Under the pieces are notes generated by a model. The model was given only the letters and a program-made list of their open reading frames with translations, was not told the DNA's origin and ran no database searches. Both the position numbers and the translations under genes were made by a program. DNA of 64,000 nucleotides from Bacillota bacterium (GTDB lineage Bacteria; Bacillota; Dethiobacteria; Dethiobacterales; Dethiobacteraceae), in contig QLUR01000006.1 in NCBI GenBank assembly GCA_018725565.1, positions 7,902-71,901 on the forward strand, written 5' to 3'. Shown here in pieces: positions 1-64,000 of the stretch (the first letter of the stretch is position 1; each line of letters starts with the position of its first letter).

Positions 1-943
1 AGGCCATGACGGGAGCCTGCAGGTCCGTAGGAAAGCCCGGATAGGGAAGTGTCCGCAAGGTGTCGACGGCGCGCGGTCTTTCCGTGGCCTTGATGCGCAG
101 GCGTCCGTTTTCTTCCCTGATTTGTGCTCCTGTTTCCCGCAGCTTGGCCGTAACCGCCTCCAGGTGTGCCGGAACAACCCCTTCCAACAAGATATCTCCT
201 CCCGCAGCCACAGCCGCCATCATTAGCGTGCCGGTGACAATGCGGTCCGGGATAACTGCATGTTCCACGCTGTGCAACTGCTTTACGCCCTGGATTCGGA
301 TCTGGTCCGTACCCGCGCCGCGGATGCGGGCCCCCATGGCGTTCAGCATATTCTGAAGGTCGACAATTTCCGGCTCCTTGGCCGCATTATGAATCACTGT
401 CGCTCCGCTGGCATAGACGGCTGCCAGCATTATGTTTTCCGTAGCACCTACGCTTGGGTAGTCCAGGTGAATATCGGTCCCGGCCAACCGGCGGCAGGTG
501 GCATAGATAAAGCCGTGCTGCTCACGAATCTGTGCGCCGAGTGCAACAAGTCCCTTTAAATGCAAGTCTATGGGACGCGTGCCAATGGCACAGCCGCCGG
601 GATGAGAAATGCGCACCTGGCCGAGTCTGGCAAGCAGCGCTCCCATTAAAAAAACAGTGGAACGCATTTCCAGCATCAGCTGCTCAGGGATGGCGTAATT
701 AGATAGATCACGTGTATTAATTGTCAATTGACTGCCTTCCCAGCTAACCTTTGCCCCAAGACTGCGTAATATTTCTGCCATCAGCACCACGTCCCGGATT
801 CGCGGCACATTGCCAAGGACGCTCTCACCGCCGCTCTTATCAAGCAGAACGGCAGCCATGCCAGGTAAAATAGCATTTTTTGCCCCGTTGACCCGGACGG
901 TGCCGTCCAGGGAACGGCCTCCTTTGATAACCAGTTTTTCCAT
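1..943 (-). CDS. murA: UDP-N-acetylglucosamine 1-carboxyvinyltransferase, N-terminal ~314 codons (3' end beyond window)
   Basis: Hand translation of minus strand from ATG at 941-943 gives MEKLVIKGGRSLDGTVRVNGAKNAILPGMAAVLL... and the active-site loop PGGCAIGTRPIDLHLKG; GGAAGGTGGG SD just upstream; runs off the window so absent from ORF track as one ORF. Confidence 0.85.
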   Translation of the reverse strand, partial: MEKLVIKGGRSLDGTVRVNGAKNAILPGMAAVLLDKSGGESVLGNVPRIRDVVLMAEILRSLGAKVSWEGSQLTINTRDLSNYAIPEQLMLEMRSTVFLMGALLARLGQVRISHPGGCAIGTRPIDLHLKGLVALGAQIREQHGFIYATCRRLAGTDIHLDYPSVGATENIMLAAVYASGATVIHNAAKEPEIVDLQNMLNAMGARIRGAGTDQIRIQGVKQLHSVEHAVIPDRIVTGTLMMAAVAAGGDILLEGVVPAHLEAVTAKLRETGAQIREENGRLRIKATERPRAVDTLRTLPYPGFPTDLQAPVMA

Positions 944-957
944 GGTCCCACCTTCCA

Positions 958-1851
958 TTATTCACCAAGCAGTCTGATTTCCAGTTCCAGTTCAACGCCG
1001 TATTTTTCCCGTACAGCGCTGCGAGCTGTCTTGATCAGGGCAAGTATATCAGCCGAAGTAGCATTGCCACAGTTAACAATAAAGTTGGCGTGTATAGTCG
1101 AAATCATAGCGTTTCCCTCCCGCTGGCCCTTTAACCCGGCTTCTTCCAGCAGCCTGCCCGCCGCATGACCCGGCGGATTTCTAAAAACGCTGCCGGCACT
1201 CGCTTGGCGGGGCTGACGTTCCCTCCGAAGGCGAAAATTCTGCCGGCACTTTTCCCGGATCTCTTCTTTTTGACCATGCGACAGACCGAGCTTCACCCGG
1301 CAGACTATTGAACCGACGGGAAGGTCGCTCTGCCGGTAAGCAAAATGAAGCTGTTGGCGGCTTAGGACCTGCGGTAACAGGTATCGGTCAAGGACAAGCG
1401 CTTCCAGGACAATCCGGCCGATTTCCCGGCCGTGCGCCCCGGCATTCATAACCAGCGCACCGCCTAATGTTCCCGGAATACCAACAGCAAATTCCAAGTT
1501 GCAAAGTCCCCTCCTGCAAACGTCCACAGCCAAAGAGGAAAGCTGTACGCCTGCTCCGCAGTCAACCGTCGACCCGTGGTAAAAAAATGTGTTGAATTCG
1601 CCTGCAAGACGAAGAACAACGCCTGGAAAGCCTTTATCGGAGACCAGGAGATTTGTTCCGCCTCCCAGGATAACGCTGGGAACATCCTGCTCCCGGCAAA
1701 GAGAAAGTACCGCCCGTAATTCATCAATTGTCCGCGGCTCCGCAAACAGAGCGGCTGGTCCCCCTACTTTAAAAGACGTATGAGGGGCAAGCGGTTCACT
1801 CGTCCGGAAAGGGATATTCAGTGCTCTCAGCTGTCTGGCAAGCTGCTCCAT
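958..1851 (-). CDS. murB: UDP-N-acetylenolpyruvoylglucosamine reductase
   Basis: ORF 958..1887; MurB-like FAD domain (PLAPHTSFKVGGPA, GGGTNLL, C-terminal SAGSVFRNP); start moved to ATG 1849-1851 (MEQLARQL) which has a GGAGG SD. Confidence 0.9.
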   Translation of the reverse strand: MEQLARQLRALNIPFRTSEPLAPHTSFKVGGPAALFAEPRTIDELRAVLSLCREQDVPSVILGGGTNLLVSDKGFPGVVLRLAGEFNTFFYHGSTVDCGAGVQLSSLAVDVCRRGLCNLEFAVGIPGTLGGALVMNAGAHGREIGRIVLEALVLDRYLLPQVLSRQQLHFAYRQSDLPVGSIVCRVKLGLSHGQKEEIREKCRQNFRLRRERQPRQASAGSVFRNPPGHAAGRLLEEAGLKGQREGNAMISTIHANFIVNCGNATSADILALIKTARSAVREKYGVELELEIRLLGE

Positions 1852-1953
1852 AAGTACCTCCGCACCGTCCCCGTGACCGCATTTCATCTTATGCAGCTTC
1901 CGGGAGAGTGTGTTTGTATTCTGAAGAACCTTTGGCCGTCAATCCGGCTAGGA

Positions 1954-3051
1954 TCACACTACTTCATGGATAACGGCAGCGCATGCTGCTGCCGCTTCCG
2001 GGAAGCCCAGTCCCTTGCCGGCAACTGACATCCTGCGCAGTTTGTCACGGTCTCGCAGAAGTCCGGCAAGGCTCGCGGTCAGGCCGGCACTGTTCAGTTC
2101 CGCCTCGCGGATCAGCAGCGCCGCGCCATGCCCGGTCAGCACCAGCGCATTGTGTTCCTGGTGGTTGTTCGTCACGTTTGGCGAAGGAACAAGCACAGCC
2201 GGCACACCTAACGCTGTGATTTCCGCACACGTCGTAGCTCCCGCCCGGCTGACAATCAGGGCGGTCCGGGCTAACAGCTGCGGCAGCGCAGGGTGATACG
2301 GCAAAAGGTGCAGACGGTGCGGGAAACGGTTGCCTAAAGGCTCCAGCAGCTGTTTGATAGCGGCAAAATAGCGGCGGCCCGTGATGTAAACAACCTGCAC
2401 TTCACAGGCGGCAAGCAACGGTTCAAGGCATTGCGCAAATACCTCGTTTAAGCGGGCGGCGCCATGGGTGCCTCCGACCGCCAGCAGCACCGGCACTCCC
2501 GGCAGCAGCCCGGGGAGGGGAGTACCAGGTATTGCGGCGGCTTGCAGTGCTTCGCTGGCACGCGGGTTACCCGTCAGGATTGTGGAGGTGCGCGGCGGAA
2601 AGTGCCGCTCGCTGCCCGGGAAACTCAGGCAGACACGGCGGGCCATTCTTGAGAGGAGCACGTTGGTAAGGCCGGGGACGGCGTTTTGCTCGTGAATCAC
2701 AGCAGGCGTTCCGGCCAGAACAGCTGCCAGCACCACCGGCCCGGAGACATAGCCTCCCATTCCTACTACCACGTTGGGACGAAAACTCCTGACGATGCGC
2801 GCGGCCGACCATACTCCGGCTCCGGCCAGCAGCAAGGCTTTCCCTGCCTGCAGCGAGACGCGCCGTTCCAGACCGGCTGCCGGTATTTTTTCAAGCTCAA
2901 ACCCGGCAGCGGGGACAAGCTCTTTCTCCAGTCCGCGCTCCGTGCCGACAAAAAGCGTTTCCGCCCCTTCGGTCACGCAAAGGTGACGGGCCAGCGCCAA
3001 CGCCGGATAAATATGTCCGCCGGTACCCCCGGCCGCAAACAGCACCCGCAC
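1954..3051 (-). CDS. murG: undecaprenyl-PP-MurNAc-pentapeptide GlcNAc transferase
   Basis: ORF 365 aa, N-terminal MRVLFAAGGTGGHIYPALA signature, position between ftsW and murB. Confidence 0.9.
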   Translation of the reverse strand: MRVLFAAGGTGGHIYPALALARHLCVTEGAETLFVGTERGLEKELVPAAGFELEKIPAAGLERRVSLQAGKALLLAGAGVWSAARIVRSFRPNVVVGMGGYVSGPVVLAAVLAGTPAVIHEQNAVPGLTNVLLSRMARRVCLSFPGSERHFPPRTSTILTGNPRASEALQAAAIPGTPLPGLLPGVPVLLAVGGTHGAARLNEVFAQCLEPLLAACEVQVVYITGRRYFAAIKQLLEPLGNRFPHRLHLLPYHPALPQLLARTALIVSRAGATTCAEITALGVPAVLVPSPNVTNNHQEHNALVLTGHGAALLIREAELNSAGLTASLAGLLRDRDKLRRMSVAGKGLGFPEAAAACAAVIHEVV

Positions 3052-3082
3052 CTGTTCCCCTCCTTGTTGCAGTCCCTACAAA

Positions 3083-4192
3083 CTAGTCTGCCTTTATGTA
3101 CCTGGAAATATTGAGCACAACACCAATACCGCACATAGTGACAAAGAGTGAAGAGCCTCCGGCGCTGATAAGTGGCAGGTTAGTCCCGGTTACAGGAATC
3201 GAGCCTGTAACAACAGCAACATTGACCAGGGTCTGCAGGCCGATCATACTGATAAATCCTGCCGCGAGGAGCGAGCCGAACACATCCCGCGCCTGAAGCG
3301 CTACTTTGAATCCTCTCCACAGCAACAGCAAAAATAGGAAAAGAACAGCTGACGCACCGATAAAGCCCAGCTCTTCACCAATAATAGCGAAAATAAAATC
3401 GTTTTGCGGTTCAGGAATGTAAAATAATTTCTGCCGGCTGCGTCCAAGACCAGCGCCAAACAATCCGCCTGACCCAAGCGCGTAAAAGGACTGGATAACC
3501 TGGAAGCCGGTGTCGAGCGGGTCAGCCCACGGGTCACGGAAAGAAAGGAGCCGCTCCAGGCGGTAAGGAGCACTGATCATCAGGTACCCAAGCAACGGCA
3601 CACCGGCCAGCACCGCTACGGCCAGCTGTCGCAGGGGCATGCCTGCCACAAAGACAATTACGGAAGTAGTTCCGGCAATGGCTATGGCCGTTCCCAGGTT
3701 AGGCTGCCGCAGGATCAGCAGAAAAAAAACGCTTAATACGGCAAGGACCGGAAAAACTCCTTCCAGAAAATTCTGGATACGTACTTCCTTGCGGGACAGA
3801 TAGGCAGAAGCAAATAGGACCATTGCCACCTTGGTCAACTCTGCCGGTTGCATTGTCAGGCCGCCGATCCTGATCCAGCGCTGCGCCCCGCCGGCCTCAA
3901 AGCCCAGTCCCGGCACAAATACGGCCAGCAAAAGCAGCAGGTTAGCCAGCAGGAACAAGTTGGTCCAACGCCTTAGCTTCCAGTAATCGTACCGGCTGAA
4001 GAATAGCAGTCCCGCGAAGCCGATCACAGCCCAAAGCGCCTGCCGTCGCAGCTGAAAATAGATATCGCCCTGTCTTTGCCCTTCGATGATGGCACTGGCG
4101 CTGAACACCATTACCAGACCCACAAGCAGCAAGGTTACAGTGGTAAAGAGAATGACGAAGTCCGGTTCACGTTTTTTTAAATGTCCGGTCAC
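3083..4192 (-). CDS. ftsW: SEDS family peptidoglycan polymerase FtsW/SpoVE
   Basis: ORF 3083..4297, ~10 TM helices, FtsW/RodA/SpoVE motifs (GGAQRWI, NLGTA, LPLISAGGSS); start uncertain, GTG 4190-4192 preceded by GGTGGAG chosen; overlaps murD end. Confidence 0.85.
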   Translation of the reverse strand: MTGHLKKREPDFVILFTTVTLLLVGLVMVFSASAIIEGQRQGDIYFQLRRQALWAVIGFAGLLFFSRYDYWKLRRWTNLFLLANLLLLLAVFVPGLGFEAGGAQRWIRIGGLTMQPAELTKVAMVLFASAYLSRKEVRIQNFLEGVFPVLAVLSVFFLLILRQPNLGTAIAIAGTTSVIVFVAGMPLRQLAVAVLAGVPLLGYLMISAPYRLERLLSFRDPWADPLDTGFQVIQSFYALGSGGLFGAGLGRSRQKLFYIPEPQNDFIFAIIGEELGFIGASAVLFLFLLLLWRGFKVALQARDVFGSLLAAGFISMIGLQTLVNVAVVTGSIPVTGTNLPLISAGGSSLFVTMCGIGVVLNISRYIKAD

Positions 4193-5570
4193 TTTCTCCA
4201 CCTTCCAATATCTGAACTGCGTAGCGGAACTGTTCACCACGCTCCTCATAGTTGCTGAACATATCCCAGGAAGCACAGGCAGGAGAGAGCAAGACAACGT
4301 CGCCGGGTCTGGCCGCCTGGTAAGCTTTCTTTACTGCTTCCGTCATGCCGGAAGCAAAGTCGTAACAATGAAACCCGGCTGATCGCAGTGCTTCCGCCAA
4401 ACGGGCTGCAACCTGACCGATGATGACTACATAAGAAGCATATTTACTAACGGACTCTGCAAATTCCGTAAAAGAAGCACCCTTATCGTAGCCGCCGGCA
4501 ATCAGCACCTTTGGCCGCGGGAGTGCCTGGAGGGCTTTTATCGACGCATCCGGATTCGTGCCCTTGGAGTCGTTTACAAAGTCAACGCCATTAATGCTGC
4601 CTACAAACTCCAGTCGGTGCGGAACACCGCGGAAGTTACGGAGCGCTCTGCCAATCACGGCAGGTGACGTGCCGCCAAGCCAGGCAATCAGCGAAGCGGC
4701 AAGAGCATTTTCCAGGTTGTGCGGACCTGGGATGGCTATCTCCAGGATAGCGCAGACCACTGCTTCTCCCCGCTCATCCTTTAATACTACCTTTCCGTCA
4801 CGAACAAACGCGCCCTTTTCCACCTCCTGCCTGCGGCTGAAAAAATAAGTCACAGCGGGCGAGCGCCTGGCCAGCGCCAGTGTTTCCGCGTCATCGGCAT
4901 TCAGGACAACAGCATCGCTTCTTTCCTGGTTGGCAAAAATTTTTGCTTTGGCATCACGGTAGGCTGCAAACGTACCGTGACGGTCCAGGTGGTCCGGCGT
5001 GATATTCAGGATTGCCGACACCTTGGGACGGAAATGAATAACTCCCTCCAGCTGAAAACTGCTCAGTTCGGCGACCACAACGTCATCAGCGCAAACTTCA
5101 GCGGCAATTGCCGACAAAGGAAGCCCGATGTTTCCTGCAACAAATGTCCTGCGGCCGGAAAGCTTAAAACACTCACCGGTCAACGCCGTGGTTGTTGTCT
5201 TGCCGTTGGTACCGGTAATGGCAAAAATCGGCGCCTCAATATACCAGGAAGCCAGCTCCACTTCACAAATTACAGGCACGCCAAGCTCGGCTGCCCGCTG
5301 CAAAGGCGGCAGATCCGATGGAACGCCGGGATTTTTAACCACCAAATAAGTTTCAGGGGTCACGATTTCGGCTGGATGTTCTCCCAGTACGAATCTGACG
5401 CGCTCCCTGTTTTCCAGGAGGCGGAGTTCCGCCGATATCTCAGACTCCCCGCACCGGTCATTGATTATTACTTCCGCGCCGGCGGTCAGCAGCAGCCGCG
5501 CGGCCGCTGTACCGCTGCGCGCCAGTCCTATCACCACTGTCTTCTTTCCCGCCAGTTGATATTCTCGCAA
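4167..5570 (-). CDS. murD: UDP-N-acetylmuramoylalanine--D-glutamate ligase
   Basis: 467 aa, N-terminal Rossmann VIGLARSG, Mur ligase P-loop GTNGKTTTTAL, dcw position. Confidence 0.9.
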   Translation of the reverse strand: MREYQLAGKKTVVIGLARSGTAAARLLLTAGAEVIINDRCGESEISAELRLLENRERVRFVLGEHPAEIVTPETYLVVKNPGVPSDLPPLQRAAELGVPVICEVELASWYIEAPIFAITGTNGKTTTTALTGECFKLSGRRTFVAGNIGLPLSAIAAEVCADDVVVAELSSFQLEGVIHFRPKVSAILNITPDHLDRHGTFAAYRDAKAKIFANQERSDAVVLNADDAETLALARRSPAVTYFFSRRQEVEKGAFVRDGKVVLKDERGEAVVCAILEIAIPGPHNLENALAASLIAWLGGTSPAVIGRALRNFRGVPHRLEFVGSINGVDFVNDSKGTNPDASIKALQALPRPKVLIAGGYDKGASFTEFAESVSKYASYVVIIGQVAARLAEALRSAGFHCYDFASGMTEAVKKAYQAARPGDVVLLSPACASWDMFSNYEERGEQFRYAVQILEGGESDRTFKKT

Positions 5571-5582
5571 AATTAATCCTCC

Positions 5583-6536
5583 TTACAGAACACCCAGCTG
5601 CAACAGCCCAATCACGGCAAACAAAAAGCCCAACGCCCAAAAACCGGTAACGACCTGCCACTCATTCAGCCCTGACAACTCAAAATGATGGTGCAACGGA
5701 CTCATACGGAAAATCCTCTTCCCGGTTGCCCTGAAGATCAGGACTTGGATAATGACGGAAACAGTTTCCAGGACAAACACCCCTCCGATAATAACCAGGG
5801 ACAATTCCGTTTTAGTCAAAACGGCAAGTGAAGCCAATGCCGCACCAAGTGAAAATGAACCGACGTCACCCATAAAGACTCTGGCCGGGTGCAGGTTAAA
5901 AATCAGAAAAGCAAAAGTTGCCCCGAGCAAAGCCGCGCTGAACTGCACCAGTTCAACGGTCCCCTGCGCCATGGCGATCAGCAGGTAAGAAAGCAGCGCC
6001 AGAATAGCAGTCCCGGCAGCAAGACCATCAATCCCGTCAGTTAGATTTACGGCATTAGTGAAACCGAGTACAAAAAAAAGCAAGAAAGGCAGGTAAAGCA
6101 AGCCGGCCTCCACCTGGATCGCGGTAAAAGGGACCGCCAGTTCCGTGCTTTCCCCCAGACCGCGCCAGACAAAGAAAAAAACTGACGCCAGTACCGCCTG
6201 CCCCAGCAACTTACTGCGGGCTTTCAGACCAAGCGAACGCTTGCGCACTACCTTTAAGAAGTCATCGGCAAATCCGATTAAACCGCTGCCGGCTGTAAGC
6301 ATTAAGGCTAGGTAAAGTTCCGTTGTCCTGGGCGCCAGGAGCAGTGTTACAGGCAATACTGCCAGGAGGAAGATTACTCCGCCCATGGTCGGAGTTCCTG
6401 CTTTCTGCCGGTGCCGCTGCGGCCCGTCCTCCCGTATCTGTTGTCCGAAGTGAAGGCGCCGGAGCAGGCCGATTAACAGCGGAGACAGGACCAGGCTGAT
6501 GAAAAAAGCGGCAAAGGCAGTTAACAGCACCGTCAT
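5583..6536 (-). CDS. mraY: phospho-N-acetylmuramoyl-pentapeptide transferase
   Basis: 317 aa polytopic membrane protein with GTPTMGG, DDFLKV, NLTDGIDGLA motifs. Confidence 0.92.
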   Translation of the reverse strand: MTVLLTAFAAFFISLVLSPLLIGLLRRLHFGQQIREDGPQRHRQKAGTPTMGGVIFLLAVLPVTLLLAPRTTELYLALMLTAGSGLIGFADDFLKVVRKRSLGLKARSKLLGQAVLASVFFFVWRGLGESTELAVPFTAIQVEAGLLYLPFLLFFVLGFTNAVNLTDGIDGLAAGTAILALLSYLLIAMAQGTVELVQFSAALLGATFAFLIFNLHPARVFMGDVGSFSLGAALASLAVLTKTELSLVIIGGVFVLETVSVIIQVLIFRATGKRIFRMSPLHHHFELSGLNEWQVVTGFWALGFLFAVIGLLQLGVL

Positions 6537-7930
6537 GTGGCACGCTCTCCTTTTACCAGTTCCTCAAGAACCTGCTCCATGCGCATACCGCGGGAGCCCT
6601 TCAGGAGGATCCAGTCCCCTTCTCCAGCAAGGGAGCTTACCATCGCAGCCGCTTCCTGCGGTGTCCGGCAGGGAAAGATATGTGCCTCGGGCAATCCCGC
6701 CTCTTCAGCACCGGCTGCAAGTACCCTCCCCCGTTCGCCGACAACAATCAGTGCTTTCAGTCCGATTTGCGCCGCCGCCAGGCCGACACGCCTGTGACCG
6801 TCCTCCTCATAAGAACCAAGCTCCAGCATATCACCCAGCACCGCAATTTTGCCGGCCTTATCGGCCATTTCGCCAAAGGTGCGCAAAGCGGCGATCATGG
6901 AAGCCGGATTGGCATTGTAAGCATCGTTCAGCACTTTCCACCCCTGAGGCAGTTGAGTCACTTCCAGGCGCATCCCGCTCGGGCGGACATCAGACAGCCC
7001 GGAAACAATCTCCGCATCAGCAAGCCCCAGCTCACGGGCCGCCGCCACCGCTGCCATCACATTATAGACGTTATGCCTTCCGGGCAACGGTGAGGCAAAT
7101 TGCAGCCGTGCATATCCATCCTGTTCCAGGCGGATATAATATACCGCTCCCTGTCGCGTGAGTGCCGCGCAGCGGATGGTAGCCCGCGCTGAAAAGCCAA
7201 AAGTAAGGAGCCGGCAGTCCAGACGGCCGAAATATGGTACGAGCAGCGGCTCATCGCCATTTAAAATTGCTGCACCCTCAGCCGGCAGATATTTCAGCAC
7301 CTCGGCTTTAGCGCGGGCAATGTTTTCTCTGCTGCCCATACTTGCCAGGTGTGCTTCTCCTATATTAGTAACTATTGCTATGTCTGGACGGGAGAGCCTG
7401 GCCAACAGGTCTATTTCACCAAATCCCCGCATCCCCATCTCGAGTACTGCCGCCTTGTGGCTTTTCTCCAACCGGGAAAGCATCAGCGGCACTCCGAGAT
7501 GATTGTTCAGGTTGCCTTGGGTATGCAATACCGGTCCCCGCACAGATAAAGCCGCCGCGAGCAGGTCTTTCGTCGTAGTCTTGCCATTGGATCCGGTAAC
7601 AGCGATAACGGGCAGGGAAAACCTTTCACGGTGACCGGCGGCCACCTGCTGCATGGCTGTGAGCGTGTCCTCTACGCTAATGACTGTCATCCCCGGCGGC
7701 AGGGAGACTTGCGCCGCCGCAGCGACAAAACAGCCTATTGCTCCCCGGAGAGCGGCCTCTGCCAGAAAATTATGGCCGTCAGTACGAACACCTGGCAACG
7801 GGACGAAAAAGTCACCGTGAGAAACCTCCCGCGAGTCAATACAAAAGCGGACCGGCTTTTGCTCCAGGTTATCGGCCTGCATCAGCCTGCCGCCGGAAAT
7901 CTCCAGTATCTCCCTAAAGGTTAGTTCCAT
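6533..7930 (-). CDS. murF: UDP-MurNAc-tripeptide--D-Ala-D-Ala ligase
   Basis: ORF 6533..8020; Mur ligase P-loop GSNGKTTTKD; start moved to ATG 7928-7930 (MELTFREI) with GGAGGAG SD, giving ~465 aa. Confidence 0.88.
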   Translation of the reverse strand: MELTFREILEISGGRLMQADNLEQKPVRFCIDSREVSHGDFFVPLPGVRTDGHNFLAEAALRGAIGCFVAAAAQVSLPPGMTVISVEDTLTAMQQVAAGHRERFSLPVIAVTGSNGKTTTKDLLAAALSVRGPVLHTQGNLNNHLGVPLMLSRLEKSHKAAVLEMGMRGFGEIDLLARLSRPDIAIVTNIGEAHLASMGSRENIARAKAEVLKYLPAEGAAILNGDEPLLVPYFGRLDCRLLTFGFSARATIRCAALTRQGAVYYIRLEQDGYARLQFASPLPGRHNVYNVMAAVAAARELGLADAEIVSGLSDVRPSGMRLEVTQLPQGWKVLNDAYNANPASMIAALRTFGEMADKAGKIAVLGDMLELGSYEEDGHRRVGLAAAQIGLKALIVVGERGRVLAAGAEEAGLPEAHIFPCRTPQEAAAMVSSLAGEGDWILLKGSRGMRMEQVLEELVKGERAT

Positions 7931-9425
7931 CGCGGTTAAGTCTCCTCCGGATGACCTCCCTGGCAACCTCACGGTCATCAAACGGTACGCTGTAGCCGGC
8001 AAAAATCTGGCTTGTCTCATGACCTTTCCCGGCTATCAAAACCACATCACCGCGCCCGGCAAGTTCAACAGCCCGGGTTATCGCTGCCGTCCTGTCAGGC
8101 AGCACTTCAGGACCTGGCCTGAGCTTGCTGCGCGCAATTCCCGGCAGAATCTCCGCAATGATCCGCAAGGGGTCCTCACCACGCGGGTTGTCAGAAGTGA
8201 CCATACAATAATCGCTCCAATTGCCGGCCACCTCGCCCATCAGCGGTCGCTTGCCGCGGTCGCGTTCTCCGCCGCAGCCGAAGACGGTAATCACCCGGGC
8301 GGGGGCAAATTCATGTATAGCGCGCAGCACGTTTTCCAGACCGTCAGGTGTATGGGCATAATCAACTATCACAGTAAAGTCCTGGCCGGCGCTAATAAGC
8401 TCAAAACGGCCAGGAATCCCGGTCACTGCCTCCAGGGCTGCCTTGATTTCAAGAGGCTTAAGGCCGTGCAGCAGGCCGACGCAGGAGGCGGCCAGGGCAT
8501 TATAGACGGAAAACAGGCCGGTCATCCTGAGACTGACCGGCAATGTCTCAGCTGCAGTGCAGAGCAGGAACGAGACACCTTCCTGTGTTACCTGCACCTC
8601 CCGGGCACGGACATGACAGTGGTCAGAGAGACCGTACAGCAGCGGTTCCACGGGAGTTTGCTCCATAATCCTGCGCCAGTGCAGGTCATCACCATTCAGC
8701 ACTGCCCTGCGCAGCTGCTTTCCTTTGCGGGGCATGGAGCCAAGTGAAGTAAACAGCCTGGTTTTGGCTGACAGGTAATTTTCGAAAGTTCCGTGAAAGT
8801 CAAGATGGTCTTCTGTAACGTTGGTCAATACCACGGTATCAAAGTCACACCCTACTGTCCGCTGCAGTGCCAGGGCATGTGAAGAGACCTCCATAGTAAC
8901 ATGCGTTACGCCTGAGTCGAGCATCTTACGGAACAACTGCTGCAGGTCGCTGGCCTCGGGCGTAGTGGCCAGCGAAGCGGTTTCTTCTTCCCCTATCCGG
9001 TAACGGACCGTTCCTACCAGCCCGGTTACCTCCCCCGCAGCTTTAAACAGTGCGTCAATCAAATGAGTGGTGGTCGTCTTTCCGTTGGTGCCTGTCACCC
9101 CGACAAGCACCAAATCTTTCGACGGGTAATCATAAAACTCGGCCGCAAGCTTAGCCAGAGCCAGCCTCGTGTCAGGCACCCTGACAGTTGTCGCCCCGGG
9201 ATAAGATTCACTCCCGTCGGTCACAACAGCAGCGGCACCGGCCTCCACCGCAACCCCGGCATAGTTTGCCCCGTGGGAGCGTGTTCCGGGCAGGCAAACG
9301 AAAATACTGCCCGGCCGGACGCGCCCGGTATGATAGGCAATGCCGCTTATCGGCCGGTCAAGCGGGCCCTTTATTTCTTTGTGCAGTAAAACATCAACCA
9401 GTTCCGCAAGTATTTTCATCCGCAA
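7914..9425 (-). CDS. murE: UDP-MurNAc-L-Ala-D-Glu--2,6-diaminopimelate ligase
   Basis: 503 aa, GTNGKTTTTHL P-loop, DNPR motif (TSDNPRGEDP) typical of MurE. Confidence 0.9.
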   Translation of the reverse strand: MRMKILAELVDVLLHKEIKGPLDRPISGIAYHTGRVRPGSIFVCLPGTRSHGANYAGVAVEAGAAAVVTDGSESYPGATTVRVPDTRLALAKLAAEFYDYPSKDLVLVGVTGTNGKTTTTHLIDALFKAAGEVTGLVGTVRYRIGEEETASLATTPEASDLQQLFRKMLDSGVTHVTMEVSSHALALQRTVGCDFDTVVLTNVTEDHLDFHGTFENYLSAKTRLFTSLGSMPRKGKQLRRAVLNGDDLHWRRIMEQTPVEPLLYGLSDHCHVRAREVQVTQEGVSFLLCTAAETLPVSLRMTGLFSVYNALAASCVGLLHGLKPLEIKAALEAVTGIPGRFELISAGQDFTVIVDYAHTPDGLENVLRAIHEFAPARVITVFGCGGERDRGKRPLMGEVAGNWSDYCMVTSDNPRGEDPLRIIAEILPGIARSKLRPGPEVLPDRTAAITRAVELAGRGDVVLIAGKGHETSQIFAGYSVPFDDREVAREVIRRRLNRDGTNL

Positions 9426-9513
9426 AGTATGCCCCCGTTAACGGTTACTTATGCAGTCAGAGTAACTACCCTTACAGATATAACTATTCTTAAACCGCCA
9501 TCTGCGTTGTTGC

Positions 9514-11607
9514 TCAGGGGATACGGAACTCCACATCAACGACGCTGTCTTTCTCCACCAGTGTAAACGGTGCCGGCGACTGCCTGAAGGCCACTCCCGA
9601 GCCGCTGACATTCATTTGCAGGCCCAGCCATCCCAGAACCTCCCCCGCCTCGCGCATTGTTTTACCGGTCAAGTCCGGTACGGTAACCTGCTCTCCCGGA
9701 CTCCCCTCTCCCAAATAAACCAGAATCTGCGTATGCAGCGGCACCCTGGCTCCGGGCTTTGGCGTCTGGTTACGGATCACACCGCCGCTGCCGACCAGTC
9801 TCACCAACAGGCCGGCAGGCTCCAGGCGCTCGCTTGCCTCAGCCAGCGTCAGGTTCAGCAGGTCCGGCACCACAACCATATCAGGCGCTGCGCCGGCCTC
9901 TGCCCTGCTAGGCGCTACACCCAGGTACTTTAGTACATCGCCGATAATTTTGCGGAACATGGGAGCTGAAACCTGGGAACCCCACTGCGGACCCCGCTGC
10001 GGAGCGTCAACCGCTACATAGAGAAGAAACCTGGGCTCATCCAGCGGTGCAAAGCCTACAAAAGACAGAATGTATTCCCCTTCCACGTAACGCCCTCCGG
10101 GACCTACTTTTTGCGCGGTCCCTGTTTTACCGGCAATTGTGTACCCCTCCAGGTAGGCATTTCTGCCGCTGCCCTCGGTGATGACCAGCTCCATGATGCG
10201 CGCCACTTCCCGGGCTGTGCGGGTTGAAACAACCCGTCGCACCATTTCCGGTTCTTTCCTGGACAGCACCTTTCCTTCCCTGGTCCGGATTTCCCTGACC
10301 AGATACGGTCTCATCAGGTAGCCCCCGTTGGCAATGGCGGCAATCGCAGCCACCTGTTGGATCGGAGTTACCGAGACTCCCTGACCGAAGGTGGTAGTTG
10401 CCGCTTCCACCGGGCCAAACTGCTGCGGGGTAAACAGAAGGCCTCTCCCCTCACCAGGTGCGTCGATGCCGGTCCGTTCCCCAAAGCCGAAGCTGCGGAC
10501 ATACTGCAGCAGCCTTTCTGCGCCAATACGCTGCCCCAGCGTTACAAAACCGGGATTGCAGGAACCAAGCACCACCCCGGTAAAATCAATAGCACCGTGC
10601 CCGCCCCTGTACCGTGTCCAGCAACCCATGCGCCGCCCTGCCACAGTAATCGAACCTGAACAGTAAAAAGCCTCCTCAGCCCGAAATTTGCCTTCTTCAA
10701 GTGCCGCCGCCAGTGTAACCAGCTTAAATGTTGAACCCGGTTCAAAAGTATTGCTGATGGGAGAGATTTGCCAGGTTTCCTTTGGAAATTCAGCGAACCT
10801 GTTAGGGTCAAAATCCGGCCTGGCAGCCATGGCCAACACTTCACCCGAACGCGGGTCCAGAGCAACCGCCATAATGCTTTTTGGCTCCAGCTCCATCATC
10901 ACCCGGTCCATTTCCCGCTCAACAATAAACTGAATTGTCTGATCAATCGTTAAAAATAAATCACTGCCGTCCTCCGGAGGAATAAACCGTTGAATCCCCT
11001 GCGGTATTTGGCGCCCTCTGCCGTCCGCCTGGAACTCGATCCGGCCATCGCGGCCCCGCAATTCCTCATCGTAGGTTAGCTCTATCCCCCCCCATCCCTG
11101 TTCAATGCCAACAAAGCCCAGCAACTGAGAAGCCAGGCGCCCGTGCGGATAAAAACGTCTTGGCTCCTGGGAAAAGGTAATTCCATCGAGTTCCAGCCTG
11201 CGTACTGCCTGGGCCGTTTCCTCGTCAACCAGCCTTTTTAAGTAAACTGAAAAGTTACTCTTGTTAACAAGCCGGTAAATTTGCTCCTCCTCAATGCCCA
11301 GCACCGGCGCCAATAAGCGCGCTGTTTTTCCCTTGTCAGTAATTTGGGCTGGCAAAGCAACTACCGACTCAGCGCCGGCGCTGCCGGCCATCAGCCGGCC
11401 TTCCCGGTCAAATATCGCCCCCCGGGGTGCTCGTGCCGGAACACCACGGTTCCACTGCTCCCAGGCCTTGGCCTCCAACTCTCCGGCCAGTACCAGTTGA
11501 ATATAGCCCAATCTCAGGACCAATAGCAAAAGAAGTCCGGCCAGCACAACCAAAAGAACAGCCAACCTTCTTTTTACCGCGAGGTGCGTAACCTGGACTT
11601 TGCCCAA
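9514..11607 (-). CDS. class B penicillin-binding protein (PBP2B/SpoVD type) with two C-terminal PASTA domains
   Basis: 697 aa, N-terminal membrane anchor, transpeptidase motifs STFK, SCN, KTGTA; two ~60-aa PASTA-like repeats (VVVPDLLNLTL..., VTVPDLTGKTM...). Confidence 0.9.
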   Translation of the reverse strand: MGKVQVTHLAVKRRLAVLLVVLAGLLLLLVLRLGYIQLVLAGELEAKAWEQWNRGVPARAPRGAIFDREGRLMAGSAGAESVVALPAQITDKGKTARLLAPVLGIEEEQIYRLVNKSNFSVYLKRLVDEETAQAVRRLELDGITFSQEPRRFYPHGRLASQLLGFVGIEQGWGGIELTYDEELRGRDGRIEFQADGRGRQIPQGIQRFIPPEDGSDLFLTIDQTIQFIVEREMDRVMMELEPKSIMAVALDPRSGEVLAMAARPDFDPNRFAEFPKETWQISPISNTFEPGSTFKLVTLAAALEEGKFRAEEAFYCSGSITVAGRRMGCWTRYRGGHGAIDFTGVVLGSCNPGFVTLGQRIGAERLLQYVRSFGFGERTGIDAPGEGRGLLFTPQQFGPVEAATTTFGQGVSVTPIQQVAAIAAIANGGYLMRPYLVREIRTREGKVLSRKEPEMVRRVVSTRTAREVARIMELVITEGSGRNAYLEGYTIAGKTGTAQKVGPGGRYVEGEYILSFVGFAPLDEPRFLLYVAVDAPQRGPQWGSQVSAPMFRKIIGDVLKYLGVAPSRAEAGAAPDMVVVPDLLNLTLAEASERLEPAGLLVRLVGSGGVIRNQTPKPGARVPLHTQILVYLGEGSPGEQVTVPDLTGKTMREAGEVLGWLGLQMNVSGSGVAFRQSPAPFTLVEKDSVVDVEFRIP

Positions 11608-11625
11608 AAGCTCCCCCTCCCACTC

Positions 11626-12036
11626 TTAATTTCCGGCCCCCGTAATTCGTTCTGCAGTAAGGATTACCACTTGTGCCTGAGCAGGATACTGCAGCCCGAT
11701 CTCTTCGAGGGCGATTTTTTCCAGACGTTCCGGCGAGCGGAGAGACGCTGACTCTAATTTTAAATGCTGGCCGGCATCCTGTAAAGCACGCAATTCTCCG
11801 GTACGCGCCTCCAGCCGGTAGTTGAGCTGTACCACAGCAGCACTCAGGGAAACCAGGACAACGGCAAGGATTGCCACCAGCACAGCCATGCCAAGCATCC
11901 GCAATTTGCTTGCGGCCAGGCGTGCCTGATCTTGTTTTCTCGCAAATGCTTTTTTCCTGGTGCTCTGCAAATCATAGTAAGAATGTACTGGCAATGCTTT
12001 TGCGGTTACAGACAACTTATTCACCAGTCCTTTCAT
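11626..12036 (-). CDS. ftsL: cell division protein FtsL-like (single TM + coiled coil)
   Basis: 136 aa, one TM helix (MLGMAVLVAILAVVLVSL) then heptad-like region; conserved position between rsmH and PBP. Confidence 0.7.
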   Translation of the reverse strand: MKGLVNKLSVTAKALPVHSYYDLQSTRKKAFARKQDQARLAASKLRMLGMAVLVAILAVVLVSLSAAVVQLNYRLEARTGELRALQDAGQHLKLESASLRSPERLEKIALEEIGLQYPAQAQVVILTAERITGAGN

Positions 12037-12985
12037 CTAGAACTTTGACAGCGGCCCGGAGCCTGGCGCTGCGCGCACGCGGGTTGCGCGCCACCTCCTC
12101 CGCCGTCGGCCGGAGGGCCTTTCCTGTCAGGAGCAAGATTTGCGGTTTCCATCCGCAGCTGCATTGCGGGAGGCCCGGAGGACACTGGCAGCAGCCTGCG
12201 GCGCGCTGGAATTTCTTTTTCACCAAACGGTCCTCCAGGGAGTGAAAGGTAATGACCGCCAAGCGTCCGCCGGGCCTTAGAACCCGAAGAGCATCATCAA
12301 GCGCCTGCTCCAGAGCCGCCAGCTCATCGTTTACCGCGATGCGCAGCGCCTGAAAGGTGCGCCGGGCCGGATGATTACCGTGCCTGCGGGCTTTGGCCGG
12401 GATCGCAGCCTTAATGGTTTCAACAAGTTCCGTCGTAGTACGGATAGGTCCGCTGCGTTGCCTGCGGGTCACGATGAATTCAGCTATCCGCCTGGCCCAC
12501 AGTTCTTCGCCAAAATCCCTGATAATCCGGGTCAGTTCCTCCGTCGATGACTCGTTGACCAGCTGGGCAGCCGTAATTCCTCCGTTACGGTCCATACGCA
12601 TATCGAGCGCAGCATCGGCATGGTAGGAAAAACCGCGCTCTCCCTCATCAAGCTGGTAACTGGAAACCCCAGCATCTAACAGGACCCCGTCCACCTTCTC
12701 CAGGCCAAGCGAAGCAAGAATACTTTTCAGATAACGGAAATTATCCTGGACAAATACCACCGTTTCTCCCAAGTGCTGCAACCGCCTGGACGCCGCCGCC
12801 ACGGCCTCCCTGTCTCTGTCAATTGCCACCAGTTTCCCGTCAGGACTGATGCGGGAGGCAATCTCCAGGCTGTGGCCGCCGCCTCCCACCGTACAGTCTA
12901 CAAAGATACCCCCCGGCTGCGGTTGCAGGATTTCCAACACTTTCTCGAGAAGAACCGGTTCGTGAACAAATTGCATTTGTCTCAC
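12017..12985 (-). CDS. rsmH: 16S rRNA (cytosine1402-N4)-methyltransferase
   Basis: 322 aa, HEPVLL...DCTVGGGGHS...SFHSLEDR motifs; follows mraZ. Confidence 0.92.
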   Translation of the reverse strand: MRQMQFVHEPVLLEKVLEILQPQPGGIFVDCTVGGGGHSLEIASRISPDGKLVAIDRDREAVAAASRRLQHLGETVVFVQDNFRYLKSILASLGLEKVDGVLLDAGVSSYQLDEGERGFSYHADAALDMRMDRNGGITAAQLVNESSTEELTRIIRDFGEELWARRIAEFIVTRRQRSGPIRTTTELVETIKAAIPAKARRHGNHPARRTFQALRIAVNDELAALEQALDDALRVLRPGGRLAVITFHSLEDRLVKKKFQRAAGCCQCPPGLPQCSCGWKPQILLLTGKALRPTAEEVARNPRARSARLRAAVKVLDERTGE

Positions 12986-13021
12986 CTCTGCAAATACAGG
13001 TGCGACCCTGCATTCCCGCTT

Positions 13022-13453
13022 TTACAGTTCTATTTCCATGATATTTTCAGCGATTGCCGCTATATTTTCCCCAGTTTCCGACCTGTATTTCTGCCAGACA
13101 TCTGAACTCCAGACTTCTACCCGTATGGCAACGCCCGTGATAACAACATCTCTTTCCAGCCGGGCATACTCCCGCAAAGCAGCCGGCATCAGTATTCGTC
13201 CCTGCCTGTCAATCTCGCATTCCGCAGCGCCGGAAAAGAAGAAGCGCTGAATGGCGCGGGCATCCGCCCTGGTCGAAGGCAAAGATTTGAGTTTCTTCTG
13301 CAAAGCCTCCCATTCCGACAACGGATAAAAAAACACGCAATTGTCCAAGCCGCGGGTGGCAATAAACCGTTCTCCCAATCCCTCCCGCAGCTTGACAGGA
13401 ATAATCAGGCGGCCTTTTTCATCAAGGCTATGTTGATATTCACCAATAAACAA
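13022..13453 (-). CDS. mraZ: transcriptional regulator MraZ
   Basis: ORF 13022..13477; two SpoVT/AbrB-like halves ([18 protein letters not shown]); start set to TTG 13451-13453 (LFIGEY...) 6 nt after GGGAGGG. Confidence 0.9.
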
Positions 13454-13534
13454 GGGTATCCCTCCCTTGCACTCCACTCTACACCATTTTAAACCACTTG
13501 CACAACATGTTCTGCGTTAATTTTAATATTCCTT

Positions 13535-13575
13535 CTGATAAAAATAAAAAAGACAGGATTTTTTCCTGTCTTTTA
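13535..13575 (-). terminator. intrinsic terminator downstream of the small Zn-ribbon ORF
   Basis: AAAGACAGG-loop-CCTGTCTTT hairpin (13549-13574); on the minus strand it is followed by TTTTTTATTTTT. Confidence 0.75.
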
Positions 13576-13586
13576 CCAGAAACCGT

Positions 13587-13772
13587 TTAGATCGTAAGAG
13601 CTATTAACTTTTTTTCTCTCTCAAAACAAGGGGTCAGGACCCGGCCACCGCACCTCGGACAGAACACCTGGCACGTAATCAATTCCACGGCTTGAGAGTA
13701 TTTCGCACCCATGAGACCCTGTAACCCGCAACTAAGACACAGGAACTCAACGCTGTCGCCCTCTCTCTCCAT
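13587..13772 (-). CDS. small hypothetical protein with CxxC...CxxxCxxC (zinc-ribbon-like)
   Basis: 61 aa ORF with AAGGAGG SD 7 nt before the ATG and its own terminator; Cys pattern LSCGL...CQVFCPRCGG; no family recognised. Confidence 0.5.
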   Translation of the reverse strand: MEREGDSVEFLCLSCGLQGLMGAKYSQAVELITCQVFCPRCGGRVLTPCFEREKKLIALTI

Positions 13773-13950
13773 GAGCCGCCTCCTTAGAGGTTTGATCAGG
13801 CAATGTTAACAGAATGTTAACCTCCTGTTAGTGTTATATTCTTTCCCCCTTGATTTTTCCCTGCCGCGTAGAAAATTTTTAAAATTTTATTTAAATTATT
13901 TTGCCTGCGCTGCCCTGCTTTATACATCTTTTAACAACTTTCCAAAAATC

Positions 13951-14451
13951 TTAAAGCCATTCCTCCACCATTTGGCGCATTTCCTGTTCCCCTAGCGCCC
14001 CGACACGGATCTGGCGGATGACACCATCACTGTCAAGCAGGAATGTTTTAGGGATAAAGCGCACTTCATAAAGCCGGCCAACCAGGCCGTCATCTTTCAG
14101 CACCGGAAAAGTATAGCCGTTTTGCGCAACAAACTCCCTGGCCAAAGCAGGCAGGTCGTTTACATTGACGGCAAGTACAACAAACCCATCTTGCCGCAGG
14201 TCTTCATAGAGCCGCTGCATTACCGGCATTTTCTCCCTGCAGGGCGGACAGGCAGCCGACCAAAAATTAAGCAACACCACCCGGCCCCGCAGCTCCCGAA
14301 GGCTGACACCGCCGCCGCTGTTCAAATAGCCCAGCGTAAAGTCCGGGGCTTCCCGCCCCAAAGTTAAACCGCTGCCACGCAGCTGCGACAGCAAAGGAAC
14401 AGCCAGAACCACAACAAGTATAGCCAATATGGCAGGCAGTAATTTTTTCAT
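13951..14451 (-). CDS. membrane-anchored thiol-disulfide oxidoreductase, TlpA/ResA family
   Basis: 166 aa, N-terminal TM/signal anchor, thioredoxin fold with WSAACPPCR active site. Confidence 0.85.
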   Translation of the reverse strand: MKKLLPAILAILVVVLAVPLLSQLRGSGLTLGREAPDFTLGYLNSGGGVSLRELRGRVVLLNFWSAACPPCREKMPVMQRLYEDLRQDGFVVLAVNVNDLPALAREFVAQNGYTFPVLKDDGLVGRLYEVRFIPKTFLLDSDGVIRQIRVGALGEQEMRQMVEEWL

Positions 14452-14475
14452 CCTGTCCTCCGGCTTGAGATTTTC

Positions 14476-15162
14476 TTAATATGTTAAAGTAGCCAAATGT
14501 GTCAGCAAGCCAAAAAACACGGCTATCCCGACAGCAACCATAAACAGGCCGAAAATACGTTGTATGTGCGGCAACCACACATTAAAGCGCCCGACCCAGC
14601 GCCCCGTCTGCTCCACCAGCAGCGCCGCCAGCAGATAAGGCAATGCCAGTCCCAAAGCAAAGGCGGCAAGCAACAGCGGTCCGCCGCCTGTTGCCGCCGT
14701 CAGCAGCAAAATGCTGGCCAGCGCAGGACCGATACAGGGTGTCCAGCCGGCGGCAAAAGCCATACCCATCAGCAAAGAGGTGCCCGGCCCGGCAGTTTTC
14801 GGCAGATAACGGACGCGCCGCTCTCTGCCCAGCAGTGCCGGTCTGAAAACACCAGCGAGATAAAGACCGAAAAAAATAATCACACTGCCCGCCAGACGCT
14901 GCAGCACAAGGCCCCAGGCAGCGAAAAACGCGGCAAACCAACTGGCCAGCAACCCCAGCAACAGAAAAACGAGACTAAATCCGGTCACAAAGTTTATGCT
15001 GTTAAACAGCGCCCTGTTTTTGACCGGCCTGCCATCTTCACCAGCAGCAGAGCTGCAAAGGAAGCCCAGGTACAGCGGCAACAACGGCAACTGGCACGGT
15101 GAAAAAAAAGAAACTATCCCTGCGACAAACGACACAAGGACTATCAGACTTCCCTGCTCCAT
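14476..15162 (-). CDS. ccdA: cytochrome c biogenesis / thiol-reductant transporter CcdA (DsbD family)
   Basis: 228 aa, 6 TM, FSPCQLPLLPLY and WTPCIGP motifs; adjacent to ResA-like gene. Confidence 0.85.
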   Translation of the reverse strand: MEQGSLIVLVSFVAGIVSFFSPCQLPLLPLYLGFLCSSAAGEDGRPVKNRALFNSINFVTGFSLVFLLLGLLASWFAAFFAAWGLVLQRLAGSVIIFFGLYLAGVFRPALLGRERRVRYLPKTAGPGTSLLMGMAFAAGWTPCIGPALASILLLTAATGGGPLLLAAFALGLALPYLLAALLVEQTGRWVGRFNVWLPHIQRIFGLFMVAVGIAVFFGLLTHLATLTY

Positions 15163-15194
15163 AATACTCCCTCCGGGTATAGGTATCCGTCTCT

Positions 15195-15223
15195 ATTATC
15201 TGCCCGGCAAAGCTTTTTGTCAA
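15195..15223 (-). promoter_or_regulatory. sigma-A type promoter for ccdA-resA
   Basis: minus strand TTGACA (15218-15223) - 17 nt - GATAAT (15195-15200), ~30 nt upstream of ccdA start. Confidence 0.6.
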
Positions 15224-15287
15224 TTCTGTTTTCTAAGCAGTTAGCTTCACATGATGGCCTGTGCATTTACACTGTGTTTTTTAAGTG

Positions 15288-16637
15288 TCAGGTCAGGTAG
15301 CGCATAAATATCGAAGCAATCGAGAAATAAATCAGTAACCCGGTTGCATCCTTAATTGATGTGACAAGGGGTCCTGAGCCATATGCCGGATCAATGCCGG
15401 TCCGGTTGAAAAAAAGCGGAACCAGCGTTCCCACCACCGTACCAACCGTTACAGTAGCAAACATAGCTGCACCGACTACCAGGCCGAGGACCGGCAGCTG
15501 CTGCCACAACGCCGCGGCCAGGCCGACCGTCAGGCCGCAGACAGCACCCATTGTCAGACCTACGCGAGCCTCCCGGAAAAAATAACGGAGTTGTTCTTCC
15601 TTTTTTATCTCGCCTACCGCCACGCCGCGCACAAAAACAGTGGATGCCTGGGTGGCCGAGTTGCCCCCCATATCCATAATGACCGGGATAAACATGGCCA
15701 GAACGACCACGGTCTGGATGGCTTCAGCGAAAGCACCGACAATGCTGCCGGAAACCAGCCCGGCAAACAGGGTGATAATCAGCCATGGCAGGCGTTTGGC
15801 AATAATGCTGGCCACAGGGGCCTCCATCAGGTTCACATGCTCGATTTCCGTGGCCCCGATCCGGCGGTAAAGATCTTCCGTAGCCTCCTGTTCGACAACA
15901 TCAAGGATATCGTCAACCGTAATAATGCCAAGCAACCTTTGCCGGTTGTCAACAACCGGAACAGCCAGCAGGTCATATTTAGAGACTATCTTGGCCACTT
16001 CCTCCTGGTCCATTTCCGCCGGGACGCTGATAACATTCCTGCGCATGATTTCAGAGAGCTTTGTGCCGTCGGCGGCGGAAATCAGCTCGCGCAGGGATAG
16101 AACCCCGCTCAGCCTTGTTTCTTCATCTACGACGTAAACGTAATAAACTGTTTCCGCCTCGGTCGCAATCTCCCGCAGCCGGCGGATCGCCTCCTCCACC
16201 AGCATTGCCCCGGGGAAAGCAATAAACTCAGTGGTCATAATACCACCGGCCGATTCCTCCGGGTATTTCAGCAGCACGCGGATTTCCTCCGCATCTTCCT
16301 CGATCAGCGTAAGCAATTCCTTGGCGTCCTTCGCCGGCAACTCGCTGATCAGGTCGGCCGCGTCGTCAGTTGACATTTCCTTTAAAATGGCAGAAGCGCG
16401 CTGCTTGCTGAGCAACTGGAACAAAACGACCTGGTCGATTTCCTCCATCTCCTGGATGACCAGAGCCGCTTCCTCATCGCTCAGTAAGGCAAACAATTCC
16501 TTTTTTTCTTCGTCAGTCAGGTCGGCGACAATTTCGGCAAAATCGCTGGGATGCAAAGTAGCGAAAAATTCCTGCAGATTGGTGTCACGTTCCTTGATCA
16601 TCTGCAAAATCCGCTGCAGTGTTTTCTGTATAGACAA
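15288..16637 (-). CDS. mgtE: magnesium transporter MgtE
   Basis: 449 aa: N-domain, tandem CBS (VISVPAEMDQEE..., VVDNRQRLLGIITVDD), C-terminal 5-TM MgtE channel domain. Confidence 0.92.
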   Translation of the reverse strand: MSIQKTLQRILQMIKERDTNLQEFFATLHPSDFAEIVADLTDEEKKELFALLSDEEAALVIQEMEEIDQVVLFQLLSKQRASAILKEMSTDDAADLISELPAKDAKELLTLIEEDAEEIRVLLKYPEESAGGIMTTEFIAFPGAMLVEEAIRRLREIATEAETVYYVYVVDEETRLSGVLSLRELISAADGTKLSEIMRRNVISVPAEMDQEEVAKIVSKYDLLAVPVVDNRQRLLGIITVDDILDVVEQEATEDLYRRIGATEIEHVNLMEAPVASIIAKRLPWLIITLFAGLVSGSIVGAFAEAIQTVVVLAMFIPVIMDMGGNSATQASTVFVRGVAVGEIKKEEQLRYFFREARVGLTMGAVCGLTVGLAAALWQQLPVLGLVVGAAMFATVTVGTVVGTLVPLFFNRTGIDPAYGSGPLVTSIKDATGLLIYFSIASIFMRYLT

Positions 16638-16658
16638 CTAAAGCACCTCCACGACATT

Positions 16659-16952
16659 CTAACTGATGTATTTGCCGAGCAACCGCATGACTTCCTCGAC
16701 GAATTCTTCTCTTTCGCCTTCCGCGATCGTATTTTCCAGGCAACGGCGAAAATGGGTCTGAAAAACAATGACACCCGTTTTGTTTACAGCGGCTTTTACC
16801 GCGGCAATCTGCATCAAAACCTCGGCACAGGGTTGTTCATCGTCAATCATCTTGCGGATACCTCTGATTTGCCCCTCAATCCTGCGCAAACGGTTGATAA
16901 TCTGCCGTCGCTCCTGCATAACCGGCGCACCTGCCCCTTGCTGAATTCTCAT
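16659..16952 (-). CDS. CsoR/RcnR (DUF156) family metal- or persulfide-sensing repressor
   Basis: 97 aa, RLRRIEGQIRGIRKMI helix, Cys in PCAEVL plus H-x3-C in THFRRC (x-C-H-C fingerprint of Cu(I)-CsoR); GAGGAG SD. Confidence 0.85.
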   Translation of the reverse strand: MRIQQGAGAPVMQERRQIINRLRRIEGQIRGIRKMIDDEQPCAEVLMQIAAVKAAVNKTGVIVFQTHFRRCLENTIAEGEREEFVEEVMRLLGKYIS

Positions 16953-17185
16953 AAAATTATATCTCCTCTGTTAGCTTTTTACAACCTAAAAAAACAATAA
17001 AAAACCCCCCACTATGCCGTGGACCGTCAGTTTTGAACTGCTCTCCCCACAAGTGGGTGCCCTCCTGATTACTTTACAAGTCCTCCGCAGAGGCGTGTGC
17101 GCCGCAACCAGAGACAGGCTCCCCTAAACAAAGTGTTAGCTCAAAACTTTACGGGTAGTTCACAAACATAGCAGGGTGCTTTTGC
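16953..17185 (-). promoter_or_regulatory. ~230-nt structured 5' leader of csoR-like/mgtE operon (attenuator or riboswitch candidate)
   Basis: lies between a near-consensus promoter (17192-17220) and the csoR-like RBS; contains a long imperfect hairpin followed by U6AUUGU7 only ~36 nt before the start codon. Confidence 0.5.
16988..17075 (-). terminator. terminator-like hairpin + U-tract inside the csoR-like leader
   Basis: minus strand CACCCACUUGUGG...CCACGGCAUAGUGGGGGG followed by UUUUUUAUUGUUUUUUU (plus-strand A-run 16988-17004). Confidence 0.5.
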
Positions 17186-17191
17186 AGCTTC

Positions 17192-17220
17192 ATTATAGCA
17201 TATTTCTTCGACAATAACAA
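17192..17220 (-). promoter_or_regulatory. strong extended -10 sigma-A promoter
   Basis: minus strand TTGTTA (17215-17220) - 17 nt - TGCTATAAT (-10 at 17192-17197), immediately after aspS stop. Confidence 0.7.
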
Positions 17221-17241
17221 GTGGCACCGCGCCGCAGCCCG

Positions 17242-19008
17242 TTACGCTTTCCGGGTCAGCCTGATTTGCAGTTCCTCCAGTTGCTGGTCGCTGACGGGAG
17301 CCGGCGCGCCGGTCAGCAGGCAACTGCCGCTGGCCGTCTTGGGGAAAGCAAGGCAATCGCGGATGCTTTGCCGTCCGGCCAGCAGCATTACCAGGCGGTC
17401 AAGCCCAAAAGCGATCCCGCCGTGCGGCGGCGTTCCATATTCAAAAGCCTCCAGGAGAAAGCCGAATTGTTCCCTCGCTTCCTCCGGCGTAAACCCCAGC
17501 TGCTTAAACATTAACTCCTGGACTTCGCGGCGGTGGATGCGGATGCTGCCGCCGCCGACCTCCACACCGTTAAGCACAAGGTCATAGGCCAGTGCCAGTA
17601 CTGCCCCAGGGTCATTGGACAGTTTCCTCAAATCCTCTTCCCGCGGGGCGGTAAAGGGATGATGGTTAGCCATAAAGCGCTGCCTCTCCTGATCATATTC
17701 CAGCAGCGGAAAATCGATTACCCAGACAAAATGCCATTTCTTCCCTGCCATAAGGCCAAGTCTTGCGGCAAGGTGCTGGCGCAGCGCTCCCAAAGCAGCA
17801 TGCGCCGTTTCAGCCTTATCAGCGACAAACAGCAATAAATCACCCGGGCGGCCGCCAAGCCTGTCAACTATCCCCGCCAGTTGTGCGGCGGTAAAGAACT
17901 TAGCGATGGGGGAGCGGATACCTCCGTCATCAACAAAGAAATAAGCCAGTCCTCTGGCGCCGAACTGTGCAGCGTACGCCGTCAGCTCCTCAATTTCCTT
18001 CCTGCTGTAGCAGCCGCAACCTGCGGCGTTGATGCCTTTAACAACCCCGCCTGTGGAAAGAGCCTGCCGGAAAACGTTAAACCCGCTCTCCGCCACCGTT
18101 TGAGACACGTCTTTCAGTTCTATCCCGAACCGGGTGTCAGGTTTATCGCTGCCAAAGCGCTCCATGGCCTCCCGGTAGGAAAGGCGGGGAAACGGCACGG
18201 GGATTTCCTCCCCCAGCGCGCCGGAAAAAATGAAAGCCATCATTTTTTCCATCAAAGCTAAAATCATTTCACGGTCACAGAATGACAGTTCAATATCAAT
18301 CTGGGTAAACTCCGGCTGCCGGTCAGCACGCAGGTCCTCGTCACGGAAGCAGCGGGCAATCTGGAAATAACGCTCTGCTCCCGCCGCCATCAGAAGCTGC
18401 TTAAACAGCTGCGGCGACTGCGGCAGCGCGTAAAAAGCTCCCGGATTTAACCGGCTGGGCACCAGGTAATCACGGGCGCCTTCCGGCGTACTGCGGGTCA
18501 GCATGGGCGTTTCCACTTCCAGAAATCCTTCCTTGTCCAGAAAATCGCGGGTCAGCTTGCAGATGCGGTGACGCAACACCAGGCCAGCCAACATTTCCGG
18601 GCGCCGCAAATCAAGATAGCGATATTTAAGGCGCACATTTTCATCAACGTCTACGCCGTCCTCCAGGTAAAATGGTGGAGTCTTGGCCCTGTTCAAAATC
18701 TCAAGTTTCTCTGACAACACCTCTACCTCACCGGTGGCCAGCTTCGGGTTGACAGTCTCGGGGGCACGGGCTACCACCCGCCCCTGAACGGTTAAAACAT
18801 ATTCGCCGCGTACCTGCTCAGCCACCGCAAAGACTACAGGTGTCTGCGAATTGACCACTACCTGGACGATGCCGCTGCGGTCGCGCAAATCAATAAAAAT
18901 CAGCCCGCCGTGGTCGCGGCGCCGCTGCACCCAGCCGTTCAGCGTGACGATTTTACCTATATGGCCGCTTCTTAAATCACCGCAATAAATATCCCGGAAT
19001 TGCCCCAT
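17242..19008 (-). CDS. aspS: aspartate--tRNA ligase
   Basis: 588 aa, OB-fold N-domain, class II motifs (FRDEDLRADRQPEFTQID, GGGSIRIH), insertion domain. Confidence 0.95.
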   Translation of the reverse strand: MGQFRDIYCGDLRSGHIGKIVTLNGWVQRRRDHGGLIFIDLRDRSGIVQVVVNSQTPVVFAVAEQVRGEYVLTVQGRVVARAPETVNPKLATGEVEVLSEKLEILNRAKTPPFYLEDGVDVDENVRLKYRYLDLRRPEMLAGLVLRHRICKLTRDFLDKEGFLEVETPMLTRSTPEGARDYLVPSRLNPGAFYALPQSPQLFKQLLMAAGAERYFQIARCFRDEDLRADRQPEFTQIDIELSFCDREMILALMEKMMAFIFSGALGEEIPVPFPRLSYREAMERFGSDKPDTRFGIELKDVSQTVAESGFNVFRQALSTGGVVKGINAAGCGCYSRKEIEELTAYAAQFGARGLAYFFVDDGGIRSPIAKFFTAAQLAGIVDRLGGRPGDLLLFVADKAETAHAALGALRQHLAARLGLMAGKKWHFVWVIDFPLLEYDQERQRFMANHHPFTAPREEDLRKLSNDPGAVLALAYDLVLNGVEVGGGSIRIHRREVQELMFKQLGFTPEEAREQFGFLLEAFEYGTPPHGGIAFGLDRLVMLLAGRQSIRDCLAFPKTASGSCLLTGAPAPVSDQQLEELQIRLTRKA

Positions 19009-19012
19009 CGTT

Positions 19013-20278
19013 TCAATCCTCCCTCAGCAAGCAGGCCAGCCGCACCGGCAGGTCCAGCCTCGACACCGTTTCTTGAGTACCACTGTGCATATCCCGCACG
19101 ACAGCCTGCCCGCGGGCCAATTCCTCATCTCCCAGAATAACCAGCAGTTTCGCGCCTTTCCGGTCGGCGGATTTTAGCTGCGCCCGCAGGCCTCTTCCCA
19201 GATAATCCTTATCGGCTGCCATGCCGCATAAGCGCAACTCCGTTACTGTTTTCAACGCTTCCCATCCAGGTACGGACCCGGCTGTTGCCACGAACACCTC
19301 CAGCCTGCCGGCAGCAGACGGGTTAGTTCCCGCCGCCTCCATGGCCAGCAGCGTCCGCTCCATGCCGACGGCAAAACCTATCCCCGGCAGGTCCGGCCCG
19401 CCGATTGTTTTGAGCAGGTGGTCATAACGGCCGCCGCCACAGAGTGATTGCGGGCCTAAGGCAGGAGAAACAATTTCAAACGCTGTCCTGGTATAGTAAT
19501 CCAATCCCCGGACCAGCCTGCTGTCGACCACATATTGCTCGCCCAACACAGCCAGAGCCTCCCTCACTTCCCGGAAATGTTCAGCACAAGGAGAGCAAAG
19601 GTTGTCAAGCATGACGGGCGCGCCGTCTGTCAGCTCCCGGCACTTTTCCACCTTGCAATCCATGATGCGCAAGGGATTTTTGTCGTAACGCCCCACACAG
19701 TCCGGACAAAACTGCGCCAGGCTTGCTGCCAGATATGTTCGCAGTTTGAAACGTGTTGCCTCGCGGCATGCCGGGCAGCCCACACTGTTAATGTGCAGGG
19801 AAAAACGGGACAACCCCAGCCGCCGGAAAAAGGTGAGCGCCAGCACCATTACCTCAGCATCAACGGTTGGGTCGTTTGCCCCGAACACTTCCACGCCAAA
19901 CTGGTGAAACTGCCGGTAGCGTCCGGCTTGCGGCCGGTCGTAGCGGAACATCGGCCCCGTATAATACACTTTCAGCGGCTGCGCCTCCGCCGCCAGGCCG
20001 TGTTCCAGAAAGGCCCTGACAACCGGCGCCGTACCCTCAGGACGCAGTGTTACCGACCTGCCGCCCCGGTCTTTAAACGTGTACATCTCTTTGGCCACAA
20101 TGTCCGTTACTTCCCCCACGCCCCGCAAAAACAGTTCCGTATGCTCGAAAACCGGCGTGCGGATTTCCGCATACCCGAACAAACGGCAGACCTCAGCCGC
20201 CTGTTTCTCCACGAAACTCCAGCGTTCCGCTTCCGCCGGCAAAATATCCCTGGTCCCCCGGGGTGCTTTAGTCAGCAC
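19013..20278 (-). CDS. hisS: histidine--tRNA ligase
   Basis: 421 aa, GTRD, class II motifs, GGGRYD; GTG start after GGAGGAGG. Confidence 0.95.
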   Translation of the reverse strand: MLTKAPRGTRDILPAEAERWSFVEKQAAEVCRLFGYAEIRTPVFEHTELFLRGVGEVTDIVAKEMYTFKDRGGRSVTLRPEGTAPVVRAFLEHGLAAEAQPLKVYYTGPMFRYDRPQAGRYRQFHQFGVEVFGANDPTVDAEVMVLALTFFRRLGLSRFSLHINSVGCPACREATRFKLRTYLAASLAQFCPDCVGRYDKNPLRIMDCKVEKCRELTDGAPVMLDNLCSPCAEHFREVREALAVLGEQYVVDSRLVRGLDYYTRTAFEIVSPALGPQSLCGGGRYDHLLKTIGGPDLPGIGFAVGMERTLLAMEAAGTNPSAAGRLEVFVATAGSVPGWEALKTVTELRLCGMAADKDYLGRGLRAQLKSADRKGAKLLVILGDEELARGQAVVRDMHSGTQETVSRLDLPVRLACLLRED

Positions 20279-20339
20279 AGGCCTACCTCCTCCAAAGTCA
20301 AGAAAAACGCCTCCGCAGGAGGCTTAATTTGCCATCTTC

Positions 20340-20368
20340 ATTCTAGCCAATCCGGCCGGGCTTGTCAA
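20340..20368 (-). promoter_or_regulatory. sigma-A promoter of hisS-aspS
   Basis: minus strand TTGACA (20363-20368, overlapping the stop codon of the upstream gene) - 17 nt - TAGAAT (20340-20345). Confidence 0.7.
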
Positions 20369-21156
20369 CTTAATCGAGGATCGCTTGGAGCGGAGGAGCG
20401 ATTCCCGGCGGGACAGTTTTTCATACAGTTAAAGCAAAAATATTGAAAGCCGATGAAGCCGGCTTGGTAGAGTTTCCAAAAGTGTTCGTCGGCAATCATT
20501 TTCTTTTGCTCTTCGGGAGGGCTTTCGAGGAGTTGGCTCCAGAAACGGATATTGGCAGCGATGCCGTACGGCTGGCTGTTTTTGAGGCATCGCATTAAGT
20601 TGGTTTTGCCTTCAGCTTCTAAGGCATTACCCGGGCATTTTTCAACGCAGAGATTGCAGTTGGTACAGATTTCTTCGGCCTGGGGGTCAGACGTAAGTTC
20701 CAAATCTGTGATAAGGCCGGCAAAGACGGCGCGGCTGCCAAGTCGCGGGTGGAGGACGAGATTGTTTCGGCCGAACTGGCCCAGACCGGCTGCCACAGCG
20801 GCGTGGCGCAGGGAGACATCACCAACGCATCCTTTTGTTTTGAAGCTCATTTCTAAAGGGTAAGAAAGCGGGATGGTCATGGCCTTGGCGCCAAATTCCC
20901 TCTGTATAAAGCGGGCTATTTTATAATTGCTGGTGCGGCCGAATTCCATAATATCCATGCGTCCGCCAAAAGCAATCTGCATATTTCCGCTTTCACAATT
21001 GTCCAATTCCTGCAATGCCATGATGACCAGTGATTTAGCGCCCGGAAAAATACTTTCCAAAGGGGGGGAGTTAGGGCTGACGTAGTTAGAAGCAGCGGCA
21101 AAACCCACATCATCCAAGCCCAGTTCCAAAGCATACCTTCTAATTTGTTCTTTCAC
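20365..21156 (-). CDS. short QueG/reductive-dehalogenase-superfamily 2x[4Fe-4S] protein
   Basis: ORF 20365..21162; QueG-like N-terminus (IRRYALELGLDDVGFAAA), CTNCNLCVEKCP and CFNCMKNCP cluster motifs; only ~263 aa, shorter than canonical QueG; GTG 21154-21156 preferred (GGAGGG SD). Confidence 0.55.
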   Translation of the reverse strand: MKEQIRRYALELGLDDVGFAAASNYVSPNSPPLESIFPGAKSLVIMALQELDNCESGNMQIAFGGRMDIMEFGRTSNYKIARFIQREFGAKAMTIPLSYPLEMSFKTKGCVGDVSLRHAAVAAGLGQFGRNNLVLHPRLGSRAVFAGLITDLELTSDPQAEEICTNCNLCVEKCPGNALEAEGKTNLMRCLKNSQPYGIAANIRFWSQLLESPPEEQKKMIADEHFWKLYQAGFIGFQYFCFNCMKNCPAGNRSSAPSDPRLS

Positions 21157-21217
21157 GGTCAATCCCTCCTCAAATATTTTTGCCTATCAGAAATAGGAAT
21201 TTGCTTTTCCTGCAACA

Positions 21218-21247
21218 AGTATAGCAATATTCTGTCATGGGTGTCAA
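21218..21247 (-). promoter_or_regulatory. extended -10 promoter upstream of the QueG-like gene (copy A of a duplicated 30-nt motif)
   Basis: minus strand GGTTGACACCC-atgacag-AATATTGCTATACT: TTGACA (21242-21247) - 18 nt - TGCTATACT (-10 at 21218-21223). Confidence 0.65.
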
Positions 21248-21276
21248 CCACGCAATTATCCACAACCTACTTTAAC

Positions 21277-21715
21277 TTACACAATATGGAATTGATTTAG
21301 GATCAGGCATCCATCGGAAAAAACCGCGGTGCGGCGCAGGTTCAGCCGCTCCTTGAGATTACCGAAAGCCTTTTCAATTAAATCCTTGCTGCGATAGATC
21401 TGCAGCGCTCTCATAGTATCTTTGATATCATTGGAAAGTAACGCAAAGTAACCATAGTTTTTTACGCTGCATCGATTGCCTCTTGATATGACTGTGCTGT
21501 TTGCACCTGCCGTACTTGCGCAGGTCATCGGCCTCATCGATTTCGAAATAGAAGCTGGTGACATCATATGTCATCTTGCGGGCGACTTCTTTGAAATGGG
21601 CGATGGGGTCGTCGTATTTCTTTTCCAGTTCATCCAGATAGCCCAGGGACTTGACGGTGCGGTCAGTAGAAATATTTTGTCTTTGGATTTCTGTATTTCT
21701 GGGCAATCACAATAA
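21277..21715 (-). mobile_element. degraded IS1634/IS4-like DDE transposase remnant (two out-of-frame fragments, both ends truncated)
   Basis: ORF 21428..21706 carries YDVTSFYFEIDEADDLRKYG (N-terminal IS1634-type block); ORF 21277..21567 carries GYFALLSN...ALQIYRSKDLIEKAFGNLKERLNLRRTAV (C-terminal block); ~440 bp instead of ~1.7 kb. Confidence 0.6.
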
Positions 21716-22035
21716 TGCCACATCTTTTGATCAGAAATTAAAAAATTATTCCCCTGAAGCCTTATGCCGCAAGGGATTTTTGCTTTCTGTATTTAGCTAA
21801 GCTGTCAAACTAACGAGTAAAACTTGGCAATAGCAGATACAAAAACGTCAATTTCCGGCCTCGCGGAACCCTTAAATATTTTCGCGCGTCAGCTCTGTGG
21901 CTTGACTTTATCATAGGTCAGGGAAAGAAATATATGTTATAATTATATAATATATTTTTAGTTTTTGATATAAAAACAGCAAAGAGAATTGCCTGAAATA
22001 TATTCAATTTTTTAAATGTAAAGGAGTGACACCTC

Positions 22036-24306
22036 TTGTTTCTACCTCTTGCAAGTCCAAGGGAAGTAAAAAAACGGTTGTGGATTGCCTTAGTGGGCAG
22101 TCATCTGCCCCGTAAATGTGGGATTGCCACCTTTGCAGCCAGTTTAAGCCGAGCACTAGAAGGTATAATGGGTCGTGATTCCACCTGGTTTGTTGCTTTA
22201 AACAATAATGAACACTATGATTACCCCTCTAAGGTTATTTATCAGCTCGAGCAAGACCGTCTGGAAGATTATCAAAACGCTGCTGAGATTATCAATTCCT
22301 CTGCGATAGATATAGTGTCGCTGCAACACGAGTTTGGACTTTTCGGAGGGCCTGATGGCATCCACATTGTGGAGTTTTTAAACCATTTACAAAAACCGGT
22401 GGTAACAACCTTTCATACCGTCTTGGAAAAGCCATCCTCAAGCCAGAAAAAGGCGTTCATCGAAGTAGCCGCCTTTTCTCAGGCACTGGTAGTAATGAAT
22501 GAACGGGCCATTGCCATTATGACAGACATATACAATATTTCCCATTCCAAGATCCACCTAATCCAGCACGGCGTTCCCGACGCATTTTATATCGACCCCT
22601 CTTACTATAAGCATCAGCTACAGCTGGCGGGGCGTTTTGTTATCCTGACCTTCGGCTTCCTTAGCCCCAACAAGGGGATCGAGATTATGCTGAAAGCCAT
22701 GCCATCTGTGGTTAAAAAGCATCCCGCAGTGCTGTATATCGTCTTAGGTGTCACCCACCCCACGGTGAAGAAGCGCAACGGTGAAGAATACCGGGAAAGC
22801 CTGGAAAACCTTGTAAATAACTTTGATATCGCTGAAAATGTGCTTTTTGTCGACGAGTTTGTGGACGACGACACTTTGGGCTACTACCTAGGGGCGGCAG
22901 ACCTGGTGGTCTGCCCATATCACTCTGAGGGCCAGATTACAAGCGGTGTCCTCAGTAACTCACTGGGCAAAGGGAAAGCCATTATTTCCACTCCATACCT
23001 GCATGCCCAAGTGGCGCTGGCCGGAGGGAAGGGCCGGCTGGTCAACTTTAATGATCCGGTGGGGATGTCTGAAGCAGTTCTGCAGCTGATTGAAAATCCC
23101 GAGGAGAGGCGTTCCCTGGCAGGACAGGCCTATATCGCAGGCCTGCAAATGAGCTGGAGCCGTGTTTCCAGGCAGTACTTGGCTGTATTTGAAGAGCTGA
23201 CGTCTCAGGCCATAGAAACAAATAAGCTAGATCGCGTGCATACTCTGCCAGTCATCAACATGAATTACCTTAAGACACACACAGATGATACGAGCATCGT
23301 CCAACATACTCTCTTTGGCATTTCTGACTATGCCCATAATTATTCCGCAGATGATGCGGCCCGCGCCATCGTAGTCTGTGCCCATTATTTTAACATGTTC
23401 AGGGATGAGTCAGTGCTCTTCCTAGTAGATAAGTACATGGCGTTTCTTTCCCATGCCAGGCAGGAAAGCGGCTGGTTTTACAACTATCTAAATTACCAGA
23501 AAGGATTTCCTGCGCAGGAGCTGAGCCAGGATACGTTTGGACGGTGTCTGTGGGGACTAGGTGCCGCGGCCAGTCTAGTACAGAACCGGGATCAGGGCAT
23601 GCTGGCCAGGGAACTATTAGAGGATAGCATACCACAGCTGGACAAGCTAACATACACTCGCGCCCAGGCATACAGCGCTTGCGGTCTGGGCAATTATCTG
23701 TTTCACTTTCCCGAGGCTGAAACTGCAGAGGATGGGCTCCGCTTAATCGTCGATTCTCTCCTGCAGCGTTACCGGGAAAATGCCTCAGGTTCTTGGCGCT
23801 GGTTTGAAAACTTCTTAACTTATGATAACGCCCGCCTTCCTTATGCTCTCTTACTCGGCTATAGGCATTTTTCCGAGCCCGCCTACTTAGAAACGGCTCT
23901 GGAAGCTTTGGATTTCCTCATCGACATCCAGTACCAGGAAGGCTATTTTGACCTAATCGGCAACCATGGTTGGTACGTAAAAGGAGGGGAAAAGGCCTTA
24001 TTCTGCCAGCAACCCCTCGATGCCGGTGCCTTAACGGAAGTCTGCCTCTTGGCATCTGCCTTGAGCGGTCTGCAGAAGTACCTGGATTTGGCCTATGCCG
24101 CTTTTCAATGGTACCTTGGTCGCAACCGATTAGGCAAGGCGCTCTACCATCCCTCCACGGGTTCCTGTTCAGATGGCCTGGCGGAGAACGGTTCCAGTAA
24201 AAATAAGGGAGCCGAGTCCACCATCTCTTTTCTGCTTGGACTGCTTGCCCTTTACTCTTGGGAACTTTTTGAGCGATTCCATTATGAAAAAGAGACTGCT
24301 ATTTAG
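22036..24306 (+). CDS. GT4-family glycosyltransferase fused to a ~360-aa C-terminal domain of unrecognised family
   Basis: 756 aa; residues ~15-390 GT4/GT-B like (IALVGSHLPRKCGIATFA, ...SEGQITSGVL...); remainder helix-rich (WGLGAAASL, TYDNARLPYALLLGY, QPLDAGALTEV) reminiscent of an (alpha/alpha)6 toroid; TTG start 9 nt after AAGGAG. Confidence 0.7.
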   Translation: MFLPLASPREVKKRLWIALVGSHLPRKCGIATFAASLSRALEGIMGRDSTWFVALNNNEHYDYPSKVIYQLEQDRLEDYQNAAEIINSSAIDIVSLQHEFGLFGGPDGIHIVEFLNHLQKPVVTTFHTVLEKPSSSQKKAFIEVAAFSQALVVMNERAIAIMTDIYNISHSKIHLIQHGVPDAFYIDPSYYKHQLQLAGRFVILTFGFLSPNKGIEIMLKAMPSVVKKHPAVLYIVLGVTHPTVKKRNGEEYRESLENLVNNFDIAENVLFVDEFVDDDTLGYYLGAADLVVCPYHSEGQITSGVLSNSLGKGKAIISTPYLHAQVALAGGKGRLVNFNDPVGMSEAVLQLIENPEERRSLAGQAYIAGLQMSWSRVSRQYLAVFEELTSQAIETNKLDRVHTLPVINMNYLKTHTDDTSIVQHTLFGISDYAHNYSADDAARAIVVCAHYFNMFRDESVLFLVDKYMAFLSHARQESGWFYNYLNYQKGFPAQELSQDTFGRCLWGLGAAASLVQNRDQGMLARELLEDSIPQLDKLTYTRAQAYSACGLGNYLFHFPEAETAEDGLRLIVDSLLQRYRENASGSWRWFENFLTYDNARLPYALLLGYRHFSEPAYLETALEALDFLIDIQYQEGYFDLIGNHGWYVKGGEKALFCQQPLDAGALTEVCLLASALSGLQKYLDLAYAAFQWYLGRNRLGKALYHPSTGSCSDGLAENGSSKNKGAESTISFLLGLLALYSWELFERFHYEKETAI

Positions 24307-24372
24307 GATGTGCGCTTCAATACAAACGACGAAAAGATTAAGTGAAAAATTTAGTGAGTGAGGGATGTTTAG

Positions 24373-24735
24373 ATGCCTTTAGGAAAAGACCTTCTGGAGT
24401 CGGCAGAGCCCCCTTGGGGAAAATGGGAAGTGCTGTTAAGTGAACCCGGTTACAAGGTAAAGCGCATCACCGTAAACCCTGGGCATAAGCTTAGCTACCA
24501 GCGCCACGCCAACCGGCAGGAGCACTGGGTCGCCGTGGCGGGAAATGGGATTATCATTCTAAACGATAAAGAAATAGCACTCCAGCCCGGAGAAGCGGTG
24601 GATATACCAGCAGAAGCTGCTCACCGCGCCATCAATCCCGGCGATGAACCTTTTATCTTTATTGAGGTGCAGCGCGGCAGCTACTTAGGTGAGGATGATA
24701 TCGTCCGCTTAGAAGACAGCTACGGAAGAACGTAA
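24373..24735 (+). CDS. cupin-type mannose-6-phosphate isomerase (type II PMI domain alone)
   Basis: 120 aa, WGKWEVL...YKVKRITVNPGHKLSYQRHANRQEHWVAVAG...HRAINPG, i.e. the C-terminal PMI cupin of bifunctional ManC/CpsB as a separate gene. Confidence 0.8.
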   Translation: MPLGKDLLESAEPPWGKWEVLLSEPGYKVKRITVNPGHKLSYQRHANRQEHWVAVAGNGIIILNDKEIALQPGEAVDIPAEAAHRAINPGDEPFIFIEVQRGSYLGEDDIVRLEDSYGRT

Positions 24736-24760
24736 AAAATGCTTCTTTTAGGAAGGATGA

Positions 24761-25840
24761 ATGAACATGACACGGTATGCCGTAATTATGGCTGGAGGGA
24801 GTGGAGAGCGCTTCTGGCCTTGGAGCCGAAGCCATCACCCCAAACAGTTCTTGAATCTGTTAGGGGAAAGTTCTCTTCTCCAACAAGCTTATGAGCGCAT
24901 TATAAATCTTTTTGACACACAGAACAGCTTGGTGGTGACAGGAAAAGAGCACGCTGCTCTAGCGAGGGAACAGCTCCCCAGCCTGCCGCAAGGAAACCTA
25001 ATTATAGAACCTCAAGGTAGAAATACCGCACCCTGTATCGGTCTGGCCGCCATGCATATTCGCAAGAGGGAACCGGATGCTACTATGCTGGTCTTCCCGG
25101 CAGACCACTTGGTGCAGGGGCAGGCAGAATTTCTCCGCTGCCTGGAAAAAGGACTACAACTAGCTTCTACTGCCGAGGTGCTAGTAACAATTGGCATCGT
25201 CCCAACCCGACCGGAGACGGGTTATGGCTATATTGAGCGGGAAAAAGACGCTCTTCCCGGCACCCCTTTAACGTTTAAAGTGCGACAGTTCGTGGAAAAG
25301 CCCACTACCAATATCGCCCTAGAATATTTGCGTGCGGGCAGATATTTTTGGAACAGCGGTATTTTTGCGTGGCAGACAGACTTGATTCTAAAGAAAATAG
25401 AACAGCAGCTGCCAGAGTTGTACCGAGGATTAACAGCAATTGCTGGGCAGATCGGTTCCGATGGAGAACAGGAAGCTGTAGAGAGTATTTTCCCTTCCCT
25501 CCCCAGCATTTCCATCGATTATGGAATAATGGAGAAATCTCAGGAGATTCTGGTTGTTCAGGGCGATTTCGGTTGGGACGACCTAGGAAGCTGGGCTGCC
25601 CTAGCGGCCTGTTTCCCCAAGGATCAGAACAAGAATGTGGTCAAAGGTGAATACGTGGGGATTGATACCACCGATTGCCTGATGTATGGTCAGGGTCTCC
25701 TCATTGCCACCTTAGGTGTGCAGGACTTAGTAATTGTGCAGGCGGGAAATGCTGTGTTGGTCTGCGCTAAGGAGCGTTCTCAGGATATTAAAAAGCTGGT
25801 ACAGTCACTCAAGGATCAGGGACTAGACGGATACCTGTAG
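24761..25840 (+). CDS. manC: mannose-1-phosphate guanylyltransferase
   Basis: 359 aa, AVIMAGGSGERFWPWSR nucleotidyltransferase loop, ...FPADH..., ...YFWNSGIF..., SIDYGIMEK. Confidence 0.85.
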   Translation: MNMTRYAVIMAGGSGERFWPWSRSHHPKQFLNLLGESSLLQQAYERIINLFDTQNSLVVTGKEHAALAREQLPSLPQGNLIIEPQGRNTAPCIGLAAMHIRKREPDATMLVFPADHLVQGQAEFLRCLEKGLQLASTAEVLVTIGIVPTRPETGYGYIEREKDALPGTPLTFKVRQFVEKPTTNIALEYLRAGRYFWNSGIFAWQTDLILKKIEQQLPELYRGLTAIAGQIGSDGEQEAVESIFPSLPSISIDYGIMEKSQEILVVQGDFGWDDLGSWAALAACFPKDQNKNVVKGEYVGIDTTDCLMYGQGLLIATLGVQDLVIVQAGNAVLVCAKERSQDIKKLVQSLKDQGLDGYL

Positions 25841-25865
25841 CCGAAAAAGGGAGGAGCGTTGGGCG

Positions 25866-27611
25866 GTGGAATACCGAAAAAAATATCAACAATGGCTCGA
25901 ATTTTCCGGAATGGATGAGGAACTGGGCCGGGAACTGACCAAGATTTCCCTTGACGAAAACGAAATAGCCAACCGCTTTTCCAAAGAGATAGCCTTTGGC
26001 ACCGGAGGAATCCGGGGTCGGATGGGTGTCGGAACAGCATTGATCAATATTTATGTAGTCCGCAAGGTTACGCTAGGTCTGGCGCGCTATCTTCTTAACG
26101 CTTGTCCGAAAGAGGGAAAACAACCTTCCGTGGTTATTGCCTGCGATACTAGGCGCAACTCGGAGCTGTTTGTTCGAGCAACGGCGGAAGTTTTAACCAA
26201 CCATGGAATTAAAGCCTGGGTTTTCCCAGAGCCTACTCCGACACCTCTCTTATCCTTTGCGGTCAGGGAACTGCAAGCTTCAGCCGGAGTAGTGATTACA
26301 GCCAGTCATAACCCCCCTGCTGACAACGGCTACAAAGTGTACGGACCAGACGGCGGGCAGATCACTGATTACCTGGCACACGCCATCACAGAGCATATTC
26401 TTCAGGTGGAAGATGCACTAACAATACCGGGTGGTGATCTGGAAGAGGCAGAAAAAAACGGGCTGTTTGAGCGAGTCGGTGCCGAGATAGATAACCGCTA
26501 TTATAAATTATTACAGGGTATATCTCTCAGCTCAACCTGGTGGGGCAAAGGCCCGCTGCCGGTAAGGGTTGTCTACACCCCCCTTCACGGCACAGGGGGC
26601 AAAGCAATTCCACGGGCGCTGAAAAATACCGGCGTTACTGAGCTCTTCCTCGTGTCAAAACAGTTAGAGATGGATCCCAACTGTTCCACAGTTCAATATC
26701 CAAATCCCGAAGATTGGGAAGTGTATAACATGGCCATAACCTTGGGGGAAAAAGAACAGGCAGACCTGTTATTGGCTACCGACTTAGACGCTGATCGTCT
26801 AGGTGCCGCTGTTCGTAACACCTCAGGGCGCTATGTCCCTCTAACCGGCAATCAGATTGGCTGCTTGCTGCTGGACTATATCCTTTCTCAAAGAAAAAAG
26901 CAGGAGAAGCTTCCCACTAACGGCATAGTACTCCAGACTGTGGTGACCTCGGAAATGGGGAAGGCCATCGCCGCAGACTACGGAGTGGAGATAATAGAAA
27001 CACTGACGGGGTTTAAATATATTGGCGAACAAATTAAAGAACGTGTCGATACAGGCCAAAATGTTTTTCTCTTTGGCTTTGAAGAGAGCTATGGCTACCT
27101 CGCAGGTGACTTCGTCCGAGATAAAGACGGTATTCAAGCCAGCCAGCTGGTAGCCGAGATGACCGCTTATTATAAATACAGAAAGATGACTCTCTTAGAT
27201 GCTCTAGAGCAACTGTTCTTGGCTCACGGCTATTTTCAAGAAGAACTGGTTAACCTTAAACTGGCTGAAGGTGAGCTTTATCGGGTAGAGCAGGTCATGA
27301 ACCAATTGCGCGGTGCCCATTTATCAGAACTGAACGGGCTAAAAATCATCCGCGCAGAAGATTACCTCAAACAGATAAGCACTGACGTACAGGGAAACCA
27401 AACACCGATTGGGCTGCCTGCCAGCAACGCGCTGAAATATATTTTGGATGATCTTTCCTGGTTCTGCATTCGCCCGTCAGGCACCGAACCAAAGATAAAG
27501 ATTTATCTAGGGGTAAAGGGAGATAGCGCCGATGTAGCTGCAGCTAAGCTTTCTACGCTCAGGGAAAATGTGTTGGCTCTGGTGGCCGGCCTAGAAACAC
27601 GCTCCCCGTGA
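25866..27611 (+). CDS. alpha-D-phosphohexomutase (phosphomannomutase/phosphoglucomutase, PgcA-like)
   Basis: 581 aa, catalytic loop TASHNPPADNGYK, metal loop DLDADR, sugar loop GFEESYG, phosphate loop RPSGTEPK; GTG start after GGGAGGAG. Confidence 0.85.
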   Translation: MEYRKKYQQWLEFSGMDEELGRELTKISLDENEIANRFSKEIAFGTGGIRGRMGVGTALINIYVVRKVTLGLARYLLNACPKEGKQPSVVIACDTRRNSELFVRATAEVLTNHGIKAWVFPEPTPTPLLSFAVRELQASAGVVITASHNPPADNGYKVYGPDGGQITDYLAHAITEHILQVEDALTIPGGDLEEAEKNGLFERVGAEIDNRYYKLLQGISLSSTWWGKGPLPVRVVYTPLHGTGGKAIPRALKNTGVTELFLVSKQLEMDPNCSTVQYPNPEDWEVYNMAITLGEKEQADLLLATDLDADRLGAAVRNTSGRYVPLTGNQIGCLLLDYILSQRKKQEKLPTNGIVLQTVVTSEMGKAIAADYGVEIIETLTGFKYIGEQIKERVDTGQNVFLFGFEESYGYLAGDFVRDKDGIQASQLVAEMTAYYKYRKMTLLDALEQLFLAHGYFQEELVNLKLAEGELYRVEQVMNQLRGAHLSELNGLKIIRAEDYLKQISTDVQGNQTPIGLPASNALKYILDDLSWFCIRPSGTEPKIKIYLGVKGDSADVAAAKLSTLRENVLALVAGLETRSP

Positions 27612-27994
27612 TGATTTTTATAATTCACCCCTGATAATATGATTTCCGGTATCCTCATCATTAGCTTCAGCAGCCCTTGCCAGCATCTGCACAGTATAGG
27701 CAAACGCATTCTCCGCATCTTTGATTTGCGCTGATAAAGCCCAAGAAAAAGTATCTGCATCACCAGATTTTCTAAAACAGAAAGATCGTAACGGGTGATC
27801 TCCCTGCCATAATTAAGAGCCAGAAGGCAAAGAGTATTGTCGATGTGAAAAACCATATTTTCCAGCCAAGGGCATCCAGCGAATCCTTGAGTTTCAGCTG
27901 AAATTCAGAATAGTTAAATTCCCCCTCTAAAAGAATTTAAAACGTTTTCGGCTACTTGTAGGAAACTCTCCTTGATTTGACGAATTAATTCCAT
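27612..27994 (-). pseudogene. decayed minus-strand gene remnant between the two halves of the glyco island
   Basis: ATG 27992-27994 with GGAGGTG SD opens MELIRQIKESFLQVAENVLNSFRGGI then two in-frame stops; further readable pieces in other frames (e.g. ...FRKSGDADTFSWALSAQIKDAENAFAYTVQMLARAAEANDEDTGNHIIRGEL*); family not recognised. Confidence 0.35.
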
Positions 27995-28202
27995 GAGAAA
28001 CTTCACCTCCGAGTGGCTACTTTCGTAGTTACTCATCCTGGATGGCGGATGGTGAGGTCTCTCTTCTTTGTGATGCAGGGGCTTTCTTGCAAAACATCCT
28101 ACAGTAAGTTTACTCTAACCTGGCGTATATTTCTTTCTTTGTTGACACTATCTGCACAAGAGCTACGCTGGGAGGAAGAAATGAGCGAGAAGCTAAAAAT
28201 AA

Positions 28203-31200
28203 ATGTTTGAGGTGAAGACAGTGACAGAATTGGAAAGCTTGTATCATCAATCATTATCCCGCGCTTTGGAAAAAGCTGCCGGAATGGAAAAGGTGGATTT
28301 AGTGGTGGGCATCCCCTTTCTAAATGGAGGCGAGGACGCGCAAATTGTTTTGTCCATTCTAGAAGCAGGGCTTGACACCTTTTACCCCGACCTGAAAGCT
28401 TTAATAGTCTGCGCCGCCTGCCCTTCTCTTTCTAGTCTGGAGAACTACGAATCTGAGCGCATATTGCTAACTCGCCTAGACAAAGCCTTGTCGGGTAGAG
28501 GATGGGTGGTGCGCAGCTTAATGGACGTGGCGAACAGATTGACGGCAGACTTAGTGATTGTGGAACCCAGCCTTTTGGCTGCAAAGAGCAATGGTTCACC
28601 GGAAGGCCTGACATCGGACTGGATTAAACTTATGTATCAGCCCGTTCGCGACGGAAGTGCTCAATTTGTGCTGCCCCGCTTTAAATTATCCCATATTAGC
28701 AATAGCATCGGCGACCACCTAGTCTTCCCCCTGCTGGCATCTCTCTACAATCTGGAACTTAAAGGGTGCCTAGACGCCGGGATGACCATTTCTCGCCAAC
28801 TATTGCCCAATCTTCTTGAAGAAGTGCCTATTTGGTCTGGTGAGGTCTATGAATATGGCATAAACTACTGGCTCACAATGCGTGCGTTAGAGCTAACAGC
28901 TGATATCACCGAAGTGTTGCTGGGCACCAAGCCAAAAGCCGCTCTGCCAGTGGGGCTGAATTATATGTTTAGCCAGGCAGTCCATGCGGTTTTTCAGGCT
29001 ATCGGCAAAGGCCAGGATGTCTGGAAACATAATCCCCAGGCTGTGCGCTCAGTGCTAACAATTGGTCCGAGGCATGATCTGTTTCTCCAGGAGGTGACGC
29101 TTGAGCCACGGCCGCACCTAAATCAGCTCCGCAGGGGCTTTAGCCGCTATTACGAGGCGGTCTGGTCGCGTATTTTTTCCGAAGAGCTATGCATCCAGCT
29201 CAAAGAGGCGGCTACAGCTAGCGAAGAAGACTTCTCTTTCCCATCTGCCCTTTGGGCTCAGTTGGTCTACGAATCGCTCATCGCCTATCACTTTATTTCT
29301 ATGCTGGCAAAAGAAGATCTGGCCAATAGCCTGACACCTCTTTTTGAAGGAAGGTTGGCTGGCTTTTTGAAGGAGATTTCCACCCATACCCACTGCGACC
29401 TAAGCGAAGCTAGCTCTGAGCTTACAGTCTGCCCGTTTAACGCTAGGAACATCCTGGAAACGCAAAACGATGCCTTTATTAGCCGCAAACAAGTCTTTCT
29501 GGAAAAATGGCTCCACCACAAAGTGGCGCTGCTGCCCTTTTTACCGGAAATCGCCTATTGGGAATACATTCCCGGCATCCCCATTATCCTGCCCCACCTA
29601 GTCCGGTCAGCATCGGGGAAAAGTGCTCACGTGGCAGGAATTTACGAACGGCTTTTACAGGAATATAAGGAAGAATTCGAAACTTTTGCCCAACAGACAC
29701 TAAATCTCTCCGCTGAGGATGGCTCTGAAAAGCTGGGAACTGCCATACGTAGCTTGGTGGAACAAGTAGAAAAAGATCTGGATCAAATCCTGCTTCCGGG
29801 GGATCTTCACACCTTAGAGGGAATGCAAAAGGTGGCAGATCGTATTTTTGCACTCTACCCTGCCCCTAAAAGCTTCTCTCTTAAAGCAGAGGTGGCCGCC
29901 CGGTTACTGCGGGAACACCCTCCCCGTAACCTTATCACTCTCTGGGGCTACCACAATACGGATGAACTCCTTAAACACCATAACCCACTAGATGTTCTGG
30001 CACTTGCTTCCTGGTCCGAAGTCTCTAAATATTCCACATGGAACAGTGAGTGGCTCAAAGAACAATTGAGGCCTGAACATTTGGAAATATCTCCCATCCG
30101 ACCCCTAGTGGTAAATTACAGTGACTTTCCAGCCCTATCAGGAATGGGGGAAGCAGCCTCGCTGAGCTACCTTACCAGCCGTGTTGTAATTAGCAACCGG
30201 AGGAAAGGGAGCGGCGGCAGTTTCCCCAAAACCCGCATTCTAACCATTATTTTAAAGAGCATCATCGAGTCTGAGCAGTTCGGCAGCATCTGGGAATCAT
30301 TTAAAAAGCAGTCTGGTAAAGATTTTGGCCCAAAGGTTGTTAACTCCATCGAAGGACACTGGGGAGTCAGTCTATTTTCTGGCCACAGTATTTTTGAAAA
30401 TATACAGCAAGAAATTCTGAAGAGCAAACTGTTGGAAATTTCCCGACAAGACTGGGGCAACACAAACGACACGGTGGAAGAAGCTCGTAATCACTTAGCC
30501 CAGATGGCAGCAGTCTACCACCTGGGGCTAACTTTGCCAGACGGCTATTTTATCACCTGCTCGCTCTGGAGTTGGGCCAGCTACAGCTTTAAAGGAGGGA
30601 AGGGCATTCCGACTCCCCTTTCTCTCATGGTCGAGCGGCGCTGGTTCAGCAGCGAATTGTTTTCCCGTTGTTATGAACACGTGATAAGCAGTCGCAATGA
30701 AGTTTTACCAAAAATAGCAGCACTAATGGGGCAGGGAAGGGAGAGCGAGAATCTAGCAGCCCTTTTCCTGGGAGCACCGCCTGACGGTATGGAAATCATC
30801 ATCGATCAGAAAATTGAAAAAGACCTCCCGCAGGCAGGCAAGCTGATTCGCTCTCCCTTCAACCCAATGTTAACCCTAATAGCAGAGCACAACTGGGAGT
30901 CGAAGTACGTTTTAAACTGCGGGGCCATCCGCGTCAAGGGGAATGTTTACATTTTTTATCGGGCTGTGGGTGAAGACGGTATCTCACGCATCGGGCTGGC
31001 CATTAGTAAAAACGGACTACAGGTAGATGAGCGTTTGCCTGAGCCGGTCTTTGGCCCTGCCCACGAGAGTGAAAAAATGGGGTGTGAAGATCCCCGGCTT
31101 ATCGCCATCGAAGGTCGCGTTTACATGCTTTATACTGCCTACGACGGCATTACTCCTCAGATTGCCCTGGCATCTATCGCCGAGGATGATCTTGTCCAAC

Positions 31201-31787
31201 AGCGCTGGCAACACTGGCAGCGCCACGGACTGGTCTTTCCGGGTTTCATCAATAAGAACGCAGTATTGTTCCCAGAACGGTTTAACGGCAAACTGGCCAT
31301 GTACCACCGCATCGCTCCCAGCATCTGGGTAACCTTTGCCAGCAACTTTGACACCCCCTGGCCCCGGGAAGGGCATAGGCTTATCATGGGCAGCCGCTCT
31401 GGGATGATGTGGGACGCTGTTAAAATCGGATCAGGTGCACCTCCCCTGAAAACCCGTTTTGGTTGGCTATTAATCTATCACGGAGTGGACTACGGCTTCC
31501 GCTATCGGCTTGGTGTTTTCCTCACTGCCCTAGACGATCCGGCGAAGCTCATCTACCGCTCCCCAAACCCCATCCTAGAGCCGGAAAAGTCTTATGAAAT
31601 TGGTGTTTCAGGCCAGAGTTGGGTGCCAAACGTGGTCTTTACCTGCGGAGCAGTCTCAGCTATTGACAAAGATATCTTAGATGAAGCTGATGAAATCCTT
31701 GTTTATTACGGCGGGGCGGACACCGTCATCGGTGTCGCTTCTGCCCGGGTAGCCGACCTTATCCCGGCGCGATTTCGTCAAGGATGA
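28203..31787 (+). CDS. 1194-aa fusion protein: ~870-aa N-terminal region of unknown family + C-terminal GH130 (beta-mannoside phosphorylase-type) domain
   Basis: C-terminal ~310 aa align by eye with the 322-aa GH130 two genes downstream (GCEDPRL / IEDPRI, NAVLFPERFNGK / NVVLFPEKFDGR, KIGSGAPP / KIGPGATP, WLLIYHGV / WLQIYHGV, NVVFTCG, YYGGADTV / YWGGADKV); start ambiguous (ATG 28203 or GTG 28221 after GAGGTG). Confidence 0.75.
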   Translation: MFEVKTVTELESLYHQSLSRALEKAAGMEKVDLVVGIPFLNGGEDAQIVLSILEAGLDTFYPDLKALIVCAACPSLSSLENYESERILLTRLDKALSGRGWVVRSLMDVANRLTADLVIVEPSLLAAKSNGSPEGLTSDWIKLMYQPVRDGSAQFVLPRFKLSHISNSIGDHLVFPLLASLYNLELKGCLDAGMTISRQLLPNLLEEVPIWSGEVYEYGINYWLTMRALELTADITEVLLGTKPKAALPVGLNYMFSQAVHAVFQAIGKGQDVWKHNPQAVRSVLTIGPRHDLFLQEVTLEPRPHLNQLRRGFSRYYEAVWSRIFSEELCIQLKEAATASEEDFSFPSALWAQLVYESLIAYHFISMLAKEDLANSLTPLFEGRLAGFLKEISTHTHCDLSEASSELTVCPFNARNILETQNDAFISRKQVFLEKWLHHKVALLPFLPEIAYWEYIPGIPIILPHLVRSASGKSAHVAGIYERLLQEYKEEFETFAQQTLNLSAEDGSEKLGTAIRSLVEQVEKDLDQILLPGDLHTLEGMQKVADRIFALYPAPKSFSLKAEVAARLLREHPPRNLITLWGYHNTDELLKHHNPLDVLALASWSEVSKYSTWNSEWLKEQLRPEHLEISPIRPLVVNYSDFPALSGMGEAASLSYLTSRVVISNRRKGSGGSFPKTRILTIILKSIIESEQFGSIWESFKKQSGKDFGPKVVNSIEGHWGVSLFSGHSIFENIQQEILKSKLLEISRQDWGNTNDTVEEARNHLAQMAAVYHLGLTLPDGYFITCSLWSWASYSFKGGKGIPTPLSLMVERRWFSSELFSRCYEHVISSRNEVLPKIAALMGQGRESENLAALFLGAPPDGMEIIIDQKIEKDLPQAGKLIRSPFNPMLTLIAEHNWESKYVLNCGAIRVKGNVYIFYRAVGEDGISRIGLAISKNGLQVDERLPEPVFGPAHESEKMGCEDPRLIAIEGRVYMLYTAYDGITPQIALASIAEDDLVQQRWQHWQRHGLVFPGFINKNAVLFPERFNGKLAMYHRIAPSIWVTFASNFDTPWPREGHRLIMGSRSGMMWDAVKIGSGAPPLKTRFGWLLIYHGVDYGFRYRLGVFLTALDDPAKLIYRSPNPILEPEKSYEIGVSGQSWVPNVVFTCGAVSAIDKDILDEADEILVYYGGADTVIGVASARVADLIPARFRQG

Positions 31788-31840
31788 CGTGATTCTAAAA
31801 CTCCTCCGGATTAACCTGTTGGGAAGGGGATTTTTTGAAA

Positions 31841-32857
31841 ATGAGAATTGCCCTGCTTTCTCCTATCGCCTGGAGGACTCCACCCCGCAACTATGGACCT
31901 TGGGAACGTGTAGTTTCACTAATTACAGAAGGCCTGCAAAAAAAGGGGATAGATGTTACCCTGTTTGCCACGGCTGACTCACTAACAGAGGGAAAGCTCC
32001 ATGCTGTAGTGCCACGCCCTTACGAAGAAGACAAATTGCTTGATCCAAAGGTATGGGAGTGTCTTCATATCTCCGAGATGTTTGAAAGAGCTAAAGGTTT
32101 TGATCTAATCCATAACCATTTCGACTTTTTGCCACTCACCTACTCCAGGTTGACCAGAACGCCCGTCCTCACTACTATCCACGGCTTTTCTAGTCCGAAG
32201 ATACTGCCTGTATACAAAAAATATAACGACACAACTTTTTATGTGTCCATCAGTAACGCTGATCGCTCACCGGAACTGGATTATATCGCTACCGTTTATC
32301 ATGGTATCGATATTGAAAACTTCGCATTTCAGGAAACACCTGAAGATTACCTGCTCTTTTTAGGGCGCATCCATCACGACAAAGGTGTCAGTGAAGCGAT
32401 TCAGATTGCCCGTAAAGTCGGCATGAAACTGATCCTTGCCGGGATTATTCAGGATGAAGCTTATTTTAAAGAACGAGTTGAACCTTTCCTTGATGGTTCC
32501 CAAATCAACTATGTAGGTACTGTAACTCCTGAGTTGAGAAATGAGTTGCTTGGGAAAGCCTTTGCTTTTATCCATTCAATCAATTTCAATGAGCCTTTTG
32601 GCTTATCTGTGGTGGAAGCTGGCGCCTGTGGAACACCAGTTGTGGCTTTTAACAAGGGCTCTATGCCGGAGATAATTGTGGATGGCGAAAACGGGTTTCT
32701 CGTTGATGATGTTTCTTCCGCAGTGGAGGCGATAGGTCAGCTAAAAACCATATCACGTTATAAGTGCCGGGCAATAGTGGCAGAAAAGTTTTCACAAGAG
32801 CAAATGGTGGAAAATTATCTGGCAGTGTACCGGCAGATAATAGAAAAAAACAATTAA
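31841..32857 (+). CDS. GT4-family glycosyltransferase (small, ~338 aa)
   Basis: ORF 31835..32857; MRIALLSPIAWRTPPRNYGPWERV N-terminus, C-terminal EPFGLSVVEAGACGTPVVAFNKGSMPEII (E-x7-E region) typical of GT4; ATG 31841 preferred. Confidence 0.8.
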   Translation: MRIALLSPIAWRTPPRNYGPWERVVSLITEGLQKKGIDVTLFATADSLTEGKLHAVVPRPYEEDKLLDPKVWECLHISEMFERAKGFDLIHNHFDFLPLTYSRLTRTPVLTTIHGFSSPKILPVYKKYNDTTFYVSISNADRSPELDYIATVYHGIDIENFAFQETPEDYLLFLGRIHHDKGVSEAIQIARKVGMKLILAGIIQDEAYFKERVEPFLDGSQINYVGTVTPELRNELLGKAFAFIHSINFNEPFGLSVVEAGACGTPVVAFNKGSMPEIIVDGENGFLVDDVSSAVEAIGQLKTISRYKCRAIVAEKFSQEQMVENYLAVYRQIIEKNN

Positions 32858-32896
32858 CGGTGGCGCTAATTGGTAACCCCGGAGGAGGATCTAATT

Positions 32897-33838
32897 GTGC
32901 TGAAACGGGAATCCGTAGTAAAAAGATATGAAAAAAATCCTATCCTTACCAAGAATGATGTGCCTTATCCGGTAGTTACAGTTCATAACGCCGGAGTAGT
33001 CAAAGCAGACGGCCGCTATTGGATGATTTTTCGGTCACATCTTTATAACGGACGCTCCATTTTGGGCTTGGCAGAGAGTTCCGACGGCTACCTGTTCACT
33101 GTCAGATCAGAGCCATTTATGACACCTGCACAAGAAGGCATTTTTGCCGAATATGAGGAATATGGAATAGAAGATCCACGAATCTGCAAAATCGACCAGG
33201 ATTTTGTCATTACTTACAGTGCCTATTCAAGGCACGGTGTAAGGGTCGCATTGGCTAAGACCCGGGATTTTAAGGCCGTGGAAAGAATAGCGCTGATTAC
33301 TCAGGCAGACCAGCGCAACGTTGTTCTTTTTCCGGAAAAGTTCGATGGCCGTTTTGTCCGCCTAGATCGCCCACACACAGAAATCAACCCTTGGTCAATT
33401 TGGATTTCATACTCGCCTGATTTAATTCACTGGGGCAACTCAAAGGTAATCGTCAAGCCGGAAGTCTACCATTGGGATGAAATGAAAATCGGCCCCGGAG
33501 CTACCCCCTTTAAGACCGACAAAGGCTGGCTGCAGATCTATCATGGCGTCTTTCGCACAATGGACGGCGCAGTGTACAGACTCGGCGCAATTCTGCATGA
33601 TCTGAATGATCCTTCCCTGGTTCTCGGGGTGGCTGACGAATGGATTCTTGAGCCTGAAGACCCTTGGGAGGTAACCGGGTATGTGCATAATGTGGTTTTT
33701 ACCTGTGGCGCGACTCCTGAAGAAGATGGAACGGTAAAAATCTATTGGGGAGGGGCGGACAAGGTAATGTGCGTGGGAACAGCAAACGTTAGCGACTTGG
33801 TTGCTTTGTGCTTGGAAAAACCAAGAAATCCCGTTTGA
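32897..33838 (+). CDS. GH130 family glycoside phosphorylase/hydrolase (PH1107-related 'glycosidase')
   Basis: ORF 32870..33838; KNPILT..., GIEDPRI, FPEKFDGRFVRLDRP, KIGPGATP, WLQIYHGV, YRLGAILHDLNDP, NVVFTCG; GTG 32897 sits 8 nt after GGAGGAGG. Confidence 0.8.
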   Translation: MLKRESVVKRYEKNPILTKNDVPYPVVTVHNAGVVKADGRYWMIFRSHLYNGRSILGLAESSDGYLFTVRSEPFMTPAQEGIFAEYEEYGIEDPRICKIDQDFVITYSAYSRHGVRVALAKTRDFKAVERIALITQADQRNVVLFPEKFDGRFVRLDRPHTEINPWSIWISYSPDLIHWGNSKVIVKPEVYHWDEMKIGPGATPFKTDKGWLQIYHGVFRTMDGAVYRLGAILHDLNDPSLVLGVADEWILEPEDPWEVTGYVHNVVFTCGATPEEDGTVKIYWGGADKVMCVGTANVSDLVALCLEKPRNPV

Positions 33839-33984
33839 GTTGTTTATTTAAATGTTAAGCAGCCCCTGATTTAAACTGTTTCAGCCCGCGCTGTATTCAG
33901 CATTTCACGGGCGTGCTCCGCGCGGCCTGCTGTTTTGCCTCGCCGCCTAGACTTTGCAAGTCTTTATGCACTAAACTAGACGTA

Positions 33985-34020
33985 AGGAGCCCCCAGCCGG
34001 GGGCTCCTGCTTATTTTTTC
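33985..34020 (+). terminator. intrinsic terminator closing the plus-strand glyco operon
   Basis: AGGAGCCCCC-agcc-GGGGGCTCCT (33985-34008) followed by GCTTATTTTTT; overlaps the stop of the convergent ferritin-like gene. Confidence 0.8.
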
Positions 34021-34316
34021 AGCTTGGCGATGAGTTCTTCCACTTCTTCTTCGCCCTCGGCGTAAAACTTCTCCTCGTCGGGCGCAAGCTCCTTTAACAG
34101 GCGCAAGAATTCGCCGGCGTGGACAATTTCTTCATCGGCGATTTCCTTTAACACGGCGACCGCCAAGGGGTTATCTACAGACTCGGCCAACTGCATATAC
34201 AGCTGTACAGCTTCGTACTCCGCCGCCACCATAAAACGGATGGCCCGGACCAATTCGGCGTGGGAAAGTTTCCTATCAGCCTTTAACCCGGAAAATGGAT
34301 GGCCAAACTCCGGCAT
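34011..34316 (-). CDS. EncFtn/Flp-type ferritin-like protein (four-helix-bundle half-ferritin)
   Basis: ORF 34011..34337; LSHAELVRAIRFMVAAEYEAVQLYMQLAE...ADEEIVHAGEF matches the E-x-x-H di-iron pattern of encapsulin-associated ferritin-like proteins; ATG 34314-34316 after GAGGAGG. Confidence 0.65.
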   Translation of the reverse strand: MPEFGHPFSGLKADRKLSHAELVRAIRFMVAAEYEAVQLYMQLAESVDNPLAVAVLKEIADEEIVHAGEFLRLLKELAPDEEKFYAEGEEEVEELIAKLKK

Positions 34317-34372
34317 GCCAGTTCCTCCTCTTAGCATTATTTACCTATAATTTATTCCACACGTATGTTCAA

Positions 34373-34846
34373 TTATCCTGCCGCTGCCGCTTCCTTCATT
34401 TTTTCGAGGATCTTTCGCAGCTCCACTTTATTTAGGTTTCCGTGATATTCGCCGTCAATCTCTGCGAGCGGGCCCAGTGCGCATGCGCCAAGGCAGTTTA
34501 CCGTTTCCAGGGTGTACTCGCCGTCTGCGGAAGTTTTTCCACGCTCCACGCACAAGCAGCGGGAAACCTCCTCCACAATTTCCTCGCTGCCGCGGACATG
34601 GCAGGCAGTTCCGGTGCAGACTGTCACTTTGTGGCGCCCGCGCGGTTCCAGGGAGAAAACCTTGTAAAACGTGACGATTCTATAAAGCTCCATCAGCGGT
34701 TTATTAAGCAGGACAGCCAGTTCGCGCAACACGGCTTCCGGCAAATAGTTGAAATGACTTTGAATGGCATACAACAGCTGGATTAGAGAACGATCATGTT
34801 CTTTCACCATGGCCGACAGATCCATTGGTTTACTAACTTTTCCCAT
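34373..34846 (-). CDS. NuoE/HydC-like thioredoxin-fold [2Fe-2S] subunit
   Basis: 157 aa, CTGTACHVRGS ... CLGACALGP cluster ligands. Confidence 0.85.
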   Translation of the reverse strand: MGKVSKPMDLSAMVKEHDRSLIQLLYAIQSHFNYLPEAVLRELAVLLNKPLMELYRIVTFYKVFSLEPRGRHKVTVCTGTACHVRGSEEIVEEVSRCLCVERGKTSADGEYTLETVNCLGACALGPLAEIDGEYHGNLNKVELRKILEKMKEAAAAG

Positions 34847-34867
34847 CGTATCACCTTTTCCCCACGT

Positions 34868-36457
34868 TTAGAGTCGTATGTCTAAAACGTCTTTTGCTTC
34901 CGCCCTGTCCAGCTCCATGATATAGGGGATGCCACTGATTTCGCTTGCTTCCCTGGTAATGGCGGCAATATCGTTGCGTGTCAGGTAGCCAAGAGCAAAC
35001 TTACGGCTTCCGCACATCAGCTGCCGCATGCCCTGAGCCAGGCGCTCATAGTAAGTAAAGAGGCCTAAAGCACCGGCAGGTATCTGCGCAAAGCGCTCCG
35101 CGCCGAAGTGAGCTTTCAATTCAGCGGCGGTGACAAACACTTCTTCCACACTGTTGCCGAAGCGCTCGACATAAACAGGCAGTTTCTTTTCATTAATTTT
35201 ATTTCCGATGGTTTTGCCGACCATGACCGCAGCTATGGGAGCCCGTGCCATACCGATGGCTTTGACGAAAGGCGCGCCTAAGGACAGCCCTTTGAAAATT
35301 TGATCCTCCATGGTAATGCCGCCGGCAAAAATAACATCCGGGACATACTCGCCCTTATCGGCCAAATATTTGCAGTATTCGTAGGTAAGCGAGTGCAGCT
35401 CAACAACCGGCACGCCCCATTCATTCATCATGCGCCACGGGCTCATGCCAGTGCCGCCGCCGGCTCCGTCAACGGTTAAATAATCAATTTTTGCCAGCGA
35501 GGCAAACCGGACCGCACGCGCTAAATCAACGGGACGATAAGCGCCGGTTTTCAATGTTATATATTTGGCGCCTGCAGCGCGCAGTTCTTCCACCCGGGCC
35601 AAAAACGATTCCAATTCAACCATACCAACACGGGAATGGCGCTCAAATTCTTTGAATGTTCCTCTTTTGAACGACTCAATGACCAGCGGATTTTCCGGAT
35701 CGGGCAAGACGACATACCCGCGTTTTTTCAGCAACTGCGCCTTGGCTAGGTCGTTAATTTTCACTTCACCGCCGATGTCCTTGGCGCCCTGCCCCCATTT
35801 AAGCTCCACGATTTCGACGCCCAATTCTCTGATGGCATATTCCTGCACGCCCAGACGGGTATCTTCAACATTGGCCTGGACAACTATGGCGCCGTAGCCG
35901 TCCTCCTGCCACTCCTGAAACAAGGAAACTCTCTTTTTTAAATCAACTGTCTCTATTACCCGGCCATTTCTTATGATTGCCTGCGGGTCCATGCCGACAA
36001 CATTTTCACCGATGGTTAAGCCGCAGCCGGAGATGGCGGAGCCGATGGCCAGTCCTTCCCAGTTTTGCTTAGCGACATTGGTAGACCCGATGCCGGGAAT
36101 CATAAAGGGCAGGCGCAACTTAATCCCTTTGTCGGCGCCTAATCTTGTTTCCAGATTAACAGCGGGGAAGATGGCTTTGTCGCTGTCAGCCTCAATGCCC
36201 ACAGCGCCAACGGCCGTCCCCATGATATTAAAGTGGGAATAATCTACAGGATAGTCTTTTTCCGAAGCCGTGGTAATAATGCCAAAGGGCTGCGGATAAA
36301 TGGTTTCATGGCCGCGATAGGCCGATTTGCCAATTTCACACATCCCTACGCAGCCGTCTATACAGGTGACACACATGCCGCTAAAGGGGCTGACTGATCC
36401 TTCCGTACGGTTTTTGGTTAATGTTGCGGCTGAAACATTTGGTCTTGAAATCGTCAT
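34868..36457 (-). CDS. stand-alone glutamate-synthase FMN-domain family protein (GltB domain-2 like)
   Basis: 529 aa, Cys-rich N-terminus CVTCIDGCVGMCEIG, TIM-barrel FMN region with DGAGGGTGMSPW and FAGGI motifs; no amidotransferase or GXGXG domain in the ORF. Confidence 0.75.
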   Translation of the reverse strand: MTISRPNVSAATLTKNRTEGSVSPFSGMCVTCIDGCVGMCEIGKSAYRGHETIYPQPFGIITTASEKDYPVDYSHFNIMGTAVGAVGIEADSDKAIFPAVNLETRLGADKGIKLRLPFMIPGIGSTNVAKQNWEGLAIGSAISGCGLTIGENVVGMDPQAIIRNGRVIETVDLKKRVSLFQEWQEDGYGAIVVQANVEDTRLGVQEYAIRELGVEIVELKWGQGAKDIGGEVKINDLAKAQLLKKRGYVVLPDPENPLVIESFKRGTFKEFERHSRVGMVELESFLARVEELRAAGAKYITLKTGAYRPVDLARAVRFASLAKIDYLTVDGAGGGTGMSPWRMMNEWGVPVVELHSLTYEYCKYLADKGEYVPDVIFAGGITMEDQIFKGLSLGAPFVKAIGMARAPIAAVMVGKTIGNKINEKKLPVYVERFGNSVEEVFVTAAELKAHFGAERFAQIPAGALGLFTYYERLAQGMRQLMCGSRKFALGYLTRNDIAAITREASEISGIPYIMELDRAEAKDVLDIRL

Positions 36458-36490
36458 CTGTTTCCCTCCCCCAAAAATATAGTATAATCT

Positions 36491-37159
36491 TTATTTTTGT
36501 TCACAGGCGACACAAGGGTCCATATAACACATTACATCGCTGAACTTATCATTGCATGGCGGGGCCGAATTAAGGCAGGCATTGCAAAGCGTTGTTTCCG
36601 CCTGCGGGCCTTGGCAGCGCGCCATGCAAACGGGACAAATGTACATGCAGCCGCCGCAAAGGCGACAGTCATCACTCTTTTTAGCGAATGCGGTGGTAAT
36701 TTTCCGCTGTTCTCCGCGGCTGACAAAATCAATGGCTTTGCCCTGCATTTGCTCCGAGCACATACGGACGCACAGCCCGCACAGGATACAGGTGTCATTT
36801 CTGGGGCGCATCCGCACCTGTGTAACATGGTGCTTGGAGGCCAGACACTGGATTGTTTTTGAACCGGGAGCTGTCGCCACATACATTTCCAGAAGAGTTT
36901 TTCTTACTTTCATGACCCTGTTTGAATGCGTCCGCACCACAAGCCCTTCTGTTGCCTTAAAATCACAGGAGGCCACCAGCTTGGCTTTAGGGGCGGCGCC
37001 GACTTCTACCACGCACAATCTGCACGCGCTGCCCGGACTTAACGCCTCATCGTTACAGAGCGTGGGGATTTCGATACCGTACGTACGGGCAGTCTCCAGC
37101 AGCGTGGTTCCTTCTTCCACCGCAACCTCCAGACCATTGAGAGTGAACGTAATCATCAT
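36491..37159 (-). CDS. NuoG/HydA-N-terminal-type ferredoxin subunit ([2Fe-2S] + [4Fe-4S] clusters)
   Basis: 222 aa, TFTLNG...CNDEALSPGSACRLCVVEV (plant-type 2Fe-2S), CILCGLCVRMC and CRLCGGCMYICPVC; no H-cluster or molybdopterin domain. Confidence 0.8.
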   Translation of the reverse strand: MMITFTLNGLEVAVEEGTTLLETARTYGIEIPTLCNDEALSPGSACRLCVVEVGAAPKAKLVASCDFKATEGLVVRTHSNRVMKVRKTLLEMYVATAPGSKTIQCLASKHHVTQVRMRPRNDTCILCGLCVRMCSEQMQGKAIDFVSRGEQRKITTAFAKKSDDCRLCGGCMYICPVCMARCQGPQAETTLCNACLNSAPPCNDKFSDVMCYMDPCVACEQK

Positions 37160-37166
37160 CTCACCC

Positions 37167-39047
37167 CTAACTTAAAAGCACTGCAGAAAACTTGCAGCTC
37201 TCAAGACAGATTCCGCACTTTTGGCACGCGTTGGTGTCAATTACATACAACTGCCCTTTTTCCCCGCTAATGGCAGATACAGGACAATTTTTGGCGCAAA
37301 CGCCGCAACCTTTGCAGTGCTCTTCAAGGATAGAATAGAAAATCAGGTCTTTGCAGACCCCTGCGGCACATTTTTTCTCCTCGATATGCTCTTTATACTC
37401 ATGGGCAAAGTAACGGATGGTTGACAGGACCGGGTTGGCCGCGGTTTGGCCCAGACCGCACATGGATGCGTCCGCCACCACTTCCGCCAAATCCAGCAAC
37501 AGCTCCATGCTTTGGGAATTACCTTGACCGGCCGTTATATCGTTTACCACATCCAGCATCCGCACTATCCCTTCACGGCAGGAAAAGCATTTACCGCAGG
37601 ACTCGTCTTTTAAAAAGCGCAAAAAGTACTTGGCGAGGTCCACGGCGCACGTTTTTTCGTCCAGCACAATCATCCCGCCGGACCCCATCATAGAACCGGC
37701 TTCCTTTAATTCCTCAAAGTCTGTCGGCATGTGAAGCTGTCCTGCGTCTAAACATCCGCCTGAGGGGCCGCCGGTCTGCACAGCTTTAAAGGCCCGGCCA
37801 CCCTGTATCCCTCCGCCGATACCAAAAATAATATCTTCCAGGGGTATGCCGATGGGAACTTCCACCAGACCTGTATTATTAACTTTGCCAGTTAAGCAGA
37901 ATATTTTCGTTCCTCCGGATTTGCCGGAGCCCAAGGCCGCATACTTCTCCGCGCCTAATTGAAAAATCAGCGGCACATTTGCCAATGTTTCCACATTATT
38001 AAGGACGGTAGGTTTTCCCAAATAACCGCTTTCCACTAAATGAGGCGGTTTCTGTCGCGGTTCACCCACTTTAGCTTCCAGTGAAGCGATCAGGGCCGTA
38101 GATTCCCCGCAGATAAACACCCCGCCACCCATGAAAATGGAAATGTTAAACGAATGGCCGCTCCCGAGAATGTCATGACCTAACAGCCCCTGCTCCAGCG
38201 CCTGAGCAATAGCTTTTTGCAGTCTTTTCATGGCCAGCGGATATTCCGCCCGGACATAGACCAGCCCTTCCGTGGCCCCGGTGGCATACCCTGCTATGAT
38301 CATGCCTTCTAACACAGCATGTGGGTCGCTTTCGAGGAGCGAGCGGTCCATGAATGCGCCGGGGTCTCCCTCATCAGCGTTGCAGACGATATACTTCACA
38401 TCGCTTTGCCGGTGCAAAGCCTCCTGCCATTTTACGCCAGTTGAAAAGCCGGCGCCGCCGCGGCCGCGCAGCTTAGCCGACGACACCTGCTGCACGACGG
38501 CTGCCGGTGTCATCTGCAGAACTTTGGCCAGTGACTGGTAGCCGCCGCTTGCCAGGTAGTCGGCGATCTCCTCAGGATCTATCCTGCCGGCATTTTGCAG
38601 GACAAGCCTGGTTTGCTGCCTGTAAAACGGGACCTCGTCCTGCGTCGCATAACGCGTTCCCTCAGGCGATGTGTAGAGCAAACGCTCTACCAGTTCACCC
38701 CGTCGCAAGGTCTTCTCAATAATTTGCCGGACATCGTCCGGCCTTACATGGATATAAAAAATGCCAGCCGGCTCAATGATAACAAGCGGCCCCTGCTGGC
38801 AAAAGCCGTGGCAGCCGCTGCAGATAATGCCCGTTTCATGTCTTTCGCTAAAAACTACGTCGGCGCCGCTTTGACCAAGCAATTTCTGAAACTGCTCAAA
38901 TACTTTCAGTGAACCGTTGATCACACAGCCGGTTCCCGCACAAACTATGACCCTGTTTTGCACCAGCCCCCGTTTATTGAGATAATATTCTCTTAGTTGC
39001 TGAAGATGTTCCGCGTTTTTAATACGCACGTTTATCCCCGTACTCAT
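37167..39047 (-). CDS. NuoF/HydB-like NADH-binding flavoprotein with extra N-terminal [2Fe-2S] and C-terminal 2x[4Fe-4S] domains
   Basis: 626 aa, CAGTGC...CSGCHGFC, GRGGAGFSTGVKW, SCGKCFSCREG, CKGCGVCAKNCP, CQKCGICLESC. Confidence 0.88.
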   Translation of the reverse strand: MSTGINVRIKNAEHLQQLREYYLNKRGLVQNRVIVCAGTGCVINGSLKVFEQFQKLLGQSGADVVFSERHETGIICSGCHGFCQQGPLVIIEPAGIFYIHVRPDDVRQIIEKTLRRGELVERLLYTSPEGTRYATQDEVPFYRQQTRLVLQNAGRIDPEEIADYLASGGYQSLAKVLQMTPAAVVQQVSSAKLRGRGGAGFSTGVKWQEALHRQSDVKYIVCNADEGDPGAFMDRSLLESDPHAVLEGMIIAGYATGATEGLVYVRAEYPLAMKRLQKAIAQALEQGLLGHDILGSGHSFNISIFMGGGVFICGESTALIASLEAKVGEPRQKPPHLVESGYLGKPTVLNNVETLANVPLIFQLGAEKYAALGSGKSGGTKIFCLTGKVNNTGLVEVPIGIPLEDIIFGIGGGIQGGRAFKAVQTGGPSGGCLDAGQLHMPTDFEELKEAGSMMGSGGMIVLDEKTCAVDLAKYFLRFLKDESCGKCFSCREGIVRMLDVVNDITAGQGNSQSMELLLDLAEVVADASMCGLGQTAANPVLSTIRYFAHEYKEHIEEKKCAAGVCKDLIFYSILEEHCKGCGVCAKNCPVSAISGEKGQLYVIDTNACQKCGICLESCKFSAVLLS

Positions 39048-39192
39048 GCACTCACTCCTTTGTGCGATTTTTCTACAGGCAATTTAAAATACCTGTTTCA
39101 TGATGCGAAAATATTTCTTCCTTGCCAAATCATTAACTTCTGACACTGCCCGCCTGGCCTAATTTTCTGGAATGCAAATTTTAGCCCAGCTC

Positions 39193-39221
39193 TTGACTTT
39201 CGGAAAAGGAAGAATTATGAT
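39193..39221 (+). promoter_or_regulatory. sigma-A promoter of the CoADR-fusion gene
   Basis: TTGACT (39193-39198) - 17 nt - TATGAT (39216-39221). Confidence 0.65.
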
Positions 39222-39227
39222 TAAATC

Positions 39228-39248
39228 AGATACCCTGCCAGGGTATCT
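39228..39248. promoter_or_regulatory. perfect 21-bp palindromic operator candidate (CsoR/CstR-type ATACCC...GGGTAT)
   Basis: AGATACCCTG-C-CAGGGTATCT, 10+1+10 perfect inverted repeat starting 7 nt after the -10 hexamer. Confidence 0.7.
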
Positions 39249-39302
39249 GCGATGGATTGTTAGGAATCCGGTATGAAGAAATGTTTTTAAGGAGTGAAAG
39301 AA

Positions 39303-41795
39303 ATGTCAGGAAGAGTGCTTATTGTCGGTGGTGTAGCTGGGGGGGCCAGCGCCGCGGCCAGACTCAGGCGGCTGGATGAGGATGCGGAAATAATCATTTT
39401 CGAAAAAGGGGGGTATATTTCTTTTGCTAACTGCGGCCTTCCCTATTATATCGGAGAAACAATCAGGGAAAAGTCGGCACTGATTGTCCAGACGCCCGAA
39501 AGAATGAGATCCATGTTCAACATTGAAGTCAGGCTGTACCACGAAGTTACCGGCGTTAATCCTGCACAAAAGACAATCGCGGTTAAAGACCTGAGTAACG
39601 GAACCGCATATGAAATGACTTATGACCGGCTGATCCTTTCCCCGGGCGCAAAGCCCCTGCGCCCGCCGATTCCCGGTATCGACAGCCCCGGCATTTTTAC
39701 CCTGCGCACCATCCCCGATACCGATGCTATCAAGGGATATCTGAGCAAGCAAGCAGTTAAGAGTGCGGTTATTGTTGGCGGCGGCTATATCGGACTGGAA
39801 ATGGCGGAAAATCTTCATGCTTTGGGGCTGAAGGTCTCGGTAGTGGAAAAAATGGGACAGCTAATAGGCACAATGGACTACGATATGGCCGCATTGGTTC
39901 AGGGGCACCTGCTGGCTCAGGGAGTACACCTTTATTTAAGTGACGGCGTCACAGAGTTCCGGCAAAACAATAGCGGCCTGGAAGTCATCTTGGAAAGCGG
40001 TAAAACAATTGACTGCCAAATGGTCTTACTATCCATCGGTGTCAGGCCTGACACAGCCTTTCTGGCCGGAAGCGGCCTGGCGCTGGGAGAGCGTGGCGGA
40101 ATTAAGGTAAATATGCGTCTGCAGACTTCCGACCCCCATATCTACGCCATTGGGGACGCCGCAGAAACAACCGATTTTGTCAGCGGCGAGCAGGCACTCA
40201 TCCCTTTGGCCGGCCCTGCGAACAAGCAAGGCCGTATCGTTGCCAATAATATCGCCGGCCGCGCCTCTGTTTATAACGGCACCCAAGGCACAGCAATCGC
40301 CAAGATTTTTGACCTGGCGGTGGCCACAACAGGTCAAAACGAAAAAACATTACAACTAAGAGATGTAAAGTTTTACACCACGGTGACCCACGCCAAATCC
40401 AATGCCGATTACTACCCCGGCGCCTTGCCGATGACCGTCAAGCTGCACTACACACCTGACGGCCTGCTGCTGGGAGCGCAAATTGTCGGTTACAGCGGTG
40501 TCGATAAGGCTATGGACACCTTGGCCTCGGCGTTGCGCTTTAAACGGACAGTCTATGACCTGCAGGAACTGGAGCTTGCCTATGCACCGCCTTTTTCCAC
40601 CGCTAAAACACCGGTCAACGTGGCCGGTCTGGTGGCCGGCAACAGGCTCGATGGCACTATGGACGTGGCCTTGTGGTCTGAAATTGACGCCCTGAACGCC
40701 TCTGCCACTATTCTGGATGTAGGAGAAAAGGGAGAAAGGGAGCTGGGATCTATCGCCGGCTCCGTTCACATCCCGCTTGGGCAGTTGCGTGCCAGGATAA
40801 ACGAATTGGACAAAGGCAAGGAAGTCGTTGTTTACTGCCAGATAGGCCTAAGGGCATACCTGGCAGCGCGGTTGCTGAGTCAAAAAGGTTTCAGGGCCAG
40901 AGTGCTTTCCGGCGGCTTCAGACACTATAAAGCGGTTAAACAGTCGGAAGACGACCTGCAAAAACAAAATTACCGTTTTGGAGATGAAGAAATGTCTTTT
41001 CAGGACCTAACTAAAGAAGATATTTACAGCAGCGAAAGCAGCTCGGCTGTCCCCAGGCAGGCCGGCGATACAGTCCTTCTTAATGCCTGCGGCCTTTCCT
41101 GCCCCGGTCCGATTGTGGAAGTAAATAAAAAAATGTCACAGCTAAAAAGTGGCGACGTCCTGGAAGTGCTCGCTTCCGATCCCGGCTTTGCCAATGATAT
41201 TAAAGCCTGGTGCGCAAAAACCGGGCATACTCTGTTAAGTACCGGCAAAGAAGGCTTGTTCTTTAAGGCTAGAATAGCCAAGGGGCTTCCCAGTCAGGTC
41301 GCCTCAGGGACTGCGGTACCGCTTCCGCAAAACAAAACTATCATTGTTTTCAGCGGTGACCTTGATAAGGCCATTGCCTCCTTTATAATCGCCAACGGCG
41401 CTGCCGCCATGGGCAGAAAAGTTACCATGTTCTTTACCTTTTGGGGACTCAATATCCTGCGCAAGCCGGCAGGCAAAGCCCCGCAAAAAGACCTTCTGGC
41501 CAGGATGTTCGGCATGATGATGCCCAGAGGCAGCAGGAAGCTAGGGTTATCGCGCATGAATATGCTGGGTATGGGGCCGAAAATGATACGCATGGTCATG
41601 GGCATGAAAAACGTCGACTCACTGGAAAACTTGATTCAGATGGCCAAAGATAACGGTGTCGTGCTGATGGCTTGCCAGATGTCAATGGATGTCATGGGCA
41701 TCAAGCACGAAGAACTGATTGAAGGCGTGGAAATAGGCGGTGTAGCCACCTACCTCGGAGAAGCTGAAGACTCCAATATTAATCTGTTTATTTAA
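39303..41795 (+). CDS. four-domain fusion: CoA-disulfide/persulfide reductase (pyridine nucleotide-disulfide oxidoreductase) + rhodanese + TusA + DsrE/DsrF-like
   Basis: ORF 39294..41795; VLIVGGVAGGASAA, redox Cys SFANCGLPYYIG; rhodanese loop VVVYCQIGLRA; TusA CGLSCPGPIVEV; C-terminal KTIIVFSGDLDKAIASFIIANGAAAMG...MACQMSMDVMG; ATG 39303 8 nt after AGGAG. Confidence 0.85.
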   Translation: MSGRVLIVGGVAGGASAAARLRRLDEDAEIIIFEKGGYISFANCGLPYYIGETIREKSALIVQTPERMRSMFNIEVRLYHEVTGVNPAQKTIAVKDLSNGTAYEMTYDRLILSPGAKPLRPPIPGIDSPGIFTLRTIPDTDAIKGYLSKQAVKSAVIVGGGYIGLEMAENLHALGLKVSVVEKMGQLIGTMDYDMAALVQGHLLAQGVHLYLSDGVTEFRQNNSGLEVILESGKTIDCQMVLLSIGVRPDTAFLAGSGLALGERGGIKVNMRLQTSDPHIYAIGDAAETTDFVSGEQALIPLAGPANKQGRIVANNIAGRASVYNGTQGTAIAKIFDLAVATTGQNEKTLQLRDVKFYTTVTHAKSNADYYPGALPMTVKLHYTPDGLLLGAQIVGYSGVDKAMDTLASALRFKRTVYDLQELELAYAPPFSTAKTPVNVAGLVAGNRLDGTMDVALWSEIDALNASATILDVGEKGERELGSIAGSVHIPLGQLRARINELDKGKEVVVYCQIGLRAYLAARLLSQKGFRARVLSGGFRHYKAVKQSEDDLQKQNYRFGDEEMSFQDLTKEDIYSSESSSAVPRQAGDTVLLNACGLSCPGPIVEVNKKMSQLKSGDVLEVLASDPGFANDIKAWCAKTGHTLLSTGKEGLFFKARIAKGLPSQVASGTAVPLPQNKTIIVFSGDLDKAIASFIIANGAAAMGRKVTMFFTFWGLNILRKPAGKAPQKDLLARMFGMMMPRGSRKLGLSRMNMLGMGPKMIRMVMGMKNVDSLENLIQMAKDNGVVLMACQMSMDVMGIKHEELIEGVEIGGVATYLGEAEDSNINLFI

Positions 41796-41815
41796 CTTTC
41801 CGCACGGTGCCGCTT

Positions 41816-42739
41816 CTACAATAACCCCACTACCAGCGGGATACTAAGTACTGCCAGGAGTGTAGACAGAAACACTATCTGCGAGGCAAGTGCCGCATTG
41901 CCGTCGTATTGCTCGGCCAAAACAGCGGAATTGACGGCTGCCGGCATGGCCGCGATGACGGTAGGAATCCCGACAAGCATTTCCGGCAGCCTGAGGCTTT
42001 CCAAGACAACCCAGACTACCAAAGGAAAGAGCAGCAGCCGCAACAGACTGACAACGTATGCCCGCCAGTTTACAAAAACACTCTTTACCGGCATGGTAGC
42101 CAGCAATGACCCGACGAGCAGCATTGATAGCGGCGTGGTGAGCAAGCCAAGCTGATTAACGGCCAAAGCAAGCGGTCCCGGCAAGACAATTGAAAACAGA
42201 AATAGAATAAACCCAAAAAATACGGCACCTACGGCCGGATTAGCAAACATCCTCCAGTTAACGGCTGGGGCACCTTTTTTTTGGGTGCTGATAATTGCCA
42301 CACCCAGCGTAAGAACGAGCAAATTAAACGGTAAATTATAGACAGCGGCATAAAAAACGCCGGCTTCTCCAAACACTGTGTAAACTACCGGATAGCCCAT
42401 AAACCCCACATTGGAAAAAATGAGTACAAAGCTGAATACCCCACGTTCTTCAGGGGTAGCGGCCAACAATCCGGAAAATAAAAAGGCCAGAATTATGGTG
42501 CAAGCGTAAACCGCCAGGGAGATGAGCAGGATCACGCCGCTTTCCCTGAGCAGCGAAGCAGAAAAAGGCTTCTGCATAGAGTCAATAATCAGGGCAGGTA
42601 AAGCAACTTTAAGCAACAGGCCGGACAACCCTTTTGTCAATAAGCCGTCCAGCAGTCCCGCCTTCCTGGAGCCGTAACCGACCAGCAAAAGCAAAAACAA
42701 GGCCAGAATTTGTTCAAAAACAGCATAAAACTGTACTAT
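41816..42739 (-). CDS. AEC (auxin efflux carrier / Mem_trans) family transporter; start probably non-canonical
   Basis: ORF track starts at TTG 42700 but the in-frame upstream codons IVQFYAVFEQILA complete the first TM helix; AAGGGAGG SD sits 8 nt before ATA at 42737-42739. Confidence 0.7.
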   Translation of the reverse strand: MVQFYAVFEQILALFLLLLVGYGSRKAGLLDGLLTKGLSGLLLKVALPALIIDSMQKPFSASLLRESGVILLISLAVYACTIILAFLFSGLLAATPEERGVFSFVLIFSNVGFMGYPVVYTVFGEAGVFYAAVYNLPFNLLVLTLGVAIISTQKKGAPAVNWRMFANPAVGAVFFGFILFLFSIVLPGPLALAVNQLGLLTTPLSMLLVGSLLATMPVKSVFVNWRAYVVSLLRLLLFPLVVWVVLESLRLPEMLVGIPTVIAAMPAAVNSAVLAEQYDGNAALASQIVFLSTLLAVLSIPLVVGLL

Positions 42740-42811
42740 GGACTTTGCCTCCCTTAGTAAGCAGATGGCGGTTTAAAAGCAGTTGTATCTATAGGTGGGT
42801 AGTTGACCATA

Positions 42812-44453
42812 TTAAGCATTCAGCCGGCAGCCGTACACACACCCCGTATAAAGCCGCCTGGAAAAATAGTAGGCAAGAATTGCAAACAGCAGCAGGGATG
42901 CAGCAATAAACCAAACTCCCAACTGCCAGAACGCTGCCAGCAGCAACGAGGCCCCCCAAACCAGCGCGGCCATGCGCAAAGTAAACCCGACCACACTGCA
43001 GCAAATGCTTTTCTCCATGGCCAGATCGCCGGGAGGAATTTGCGCGATTCCGGCCGTTATCCGGCCGTTTAACAGGCGATACATGGCCAGGATAAGTGCC
43101 ACTCCCAATACAAAAAACAGGAAGGCCAGAGGCAACTCCCTATTCAGGAAGGCTGCGACCAGCAGGCCCACATAAGCCAGCAGCAGGGCCGTAAAGATGC
43201 TGACCGGCTCCTGTTCCTCCTTATCCGACAAGATGACCGGCCTCATCACACCGGAAACGGTTTTTGCGGCAAACTTCCAGGTAGTAGGAACGGTACGGGA
43301 AAAGGCCCGCTGGATGACGGCCGAATTGCGCATGAACAACGGAGCAAGCAGTGTCATCACCAAAACGTATAAACCGGTAAAATTATAGAGCAGCGGAGAG
43401 ATCACCCCGGCCGCGAGGCCCAGCGTGGCATAAATCATGGCGTACTCCCCGCGGGCGACCATCCCCGCTCCTATGGCCACCGCCTTGCGGGGGGACAGCC
43501 CGCTGATAAAGGAAGCCGCGGAAGTCACCACAACTTCCGCCATTATGGATAGGGGAGCAAACAACGCCACATACAATGCCACCTGCGGAAAAACCAGCGG
43601 GTTTAAGTGCATCCCAAAAGAAAGAAAAAAAACGACCAAAAAGGCGTCTCTGAAAGGCGCGAGAGTCTGATGCAACCTCTCCACCAACTCTTTCTGGTCA
43701 ATAATCATCCCCAGCACAAAGGCGCCGGCCGCGGCAACTATCCCTAACTGCAGGCTTCCGGCAGCCACCAGCAGCAACATGCCAAACAGGGCGGCAATAA
43801 ACAGCTCCTCGCTGTCAATTTGCGCCAGCCTCTTGGAAATTTTCCCTAGCAGCCGTGCGCCCAGGGTTAAAAACAGGCCGTAAAACAACACCGCCTTCAC
43901 AACCGCGAGCAGCACCGTATCCAGTGTTACCGCCTGGGCCGCCACAATGCCCGATAACACGCCCAAGTAAATCACGGCGATAAAATCCTCATAAACCATG
44001 ATCCCCATCAGAATTTCCGCCTCGCGGGAGGCGGTGCGCTTCATTTCAAACAGCAGCTTGGCTACCACGCCGGAGGAACTCATCGCCATGATGCCAGCCA
44101 GAAAAAGCCGGTCTGTCTGGGGCCAGCCCACCAGATACCCGGCCAAAAACCCTACCGCCAAGTTGGCCAGCAGTTCCGTGGAACCAATAAACAACACCGA
44201 GCGCCTAACCCCGTTGCAGGCGTTTAAGTGAAAACTCCAGCCCCAGAAAAAACATTAAAAGTACAACGCCAACCTCACCCAGCATTGTGATCACGTTCGG
44301 GTTGCGGATCAGGTCAAAGGCATACGGACCAAGCACCATCCCCAATATCACATAACCGACAATCACCGACTGGCCAAGCCGCCGGGAGAGCATTGCGCCC
44401 ACAAAGCCGGCGGCAAGAACTATCCCTAAGTCCAGGAGCAATACGTTACCCAT
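42812..44453 (-). pseudogene. CPA2 (Kef/KhtU-type) monovalent cation:proton antiporter, split by a +1 frameshift at a 4-nt homopolymer
   Basis: ORF 44205..44453 (TM1-2, ...LGLEFSLKRLQRG*) and ORF 42812..44197 (rest of Na_H_Exchanger domain plus ~4 extra TM) are consecutive parts of one protein; removing one C from CCCC at 44209-44212 restores ...LKRLQRVRRSVLFIGSTELL... Confidence 0.75.
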
Positions 44454-44455
44454 GG

Positions 44456-44695
44456 CTACTCCCGCTGGCTTTCAGCCGCCGGCTTGTAATAGGCTCCGCC
44501 CAGAATGGCGCCAAGCTGCCTGGCCTCCTCATCCTGTAAAACCACGCTGGCCAGAGGCTCATCCTCTTGATCCAGCACATAAAGCTCCCTTTTGCCCTCA
44601 TGATGAATAATTACAACCAGCCGCTGCTTGCTGTAAGTGTTCAGCACAAACTTCTTGCCTACCCCCGGCAGGTCACACTCCCGCAGACCAGACAT
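44456..44695 (-). CDS. KhtT/YhaT-like antiporter regulatory subunit, N-domain only
   Basis: ORF 44456..44752; from ATG 44693-44695: MSGLRECDLPGVGKKFVLNTYSKQRLVVIIHHEGKRELYVL...VVLQDEEARQLGAILGG; no TrkA_C/RCK_C domain follows. Confidence 0.6.
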   Translation of the reverse strand: MSGLRECDLPGVGKKFVLNTYSKQRLVVIIHHEGKRELYVLDQEDEPLASVVLQDEEARQLGAILGGAYYKPAAESQRE

Positions 44696-44871
44696 CTCCA
44701 GCCACCCTCTCTTCCATTTGGTTACTGCCGCGTTTCTGCAAATACCCCACATCCAACCTCACGATAATTTTAGCACAGGCCGCGCCGGCTGGCAAACACT
44801 ACCTGGTCCACAGACTTGCTTCGGCTGGGCGCCCCTTGGAGGGCATTTTGTTACGCCTTGTTACTACAGGC

Positions 44872-44899
44872 AAAAGTGCCCGATCACTGGGCACTTTTT
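44872..44899. terminator. bidirectional intrinsic terminator
   Basis: AAAAGTGCCC-gatcact-GGGCACTTTTT, A/T runs on both sides, in the 320-nt gap between thiF stop and khtT-like start. Confidence 0.75.
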
Positions 44900-45073
44900 C
44901 TTACAACTTGTTGCTGCTATATGGGTTGCTCCTGGTGAGCCTTGTTGAAATTGGGATAGGGGCCAGCGATTAAGCGCTGACCCTCTCACGCCATCGAACA
45001 GGCCGGTCGGCATACAGCACCAACTACCATGCCCGGCTTGGTTTGAAAACAATTATGCAAATTGAGACGCATT

Positions 45074-45874
45074 TTATTCGCAGGAAGGCTGTTCATAGTT
45101 TTCCGGCAGCAGTTCAGTAATGGCAGGATGTTCTCCGCAAACGGCGCAAGACGGACGGCGGCCGATTCTGACCTCTGTAAATTCCATGGCGGACGCGTCA
45201 AAAACAAGCAGGCGCCCAAGTAAAGGCTCACCGGCGCCAAGCAGCCACTTGAGCGCCTCCGCCGCCTGAATGAGGCCGATTATGCCAGGCACCACATTAA
45301 ACACTCCCGCCTCCTGACAGGTTGGCACAGCACCGGGAAGGGGGGCGGCTGGAAACACACACCGGTAGCAGGGTGCCCGCGGCGGATAAAAAACGGAGGC
45401 GTGGCCGTCAAAGCGCAGGACACTTCCGTAAAAGTAGGGCTTGTTGTATAGCACCGCCGCGTCGCTGACCAGGTAGCGGGTGATAAAGTTGTCACAGCCG
45501 TCAATAACCAGGTCATATTGGGGCAGGATTTGACTGATTGACCCGGCTGTGGCTGTATATTGATAGGGAATGACAGTCACACCCGGGTTGAGCAGCGCTA
45601 TTTTATTTTTGGCCGATTCCACCTTGAGCAGTCCGACATCCGCCGTGGAGTGGATAAGCTGGCGCTGCAGGTTGGAGAGGTCCACCCGGTCAGGATCCAT
45701 GATGCCAAGCGTTCCCACGCCGGCGGCGGACAGGTATTGGGCCGCCACCGAGCCAAGCCCTCCGGCGCCGATCAGCAGCACTTTGGCGGCCAGCAGTTTT
45801 TCCTGGCCGCGGCCGCCTATTTCCGGGAGCAGAAGGTGTCGGCTGTAACGGAAAATTTGCTCGTCAGTCAGCAT
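45074..45874 (-). CDS. thiF: ThiF/MoeB-family adenylyltransferase
   Basis: ORF 45074..46081 trimmed to ATG 45872-45874 (MLTDEQIFRYSRHLLLPEIG...LLIGAGGLGS); two CxxC pairs (CYRC, CAVCG). Confidence 0.85.
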   Translation of the reverse strand: MLTDEQIFRYSRHLLLPEIGGRGQEKLLAAKVLLIGAGGLGSVAAQYLSAAGVGTLGIMDPDRVDLSNLQRQLIHSTADVGLLKVESAKNKIALLNPGVTVIPYQYTATAGSISQILPQYDLVIDGCDNFITRYLVSDAAVLYNKPYFYGSVLRFDGHASVFYPPRAPCYRCVFPAAPLPGAVPTCQEAGVFNVVPGIIGLIQAAEALKWLLGAGEPLLGRLLVFDASAMEFTEVRIGRRPSCAVCGEHPAITELLPENYEQPSCE

Positions 45875-45875
45875 T

Positions 45876-46115
45876 TTATTCACCACCGCATTTTTCAACA
45901 TATAACAAGTATGTATCCTCATCCAGCCGATCAAGCGAAAGAATTTTGTGGCCGCCGCAGGCCAGGCTGCGCGGCACGTTTTTGGCCGCCTCGCCGGCGG
46001 CAAGATGTACCTCCAAAATGTCGCCGCCCGCCAATTCTTCAAGCGCCAGCAAAGCCCTGACCAGTGTGACGGGGCAGGCATCGGCGGTTACATCAAGCCT
46101 CTTCTTCGGCTGCAC
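45876..46115 (-). CDS. TusA/SirA-like sulfur-carrier protein
   Basis: ORF 45876..46169 trimmed to GTG 46113-46115 (6 nt after AAGGAGGG); LDVTADACPVTLVRALLALEELAGGDILEV, i.e. TusA fold with CPVT in place of the usual CPxP. Confidence 0.65.
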   Translation of the reverse strand: MQPKKRLDVTADACPVTLVRALLALEELAGGDILEVHLAAGEAAKNVPRSLACGGHKILSLDRLDEDTYLLYVEKCGGE

Positions 46116-46342
46116 GCACTTCCCTCCTTGCGCCAGTAAGCGGCGCAATCTTATTTTATCATTAAACAAAAATAATTACAGTGACTTTTTATTGAAAACG
46201 CAGAGTGAACCTGCGCTTTCCCAATGACGCCCGGCAGCGCACGCTGGCAATAATTTCCCATAGCCAGGTTTGACGAATTATGTTAAAATCAAGGTGTGTT
46301 GCTGCCAATTTTCACTAATTTTCGACCAAAGAGGTGACTTGC

Positions 46343-48043
46343 TTGCGGAAACGTCTGCCTGTTCTCCTTTCCCTGCTCCTTTTTATTGTTGTTTTAAGTG
46401 CGGGATTTACAGTTTTTGCCGCTGCCAGGCGCACGGCCACGGTTAATGTCGACACACTGAACGTCCGTTCCGGCCCCGGCCTGCAACACAGCCGTATCAG
46501 CCAGGTTGTGCGGGGAAATACAGTGCCCGTATTGACAGAACGGACCGGTTGGCTCGAGGTTCGCCTGCCCGATGGACGCAGCGGATGGGTGGCCGCACAG
46601 CACGTCTCAGTCAGGGAAAACCCTGCCGTGAGCAGTACCGGCGGAGCGAGAGCAGTTGTCAATGTCGGAGTGCTCAACGTCCGCTCAGGTCCCGCCGCAA
46701 CTTTCAGCCGCCTGACCACCGCTATGCGCGGCAGCCTGCTCCCGATACTCTCCCGGCAGGGGGACTGGCTGCAGGTACGCCTGCCTGACGGGCGGAACGG
46801 ATGGGTGGCCGCACAACATACTGCCATCCGGAATGCAACACAGCCGGTTCCTGCACCCGCGCCTGCCGTCCAGGTACCGGTCCCGTCAGTGCCGGCTTCC
46901 CAACCGCCCGTTTCAGGCGTTCCCGCTCCTTCAGGCGCAACCGGTACCGTTACGGTAAATGTGCCTGTTTTAAATGTGCGCAGCGGACCGGATGCTTCAT
47001 TCGCGCGTCTTGGCACCGTTTCGCGCGGGACAAGGCTTTCTGTTCAGGGCAGTCAGGGGGACTGGCTGCAGGTGCGCCTGCCCGAAGGTCTTAGCGGTTG
47101 GGTTTTTGCTACATATACCGGAGCCGGTGCGCCTCAGCCGGCGCCGGTAGCTTCGCCGGCTGAACAATCGCCGCAGTTACCGGAAACGGTGCCGCCCGAC
47201 CCGTCCGCCACCCCTGCAGGACGACTGGTTTCCGTTGCAGTGGACGGTTCGACAGTCTGGTCAGGTCCGGGCTTTGAAACAAGGCAAATTTCCACTCTTC
47301 CGCAGGGGACAAGCCTGACGGTGGTGAATGAACAGGGTGACTGGCTGCAGGTACGCTTAAGCGGCGGAGAACTGGGCTGGATAGCTTCCTGGCTTACTAC
47401 GGCAGGTACAACGACTGCTCCTCAGACCCCTCCGACTGAACCCCAGCCGGCTCTGCAACAGCCGGCACAGCCTTCACCGCTGTCCGGCAGGACCATCGTC
47501 CTTGACCCAGGGCACGGTATCAACCCCGCGCACGGCAACTTCTCCGGTGCGGTAGGTGTCACCGGCCTGGTGGAAGATGTAGTGGTGCTGGACGTTTCCC
47601 TCCAGGCGGCGGAACTGCTGCGTCAGGCGGGGGCTGATGTGGTGCTGACACGTTCTGATACCACGCTTGCACTCAGGCAACGGGTAGCCATTGCTGAACA
47701 GGCGCGAGCTCACGTTTTTGTCAGCGTTCATGCCAACGCCCACCTTAACAGAGCCGTTTCCGGCACGGAAACGTTTTACTTCCAGGGCAAGCCAAACGAT
47801 ACTGAAAACTACTGGCTGGCCGCCCATCTGCAAAATGAGCTGGTGCGGGCGCTGGGCTTGCCGGACCTCGGCGTCAAGCACGGTAATTTTCATGTCATCC
47901 GTGAAACCACCATGCCATCCGCTCTGGTAGAGCTTGGCTTCCTTTCTAACGCCGGCGACGAAGCATTGCTGCGGACCGCACAGTCCAGGGCCGCTGCCGC
48001 CCGCGCCATTTTCCTGGCTTTGCAACGCTTTTTTCAGACATAA
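46343..48043 (+). CDS. secreted N-acetylmuramoyl-L-alanine amidase (Amidase_3) with four N-terminal SH3b repeats
   Basis: ORF 46334..48043; signal peptide RKRLPVLLSLLLFIVVLSAGFTVFAA; 4x (LNVRSGP...GDWLQVRLP.G..GWV); C-terminal IVLDPGHG...SVHANA...ETTMPSALVELGFLSN. Confidence 0.88.
   Translation: MRKRLPVLLSLLLFIVVLSAGFTVFAAARRTATVNVDTLNVRSGPGLQHSRISQVVRGNTVPVLTERTGWLEVRLPDGRSGWVAAQHVSVRENPAVSSTGGARAVVNVGVLNVRSGPAATFSRLTTAMRGSLLPILSRQGDWLQVRLPDGRNGWVAAQHTAIRNATQPVPAPAPAVQVPVPSVPASQPPVSGVPAPSGATGTVTVNVPVLNVRSGPDASFARLGTVSRGTRLSVQGSQGDWLQVRLPEGLSGWVFATYTGAGAPQPAPVASPAEQSPQLPETVPPDPSATPAGRLVSVAVDGSTVWSGPGFETRQISTLPQGTSLTVVNEQGDWLQVRLSGGELGWIASWLTTAGTTTAPQTPPTEPQPALQQPAQPSPLSGRTIVLDPGHGINPAHGNFSGAVGVTGLVEDVVVLDVSLQAAELLRQAGADVVLTRSDTTLALRQRVAIAEQARAHVFVSVHANAHLNRAVSGTETFYFQGKPNDTENYWLAAHLQNELVRALGLPDLGVKHGNFHVIRETTMPSALVELGFLSNAGDEALLRTAQSRAAAARAIFLALQRFFQT
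46436..47395 (+). repeat. four tandem SH3b-domain coding repeats (~58 codons each, P/A/Q-rich linkers)
   Basis: approx. 46436-46609, 46652-46825, 46943-47119, 47225-47395; DNA-level identity visible, e.g. GGATGGGTGGCCGCACA (twice) and GGGGACTGGCTGCAGGT (repeats 2 and 3; GGTGACTGGCTGCAGGT in repeat 4). Confidence 0.85.
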
Positions 48044-48089
48044 ATAACCTGCTTCACGGGTATAACAGTAACGCGCCCGTTGTCTTTTA

Positions 48090-48302
48090 TTAGTATCTGC
48101 TCTTTAAGCGCCGCTTTAAACGAACAAGGTAATAAACAACCGATGCTGCTGCCGCTCCGCCAAGCACTGAGATAAAGAACACAATAGCCAGGGAGGCCTC
48201 AAAGCTCCAGAACAGAAAAACAATAGCCACCGGAGCTGCATTTTGTACAGAGAAGACTGCCGCCAGTGTCACTATCAGCAAGAGAAAGATAATCAGCGTC
48301 AT
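48090..48302 (-). CDS. small LapA-domain (DUF1049) membrane protein
   Basis: ORF 48090..48404 trimmed to ATG 48300-48302 (GAGGAGGTG SD); two TM helices then basic tail LVRLKRRLKSRY. Confidence 0.6.
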   Translation of the reverse strand: MTLIIFLLLIVTLAAVFSVQNAAPVAIVFLFWSFEASLAIVFFISVLGGAAAASVVYYLVRLKRRLKSRY

Positions 48303-48386
48303 TTCGTACACCTCCTCTCTCTGAACAGGTTCAATGGGTACGTTAAAATTGTCTTTACACCAGGAAGAAATAAAATTATAATTAAA

Positions 48387-48526
48387 GTGTACGCAACATC
48401 GCAAGAATTTGCGTACACGGGTGACAGAACGTCACCCCGACGATCGTGAGATCGTCGGGAGGTCAACGGAAAACCACTCTTTTCCGTTGACCGAAACGTC
48501 GAAAATGCAGGACGGATTATCGACGT
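48387..48526. other. array of five consecutive perfect inverted repeats (stems 10, 7, 8-9, 13 and 7 bp)
   Basis: GTGTACGCAA/TTGCGTACAC (48387-48418); GGGTGAC/GTCACCC (48419-48437); CGACGATC-GTGA-GATCGTCG (48438-48457); GGTCAACGGAAAA/TTTTCCGTTGACC (48461-48492); ACGTCGA/TCGACGT (48496-48526). Confidence 0.8.
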
Positions 48527-48540
48527 CATATAATAAAACA

Positions 48541-48684
48541 CACGTTGCTAGGGGCGCCGGCAGGCTGAGAAAGGGATTTCCCTTTACCCTTGGAACCTGA
48601 TGTGGGTAATTCCACCGTAGGGAAGCAACCGACCTGCATCTTTCCATGATGCAATAAAGCTGACCTGCAGGTCGGCTTTTGAAT
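48541..48684 (+). promoter_or_regulatory. TPP (THI-box) riboswitch with terminator expression platform
   Basis: P1 GTTGCT(48544-49)/AGCAAC(48624-29); core GGGGCGCCGGCAGGCTGAGAAAGGG...ACCCTTGGAACCTGATGTGGGTAATTCCACCGTAGGGAAGC; terminator AAAGCTGACC-TGCA-GGTCGGCTTTT (48656-48680); TATAAT at 48529-48534 upstream; thiS follows. Confidence 0.9.
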
Positions 48685-48698
48685 TTGGAGGCAAAAAG

Positions 48699-48899
48699 AT
48701 GAGAATTGTATTAAACGGCAAAGAAACATGCTGGCCGGAAGAAACAGAGATGCTTACTTTTATCCGTAATTGCGGTTTTAACCAAGAGAGAGTGGTTGTC
48801 CAGCACAATGGCAGAATCCTGACCAGGGAAGAGTGGACCGGCGTGTCCGTGCAGGAGGATGACCGGATTGACGTTTTGCAGTTTGTGGGTGGTGGCTGA
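48699..48899 (+). CDS. thiS: sulfur carrier protein ThiS
   Basis: 66 aa ending in GG (…LQFVGGG), first gene after the TPP riboswitch. Confidence 0.9.
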
Positions 48900-48901
48900 T
48901 T

Positions 48902-49666
48902 ATGGATAACCTTGTTATCGGCGGACGGCAGATAGTCAACCGGCTTTTCCTCGGTACAGGGAAGTTTTCTTCCTATGATTTAATCCCCGACGTTATCGGC
49001 AGCTCAGGCGCACAGGTCGTTACCGTGGCGCTGCGCCGGGTAGACCCGGGCACAGCATCAGAAAACATGCTGGCGTATGTACCTGATAACTGCATCGTCA
49101 TGCCCAACACTTCCGGGGCGCGCACCGCTGATGAGGCTATACAGATTGCCCGGCTGGCACGGGCCATGGGCTGCGGGAACTGGATAAAGATTGAAGTAAT
49201 TAGCGACAATAAATATCTCCTGCCTGACAACGAAGAGACAATTTGTGCCACACGGACGCTGGCCGCTGAGGGCTTTGTCGTTCTCCCTTACATGAATCCT
49301 GACTTGACCGCAGCCAGGAAAATGCTGGATTGCGGTGCCGCCGCCGTCATGCCGTTAGGTTCCCCCATAGGATCAAACCGCGGCCTGAAGACCAGGGAGC
49401 TGGTGCAGATTATGATTGACGAACTTGCCGCGCCGGTCATCGTCGATGCCGGTCTTGGCAAACCTTCTGATGCAGCCGAGGCAATGGAGATGGGAGCGGC
49501 GGCTGTGCTGGTCAATACCGCTATTGCCACGGCAGAAGACCCGGTCCTGATGGCCGGAGCTTTTTCGCTGGCTGTTAAAGCTGGCCGAATGGCTTATCTC
49601 GCCGGGCTTGGGGGGGAGTCCGCCTTGGCCAGGGCCTCCTCGCCGCTTACCGGGTTTCTGTTTTAG
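48902..49666 (+). CDS. thiG: thiazole synthase
   Basis: 254 aa, [26 protein letters not shown] motifs. Confidence 0.92.
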
Positions 49667-49745
49667 CCTGTTGTACCGATGACCGGCCAAGTATGAGAAA
49701 ACTTTCTATAATTAAGTATGGTGTCCCTTAAATGGAGGTAAGCGA

Positions 49746-50882
49746 ATGGGGTTTTATGCGCTGCTTGAACAAAGCAAAACAAAAGACCTGGCTCAACTTC
49801 TGGACTCAGTGACAGAGCGGGATGTTGCCTGTTCTCTAGCTAAAAGCAGGCTATCAACCCGCGATTTTTTGTCTTTGCTGGCACCGGCGGCCAAAGGGTG
49901 CCTGGAGCAGATGGCTGTTAAAGCGCGTTCCCTTACCCGGCAACATTTCGGACAGGTGATCTTTTTGTACGCGCCCCTCTATGCGGCCGACTTTTGCGAA
50001 AACAACTGCCTTTACTGCAGTTTCAGCACCGCTCATGATTACAGGCGCAAAAAGCTGACTATGCAAGAGCTGGAAGACCAGGCGAAGGCCCTGGCTAAAA
50101 TGGGCCTTAAAGCTGTTTTGCTCCTGACCGGTGAATCTCGGTCGTTTACTCCAGCAGCTTATCTTAAAGACTGCATCCGGTTACTGCAAAAGTTTTTTAC
50201 TTCTGTTTCTGTTGAGGTGTACCCTCTGACAGAGGCAGAATACAGGGAACTGGCTGAAGCGGGCCTGGACGGTGTCACCGTTTACCAGGAGGTATACAAC
50301 GAAACTGTCTATCGCCGGATGCACCCGCAGGGGCCAAAGGCCGACTTTCGCTATCGCCTGGAAACTGCGGAACGGGCTTGTCGCGCCGGGGTAAGGACAG
50401 TAAGTATCGGGGCGTTGCTTGGCCTTGATGACTGGCGCCGGGAAGCGTTTTTTACCGGCCTGCACGCTCAATACCTGCAAGACACCTACCCGGCCGTGGA
50501 GCTTGGCGTGTCTGTGCCAAGGATACAGCCGCACCTGGGCAGTTTTGCCGCGCCCGCTCCTTTGGCAGACAGCGAACTGGTCCAGATTATCCTCGCGCTG
50601 CGCCTGTTTTTGCCGCGCGTCGGGATTGCTCTGTCAACCCGGGAACGGCCGGCTTTGCGGGACGCCCTAGTCGGGCTTGGCATAACCCGAATGTCCGCCT
50701 GCTCCAGCACAGTGGTAGGAGGCTATACGGCAAAAGGCAAGCAGGTAGCCCAGTTCGCTGTCTCAGACAGCCGCAGCGTGGAAGAAATCAGGCAAATGCT
50801 GAAAGCATCCGGCTACCAGCCGGTAGCCCAGGACTGGCATACATTACCGCAGGGCAAGGAGGTGCACCATGTCAGGCAGTAA
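49746..50882 (+). CDS. thiH: 2-iminoacetate synthase (radical SAM tyrosine lyase)
   Basis: 378 aa, radical-SAM CENNCLYCSF, ThiH length and thi operon context. Confidence 0.88.
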   Translation: MGFYALLEQSKTKDLAQLLDSVTERDVACSLAKSRLSTRDFLSLLAPAAKGCLEQMAVKARSLTRQHFGQVIFLYAPLYAADFCENNCLYCSFSTAHDYRRKKLTMQELEDQAKALAKMGLKAVLLLTGESRSFTPAAYLKDCIRLLQKFFTSVSVEVYPLTEAEYRELAEAGLDGVTVYQEVYNETVYRRMHPQGPKADFRYRLETAERACRAGVRTVSIGALLGLDDWRREAFFTGLHAQYLQDTYPAVELGVSVPRIQPHLGSFAAPAPLADSELVQIILALRLFLPRVGIALSTRERPALRDALVGLGITRMSACSSTVVGGYTAKGKQVAQFAVSDSRSVEEIRQMLKASGYQPVAQDWHTLPQGKEVHHVRQ

Positions 50883-51510
50883 GGGCTTTCCCGAGACCGA
50901 CCTGTACGGCATTACCGCGGCTCTTCTTTCCCGTGGCCGCAGCAACGTGGAAGTGGTGCGCGAGATGATTAAGGCCGGTATCAGCATCATTCAGTACCGG
51001 GAAAAAGAACGCAACATGCGGGAAAAGTACATGGAGTGCCTGGAGATCAGAAAACTGACCAGGGAGGCCGGGGTAATGCTGATTGTGAATGACCACCTGG
51101 ATTTGGCTCTTGCTGTGGAGGCGGACGGCCTGCACCTTGGGCAAGACGACCTCCCTTTGCCGCAAGCGAGAAAACTAGCCACTCCTCGCCTGCTGCTCGG
51201 CATCTCCACTCACTCCCCTGACCAGGCCAAAGCTGCGGCAGCTGGAGGGGCTGACTACCTTGGCGTGGGCCCGATTTTTGCCACTCAGACCAAGAAGGAT
51301 GTCTGTGCACCTGTCGGCTTGGAATACCTGGAGTATGTAGCCCGTAACATTAGTTTGCCTTTTGTGGCAATCGGCGGCATTAAAGAGCATAATATAGCCC
51401 TGGTTCGAGGCAGGGGTGCCACTTGCTGCGCGCTGGTCAGTGATATTGTGGGCGCACCGGACATTATCAGCAAAGTGCGAGGCTTGCGGGAGAAGTGCCG
51501 CTCCGCATAG
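50869..51510 (+). CDS. thiE: thiamine-phosphate synthase
   Basis: 213 aa, LYGIT..., IQYREK, NDHLDLALAVEADGLHLGQDD, GVGPIFAT, AIGGI. Confidence 0.9.
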   Translation: MSGSKGFPETDLYGITAALLSRGRSNVEVVREMIKAGISIIQYREKERNMREKYMECLEIRKLTREAGVMLIVNDHLDLALAVEADGLHLGQDDLPLPQARKLATPRLLLGISTHSPDQAKAAAAGGADYLGVGPIFATQTKKDVCAPVGLEYLEYVARNISLPFVAIGGIKEHNIALVRGRGATCCALVSDIVGAPDIISKVRGLREKCRSA

Positions 51511-51511
51511 G

Positions 51512-53662
51512 TCAGCCGCCAAGACGGTAAGTGTGGAAGACGTCCCGCACAGCGCTGACGTGCTTGAGAATATTATCCAGATGTTCTTTGTCGCGCACCA
51601 TAACTGTCATCTGGATAACTGACATCTTATCTTTGGTACTTTTGCCGTTGACAGCCGTAATATTGACCTTGCACTCCGAAACAGCGTTAACCACGTCCAT
51701 CAGGATGTGCGGCCTGTCCATGGCCGAAACCTCTATTTCCACCGGGTAGGATCCGTTACTCTCTTCCCAGGCCGCTTCCAAAACGCGCCCGGGCTGTACT
51801 TTGCTCTGCACGTTGGAGCAGTCCTGGCGGTGGATGGAGATGCCGCGTCCGCGCGTCACCAGCCCCAAGATTTCATCCCCCGGAACCGGGGCACAGCACT
51901 TGGCAAAGCGCACCAGCAGGTTATCCATGCCTGCAATCCTTACTCCTTTGCCCGCTTTACCCGGTTTTTGCGGTTTAAACTCGGCCGGCTTCTCCGGTTC
52001 AGGCCCGCCGTGCTTTTTGCGGTACTCTTCCTTAAGACGCATCACAGTCTGTTGCGGCGTAATACCACCCAGCCCCACCGTGATATAGACGTCTTCCTCT
52101 GAGAAGATATTAAACTTCTTTCCAGCTTCCTGGATAAGGGACGGTTTCAGGAAAACTTGAGGATCCAGTTCCTGCTTGCGCAGCTCTTTTTCCAGCAATT
52201 CTTTCCCTTTGCCCAGGTTCTCCTCCCTCCGCAGCCGCTTGAACCAGCCGCGGATTTTTGCTTTGGCGCCGGAGCTTTTAACTACGTTAAGCCAGTCTCG
52301 GCTGGGCGTCCCTTGTTTGGAGGTCATAATCTCCACGATTTCCCCGGTCTGCAGGGCGTAGTCCAGCGGAACCAGGCGGCCGTTTATACGTGCACCGATG
52401 CAGCGGTGGCCGATGTCAGTGTGAATTTTGTAGGCAAAGTCCAACGGGACTGAGCCAGCCGGCAGCTCTACGACGTCGCCCTTGGGCGTAAAGACGAAAA
52501 CTTCGTCGGCAAAAAGGTCCAGTTTAACGTTCTCCATGAACTCACTGGCATCTTTAGCTTCCTGCTGCATCTCCAGAATCTGGCGCAGCCAGGATAGCTT
52601 ATCGTCAAAGCTGATATTCTGTTTGCTGCCTTTCTCTTTATAGCGCCAGTGGGCGGCGATGCCGTACTCTGCCGTGCGGTGCATTTCCCAGGTGCGGATC
52701 TGCGCCTCCAGCAGTTCGTTTTTCCCCACCATTACCGTGGTATGCAGCGATTGGTACATATTAGATTTAGGCATGGCGATATAGTCCTTAAAGCGTCCCG
52801 GGATCGGCTTCCATAGTGTATGCACAATACCAAGCGCCCCGTAACAGTCTTTGAGGGAATCGACAATTATCCGAATAGCTGTCAGGTCATAGATTTCATG
52901 AAGTTCTTTTTCCTGCGTCTTCATTTTTTGGTCAATGCTGTACAGATGCTTGGGCCTTCCTGAAATCTGGGCCGTGATTCCGACTTCCGCGAGCTTTGGC
53001 TGCAGATTATTGACGATTTGCCCGATAAAAGCCTCCCGCTCCCGGCGTTTTTTAGCCAGTTTGTCCACCAGCTGGTAATAACGGTCCCGCTCCAGATAAC
53101 GAAAAGCCTGGTCTTCCAGCTCCCACTTAATTTTGTAAATGCCAAGACGATGCGCTAAGGGTGCGTAAATTTCCAGTGTCTCGCGAGAAATCTGCTGTTG
53201 CCTGATGGAAGTCAGAAATTTAAGCGTGCGCATGTTGTGCGTTCTGTCGGCCAGCTTAATCAACAGCACACGGATGTCTTTAGCCATGGCCAGCAACATC
53301 TTGCGCAGATTTTCCGCCTGGTGCTCTTCCCGGGATTTGTATTCCAGTTTGGATAATTTGGTAACACCGTCCACCAGCATAGCAATTTCAGAACCAAACT
53401 CCCGCCTGATATCTTCCAAGGTGGCTTCCGTATCCTCAACCACGTCATGCAGCAGGCCGGCCACGATTGTGTCAGTATCCATCTCCAGTTCCGCCAATAT
53501 CCTGCCCACCCCTAACGGATGAGTAATATACAGCTCACCGGAAAAACGCTTTTGCTCATGATGAGCATCAAACGCAAACCGGTAAGCCTTTTCCAGTACA
53601 TCCCAGTCAGGCTCAGTCGGATAGTATGCTTTAACTTGCGCCTTTAGATCTTCGAGCTTCAC
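51512..53662 (-). CDS. relA: bifunctional (p)ppGpp synthetase/hydrolase Rel
   Basis: ORF 51512..53875 trimmed to GTG 53660-53662 after GGAGGGAG; HD domain (HPLGV..., LHDVVEDT), synthetase (YQSLHTTV), TGS and C-terminal ACT. Confidence 0.92.
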   Translation of the reverse strand: MKLEDLKAQVKAYYPTEPDWDVLEKAYRFAFDAHHEQKRFSGELYITHPLGVGRILAELEMDTDTIVAGLLHDVVEDTEATLEDIRREFGSEIAMLVDGVTKLSKLEYKSREEHQAENLRKMLLAMAKDIRVLLIKLADRTHNMRTLKFLTSIRQQQISRETLEIYAPLAHRLGIYKIKWELEDQAFRYLERDRYYQLVDKLAKKRREREAFIGQIVNNLQPKLAEVGITAQISGRPKHLYSIDQKMKTQEKELHEIYDLTAIRIIVDSLKDCYGALGIVHTLWKPIPGRFKDYIAMPKSNMYQSLHTTVMVGKNELLEAQIRTWEMHRTAEYGIAAHWRYKEKGSKQNISFDDKLSWLRQILEMQQEAKDASEFMENVKLDLFADEVFVFTPKGDVVELPAGSVPLDFAYKIHTDIGHRCIGARINGRLVPLDYALQTGEIVEIMTSKQGTPSRDWLNVVKSSGAKAKIRGWFKRLRREENLGKGKELLEKELRKQELDPQVFLKPSLIQEAGKKFNIFSEEDVYITVGLGGITPQQTVMRLKEEYRKKHGGPEPEKPAEFKPQKPGKAGKGVRIAGMDNLLVRFAKCCAPVPGDEILGLVTRGRGISIHRQDCSNVQSKVQPGRVLEAAWEESNGSYPVEIEVSAMDRPHILMDVVNAVSECKVNITAVNGKSTKDKMSVIQMTVMVRDKEHLDNILKHVSAVRDVFHTYRLGG

Positions 53663-56039
53663 AAAATTCTCCCTCCGGTAAGGGGAATTTTTCGGGTTCT
53701 TGCAGGTAAACCGCCAACTCCCGCAAATCGCCCTGCCACCAAAAGTGTTGGTAGTGTTGAAATCTGTACACCGTCTGCAAACCGGACATAAAAGTTTCCG
53801 ATTGGCACAGCAACCTGGCAAAGTCCCCGGCTTCAATTCCGCTTGCTCCAATTTCCTCCAGTACCAGCAAAGCACGCTCCAGCAGGCGGCCGTTCAGGCG
53901 CTGGAAATGCGGGCTCCTTTCTTCAGGCGGTACAGAAGCCAGCTGGTAAAGCATATCGGCGCAAGGCTGGCAGGAGGCAAATATTTTTTCATTTAACTCT
54001 AAATCCTCAGGCCCATAAAGCAGGTAAACACGCGGGGTGTTGCGAAAACGCAGGCGGGCCAAAAATGACTCAACAGCCTCGCGGTCATACGGCAAGTGAT
54101 AAAAAACAGCAGCATCACAAACTATTTCTGTAAGTGTTTCCCCCCGCCGAATTACGCATGTCCTCCCCGGCGCGACTGCAGCCTGCAGGTTTTTTTGTGC
54201 CGCCTGGGTGTTAACAAAGACGGCCAGCTTTTCCCCTGCAGCCAGCTGCCGGAAAAAGCGCTCTTTTTCCGGCCGGTTACGCCGGTCAACCACCTGATAG
54301 GACAGGGGCTGAGTACAGGAATCCCCTGTTCCTGCACTTTGTACCTTATGCAAATCAATAACGTGCAGGGCAAGGCGAGATTGTCCCTGCCAGCTGTCTT
54401 CGCGCAGCCTGACGACCAAATCAGCAGCGTCTCCGCCTGCCGGCAGAAATTTTCTGCCGGCTGCTCCAAAACAGATGGCGCGGGCCTGCCGGCTGCCTTC
54501 ACGAACAGACAGCGCCAGATGCTTCCCGCCGTTGCCAACGAAATTGGCCGCCGCAATATTCATCCCGGCCAGCAGAAAAAGAGGCTCCGGGTTGCCTTCG
54601 CCAAAGGGCTGCAGGCGCTGCAGCTCCCTGGAGAGCTCCAGGGTAAGCTCATTTAATTCCGCTTCCGCCACCACGGGCTGTTGCGGCGCTGCCGGCCCAG
54701 AAAAACGAGCTGCGCTGCGGCAAAACGCCTCCCTGAACAATTCCAGCTTTGAGGTGTCCAGGGAAAGGCCCGCCGCTTCCGGGTGCCCGCCGAAGCCCAG
54801 CAGCAAATCAGCACAATCTGACAGCCTTTCCACCAGGTTGTAACCGGGCACACTGCGTGCCGAGCCGTGCGCTGAGGCACCCGCCGCGGCCAGCAGCACC
54901 ACGGGGCGCTGATACTGCTCGGCAAGCTTCCCGGCCACAATCCCAACCACCCCCGGATGCCAGCTTTCGTCCCACAGGACAAGGGCAGGGAGATCCGCCT
55001 GCTGCTTGGCCAATTCTACTGCCGCTGACAGGATTTCATTCTCCACCTTCTGGCGGCGACGGTTGCAGTTGTCAAGCTCAGCAGCAAGCGCCTCTGCTTC
55101 CTCCGTTGTCGCCAGCAGCAGCCTGACGGCTGGATCAGCGTCTCCAAGCCTCCCCGGGGCATTGAGCCGCGGCGCCAGGGCGTAGGCGACCTGTATCGCA
55201 CTGGTACTTTCGCCGGTCAGCCGGGCACGCCGCATCAGGGCAGCCAGACCCGGTGAAGGTTCACGGTGCAACCTGTCCAGCCCGTGGCAAACCACAAGCC
55301 TGTTTTCCCCTCGCAGGCTTGCCACATCAGCAATAGTGCCAAGCGCCACCAAGGGCAGATAGCGGAAGGTTTCCTCATCCCCTACGCCACAGCGCCTGTG
55401 CAATGCCCGCACCATAGTCCAGGCTACGCCGACCCCGGTCAGATTTTTTTCCGGGTAGGCGCAGCCGTGCAGCAACGGGTTAAGCACAGCCAATGCAGGA
55501 CGCTCACCGGCAAACGGCTGGTGGTGGTCAGTTATAATCAGGTCAAGGCCCAGTTCCCTGGCCAGGGCCATTTCAGCAAAAGAATTGATGCCGCAGTCTA
55601 CCGTAATTGCCAGCCGGCCTCCGCGTTCCGCCCAGTCTGCGAGCGGCGCGCTATGTAACCCATATCCTTCCTCCAGCCTTCCCGGAATATAATATTCAGC
55701 CGGCAGACCCAGCCGCCTGAAACAGTCAGTCAGCATGGCCACAGCAGTTACTCCGTCTACATCGTAGTCTCCGCAGACCAGTACAGGCTCCTGGCGCTCC
55801 ACAGCAGCCAACAGTCTCTCCACCGCCAGGTCCATGCCGGACATCAGCCAGGGATCGGCAAGCTCTTGCAAGTTACTGCTTAAAAAATTGCCCGCACTCT
55901 GCGGGCAGGTAAAACCTAGACGCACCAGGCAGGCAGCCGTCAGGCGATGAAGACCGAGCTCCCTTTGCAACAGGCGCACCGCCTCCAGTTCAAGAGGCGG
56001 TACATGCCACTTCCAGGAAGCAACACACTCTTTGCTCAT
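53631..56039 (-). CDS. recJ: single-stranded-DNA-specific exonuclease RecJ
   Basis: ORF 53631..56093; DHH motifs VCGDYDVDGVT, ITVDCG, ITDHHQ, DHHA1 GGH; ATG 56037-56039 overlaps secF stop as ATGA. Confidence 0.9.
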   Translation of the reverse strand: MSKECVASWKWHVPPLELEAVRLLQRELGLHRLTAACLVRLGFTCPQSAGNFLSSNLQELADPWLMSGMDLAVERLLAAVERQEPVLVCGDYDVDGVTAVAMLTDCFRRLGLPAEYYIPGRLEEGYGLHSAPLADWAERGGRLAITVDCGINSFAEMALARELGLDLIITDHHQPFAGERPALAVLNPLLHGCAYPEKNLTGVGVAWTMVRALHRRCGVGDEETFRYLPLVALGTIADVASLRGENRLVVCHGLDRLHREPSPGLAALMRRARLTGESTSAIQVAYALAPRLNAPGRLGDADPAVRLLLATTEEAEALAAELDNCNRRRQKVENEILSAAVELAKQQADLPALVLWDESWHPGVVGIVAGKLAEQYQRPVVLLAAAGASAHGSARSVPGYNLVERLSDCADLLLGFGGHPEAAGLSLDTSKLELFREAFCRSAARFSGPAAPQQPVVAEAELNELTLELSRELQRLQPFGEGNPEPLFLLAGMNIAAANFVGNGGKHLALSVREGSRQARAICFGAAGRKFLPAGGDAADLVVRLREDSWQGQSRLALHVIDLHKVQSAGTGDSCTQPLSYQVVDRRNRPEKERFFRQLAAGEKLAVFVNTQAAQKNLQAAVAPGRTCVIRRGETLTEIVCDAAVFYHLPYDREAVESFLARLRFRNTPRVYLLYGPEDLELNEKIFASCQPCADMLYQLASVPPEERSPHFQRLNGRLLERALLVLEEIGASGIEAGDFARLLCQSETFMSGLQTVYRFQHYQHFWWQGDLRELAVYLQEPEKFPLPEGEFCEARRSKGAS

Positions 56040-56944
56040 GCTGTCCTGGCTTTTGTTTTGCGGCCTGTTTCCGCCTCTTTCCAGATGAGCCACAGCGGTC
56101 CGGCCAAAAACACCGACGAAAAAGTTCCCAGGACAACGCCGGCGATCATTGCAGCCATAAAAGGTTGCAGCGTTACCCCGCCGAAAATGTACAGCACGAG
56201 CAGAACAAGCAGGGTCGTCACCACGGAATTGACACAGCGCACCAGCGACTGCCTGACGCTGGTTTCCACCAGGACTGACAGCGCCTCTTTGCGGCGGCCT
56301 TTCAGGTTTTCGCGAATGCGGTCAAAAATAATGATGGTGGCATTTACCGAATAACCGAGCGTGGTTAGTACTGCGGCCACAAACGGGCTGTTTACTTCCA
56401 GGCGGAACAGGTAAAAGAAGGTGACAATGGCCAGCGCGTCGTGGAGCAAGGCAATAATGGCGACAATAGCAAAACGGAACTCAAAGCGGATGGTGAGATA
56501 AATTACCATCAACAGGCTGGCTAGGAGCAGCGCCCACAGCGCTTGGCGCTGCAGTTCACCCCCTATTATCGGCCCAACGGTTTCTGCCCGCAGCAGAGCG
56601 TCTTCCTGCAGGGCAAAGCGCTCGCGGAAAGCGGTAAAAACCTCTGCCTGACGTTCCGCTTCCAGAGAAGGGGTCCTTATTAATAATTCCTGCTGTTCGC
56701 CAACGGCAGCGCCGAGCTCTCCGACTTTTTGCAGCGAACTGCCTTCCAGGCCGAAAGGCTTAAGCGTCTGCCGGACCTCCTCCAGGGTAAATTCACGGCC
56801 GATATTGAGGTGCAACAATGTCCCGCCGGTAAAATCAATGCCCAGATTCAGCCCGCCGGTCACCAGGGCCAGCAATCCGACCAGCATGACCAGCGCAGAA
56901 AAGGCAAAGGCATAATTCCTGACAGCCACAACACTGAACTTCAT
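56036..56944 (-). CDS. secF: protein translocase subunit SecF
   Basis: 302 aa, 6 TM, GIDFTGG motif, follows secD with 4-nt overlap. Confidence 0.9.
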   Translation of the reverse strand: MKFSVVAVRNYAFAFSALVMLVGLLALVTGGLNLGIDFTGGTLLHLNIGREFTLEEVRQTLKPFGLEGSSLQKVGELGAAVGEQQELLIRTPSLEAERQAEVFTAFRERFALQEDALLRAETVGPIIGGELQRQALWALLLASLLMVIYLTIRFEFRFAIVAIIALLHDALAIVTFFYLFRLEVNSPFVAAVLTTLGYSVNATIIIFDRIRENLKGRRKEALSVLVETSVRQSLVRCVNSVVTTLLVLLVLYIFGGVTLQPFMAAMIAGVVLGTFSSVFLAGPLWLIWKEAETGRKTKARTA

Positions 56945-58152
56945 TTCCTTTTTCCCCCTTCAGCGACAGCGCCGGCCAGCATGCCGGTCCTGACGCTCTG
57001 GCGCAACAGGAAACGCGTCAGATAAACAGCAGTAAACATGCTGGCCAGGACCCCAATGCTTAAAGTAGTGGCAAAGCCGCGTATCGGCCCGGTACCAAGG
57101 CCGAAAAGGACAGCAGCGGCAAACAGCGTCGTGACATTGGAGTCCAGAACGGCACGGAAAGCGCGCTGAAAACCGGCCTCGACAGCGTTGCGGGCCGCCC
57201 GCCCCTGGCGCAATTCTTCTTTGATGCGTTCAAAAATAACCACGTTGGCGTCTACTGCTATGCCGATGGAAAGGATTATGCCGGCGATGCCCGGCAGGGT
57301 CAAGACGGCGTTCAGCGCTGCCAGCGCCGCCATAACAATGGCCACATAACCAAGCAGGGCCACATTGGCCACGAGTCCAAAATAGCGGTAGTAGCCAAGC
57401 ATAAAAAGCAGCACCAGCACCAGCCCGGCTACACCGGCCCGCAGGCTGCGCTCGAGCGAGTCGGCGCCCAGCATTGGCCCGACAGCACGGGTTTCCAGCT
57501 CGGTCAGAGTTAGCGGCAACGCCCCGGAACGCAGCATCAGGGCGATGTTCCGTGTTTCCTCGGTAGTCATGTTCCCCTGAATAATGGCCCGTCCCTCGGT
57601 AATAACCGACTGCACAACAGGCGCCGAAACAAGTTCTTCATCAAGATGGATGGAAATGACCTGGCCGATAAACCTTTCTGTGGCCGCGGCAAATTTAGCA
57701 GTTCCCTCGGCGGTAAACTCCAGCCCCACCGCCGGCTGGTTCATCTCGTCAAAAGTAGAGTAGGCGTCCCTTAAATCACCGCCGGTCAGCAGCACCTCCC
57801 CGTCCGGTCCGGCAAACCTGAGCATTGCCGTGCGGCCGATAACCTCCCGCGCCGCCTGCTGGTCGGCAATCCCTGCCAGCTCGATGCGGATCCGGTCGGC
57901 TCCTTCGCGTTGAATGATCGGCTCGGTCAGTCCCAGAGCATCTATGCGATTACGGATCACGGTTATAGCGCGGTCAATGGCATCTCCGCCGCCCGCCCCC
58001 GCTGGGTCTTCCGCTTTCAACATCACATACACGCCTCCGCGCAGGTCCAGCCCTAGGTTAATGTATCTCACAGCCTGCCAAAACACCGCAGCGCTAATGA
58101 CCAGCAGCAAAAAGAACAGAAGAAAGAGAGGGAAACGGTTATTAGTCTTCAT
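56941..58152 (-). CDS. secD: protein translocase subunit SecD
   Basis: ORF 56941..58182 trimmed to ATG 58150-58152 (MKTNNRFPLF, GGAGG SD); LGLDLRGG, periplasmic P1 domain, 6 TM. Confidence 0.9.
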   Translation of the reverse strand: MKTNNRFPLFLLFFLLLVISAAVFWQAVRYINLGLDLRGGVYVMLKAEDPAGAGGGDAIDRAITVIRNRIDALGLTEPIIQREGADRIRIELAGIADQQAAREVIGRTAMLRFAGPDGEVLLTGGDLRDAYSTFDEMNQPAVGLEFTAEGTAKFAAATERFIGQVISIHLDEELVSAPVVQSVITEGRAIIQGNMTTEETRNIALMLRSGALPLTLTELETRAVGPMLGADSLERSLRAGVAGLVLVLLFMLGYYRYFGLVANVALLGYVAIVMAALAALNAVLTLPGIAGIILSIGIAVDANVVIFERIKEELRQGRAARNAVEAGFQRAFRAVLDSNVTTLFAAAVLFGLGTGPIRGFATTLSIGVLASMFTAVYLTRFLLRQSVRTGMLAGAVAEGGKRK

Positions 58153-58447
58153 GCCGCAAACCTCCTTCTGCGCATATTCCAAAAGACGCCTCCCCGGAGC
58201 AGGCGGGAAGGCTGTCCGCGTTAATTATAAACTTGTTGCCTGAGGATGTCAATTTGTGTTTTTTGTCACCTGTTCAAACAACCAACGATTCAGGCGCTTA
58301 CTTGAAGGTATTTCCGGCAGGATACCCCGGCATTGTTCTATCGAGTAAAATATAGCATGCATAATTTGTATGTTGCCCCCTTTCAGCAGGCATTGATTTT
58401 GCTGATACCGTATGATATTATAAATTCTGGGAGGTGGGAAAAACTGT

Positions 58448-58681
58448 ATGCGCCCGGAAACCCCTCCAAGAACACATGACTTGATCATTCTGATGAAGAA
58501 AGGAAAGCCTCCTTTGTCAGAACAGCAGCAGGAGATCGTGGGTAGCTTTGCCATCATGGGAGTAGCCACCAGGTACCCGGTAAGCTTGTCGCCTGCATTA
58601 AAGCAGTACTCGAAAGATATTGCAAAAGAGTACTTAGACCGCGCTCAGGAGGTAATCGAATGTCTGCGAAGAGGACTATAG
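58448..58681 (+). CDS. HEPN-domain protein, apparently N-terminally truncated
   Basis: 77 aa: ...PPRTHDLIILMKK...GVATRYP... = C-terminal two-thirds of a HEPN (PF05168-type) domain; overlaps the downstream MNT gene by 22 nt; upstream DNA shows only out-of-frame HEPN-like scraps. Confidence 0.5.
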   Translation: MRPETPPRTHDLIILMKKGKPPLSEQQQEIVGSFAIMGVATRYPVSLSPALKQYSKDIAKEYLDRAQEVIECLRRGL

Positions 58682-58998
58682 ATGAAATAGTACGCGCATA
58701 CCTGTCTGAACTGGGAAAATACGGCCTAAAAGTGGAACGTGCCTATCTTTTCGGTTCTCAAGCCAGAGGAGATGCTTATCCGGATAGCGATATAGACCTG
58801 TTGCTGGTTTCATCAGCGTTTGCTGAAATGCCTATCTCTGAGCAGTGGAAAATCCTTGGGAAGGCCGTTCTTGCCCTGATGGAGCCGATTGAACCTCTGG
58901 CCTATACCCCTGAAGAGGTGCAGGCTTGCCTGGAACGCGAGGGAAATTTTATCAGACATATCCTTCGCCAGCCAGAAACGGTCGAGTATCAGCAATAG
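58660..58998 (+). CDS. minimal nucleotidyltransferase (MNT) antitoxin-type protein
   Basis: 112 aa, YLFGSQARGDAYPDSDIDLLLV signature (GS-x9-12-DxD). Confidence 0.8.
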   Translation: MSAKRTIDEIVRAYLSELGKYGLKVERAYLFGSQARGDAYPDSDIDLLLVSSAFAEMPISEQWKILGKAVLALMEPIEPLAYTPEEVQACLEREGNFIRHILRQPETVEYQQ

Positions 58999-59028
58999 CA
59001 GGAAGCTGTTTTTTCCAGGAATCTTGCA

Positions 59029-59511
59029 TTACGCTCCAAACTTCCAAAGGCGAACGGTGAAGCGGTCCTCTTCTTCGATAAGGTCCGGGTCAGTTCCGTT
59101 GTGCTCACGCATACCGCGGACGATCTTTCGAGGCACACCCAGTCCGGTTGCTTCAACGTAACGATAATCGCGAAGGACCTCCTTGATCAGCTCGTTACGC
59201 GATGCGCGGTAGCCGGATCGCATCTTCTCCACCGTCACTGTGTTCGGAAGCCGCCCCGGCGAGATGACCTCCAGGCGGTTGGAGTAAATCGAGAGTTCAA
59301 TGTCACTGACGGTAATCGTATAATCGCGGTGCGCAATCGCGTTGACCACGGCTTCACGAACCGCATCCAGCGGGTAGTCCCAGCGCTCCTGCCGTCGTCC
59401 GCCATTGTCGATCCAGGCCTTCACCTCGATGTTTCTGCGTACGAAATCGAGTGCCTGCTCGATCACGCCGGCGTAGACCGTGTCAGGGTTCCCGGAGAAC
59501 GTGCGGGACAT
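59029..59511 (-). pseudogene. C-terminal fragment of an AlbA_2/HATPase_c_4-type putative regulator (Schlafen-like ATP-binding protein)
   Basis: 160 aa containing DAVREAVVNAIAHRDY and a C-terminal wHTH-like tail; full-length relatives are ~400-480 aa; upstream part replaced by the MNT gene ending at 59530. Confidence 0.55.
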
Positions 59512-59529
59512 AAGCTGAATCTCCGGCCG

Positions 59530-59859
59530 CTATAACTGCTTCGCCGTTTTCAAAAGTTCAGCTGCAAAGCGGCTGTTTTTGATTTCCTCTAAAGTATATA
59601 CAAAGAGGTCCATTGATACAGGAAACTGACCCGGCAGATAATCAGGTACTCTGTCATGAGGCAATCTACTATCAGCTTCAAGCACGATGAGAAGATCGAC
59701 ATCGCTGTACGGGGTATAATTTCCCTTGGCCCATGAGCCGCAAAGATAGACAGCCAATACCTCCGGCCTTTCTTTAAGCCGGTCCGCGTATAGTTTTATG
59801 GCGTTTCTGACAACAGTCTCGTCAACCGCGATAATTCTTACAGAAGTCAATAATCTCAC
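59530..59859 (-). CDS. minimal nucleotidyltransferase (MNT), second copy
   Basis: ORF 59530..59925; AVYLCGSWAKGNYTPYSDVDLLIV; start uncertain (GTG 59857-59859 or TTG 59848-59850), overlaps HEPN gene end. Confidence 0.75.
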   Translation of the reverse strand: MRLLTSVRIIAVDETVVRNAIKLYADRLKERPEVLAVYLCGSWAKGNYTPYSDVDLLIVLEADSRLPHDRVPDYLPGQFPVSMDLFVYTLEEIKNSRFAAELLKTAKQL

Positions 59860-60154
59860 CTGCAATTCTAATGGCCAGATCCGCTTCTTCTGCGGTATAA
59901 AAATCGGTAGGAGCACCGACCTCAAAACCGTTGGGGTAACGCGCCGGTATATAATGCTTGTCTAAAATTTTAGCTCCGGTAAGCAAATTTGCAGGAATGG
60001 TCTCTTTTGCAGGAAAGTTTGACAGCAGAATAGATACCGTATGGCCCCAAGCATCCAGGTGATGCCTCTGGAACAGGGCTTTTACTGCCTGGCGCTGCCG
60101 CTCGTCCAGCTTGAGGTAAGCCCTCTTGAAGCGCTCGGCCCGTTCGAACCTCAC
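59822..60154 (-). CDS. HEPN-domain protein
   Basis: 110 aa, ...QAVKALFQRHHLDAWGHTVSILL...LDKHYIPARYPN...YTAEEADLAIRIAGEII; GTG start overlaps the upstream stop as GTGA. Confidence 0.7.
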   Translation of the reverse strand: MRFERAERFKRAYLKLDERQRQAVKALFQRHHLDAWGHTVSILLSNFPAKETIPANLLTGAKILDKHYIPARYPNGFEVGAPTDFYTAEEADLAIRIAGEIIDFCKNYRG

Positions 60155-60357
60155 GAGTCCAGCTCCTCCAGCAGTTCATCAACACTCTGGAAAGCCTTTG
60201 CTCTTCCGGCTTTGATGTCCGCCTGCGCCTGTCTCTCTGCTTCCTGCCATTCTGCAGTCCAGAACCAGGCCTGTTCCGCAGGAACCAGTTTCATTGGCAC
60301 CAGCACGATTTTGCCGTCTTCAATCATTATATACCCTATTTTATTCGGAAGTGACAA
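60151..60357 (-). CDS. small AbrB/SpoVT-tail-like antitoxin-type protein
   Basis: 68 aa, EDGKIVLVP then AEQAWFWTAEWQEAERQAQADIKAGRAKAFQSVDELLEEL, a C-terminal pattern I associate with AbrB-type antitoxins; N-terminal half of the swapped-hairpin domain seems missing. Confidence 0.45.
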   Translation of the reverse strand: MSLPNKIGYIMIEDGKIVLVPMKLVPAEQAWFWTAEWQEAERQAQADIKAGRAKAFQSVDELLEELDS

Positions 60358-60399
60358 TATTCGGATGCTGAAAAGATGATGCGCCTCCCCGAGTTATGG

Positions 60400-60429
60400 T
60401 TGACACCCTGGGCAAAATATTGCTATATT
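60400..60429 (+). promoter_or_regulatory. promoter-like element (copy B of the duplicated 30-nt motif), pointing antisense into aroB
   Basis: GGTTGACACCC-tgggcaa-AATATTGCTATATT: TTGACA (60400-60405) - 18 nt - TGCTATATT (-10 at 60424-60429). Confidence 0.45.
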
Positions 60430-60465
60430 TGCTCCTTTGTCATCTGTTTTAACATCCAAACCTTA

Positions 60466-61587
60466 TCACTCAGCTTTGGTATAGCAGACGGGCTTACCTT
60501 CTTGGGAGAGGTACTCCCGTACAACTTGGCGGACCAGCTCTAAGCTGACATCCCTGAACAGCTCAACCTCTCCGCAGCGGCGCGGCAAAACAAAGACCAG
60601 CCGCTCGCCCTGCCGCTTCTTGTCCTGCCGCAGCGCGGCAAACAGCTTTTCTTCGTCGAGCCCTGGTGGGGCGGCCAGGACACCCAGGCGCCGGTAAAGC
60701 GACAATTGCCGCTGCGCTTCCGTCGGCGGCAGCACGCCTGACGCTTCCGCAATTTTTGTGGCCATCAGCATCCCGGCCAGCACCGCCTCCCCGTGCAGGT
60801 AGAAGTTAAAATCAGTCGCCGCCTCCAGGGCATGTCCCAGGGTGTGCCCGAAGTTCAAAATGGCGCGCACGCCTTCCTCCCGCTCATCGGCTGATACTAT
60901 GCGGCTCTTTAAGGCGCAGCACGTGGCTATCACCTCGGTCAGCACCTCCGGCTCTCTGTCCAGGAAGAGCTGCCAGTTATCCTCCAGAAAAGTGCAAAAC
61001 TGCTCACTTAAAATAATGCCGTATTTAATTACCTCGGCGGCGCCGGCCAGGTATTCGCGGGCCGGCAGTGTCTCCAGCACAGCCAGGTCAATCCAGACCA
61101 GCCGCGGCTGGTAGAAAGAGCCGATCAGATTCTTGCCAAGAGGATGATTGACCGCCACTTTGCCGCCCACGCTGCTGTCCACCTGTGCCAAAAGCGTTGT
61201 CGGGACCTGGACGAACGGCACACCGCGCAGGTAAGTGGCCGCCACAAAGCCGGCCAGGTCACCGACCACTCCGCCGCCAAGCGCTACGACCGCGCTGTGG
61301 CGGTCCAGGCCGGCCCGGATGGCCGAAGTGTAGAGCTGTTCGGCATATTGCAGCGTCTTGCCGGTCTCCCCGGACGGCAGCAGCTCGCGGACAACCTGGC
61401 AGCCTGCTTCTTTAAGAGTCAGCAACAGTTTTTCTCCGTGCAGCGGAAAAACCTGCTCGTCGCTCACCAGCAGCAGGCGGCCGGGAGGCAGGTTTTCCCG
61501 CCAGGCTTTTCCCAGTTCAGGAGACAGGTTGCTTCCGATATAGATCGGGTAACTTCGATTCCCCAAGGGCACCCACAGTACGCGCAT
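60466..61587 (-). CDS. aroB: 3-dehydroquinate synthase
   Basis: 373 aa, GGGVVGDLAGF, metal ligands in GHTLGHALE region. Confidence 0.9.
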   Translation of the reverse strand: MRVLWVPLGNRSYPIYIGSNLSPELGKAWRENLPPGRLLLVSDEQVFPLHGEKLLLTLKEAGCQVVRELLPSGETGKTLQYAEQLYTSAIRAGLDRHSAVVALGGGVVGDLAGFVAATYLRGVPFVQVPTTLLAQVDSSVGGKVAVNHPLGKNLIGSFYQPRLVWIDLAVLETLPAREYLAGAAEVIKYGIILSEQFCTFLEDNWQLFLDREPEVLTEVIATCCALKSRIVSADEREEGVRAILNFGHTLGHALEAATDFNFYLHGEAVLAGMLMATKIAEASGVLPPTEAQRQLSLYRRLGVLAAPPGLDEEKLFAALRQDKKRQGERLVFVLPRRCGEVELFRDVSLELVRQVVREYLSQEGKPVCYTKAE

Positions 61588-61607
61588 CTTTTCACCTCTC
61601 TATCAGG

Positions 61608-62768
61608 TCAGCGTTCTGTCAGCATACTATTATAAGCCGTCCAGTGCTCGCGCATCTCTTCCAACGAGTCTCCGCCCAGCTTTTCCCGCAGCGCGCAGGC
61701 TACTTCCCAAGCCACCACCGCCTCGCCCACAATGCTGGCGGCCGGCACGGCACAGACGTCGGAACGCTCCACGGCCGCCCGGCCGGGCCGATGAGTGTCT
61801 ATCTCTACGCTAGGCAGCGGTACCGTCAATGTGGGAATCGGCTTCATCGCCGCCCGCAGCACCAGCGGCTCCCCGTTCGTCACGCCGCCTTCTATTCCGC
61901 CCGCCCTGTTGCTGCGGCGAAAATAGCCGCGTCCGTCCTCGTACGCTATCTCGTCATGCACACGGGAGCCCGGCAGGCGCGCACACGCAAAGCCGCCGCC
62001 TACTTCAACTCCTTTTATCGCCTGCACACTCATCAGCGCCGCCGCCAGCCTCCCGTCCAGCTTACGGTCCCAGTGGACGTGGCTGCCCAAGCCTGCCGGA
62101 ACGCCTGTGACTACCACTTCAAAAACACCGCCCAGCGAGTCTCCGGCAGCCCGCTTTTCTTCAATCAGCGCCTGCATCGCTGCGGCCGCCTGGATATCCG
62201 GGCAACGCACCGGAGAACTGTCCACTTCGGGAGTAAGTGTTACCAGGTCTGCCGGGTCGGCGCCAACACTTGCCACTTCACCGATAGCCAGCACTTGCGA
62301 GGCCACCCGGATATTAAAAGCGGCCAGCAGCTGTCTGGCCACGGCTCCCACTGCCACCCGCGCCGCCGTTTCCCGGGCGCTGGCCCGCTCCAGCACATCG
62401 CGAATATCTTTCAGATTATACTTCAGCGCCGCGGCAAGGTCGGCGTGACCCGGACGGGGCAGCGTCACTCTGGCAAGTTCCTCCGGCTGCGTACCGACCG
62501 TCGCCATTTGGGCCAGCCAGTTATCATGGTCCCTGTTGGCAATCTGGATGGCCAGCGGGCTGCCGAGCGTCCGGCCGAAACGCAGCCCGGAAAGAAAGAC
62601 AGCCCGATCGCGTTCGATTTTCATCCTGCCGCCGCGGCCGAAGCCTCCCTGGCGGCGCTCCAGCTCCCGGTCCACGGCTGCCGTATCCAGCTGCAGGTTG
62701 GCGGGCAGGCCTTCCACAATGGTCAGCAGCGCCGGTCCGTGCGATTCCCCGGCTGTCAGATAACGCAT
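61608..62768 (-). CDS. aroC: chorismate synthase
   Basis: 386 aa, [30 protein letters not shown] motifs. Confidence 0.92.
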
Positions 62769-62852
62769 GATGTTCTCCTCCTGTCAGGCCTGTCCCGGCA
62801 TTGTTTTTCCGCTCTAACAGCGGCTGGCGGCTTGTCCGCGTCACCCATGTGG

Positions 62853-63329
62853 TTAAACATTCGCCGCCTGTTCCAGCGCCAGCAGCTTCCTTTTCCACTC
62901 CAGTCCCCCGCTGTAGCCCACCAAGGCTCCGCCGGCCCCTACGACGCGATGACAAGGGATGACAAGCGGCGTCCGGTTGGCGGCCAGGGCCTGTCCGGCG
63001 GCCCGGGCCGCGCGCGGCGAACCGGCGGCGGCGGCAAGGTCACGGTAGGTCCGGCGTTCTCCGTAAGGAATAGCGGCAGCGCAAGCGAGGACGCGGGCAA
63101 AAAAGGGCGGGTAGCCGGTTTTTTCCACGGGGCAGGAAAAAGCAACCCGATTACCGGCAAAGTAGCTTGTCAGTTCGTCCTTCAGCCGCTGCAGCCAAGC
63201 CGGGTCTTGTTCCGTTATCAGGGGGTGACGGCCCGTATTTCCCGAGGGCAGGGACAGGCCGGACAAACCGGCTGGTGAAAAAACAAGCTCTACCATTCCC
63301 GTAAGTGTCGGCACAGAACGTCGTTCCAT
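62853..63329 (-). CDS. ogt: methylated-DNA--protein-cysteine methyltransferase
   Basis: 158 aa, IPYGERRTYRDLA and active site PCHRVV; true start may be the internal MVELVF. Confidence 0.88.
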   Translation of the reverse strand: MERRSVPTLTGMVELVFSPAGLSGLSLPSGNTGRHPLITEQDPAWLQRLKDELTSYFAGNRVAFSCPVEKTGYPPFFARVLACAAAIPYGERRTYRDLAAAAGSPRAARAAGQALAANRTPLVIPCHRVVGAGGALVGYSGGLEWKRKLLALEQAANV

Positions 63330-63344
63330 TTTAACGCCTCCCGC

Positions 63345-63794
63345 TCAGATGTGGTACATAAATCCTTCTCCCCGCATTTTACGCTGTTCCTCGCAAATAT
63401 CGGCCAGAGTCACGTCATCAAGTACGGCGTTAATCTGTTCCTTCACGCGGCACCAGACGAGGCGCATCACACATTCAGGGGCTCTGATGCAATCTTCGCT
63501 TCCAGTTCCTTCCAAAACGCATTCGGTCGGTGAGATGGGGCCTTCCAGAACGCGGATGATATCACCCAAGGTGATTTCTTCAGGTGAGCGGCCAAGCCGG
63601 TAGCCCCCCTGCGCACCCCGTACGCTGTGCACCAGGCCGGCTTTTTTCAGGCTGGCAAACAGGTGCTCCAGGTACTTTTCTGAAATGTGCTCACGCTGGG
63701 CCACGCTTTTCAAAGTGACCGCCCCCTCCTGGCTGTGCATGGCCAGGTCGAACATGGCGCGCACACCGTACCTTCCTTTAGTTGATAGCCTCAT
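63345..63794 (-). CDS. Rrf2-family transcriptional regulator with three-Cys cluster motif
   Basis: 149 aa, MRLSTKGRYGVRAM wHTH, C-x9-C-x5-C (TECVLEGTGSEDCIRAPEC). Confidence 0.85.
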   Translation of the reverse strand: MRLSTKGRYGVRAMFDLAMHSQEGAVTLKSVAQREHISEKYLEHLFASLKKAGLVHSVRGAQGGYRLGRSPEEITLGDIIRVLEGPISPTECVLEGTGSEDCIRAPECVMRLVWCRVKEQINAVLDDVTLADICEEQRKMRGEGFMYHI

Positions 63795-63819
63795 TTTTCG
63801 ACCTCGCCTTCAATTCAGA

Positions 63820-64000
63820 CTACAGCGGCAGCACGAACCGTTTTCTGCCGGCAAAGGTGGTTACACCGGAGAAACCGAGTTCCTTTAACAAAGATACAGC
63901 TTGTGAAAGCCCTGCTCCCACATCTTGCGGGCAGTGGGCGTCAGACCCCAAGGTTACCGGAATGCCAAGCCTTAAACACTCCCGCAGAAATGCTTCGCTC
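63820..64000 (-). CDS. PHP-family (histidinol-phosphatase-like) protein, C-terminal 59 codons only
   Basis: hand translation: ...SEAFLRECLRLGIPVTLGSDAHCPQDVGAGLSQAVSLLKELGFSGVTTFAGRKRFVLPL*, stop at 63820-63822; GSDAH is the last PHP metal motif; 5' part beyond window. Confidence 0.55.
   Translation of the reverse strand, partial: SEAFLRECLRLGIPVTLGSDAHCPQDVGAGLSQAVSLLKELGFSGVTTFAGRKRFVLPL

Follow-up and report, generated by a model that had tools for sequence, protein, structure and literature searches.

The window, i.e., the whole 64-kb stretch of DNA analyzed here, carries on its forward strand a gene whose product joins a CoA-disulfide reductase (CoADR)-type flavoprotein module, a rhodanese, a TusA and a DsrE-like domain in one polypeptide (Table 1). 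The reading frame (frame 1) runs through its 830 codons with one stop, the terminal one, and the opposite strand is stop-rich. An AGGAG Shine-Dalgarno (SD) motif lies 8 nt 5' of the ATG at 39303; since the alternative GTG start of the ORF listing (39294) overlaps this motif, and homologues begin MxKKVLIVGG, the ATG was preferred. The next gene is convergent, and the fusion gene therefore appears monocistronic. The gene is real; its ORF, domains and invariant cysteines are shown directly, as are the fold of the reductase and rhodanese parts, the linkers predicted to be disordered, and the promoter and operator together with the degree to which they are conserved.

Table 1. Features of the fusion gene, its promoter region and the putative regulon, by position in the window.
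Feature	Position	Strand	Description
ccdA-like DsbD_TM membrane protein and thioredoxin-fold gene pair	13951..15162	-	may form another operon of the regulon
Second operator-like site	15164..15180		ATACCCGGAGGGAGTAT on the - strand, 1 mismatch
CsoR-family (PF02583) gene, candidate repressor	16659..16952	-	only one in the genome; fingerprint Cys42/His67/Cys71
Sigma-70-type promoter	39193..39221	+	TTGACT-17 nt-TATGAT; 10/12 consensus matches
Perfect palindrome, 11+1+11	39227..39249		CAGATACCCTG-C-CAGGGTATCTG; arms 100% complementary
Four-domain fusion gene	39303..41795	+	830-aa ORF: CoADR-type reductase, rhodanese, TusA, DsrE-like (DrsE_2)
FAD/NAD(P)H pyridine-nucleotide-disulfide oxidoreductase module	39312..40637	+	residues 4-445; Pyr_redox_2, Pyr_redox, Pyr_redox_dim
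Rhodanese domain	40689..40931	+	residues 463-543; Pfam 52.7 bits
Predicted disordered acidic/Ser-rich linker, rhodanese-TusA	40974..41057	+	residues 558-585; pLDDT <50
TusA domain	41079..41282	+	residues 593-660; Pfam 73.6 bits
DsrE-like DrsE_2 domain	41328..41789	+	residues 676-829; PF13686, 215 bits

All Pfam matches of the fusion exceeded their gathering cut-offs. Within the reductase module Pyr_redox_2 covers residues 4-298 (223 bits) and Pyr_redox_dim residues 332-434, with Rossmann glycine motifs at 9-14 (GGVAGG) and 159-164 (GGGYIG). Each domain holds one cysteine that is kept in 128/128 full-length homologues: the redox Cys44 of the reductase (codon 39432-39434, motif SFANCGLPY), Cys512 in the rhodanese loop YCQIGLR (codon 40836-40838), Cys600 in the CPxP motif of TusA (SCPGP, codon 41100-41102) and Cys791 in the DrsE_2 motif MACQMS (codon 41673-41675). 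The TusA domain also has the family-specific Cys596, which forms a CxxxC pair with Cys600, and Cys637, found respectively in 94.5 and 84% of the homologues in the same alignment. Cys44 and Cys512 align to matching positions in the CoADR-RHD of Bacillus anthracis and the NADH-dependent persulfide reductase (Npsr) of Shewanella loihica, and the catalytic role of the corresponding cysteines is known from the literature. Cys600 (LNACGLSCPGP) aligns with the GLRCPEP cysteine of Escherichia coli TusA (LDALGLRCPEP; 1dcj/3lvj), which we take to be Cys19, and Cys791 with the cysteine of the ACQLS motif in 3pnx, a structure of a DsrE-like protein (E = 1.7e-31). The residue closing the second Rossmann strand, E182, does not vary among homologues, and an acidic side chain there points to NADH. 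In the AF2 model the reductase module reaches a pLDDT of about 90, and the confident domains are joined by linkers with pLDDT <50 at residues 558-585, a segment lacking a consensus in the homologue alignment, and 664-674. The preliminary description had placed the four domains in a single 830-aa ORF, each with its reactive cysteine, and this stands: the frame is uninterrupted with every domain above its cut-off, the motifs FANCGLPY, YCQIGLR, SCPGP and MACQMS were all found, and the domain assignment was upheld by the Pfam matches, the alignments to solved structures and a Foldseek fold match of the first two domains.

Over residues 3-545 the fusion aligns in full, and far beyond chance, with 3icr, 3nta and 8a56 (E = 7e-172, 1e-161, and 4e-144, respectively), that is with B. 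anthracis CoADR-RHD (3ICR; 49% identity, TM 0.94), Npsr (3NTA; 46-47% identity) and the CoA-persulfide reductase of Enterococcus faecalis, EfCoAPR (8A56; 44% identity), and Foldseek gave TM values of 0.92-0.95 between the fusion model and the structures of this group. The known enzymes and the fusion all keep the single redox cysteine and the rhodanese cysteine; the solved and characterized ones end after the rhodanese, whereas the fusion adds about 285 residues comprising a linker, TusA, a second linker and DsrE_2, and none of the solved structures in the Foldseek search aligned over more than 563 columns with the model of 830 residues. Of the two cysteines that EfCoAPR requires, Cys42 and Cys508 of the rhodanese, Cys508 alone becomes persulfidated in cells, and the EfCoAPR gene is released from CstR repression by sulfide (PMC9405070). 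The fusion is thus most likely, as far as homology tells, a soluble flavoenzyme of the CoADR-RHD/Npsr/CoA-persulfide-reductase group, with a predicted activity on persulfides.

A different view of the same protein, that it is a CoA-disulfide reductase or general thiol/disulfide-stress enzyme whose carriers act as disulfide/CoAlation accessories, finds support in database names, most homologues being called "CoA-disulfide reductase" (NCBI, JGI), and in TIGR03385 (CoA-disulfide reductase) as the best NCBIfam match. That match, however, reaches 475.3 bits against a cut-off of 578.8, and the CoADR equivalogs NF007123 and NF010037 fall short as well (378.9 vs. 458 and 357.2 vs. 394), and because all three scores lie below their curated cut-offs the fusion was not filed as a plain CoADR. 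The DsrE2 equivalog NF047629 scored 87 bits (cut-off 210). Further points against this view are that the nearest characterized rhodanese-bearing relatives are persulfide reductases, that the cysteines of the rhodanese, TusA and DsrE domains never vary among the homologues, which suggests sulfur-carrier chemistry, that the genome holds a separate CoADR/Nox-type paralogue devoid of carrier domains, and that the operator described below is of the cst type. We regard a role restricted to thiol stress as unlikely, with the genetic data considered next counted in its favor.

The four-domain architecture occurs in >8000 protein clusters; the best 120 homologues all share the Pfam set of the fusion, and the form was present in about 12-14% of 301 sampled genomes of the phylum. 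It also occurs in gut Bacteroides. Counting architectures, as had been proposed in order to see how widespread the form is, thus finds it very common, and the novelty first implied for it does not hold, the more so since the same mechanistic hypothesis has been published: Pcar_0429 of Pelobacter carbinolicus was described in 2012 as a four-domain protein with a proposed relay to NADH/FAD, and explicitly as a possible terminal S0 reductase (PMC3543383). Functional work on the form, of which the preliminary description was not aware, also exists. In Bacteroides fragilis, BF638R_0572 was 50-fold upregulated in a mutant of the MarR-type repressor BmoR, was co-induced with an exported thioredoxin, and its own mutant was diamide-sensitive (PMC6158253), a phenotype that suits general thiol homeostasis as well as persulfide stress. 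As judged from the published descriptions, both proteins have the domains of our fusion in the same order, and the boundaries reported for BF638R_0572 (14-440, 462-540, 589-657, 671-825) lie very close to 4-442, 463-543, 593-660, and 676-829 in the fusion. The regulation differs, with MarR-type BmoR in B. fragilis and, at our locus, a CsoR-type operator whose candidate regulator gene is unlinked. Neither of the two papers includes enzymology (PMC3543383, PMC6158253), and a full-text literature search returned no enzymology, kinetics, ligand or solved structure for any four-domain member.

The intergenic region has one strong + strand promoter match, that listed in Table 1, and a few nucleotides 3' of its -10 box the palindrome core at 39230-39246, ATACCCTGCCAGGGTAT, forms a putative CsoR/CstR-type operator, pseudo-palindromic and GC-rich with the pattern ATACC-N7-GGTAT. 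The operator was matched once, against 0.00 matches expected from 100 shuffles. The half-sites and spacing equal those of the cst operator used experimentally in Streptococcus mitis, ATACCCTTATGGGGTAT (bioRxiv 10.1101/2021.07.25.453692), with the core ATACCC-N5-GGGTAT, and in Staphylococcus aureus, E. faecalis and Streptococcus pneumoniae/S. mitis CstR repressors have such an operator over the promoter of a CoAPR-type gene, as here; EfCoAPR is under CstR control and the fusion gene has an operator of the cst type. The operator is identical at the two loci encoding 91% orthologues (L013 and L014), reads ATACCTATACAGGGTA at the locus of a 63% orthologue (L015), and in a genome of the same family (G241) ATACCTATGGGGGGTAT stands 5' of a two-domain CoADR-RHD gene. 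In relatives the same operator type lies 5' of a YeeE/YedE sulfur-transport gene and of ccdA. Genome-wide, the operator of the fusion gene is unique among intergenic sites; the only other exact copy, on contig C34, is inside a helicase/restriction-type ORF and was judged to be due to chance. A cst-type operator on this promoter would suit a response to reactive sulfur.

A profile search of the 98%-complete genome gave a single PF02583 match, a CsoR-family gene 22 kb from the fusion gene and beside mgtE. Its product is closest, among solved structures, to Geobacillus CsoR and InrS, and scores higher against these Cu/Ni sensors than against S. pneumoniae CstR; the Cys42/His67/Cys71 fingerprint is kept in the orthologues of G241 and of a genome of the same genus (G102). 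Proven CstRs carry x-C-x-C and are usually encoded next to their target, whereas the fingerprint here is the copper-type x-C-H-C and the gene is unlinked, for which reasons we call the regulator "CsoR-family" and not CstR; given this fingerprint and the 22 kb between the genes, its pairing with the operator is one that we infer. In G102 the regulator is kept (87% identity), whereas the search with the fusion gave a weak best hit (E = 1.3e-94) and none over its full length, and there the operator type stands before other genes. Co-occurrence of regulator and fusion was therefore of no use as a discriminator, and the regulator is not dedicated to the fusion gene. A supposed riboswitch 5' of the csoR-like gene is actually a 6S RNA gene and unrelated.

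The combination of a strong promoter, the operator and an ORF was found at only two sites of the genome, the fusion gene and a ccdA-like gene (14476-15162), in front of which the second operator-like site lies 3' of TTGACA-17-GATAAT and overlaps the SD; the site is kept 5' of ccdA in G102, where it is identical, and in G241, where it reads ATACCCCGAGGAGGTAT. The ccdA-like gene is paired with one for a secreted TlpA/AhpC-TSA-type thioredoxin-fold protein (13951-14451, also on the - strand), and a CcdA/thioredoxin-fold pair under this promoter may be counted for the thiol-stress view. The C-H-C fingerprint, together with Geobacillus CsoR as the most similar solved structure, would also allow a true copper-sensing CsoR to bind the operator, which would place the fusion in a copper-stress regulon, e.g., for the repair of Cu-damaged thiols or Fe-S clusters. 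We consider this very improbable. The csoR-like gene adjoins neither copA nor copZ; the region upstream of copZ has no CsoR-type operator, and copA, covered upstream as far as the contig end, has a different, AT-rich palindrome, so that a copper regulon is not supported. Moreover, Pro41 replaces, by position before the first cysteine, the Tyr needed for Cu allostery in MtCsoR, and the operator-bearing promoters of the bacterial family drive the sulfur/thiol genes CoADR-RHD, YeeE and ccdA.

A NuoEF/GltS-like operon (34373-39047) runs divergently from the fusion gene, and genes for an AEC transporter and CPA2 lie downstream of it. These recur only at L013 and L014 and are absent at the loci of the 63% orthologue and of an about 61% orthologue (L016); the neighboring operons were therefore treated as unrelated. 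A ThiF gene with an adjoining stand-alone TusA (45876-46169) and a TPP-riboswitch-controlled thi operon are located 3-9 kb downstream. TusA is known to act as a hub of biosynthetic sulfur supply, and with these neighbors one could see in the fusion a sulfur mobilizer whose TusA delivers persulfide to thiamine, molybdopterin or tRNA thiolation. The thi/ThiF genes, however, lie on the opposite strand and are transcribed separately, already have a TusA of their own, and are missing from L015, L016, and other orthologue loci; persulfide delivery needs no H2S-releasing reductase, and repression through a stress-type operator is ill-suited to a housekeeping pathway. Such a biosynthetic function is accordingly hard to credit, and the sulfur-assimilation role offered in the preliminary description has little support.

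The fusion could also be a cytoplasmic NADH:S0/polysulfide/thiosulfate reductase acting as a dissimilatory electron sink of fermentation, a role that has been proposed for Npsr, the Pyrococcus NSR/CoA polysulfide reductase and Pcar_0429. The homology to Npsr and to the CoA persulfide/polysulfide reductase of P. horikoshii speaks for this, as do the terminal S0 reduction proposed for Pcar_0429 (PMC3543383), the binding of thiosulfate by Metallosphaera DsrE/TusA homologues (PMC4175335) and the occurrence of the same operator at the YeeE/YedE sulfur transporter gene of a relative. Its chemistry would be identical to that of sulfane-sulfur clearance and only the physiology would differ; nonetheless, an electron sink is a rather unlikely function: the putative repressor control uses a type of operator that is known from detoxification operons, the gene appears monocistronic and has neither a transporter nor a respiratory partner in the window, and the neighbor genes differ among the orthologue loci examined.

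The carrier set and operator type of the fusion are those of S. aureus CstA and of the yrkD(cstR)-tusA-yrkE(dsrE)-rhodanese operon of Bacillus/Priestia. In the canonical cstR operon of Priestia flexa, TusA, the DsrE_2 protein and the rhodanese are encoded by separate genes, and the best tblastn segment for the C-terminal part of the fusion (56% identity) falls in locus L011, where a YrkE-like DsrE protein is encoded on its own within this operon, the Bacillus counterpart of which is regulated by sulfane sulfur (PMC9918477). CstA and the cst systems supply an O2-dependent persulfide dioxygenase/SQR and sulfite export, whereas in the fusion the carriers share a polypeptide with a reductase that depends on NAD(P)H, and genes for PDO, SQR, or TauE were not found near the fusion gene in the 64-kb window.

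We therefore favor, with a probability of roughly 60%, the reading in which the fusion is a CsoR-family-repressed, NADH-driven sulfane-sulfur (persulfide/polysulfide) reductase with tethered TusA and DsrE carriers; the homologies would agree with a flavin reductase to which a sulfur relay is tethered. The TusA and YrkE-like DsrE domains, on their flexible tethers, would constitute two extra sulfur carriers at the C-terminus, where the sulfane sulfur of persulfides (of low molecular weight or on proteins), polysulfide or thiosulfonates may be loaded as Cys persulfide on Cys791 and/or Cys600 and then handed to the rhodanese Cys512. From Cys512 it would pass to the Cys44/FAD site, probably via a tightly bound, swinging-arm CoA as proposed for EfCoAPR and Npsr, and there be reduced by NADH and released as H2S. 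A CsoR-family repressor bound to the cst-type palindrome over the transcription start would block expression until reactive-sulfur or thiol stress lifts the block. In a strict anaerobe with no usable O2-dependent SQR/persulfide-dioxygenase route, the fusion would thus serve the reductive clearance of sulfane sulfur. In this scheme we infer which compounds are the substrates, which way the sulfur moves, which protein is the repressor and what acts as the inducer.

The fusion is an ordinary further example of a published design common in anaerobic bacteria and, as one more copy of a widespread and already annotated enzyme design, the locus alone matters little. What it adds is regulation, namely a cst-type palindrome, a single CsoR-family candidate and a second operator-like site, and as the gene is apparently monocistronic, its promoter of textbook form and its operator perfect, with one candidate repressor, the locus is a clean test case for which regulator senses which signal. 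A bolder proposal, which we hold only tentatively and consider clearly less probable than the reading just given, is that the C-H-C CsoR senses reactive sulfur or thiol stress for an unlinked regulon, and/or that the fusion is a self-contained protein-persulfide reductase. If so, the regulon would unite the four-domain reductase with the CcdA/thioredoxin pair and, in relatives, YeeE and NapH-like Fe-S membrane proteins; with a C-H-C sulfur sensor the CsoR repressors would gain a new functional class, and the tethered DsrE and TusA (Cys596-x3-Cys600) would fetch sulfane sulfur from macromolecules that a two-domain CoAPR cannot reach. The four-domain family as a whole, probably the O2-free route of strict anaerobes for clearing reactive sulfur, deserves biochemistry, being found in about one eighth of the sampled genomes of the phylum and in gut Bacteroides. 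It stands under at least three types of stress regulator, CsoR-, ArsR-, and MarR-type: in other lineages a gene for an ArsR-type regulator precedes that of the orthologue, and the nearest solved relatives of that regulator are PagR and then the persulfide sensors SqrR and BigR.

The four-domain gene occupies a single frame that runs unbroken over 830 residues to its stop codon, and the strand opposite 39303-41795 is closed to translation. The ORF listing gives an upstream GTG at 39294 in the same frame, which overlaps an AGGAG Shine-Dalgarno sequence (SD) located 8 nt ahead of the ATG at 39303; as the homologues moreover start with MxKKVLIVGG, the start and end given for this ORF in the preliminary description are correct. 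The same description assigned a reactive cysteine to each of the four domains, and all the motifs it quoted are present, with Cys44, Cys512, Cys600 and Cys791 invariant across 128 aligned full-length homologues. By alignment, Cys44 and Cys512 correspond to the equivalent positions of the Bacillus anthracis CoADR-rhodanese (BaCoADR-RHD) and of the Shewanella loihica persulfide reductase Npsr, Cys600 to the active-site cysteine of Escherichia coli TusA, and Cys791 to the cysteine of ACQxS in 3pnx, a DsrE-like structure. Two further cysteines are frequent in these homologues, Cys637 (84%) and Cys596 (94.5%), the latter forming a CxxxC with Cys600 (ACGLSCPGP). E. coli TusA and the first stand-alone TusA of the Priestia flexa cst operon lack an equivalent of Cys596. 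The pair is family-specific and a point of some value for this locus; Cys596 may act as the resolving cysteine.

Coordinates of the features discussed (nucleotide positions refer to the window, residues to the 830-aa fusion)
Feature	Position	Remark
Four-domain fusion gene	39303-41795(+)	
Promoter TTGACT-17-TATGAT	39193-39221	in fusion-gene intergenic region
Perfect 11+1+11 palindrome (predicted operator)	39227-39249	few nt past promoter
CxxxC of Cys596 and Cys600	41088-41102	in TusA domain
Pyr_redox_2	residues 4-298	Pfam, well over cut-off
Pyr_redox	residues 155-230	Pfam, well over cut-off
Pyr_redox_dim	residues 332-434	Pfam, well over cut-off
Rhodanese	residues 463-543	Pfam, well over cut-off
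TusA	residues 593-660	Pfam, well over cut-off
DrsE_2	residues 676-829	Pfam, well over cut-off
ccdA-like (DsbD_TM) gene, then TlpA/AhpC-TSA-type thioredoxin-fold gene	13951-15162(-)	
Second CsoR-type operator-like site ATACCCGGAGGGAGTAT	15164-15180	1 mismatch; after TTGACA-17-GATAAT; overlaps SD of ccdA-like gene
CsoR-family gene	16659-16952(-)	
6S RNA gene	17002-17180(-)	Rfam RF00013, 93.9 bits
ThiF-family gene	45074-46081(-)	ORF call
Stand-alone TusA gene	45876-46169(-)	
TPP riboswitch	48540-48640	ahead of thiG/thiH

In a search of solved structures, residues 3-545 matched BaCoADR-RHD (E = 7e-172), the NADH-dependent persulfide reductase of S. loihica (E = 1e-161) and the CoA-persulfide reductase of Enterococcus faecalis, EfCoAPR (E = 4e-144). 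The AlphaFold2 model computed on an input alignment of 44 sequences (A1) reached a mean pLDDT of 81.5, with values of about 90 in the reductase and rhodanese, 62-85 in TusA and DsrE_2, and below 50 in residues 558-585 and 664-674, two stretches predicted to be flexible tethers. Foldseek aligned this model with BaCoADR-RHD (3icr; 49% identity, TM 0.94), Npsr (3nta; 47%) and EfCoAPR (8a56; 44%), and no PDB entry aligned past about 563 columns, hence the four-domain form is found in no solved structure. The protein fell under the cut-off of every CoA-disulfide-reductase equivalog model of NCBIfam (475 vs. 578.8 for TIGR03385), and the plain CoADR label given to its homologues was therefore dropped.

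The fusion is neither rare nor new to the literature. A homologue search yielded at least 8000 scored candidates, the best 120 of which were 54-91% identical to the fusion, all had its set of Pfam domains, belonged to Thermoanaerobacterium, Halothermothrix, Orenia, Acetivibrio, Caloranaerobacter, Defluviitalea and others, and were mostly named 'CoA-disulfide reductase'. When the architecture was tabulated over an even sample of the phylum, end-to-end matches occurred in 37 of 301 genomes, and the two-domain CoADR-RHD in many more. Three partial matches were examined closer: an 875-aa four-domain protein whose linker is long and TG-rich, a divergent four-domain form of 794 aa, and a three-domain CoADR-rhodanese-TusA of 648 aa without DsrE (L058, G300:C1:940000-942600; motif CGLCCPGP), whose genome also encodes a full four-domain copy. 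The fusion is thus present in roughly 12-14% of the sampled genomes. Exactly these four domains were described in Pcar_0429 in the genome paper of Pelobacter carbinolicus, together with a proposed persulfide relay from rhodanese to TusA/DsrE, sulfide release and re-reduction by NADH/FAD (PMC3543383). Functional work, of which the preliminary description was not aware, exists as genetics in Bacteroides fragilis, where the four-domain BF638R_0572 was up 50-fold in a mutant of bmoR (MarR) and its loss increased diamide sensitivity (PMC6158253); our literature search turned up neither kinetics nor a structure for any four-domain member. The functional reading first put forward is reasonable, but the architecture is widespread and annotated, and the hypothesis itself has appeared in print before.

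We consider the fusion to be, with a probability of about 0.6, a reductase of sulfane sulfur (persulfide/polysulfide) that is driven by NADH and has its carrier relay built in. The cofactor is suggested by Glu182, invariant in the alignment after the second Rossmann strand, which we take to be a mark of NADH use. Sulfur would be captured on the cysteines of the tethered DsrE_2 and/or TusA, handed to Cys512 of the rhodanese and reduced at Cys44/FAD, probably via bound CoA as proposed for EfCoAPR, with H2S being released. In EfCoAPR the two active-site cysteines lie about 27 Å apart across the dimer (PMC9405070). The same chemistry could instead serve a different physiology, namely a dissimilatory S0/polysulfide electron sink, which appears improbable. 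A general CoA-disulfide/thiol-stress enzyme is likewise unlikely, and its housekeeping version is weakened by a stand-alone CoADR/NADH-oxidase-type paralogue elsewhere in the genome (L047, G000:C18:40352-41674), which has 36% identity over residues 6-446, the motif SYGACGLPYY and neither rhodanese nor carrier domains. This paralogue adjoins a cysteine-rich 244-aa protein, Fe-S-like in appearance.

The C-terminal part of the fusion matched a P. flexa locus at 56% identity in the best tblastn segment. This locus is a textbook cst/yrk operon, carrying cst operators and the genes cstR (x-C-x-C), tusA, a stand-alone DsrE_2, rhodanese, tusA-rhodanese, rhodanese-PDO, tusA and tauE. CoAPR is under CstR control in Enterococcus and Streptococcus (PMC9405070; bioRxiv 10.1101/2021.07.25.453692), as are TusA/DsrE carriers in Bacillus and in staphylococcal CstA (PMC9918477); the fusion thus unites two kinds of components that CstR controls elsewhere in Firmicutes.

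A comparable control is suggested by the 255-nt intergenic region ahead of the gene, where the palindrome core ATACCCTGCCAGGGTAT has the half-sites and spacing of the Streptococcus mitis cst operator ATACCCTTATGGGGTAT, used in CstR binding assays (bioRxiv 10.1101/2021.07.25.453692). ATACCC-N5-GGGTAT occurs once in the window (0.00 expected) and twice in the whole genome, the second copy lying within an ORF. The site is conserved in front of orthologues and of a relative's CoADR-RHD: two metagenomic loci with a 91% orthologue and the same neighbors have it unchanged, a 63% orthologue in other surroundings is preceded by ATACCTATACAGGGTA directly after a TTGACA/TACAAT promoter, and in the same-family genome G241 the site stands as ATACCTATGGGGGGTAT ahead of a two-domain CoADR-RHD. 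Scanning the genome for the succession strong sigma-70 promoter, operator (≤1 mismatch) and ORF returned two sites only, the fusion gene and the ccdA-like/TlpA-like operon. The half-sites before ccdA are kept in G241 and in the same-genus genome G102, with differing inner bases, and ccdA-tlpA is a possible second target of the operator-binding repressor, as such also a point of some value for this locus.

The only PF02583 gene of the genome (98% complete) encodes a CsoR-family protein and is flanked by mgtE and the 6S RNA gene, the latter lying between it and aspS. This protein is the candidate repressor at the operator of the fusion gene, and reactive-sulfur or thiol stress would be what releases it. 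Its Cys42/His67/Cys71 form a Cu-type x-C-H-C fingerprint, which its G102 and G241 orthologues share, and among solved structures Geobacillus CsoR and InrS are nearer relatives of it than S. pneumoniae CstR is. In G102 and G241 operators of this type are also located ahead of a YeeE/YedE gene annotated for 'sulphur transport' and of genes for NapH-like Fe-S membrane proteins, which suggests a multi-operon regulon under the CsoR-family protein. Membership of the fusion in a copper regulon is very improbable, as the operator-bearing genes (CoADR-RHD, ccdA, YeeE/YedE, NapH-like) point to sulfur/thiol stress and not to copper. The CsoR-family gene adjoins neither copA nor copZ, no operator of cst/CsoR type lies upstream of copZ, and copA is preceded by a different palindrome. 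The perfect cst-type operator and an unlinked, copper-fingerprint candidate repressor are of some value as features specific to this locus. The copA palindrome CTGATATACTTAAGTATATCAG, perfect, AT-rich and not of the CsoR operator type, precedes an HMA-domain P-type ATPase gene on a 2730-nt contig (G000:C4) whose end cuts the region off. The promoter-plus-operator arrangement recurs at L045 (G241:C30), L044 (G241:C67), L042 (G102:C19) and L041 (G102:C20), before a Zn-ribbon/YeeE-YedE sulfur-transport pair, NapH-like Fer4_5 membrane proteins, one of which is a fusion with an FNR-like FAD/NAD module, and a short unclassified ORF.

In most other lineages the orthologue directly follows a gene for an ArsR-type regulator of about 100 aa (eight loci: L006, L008, L022, L023, L025, L027, L031, L032) with two conserved cysteines, in RLCIV and in xxCL just before the HTH. 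Its closest solved relatives are PagR, then SqrR, BigR and YgaV. Its cysteine pair is unlike that of SqrR/BigR. In B. fragilis the regulator is of MarR type (PMC6158253), and three unrelated repressor families on the same enzyme fit a stress-inducible role.

Delivery of sulfur for biosynthesis by the fusion is hardly credible, given that the thi genes, together with the TusA that belongs to them, are separate units and that synteny with the thi genes is not conserved. This TusA gene lies immediately upstream of the ThiF-family gene and is overlapped by the long ORF called for the latter, which means that ThiF probably begins at an ATG downstream of the called start. The thiG/thiH genes are preceded by a TPP riboswitch.
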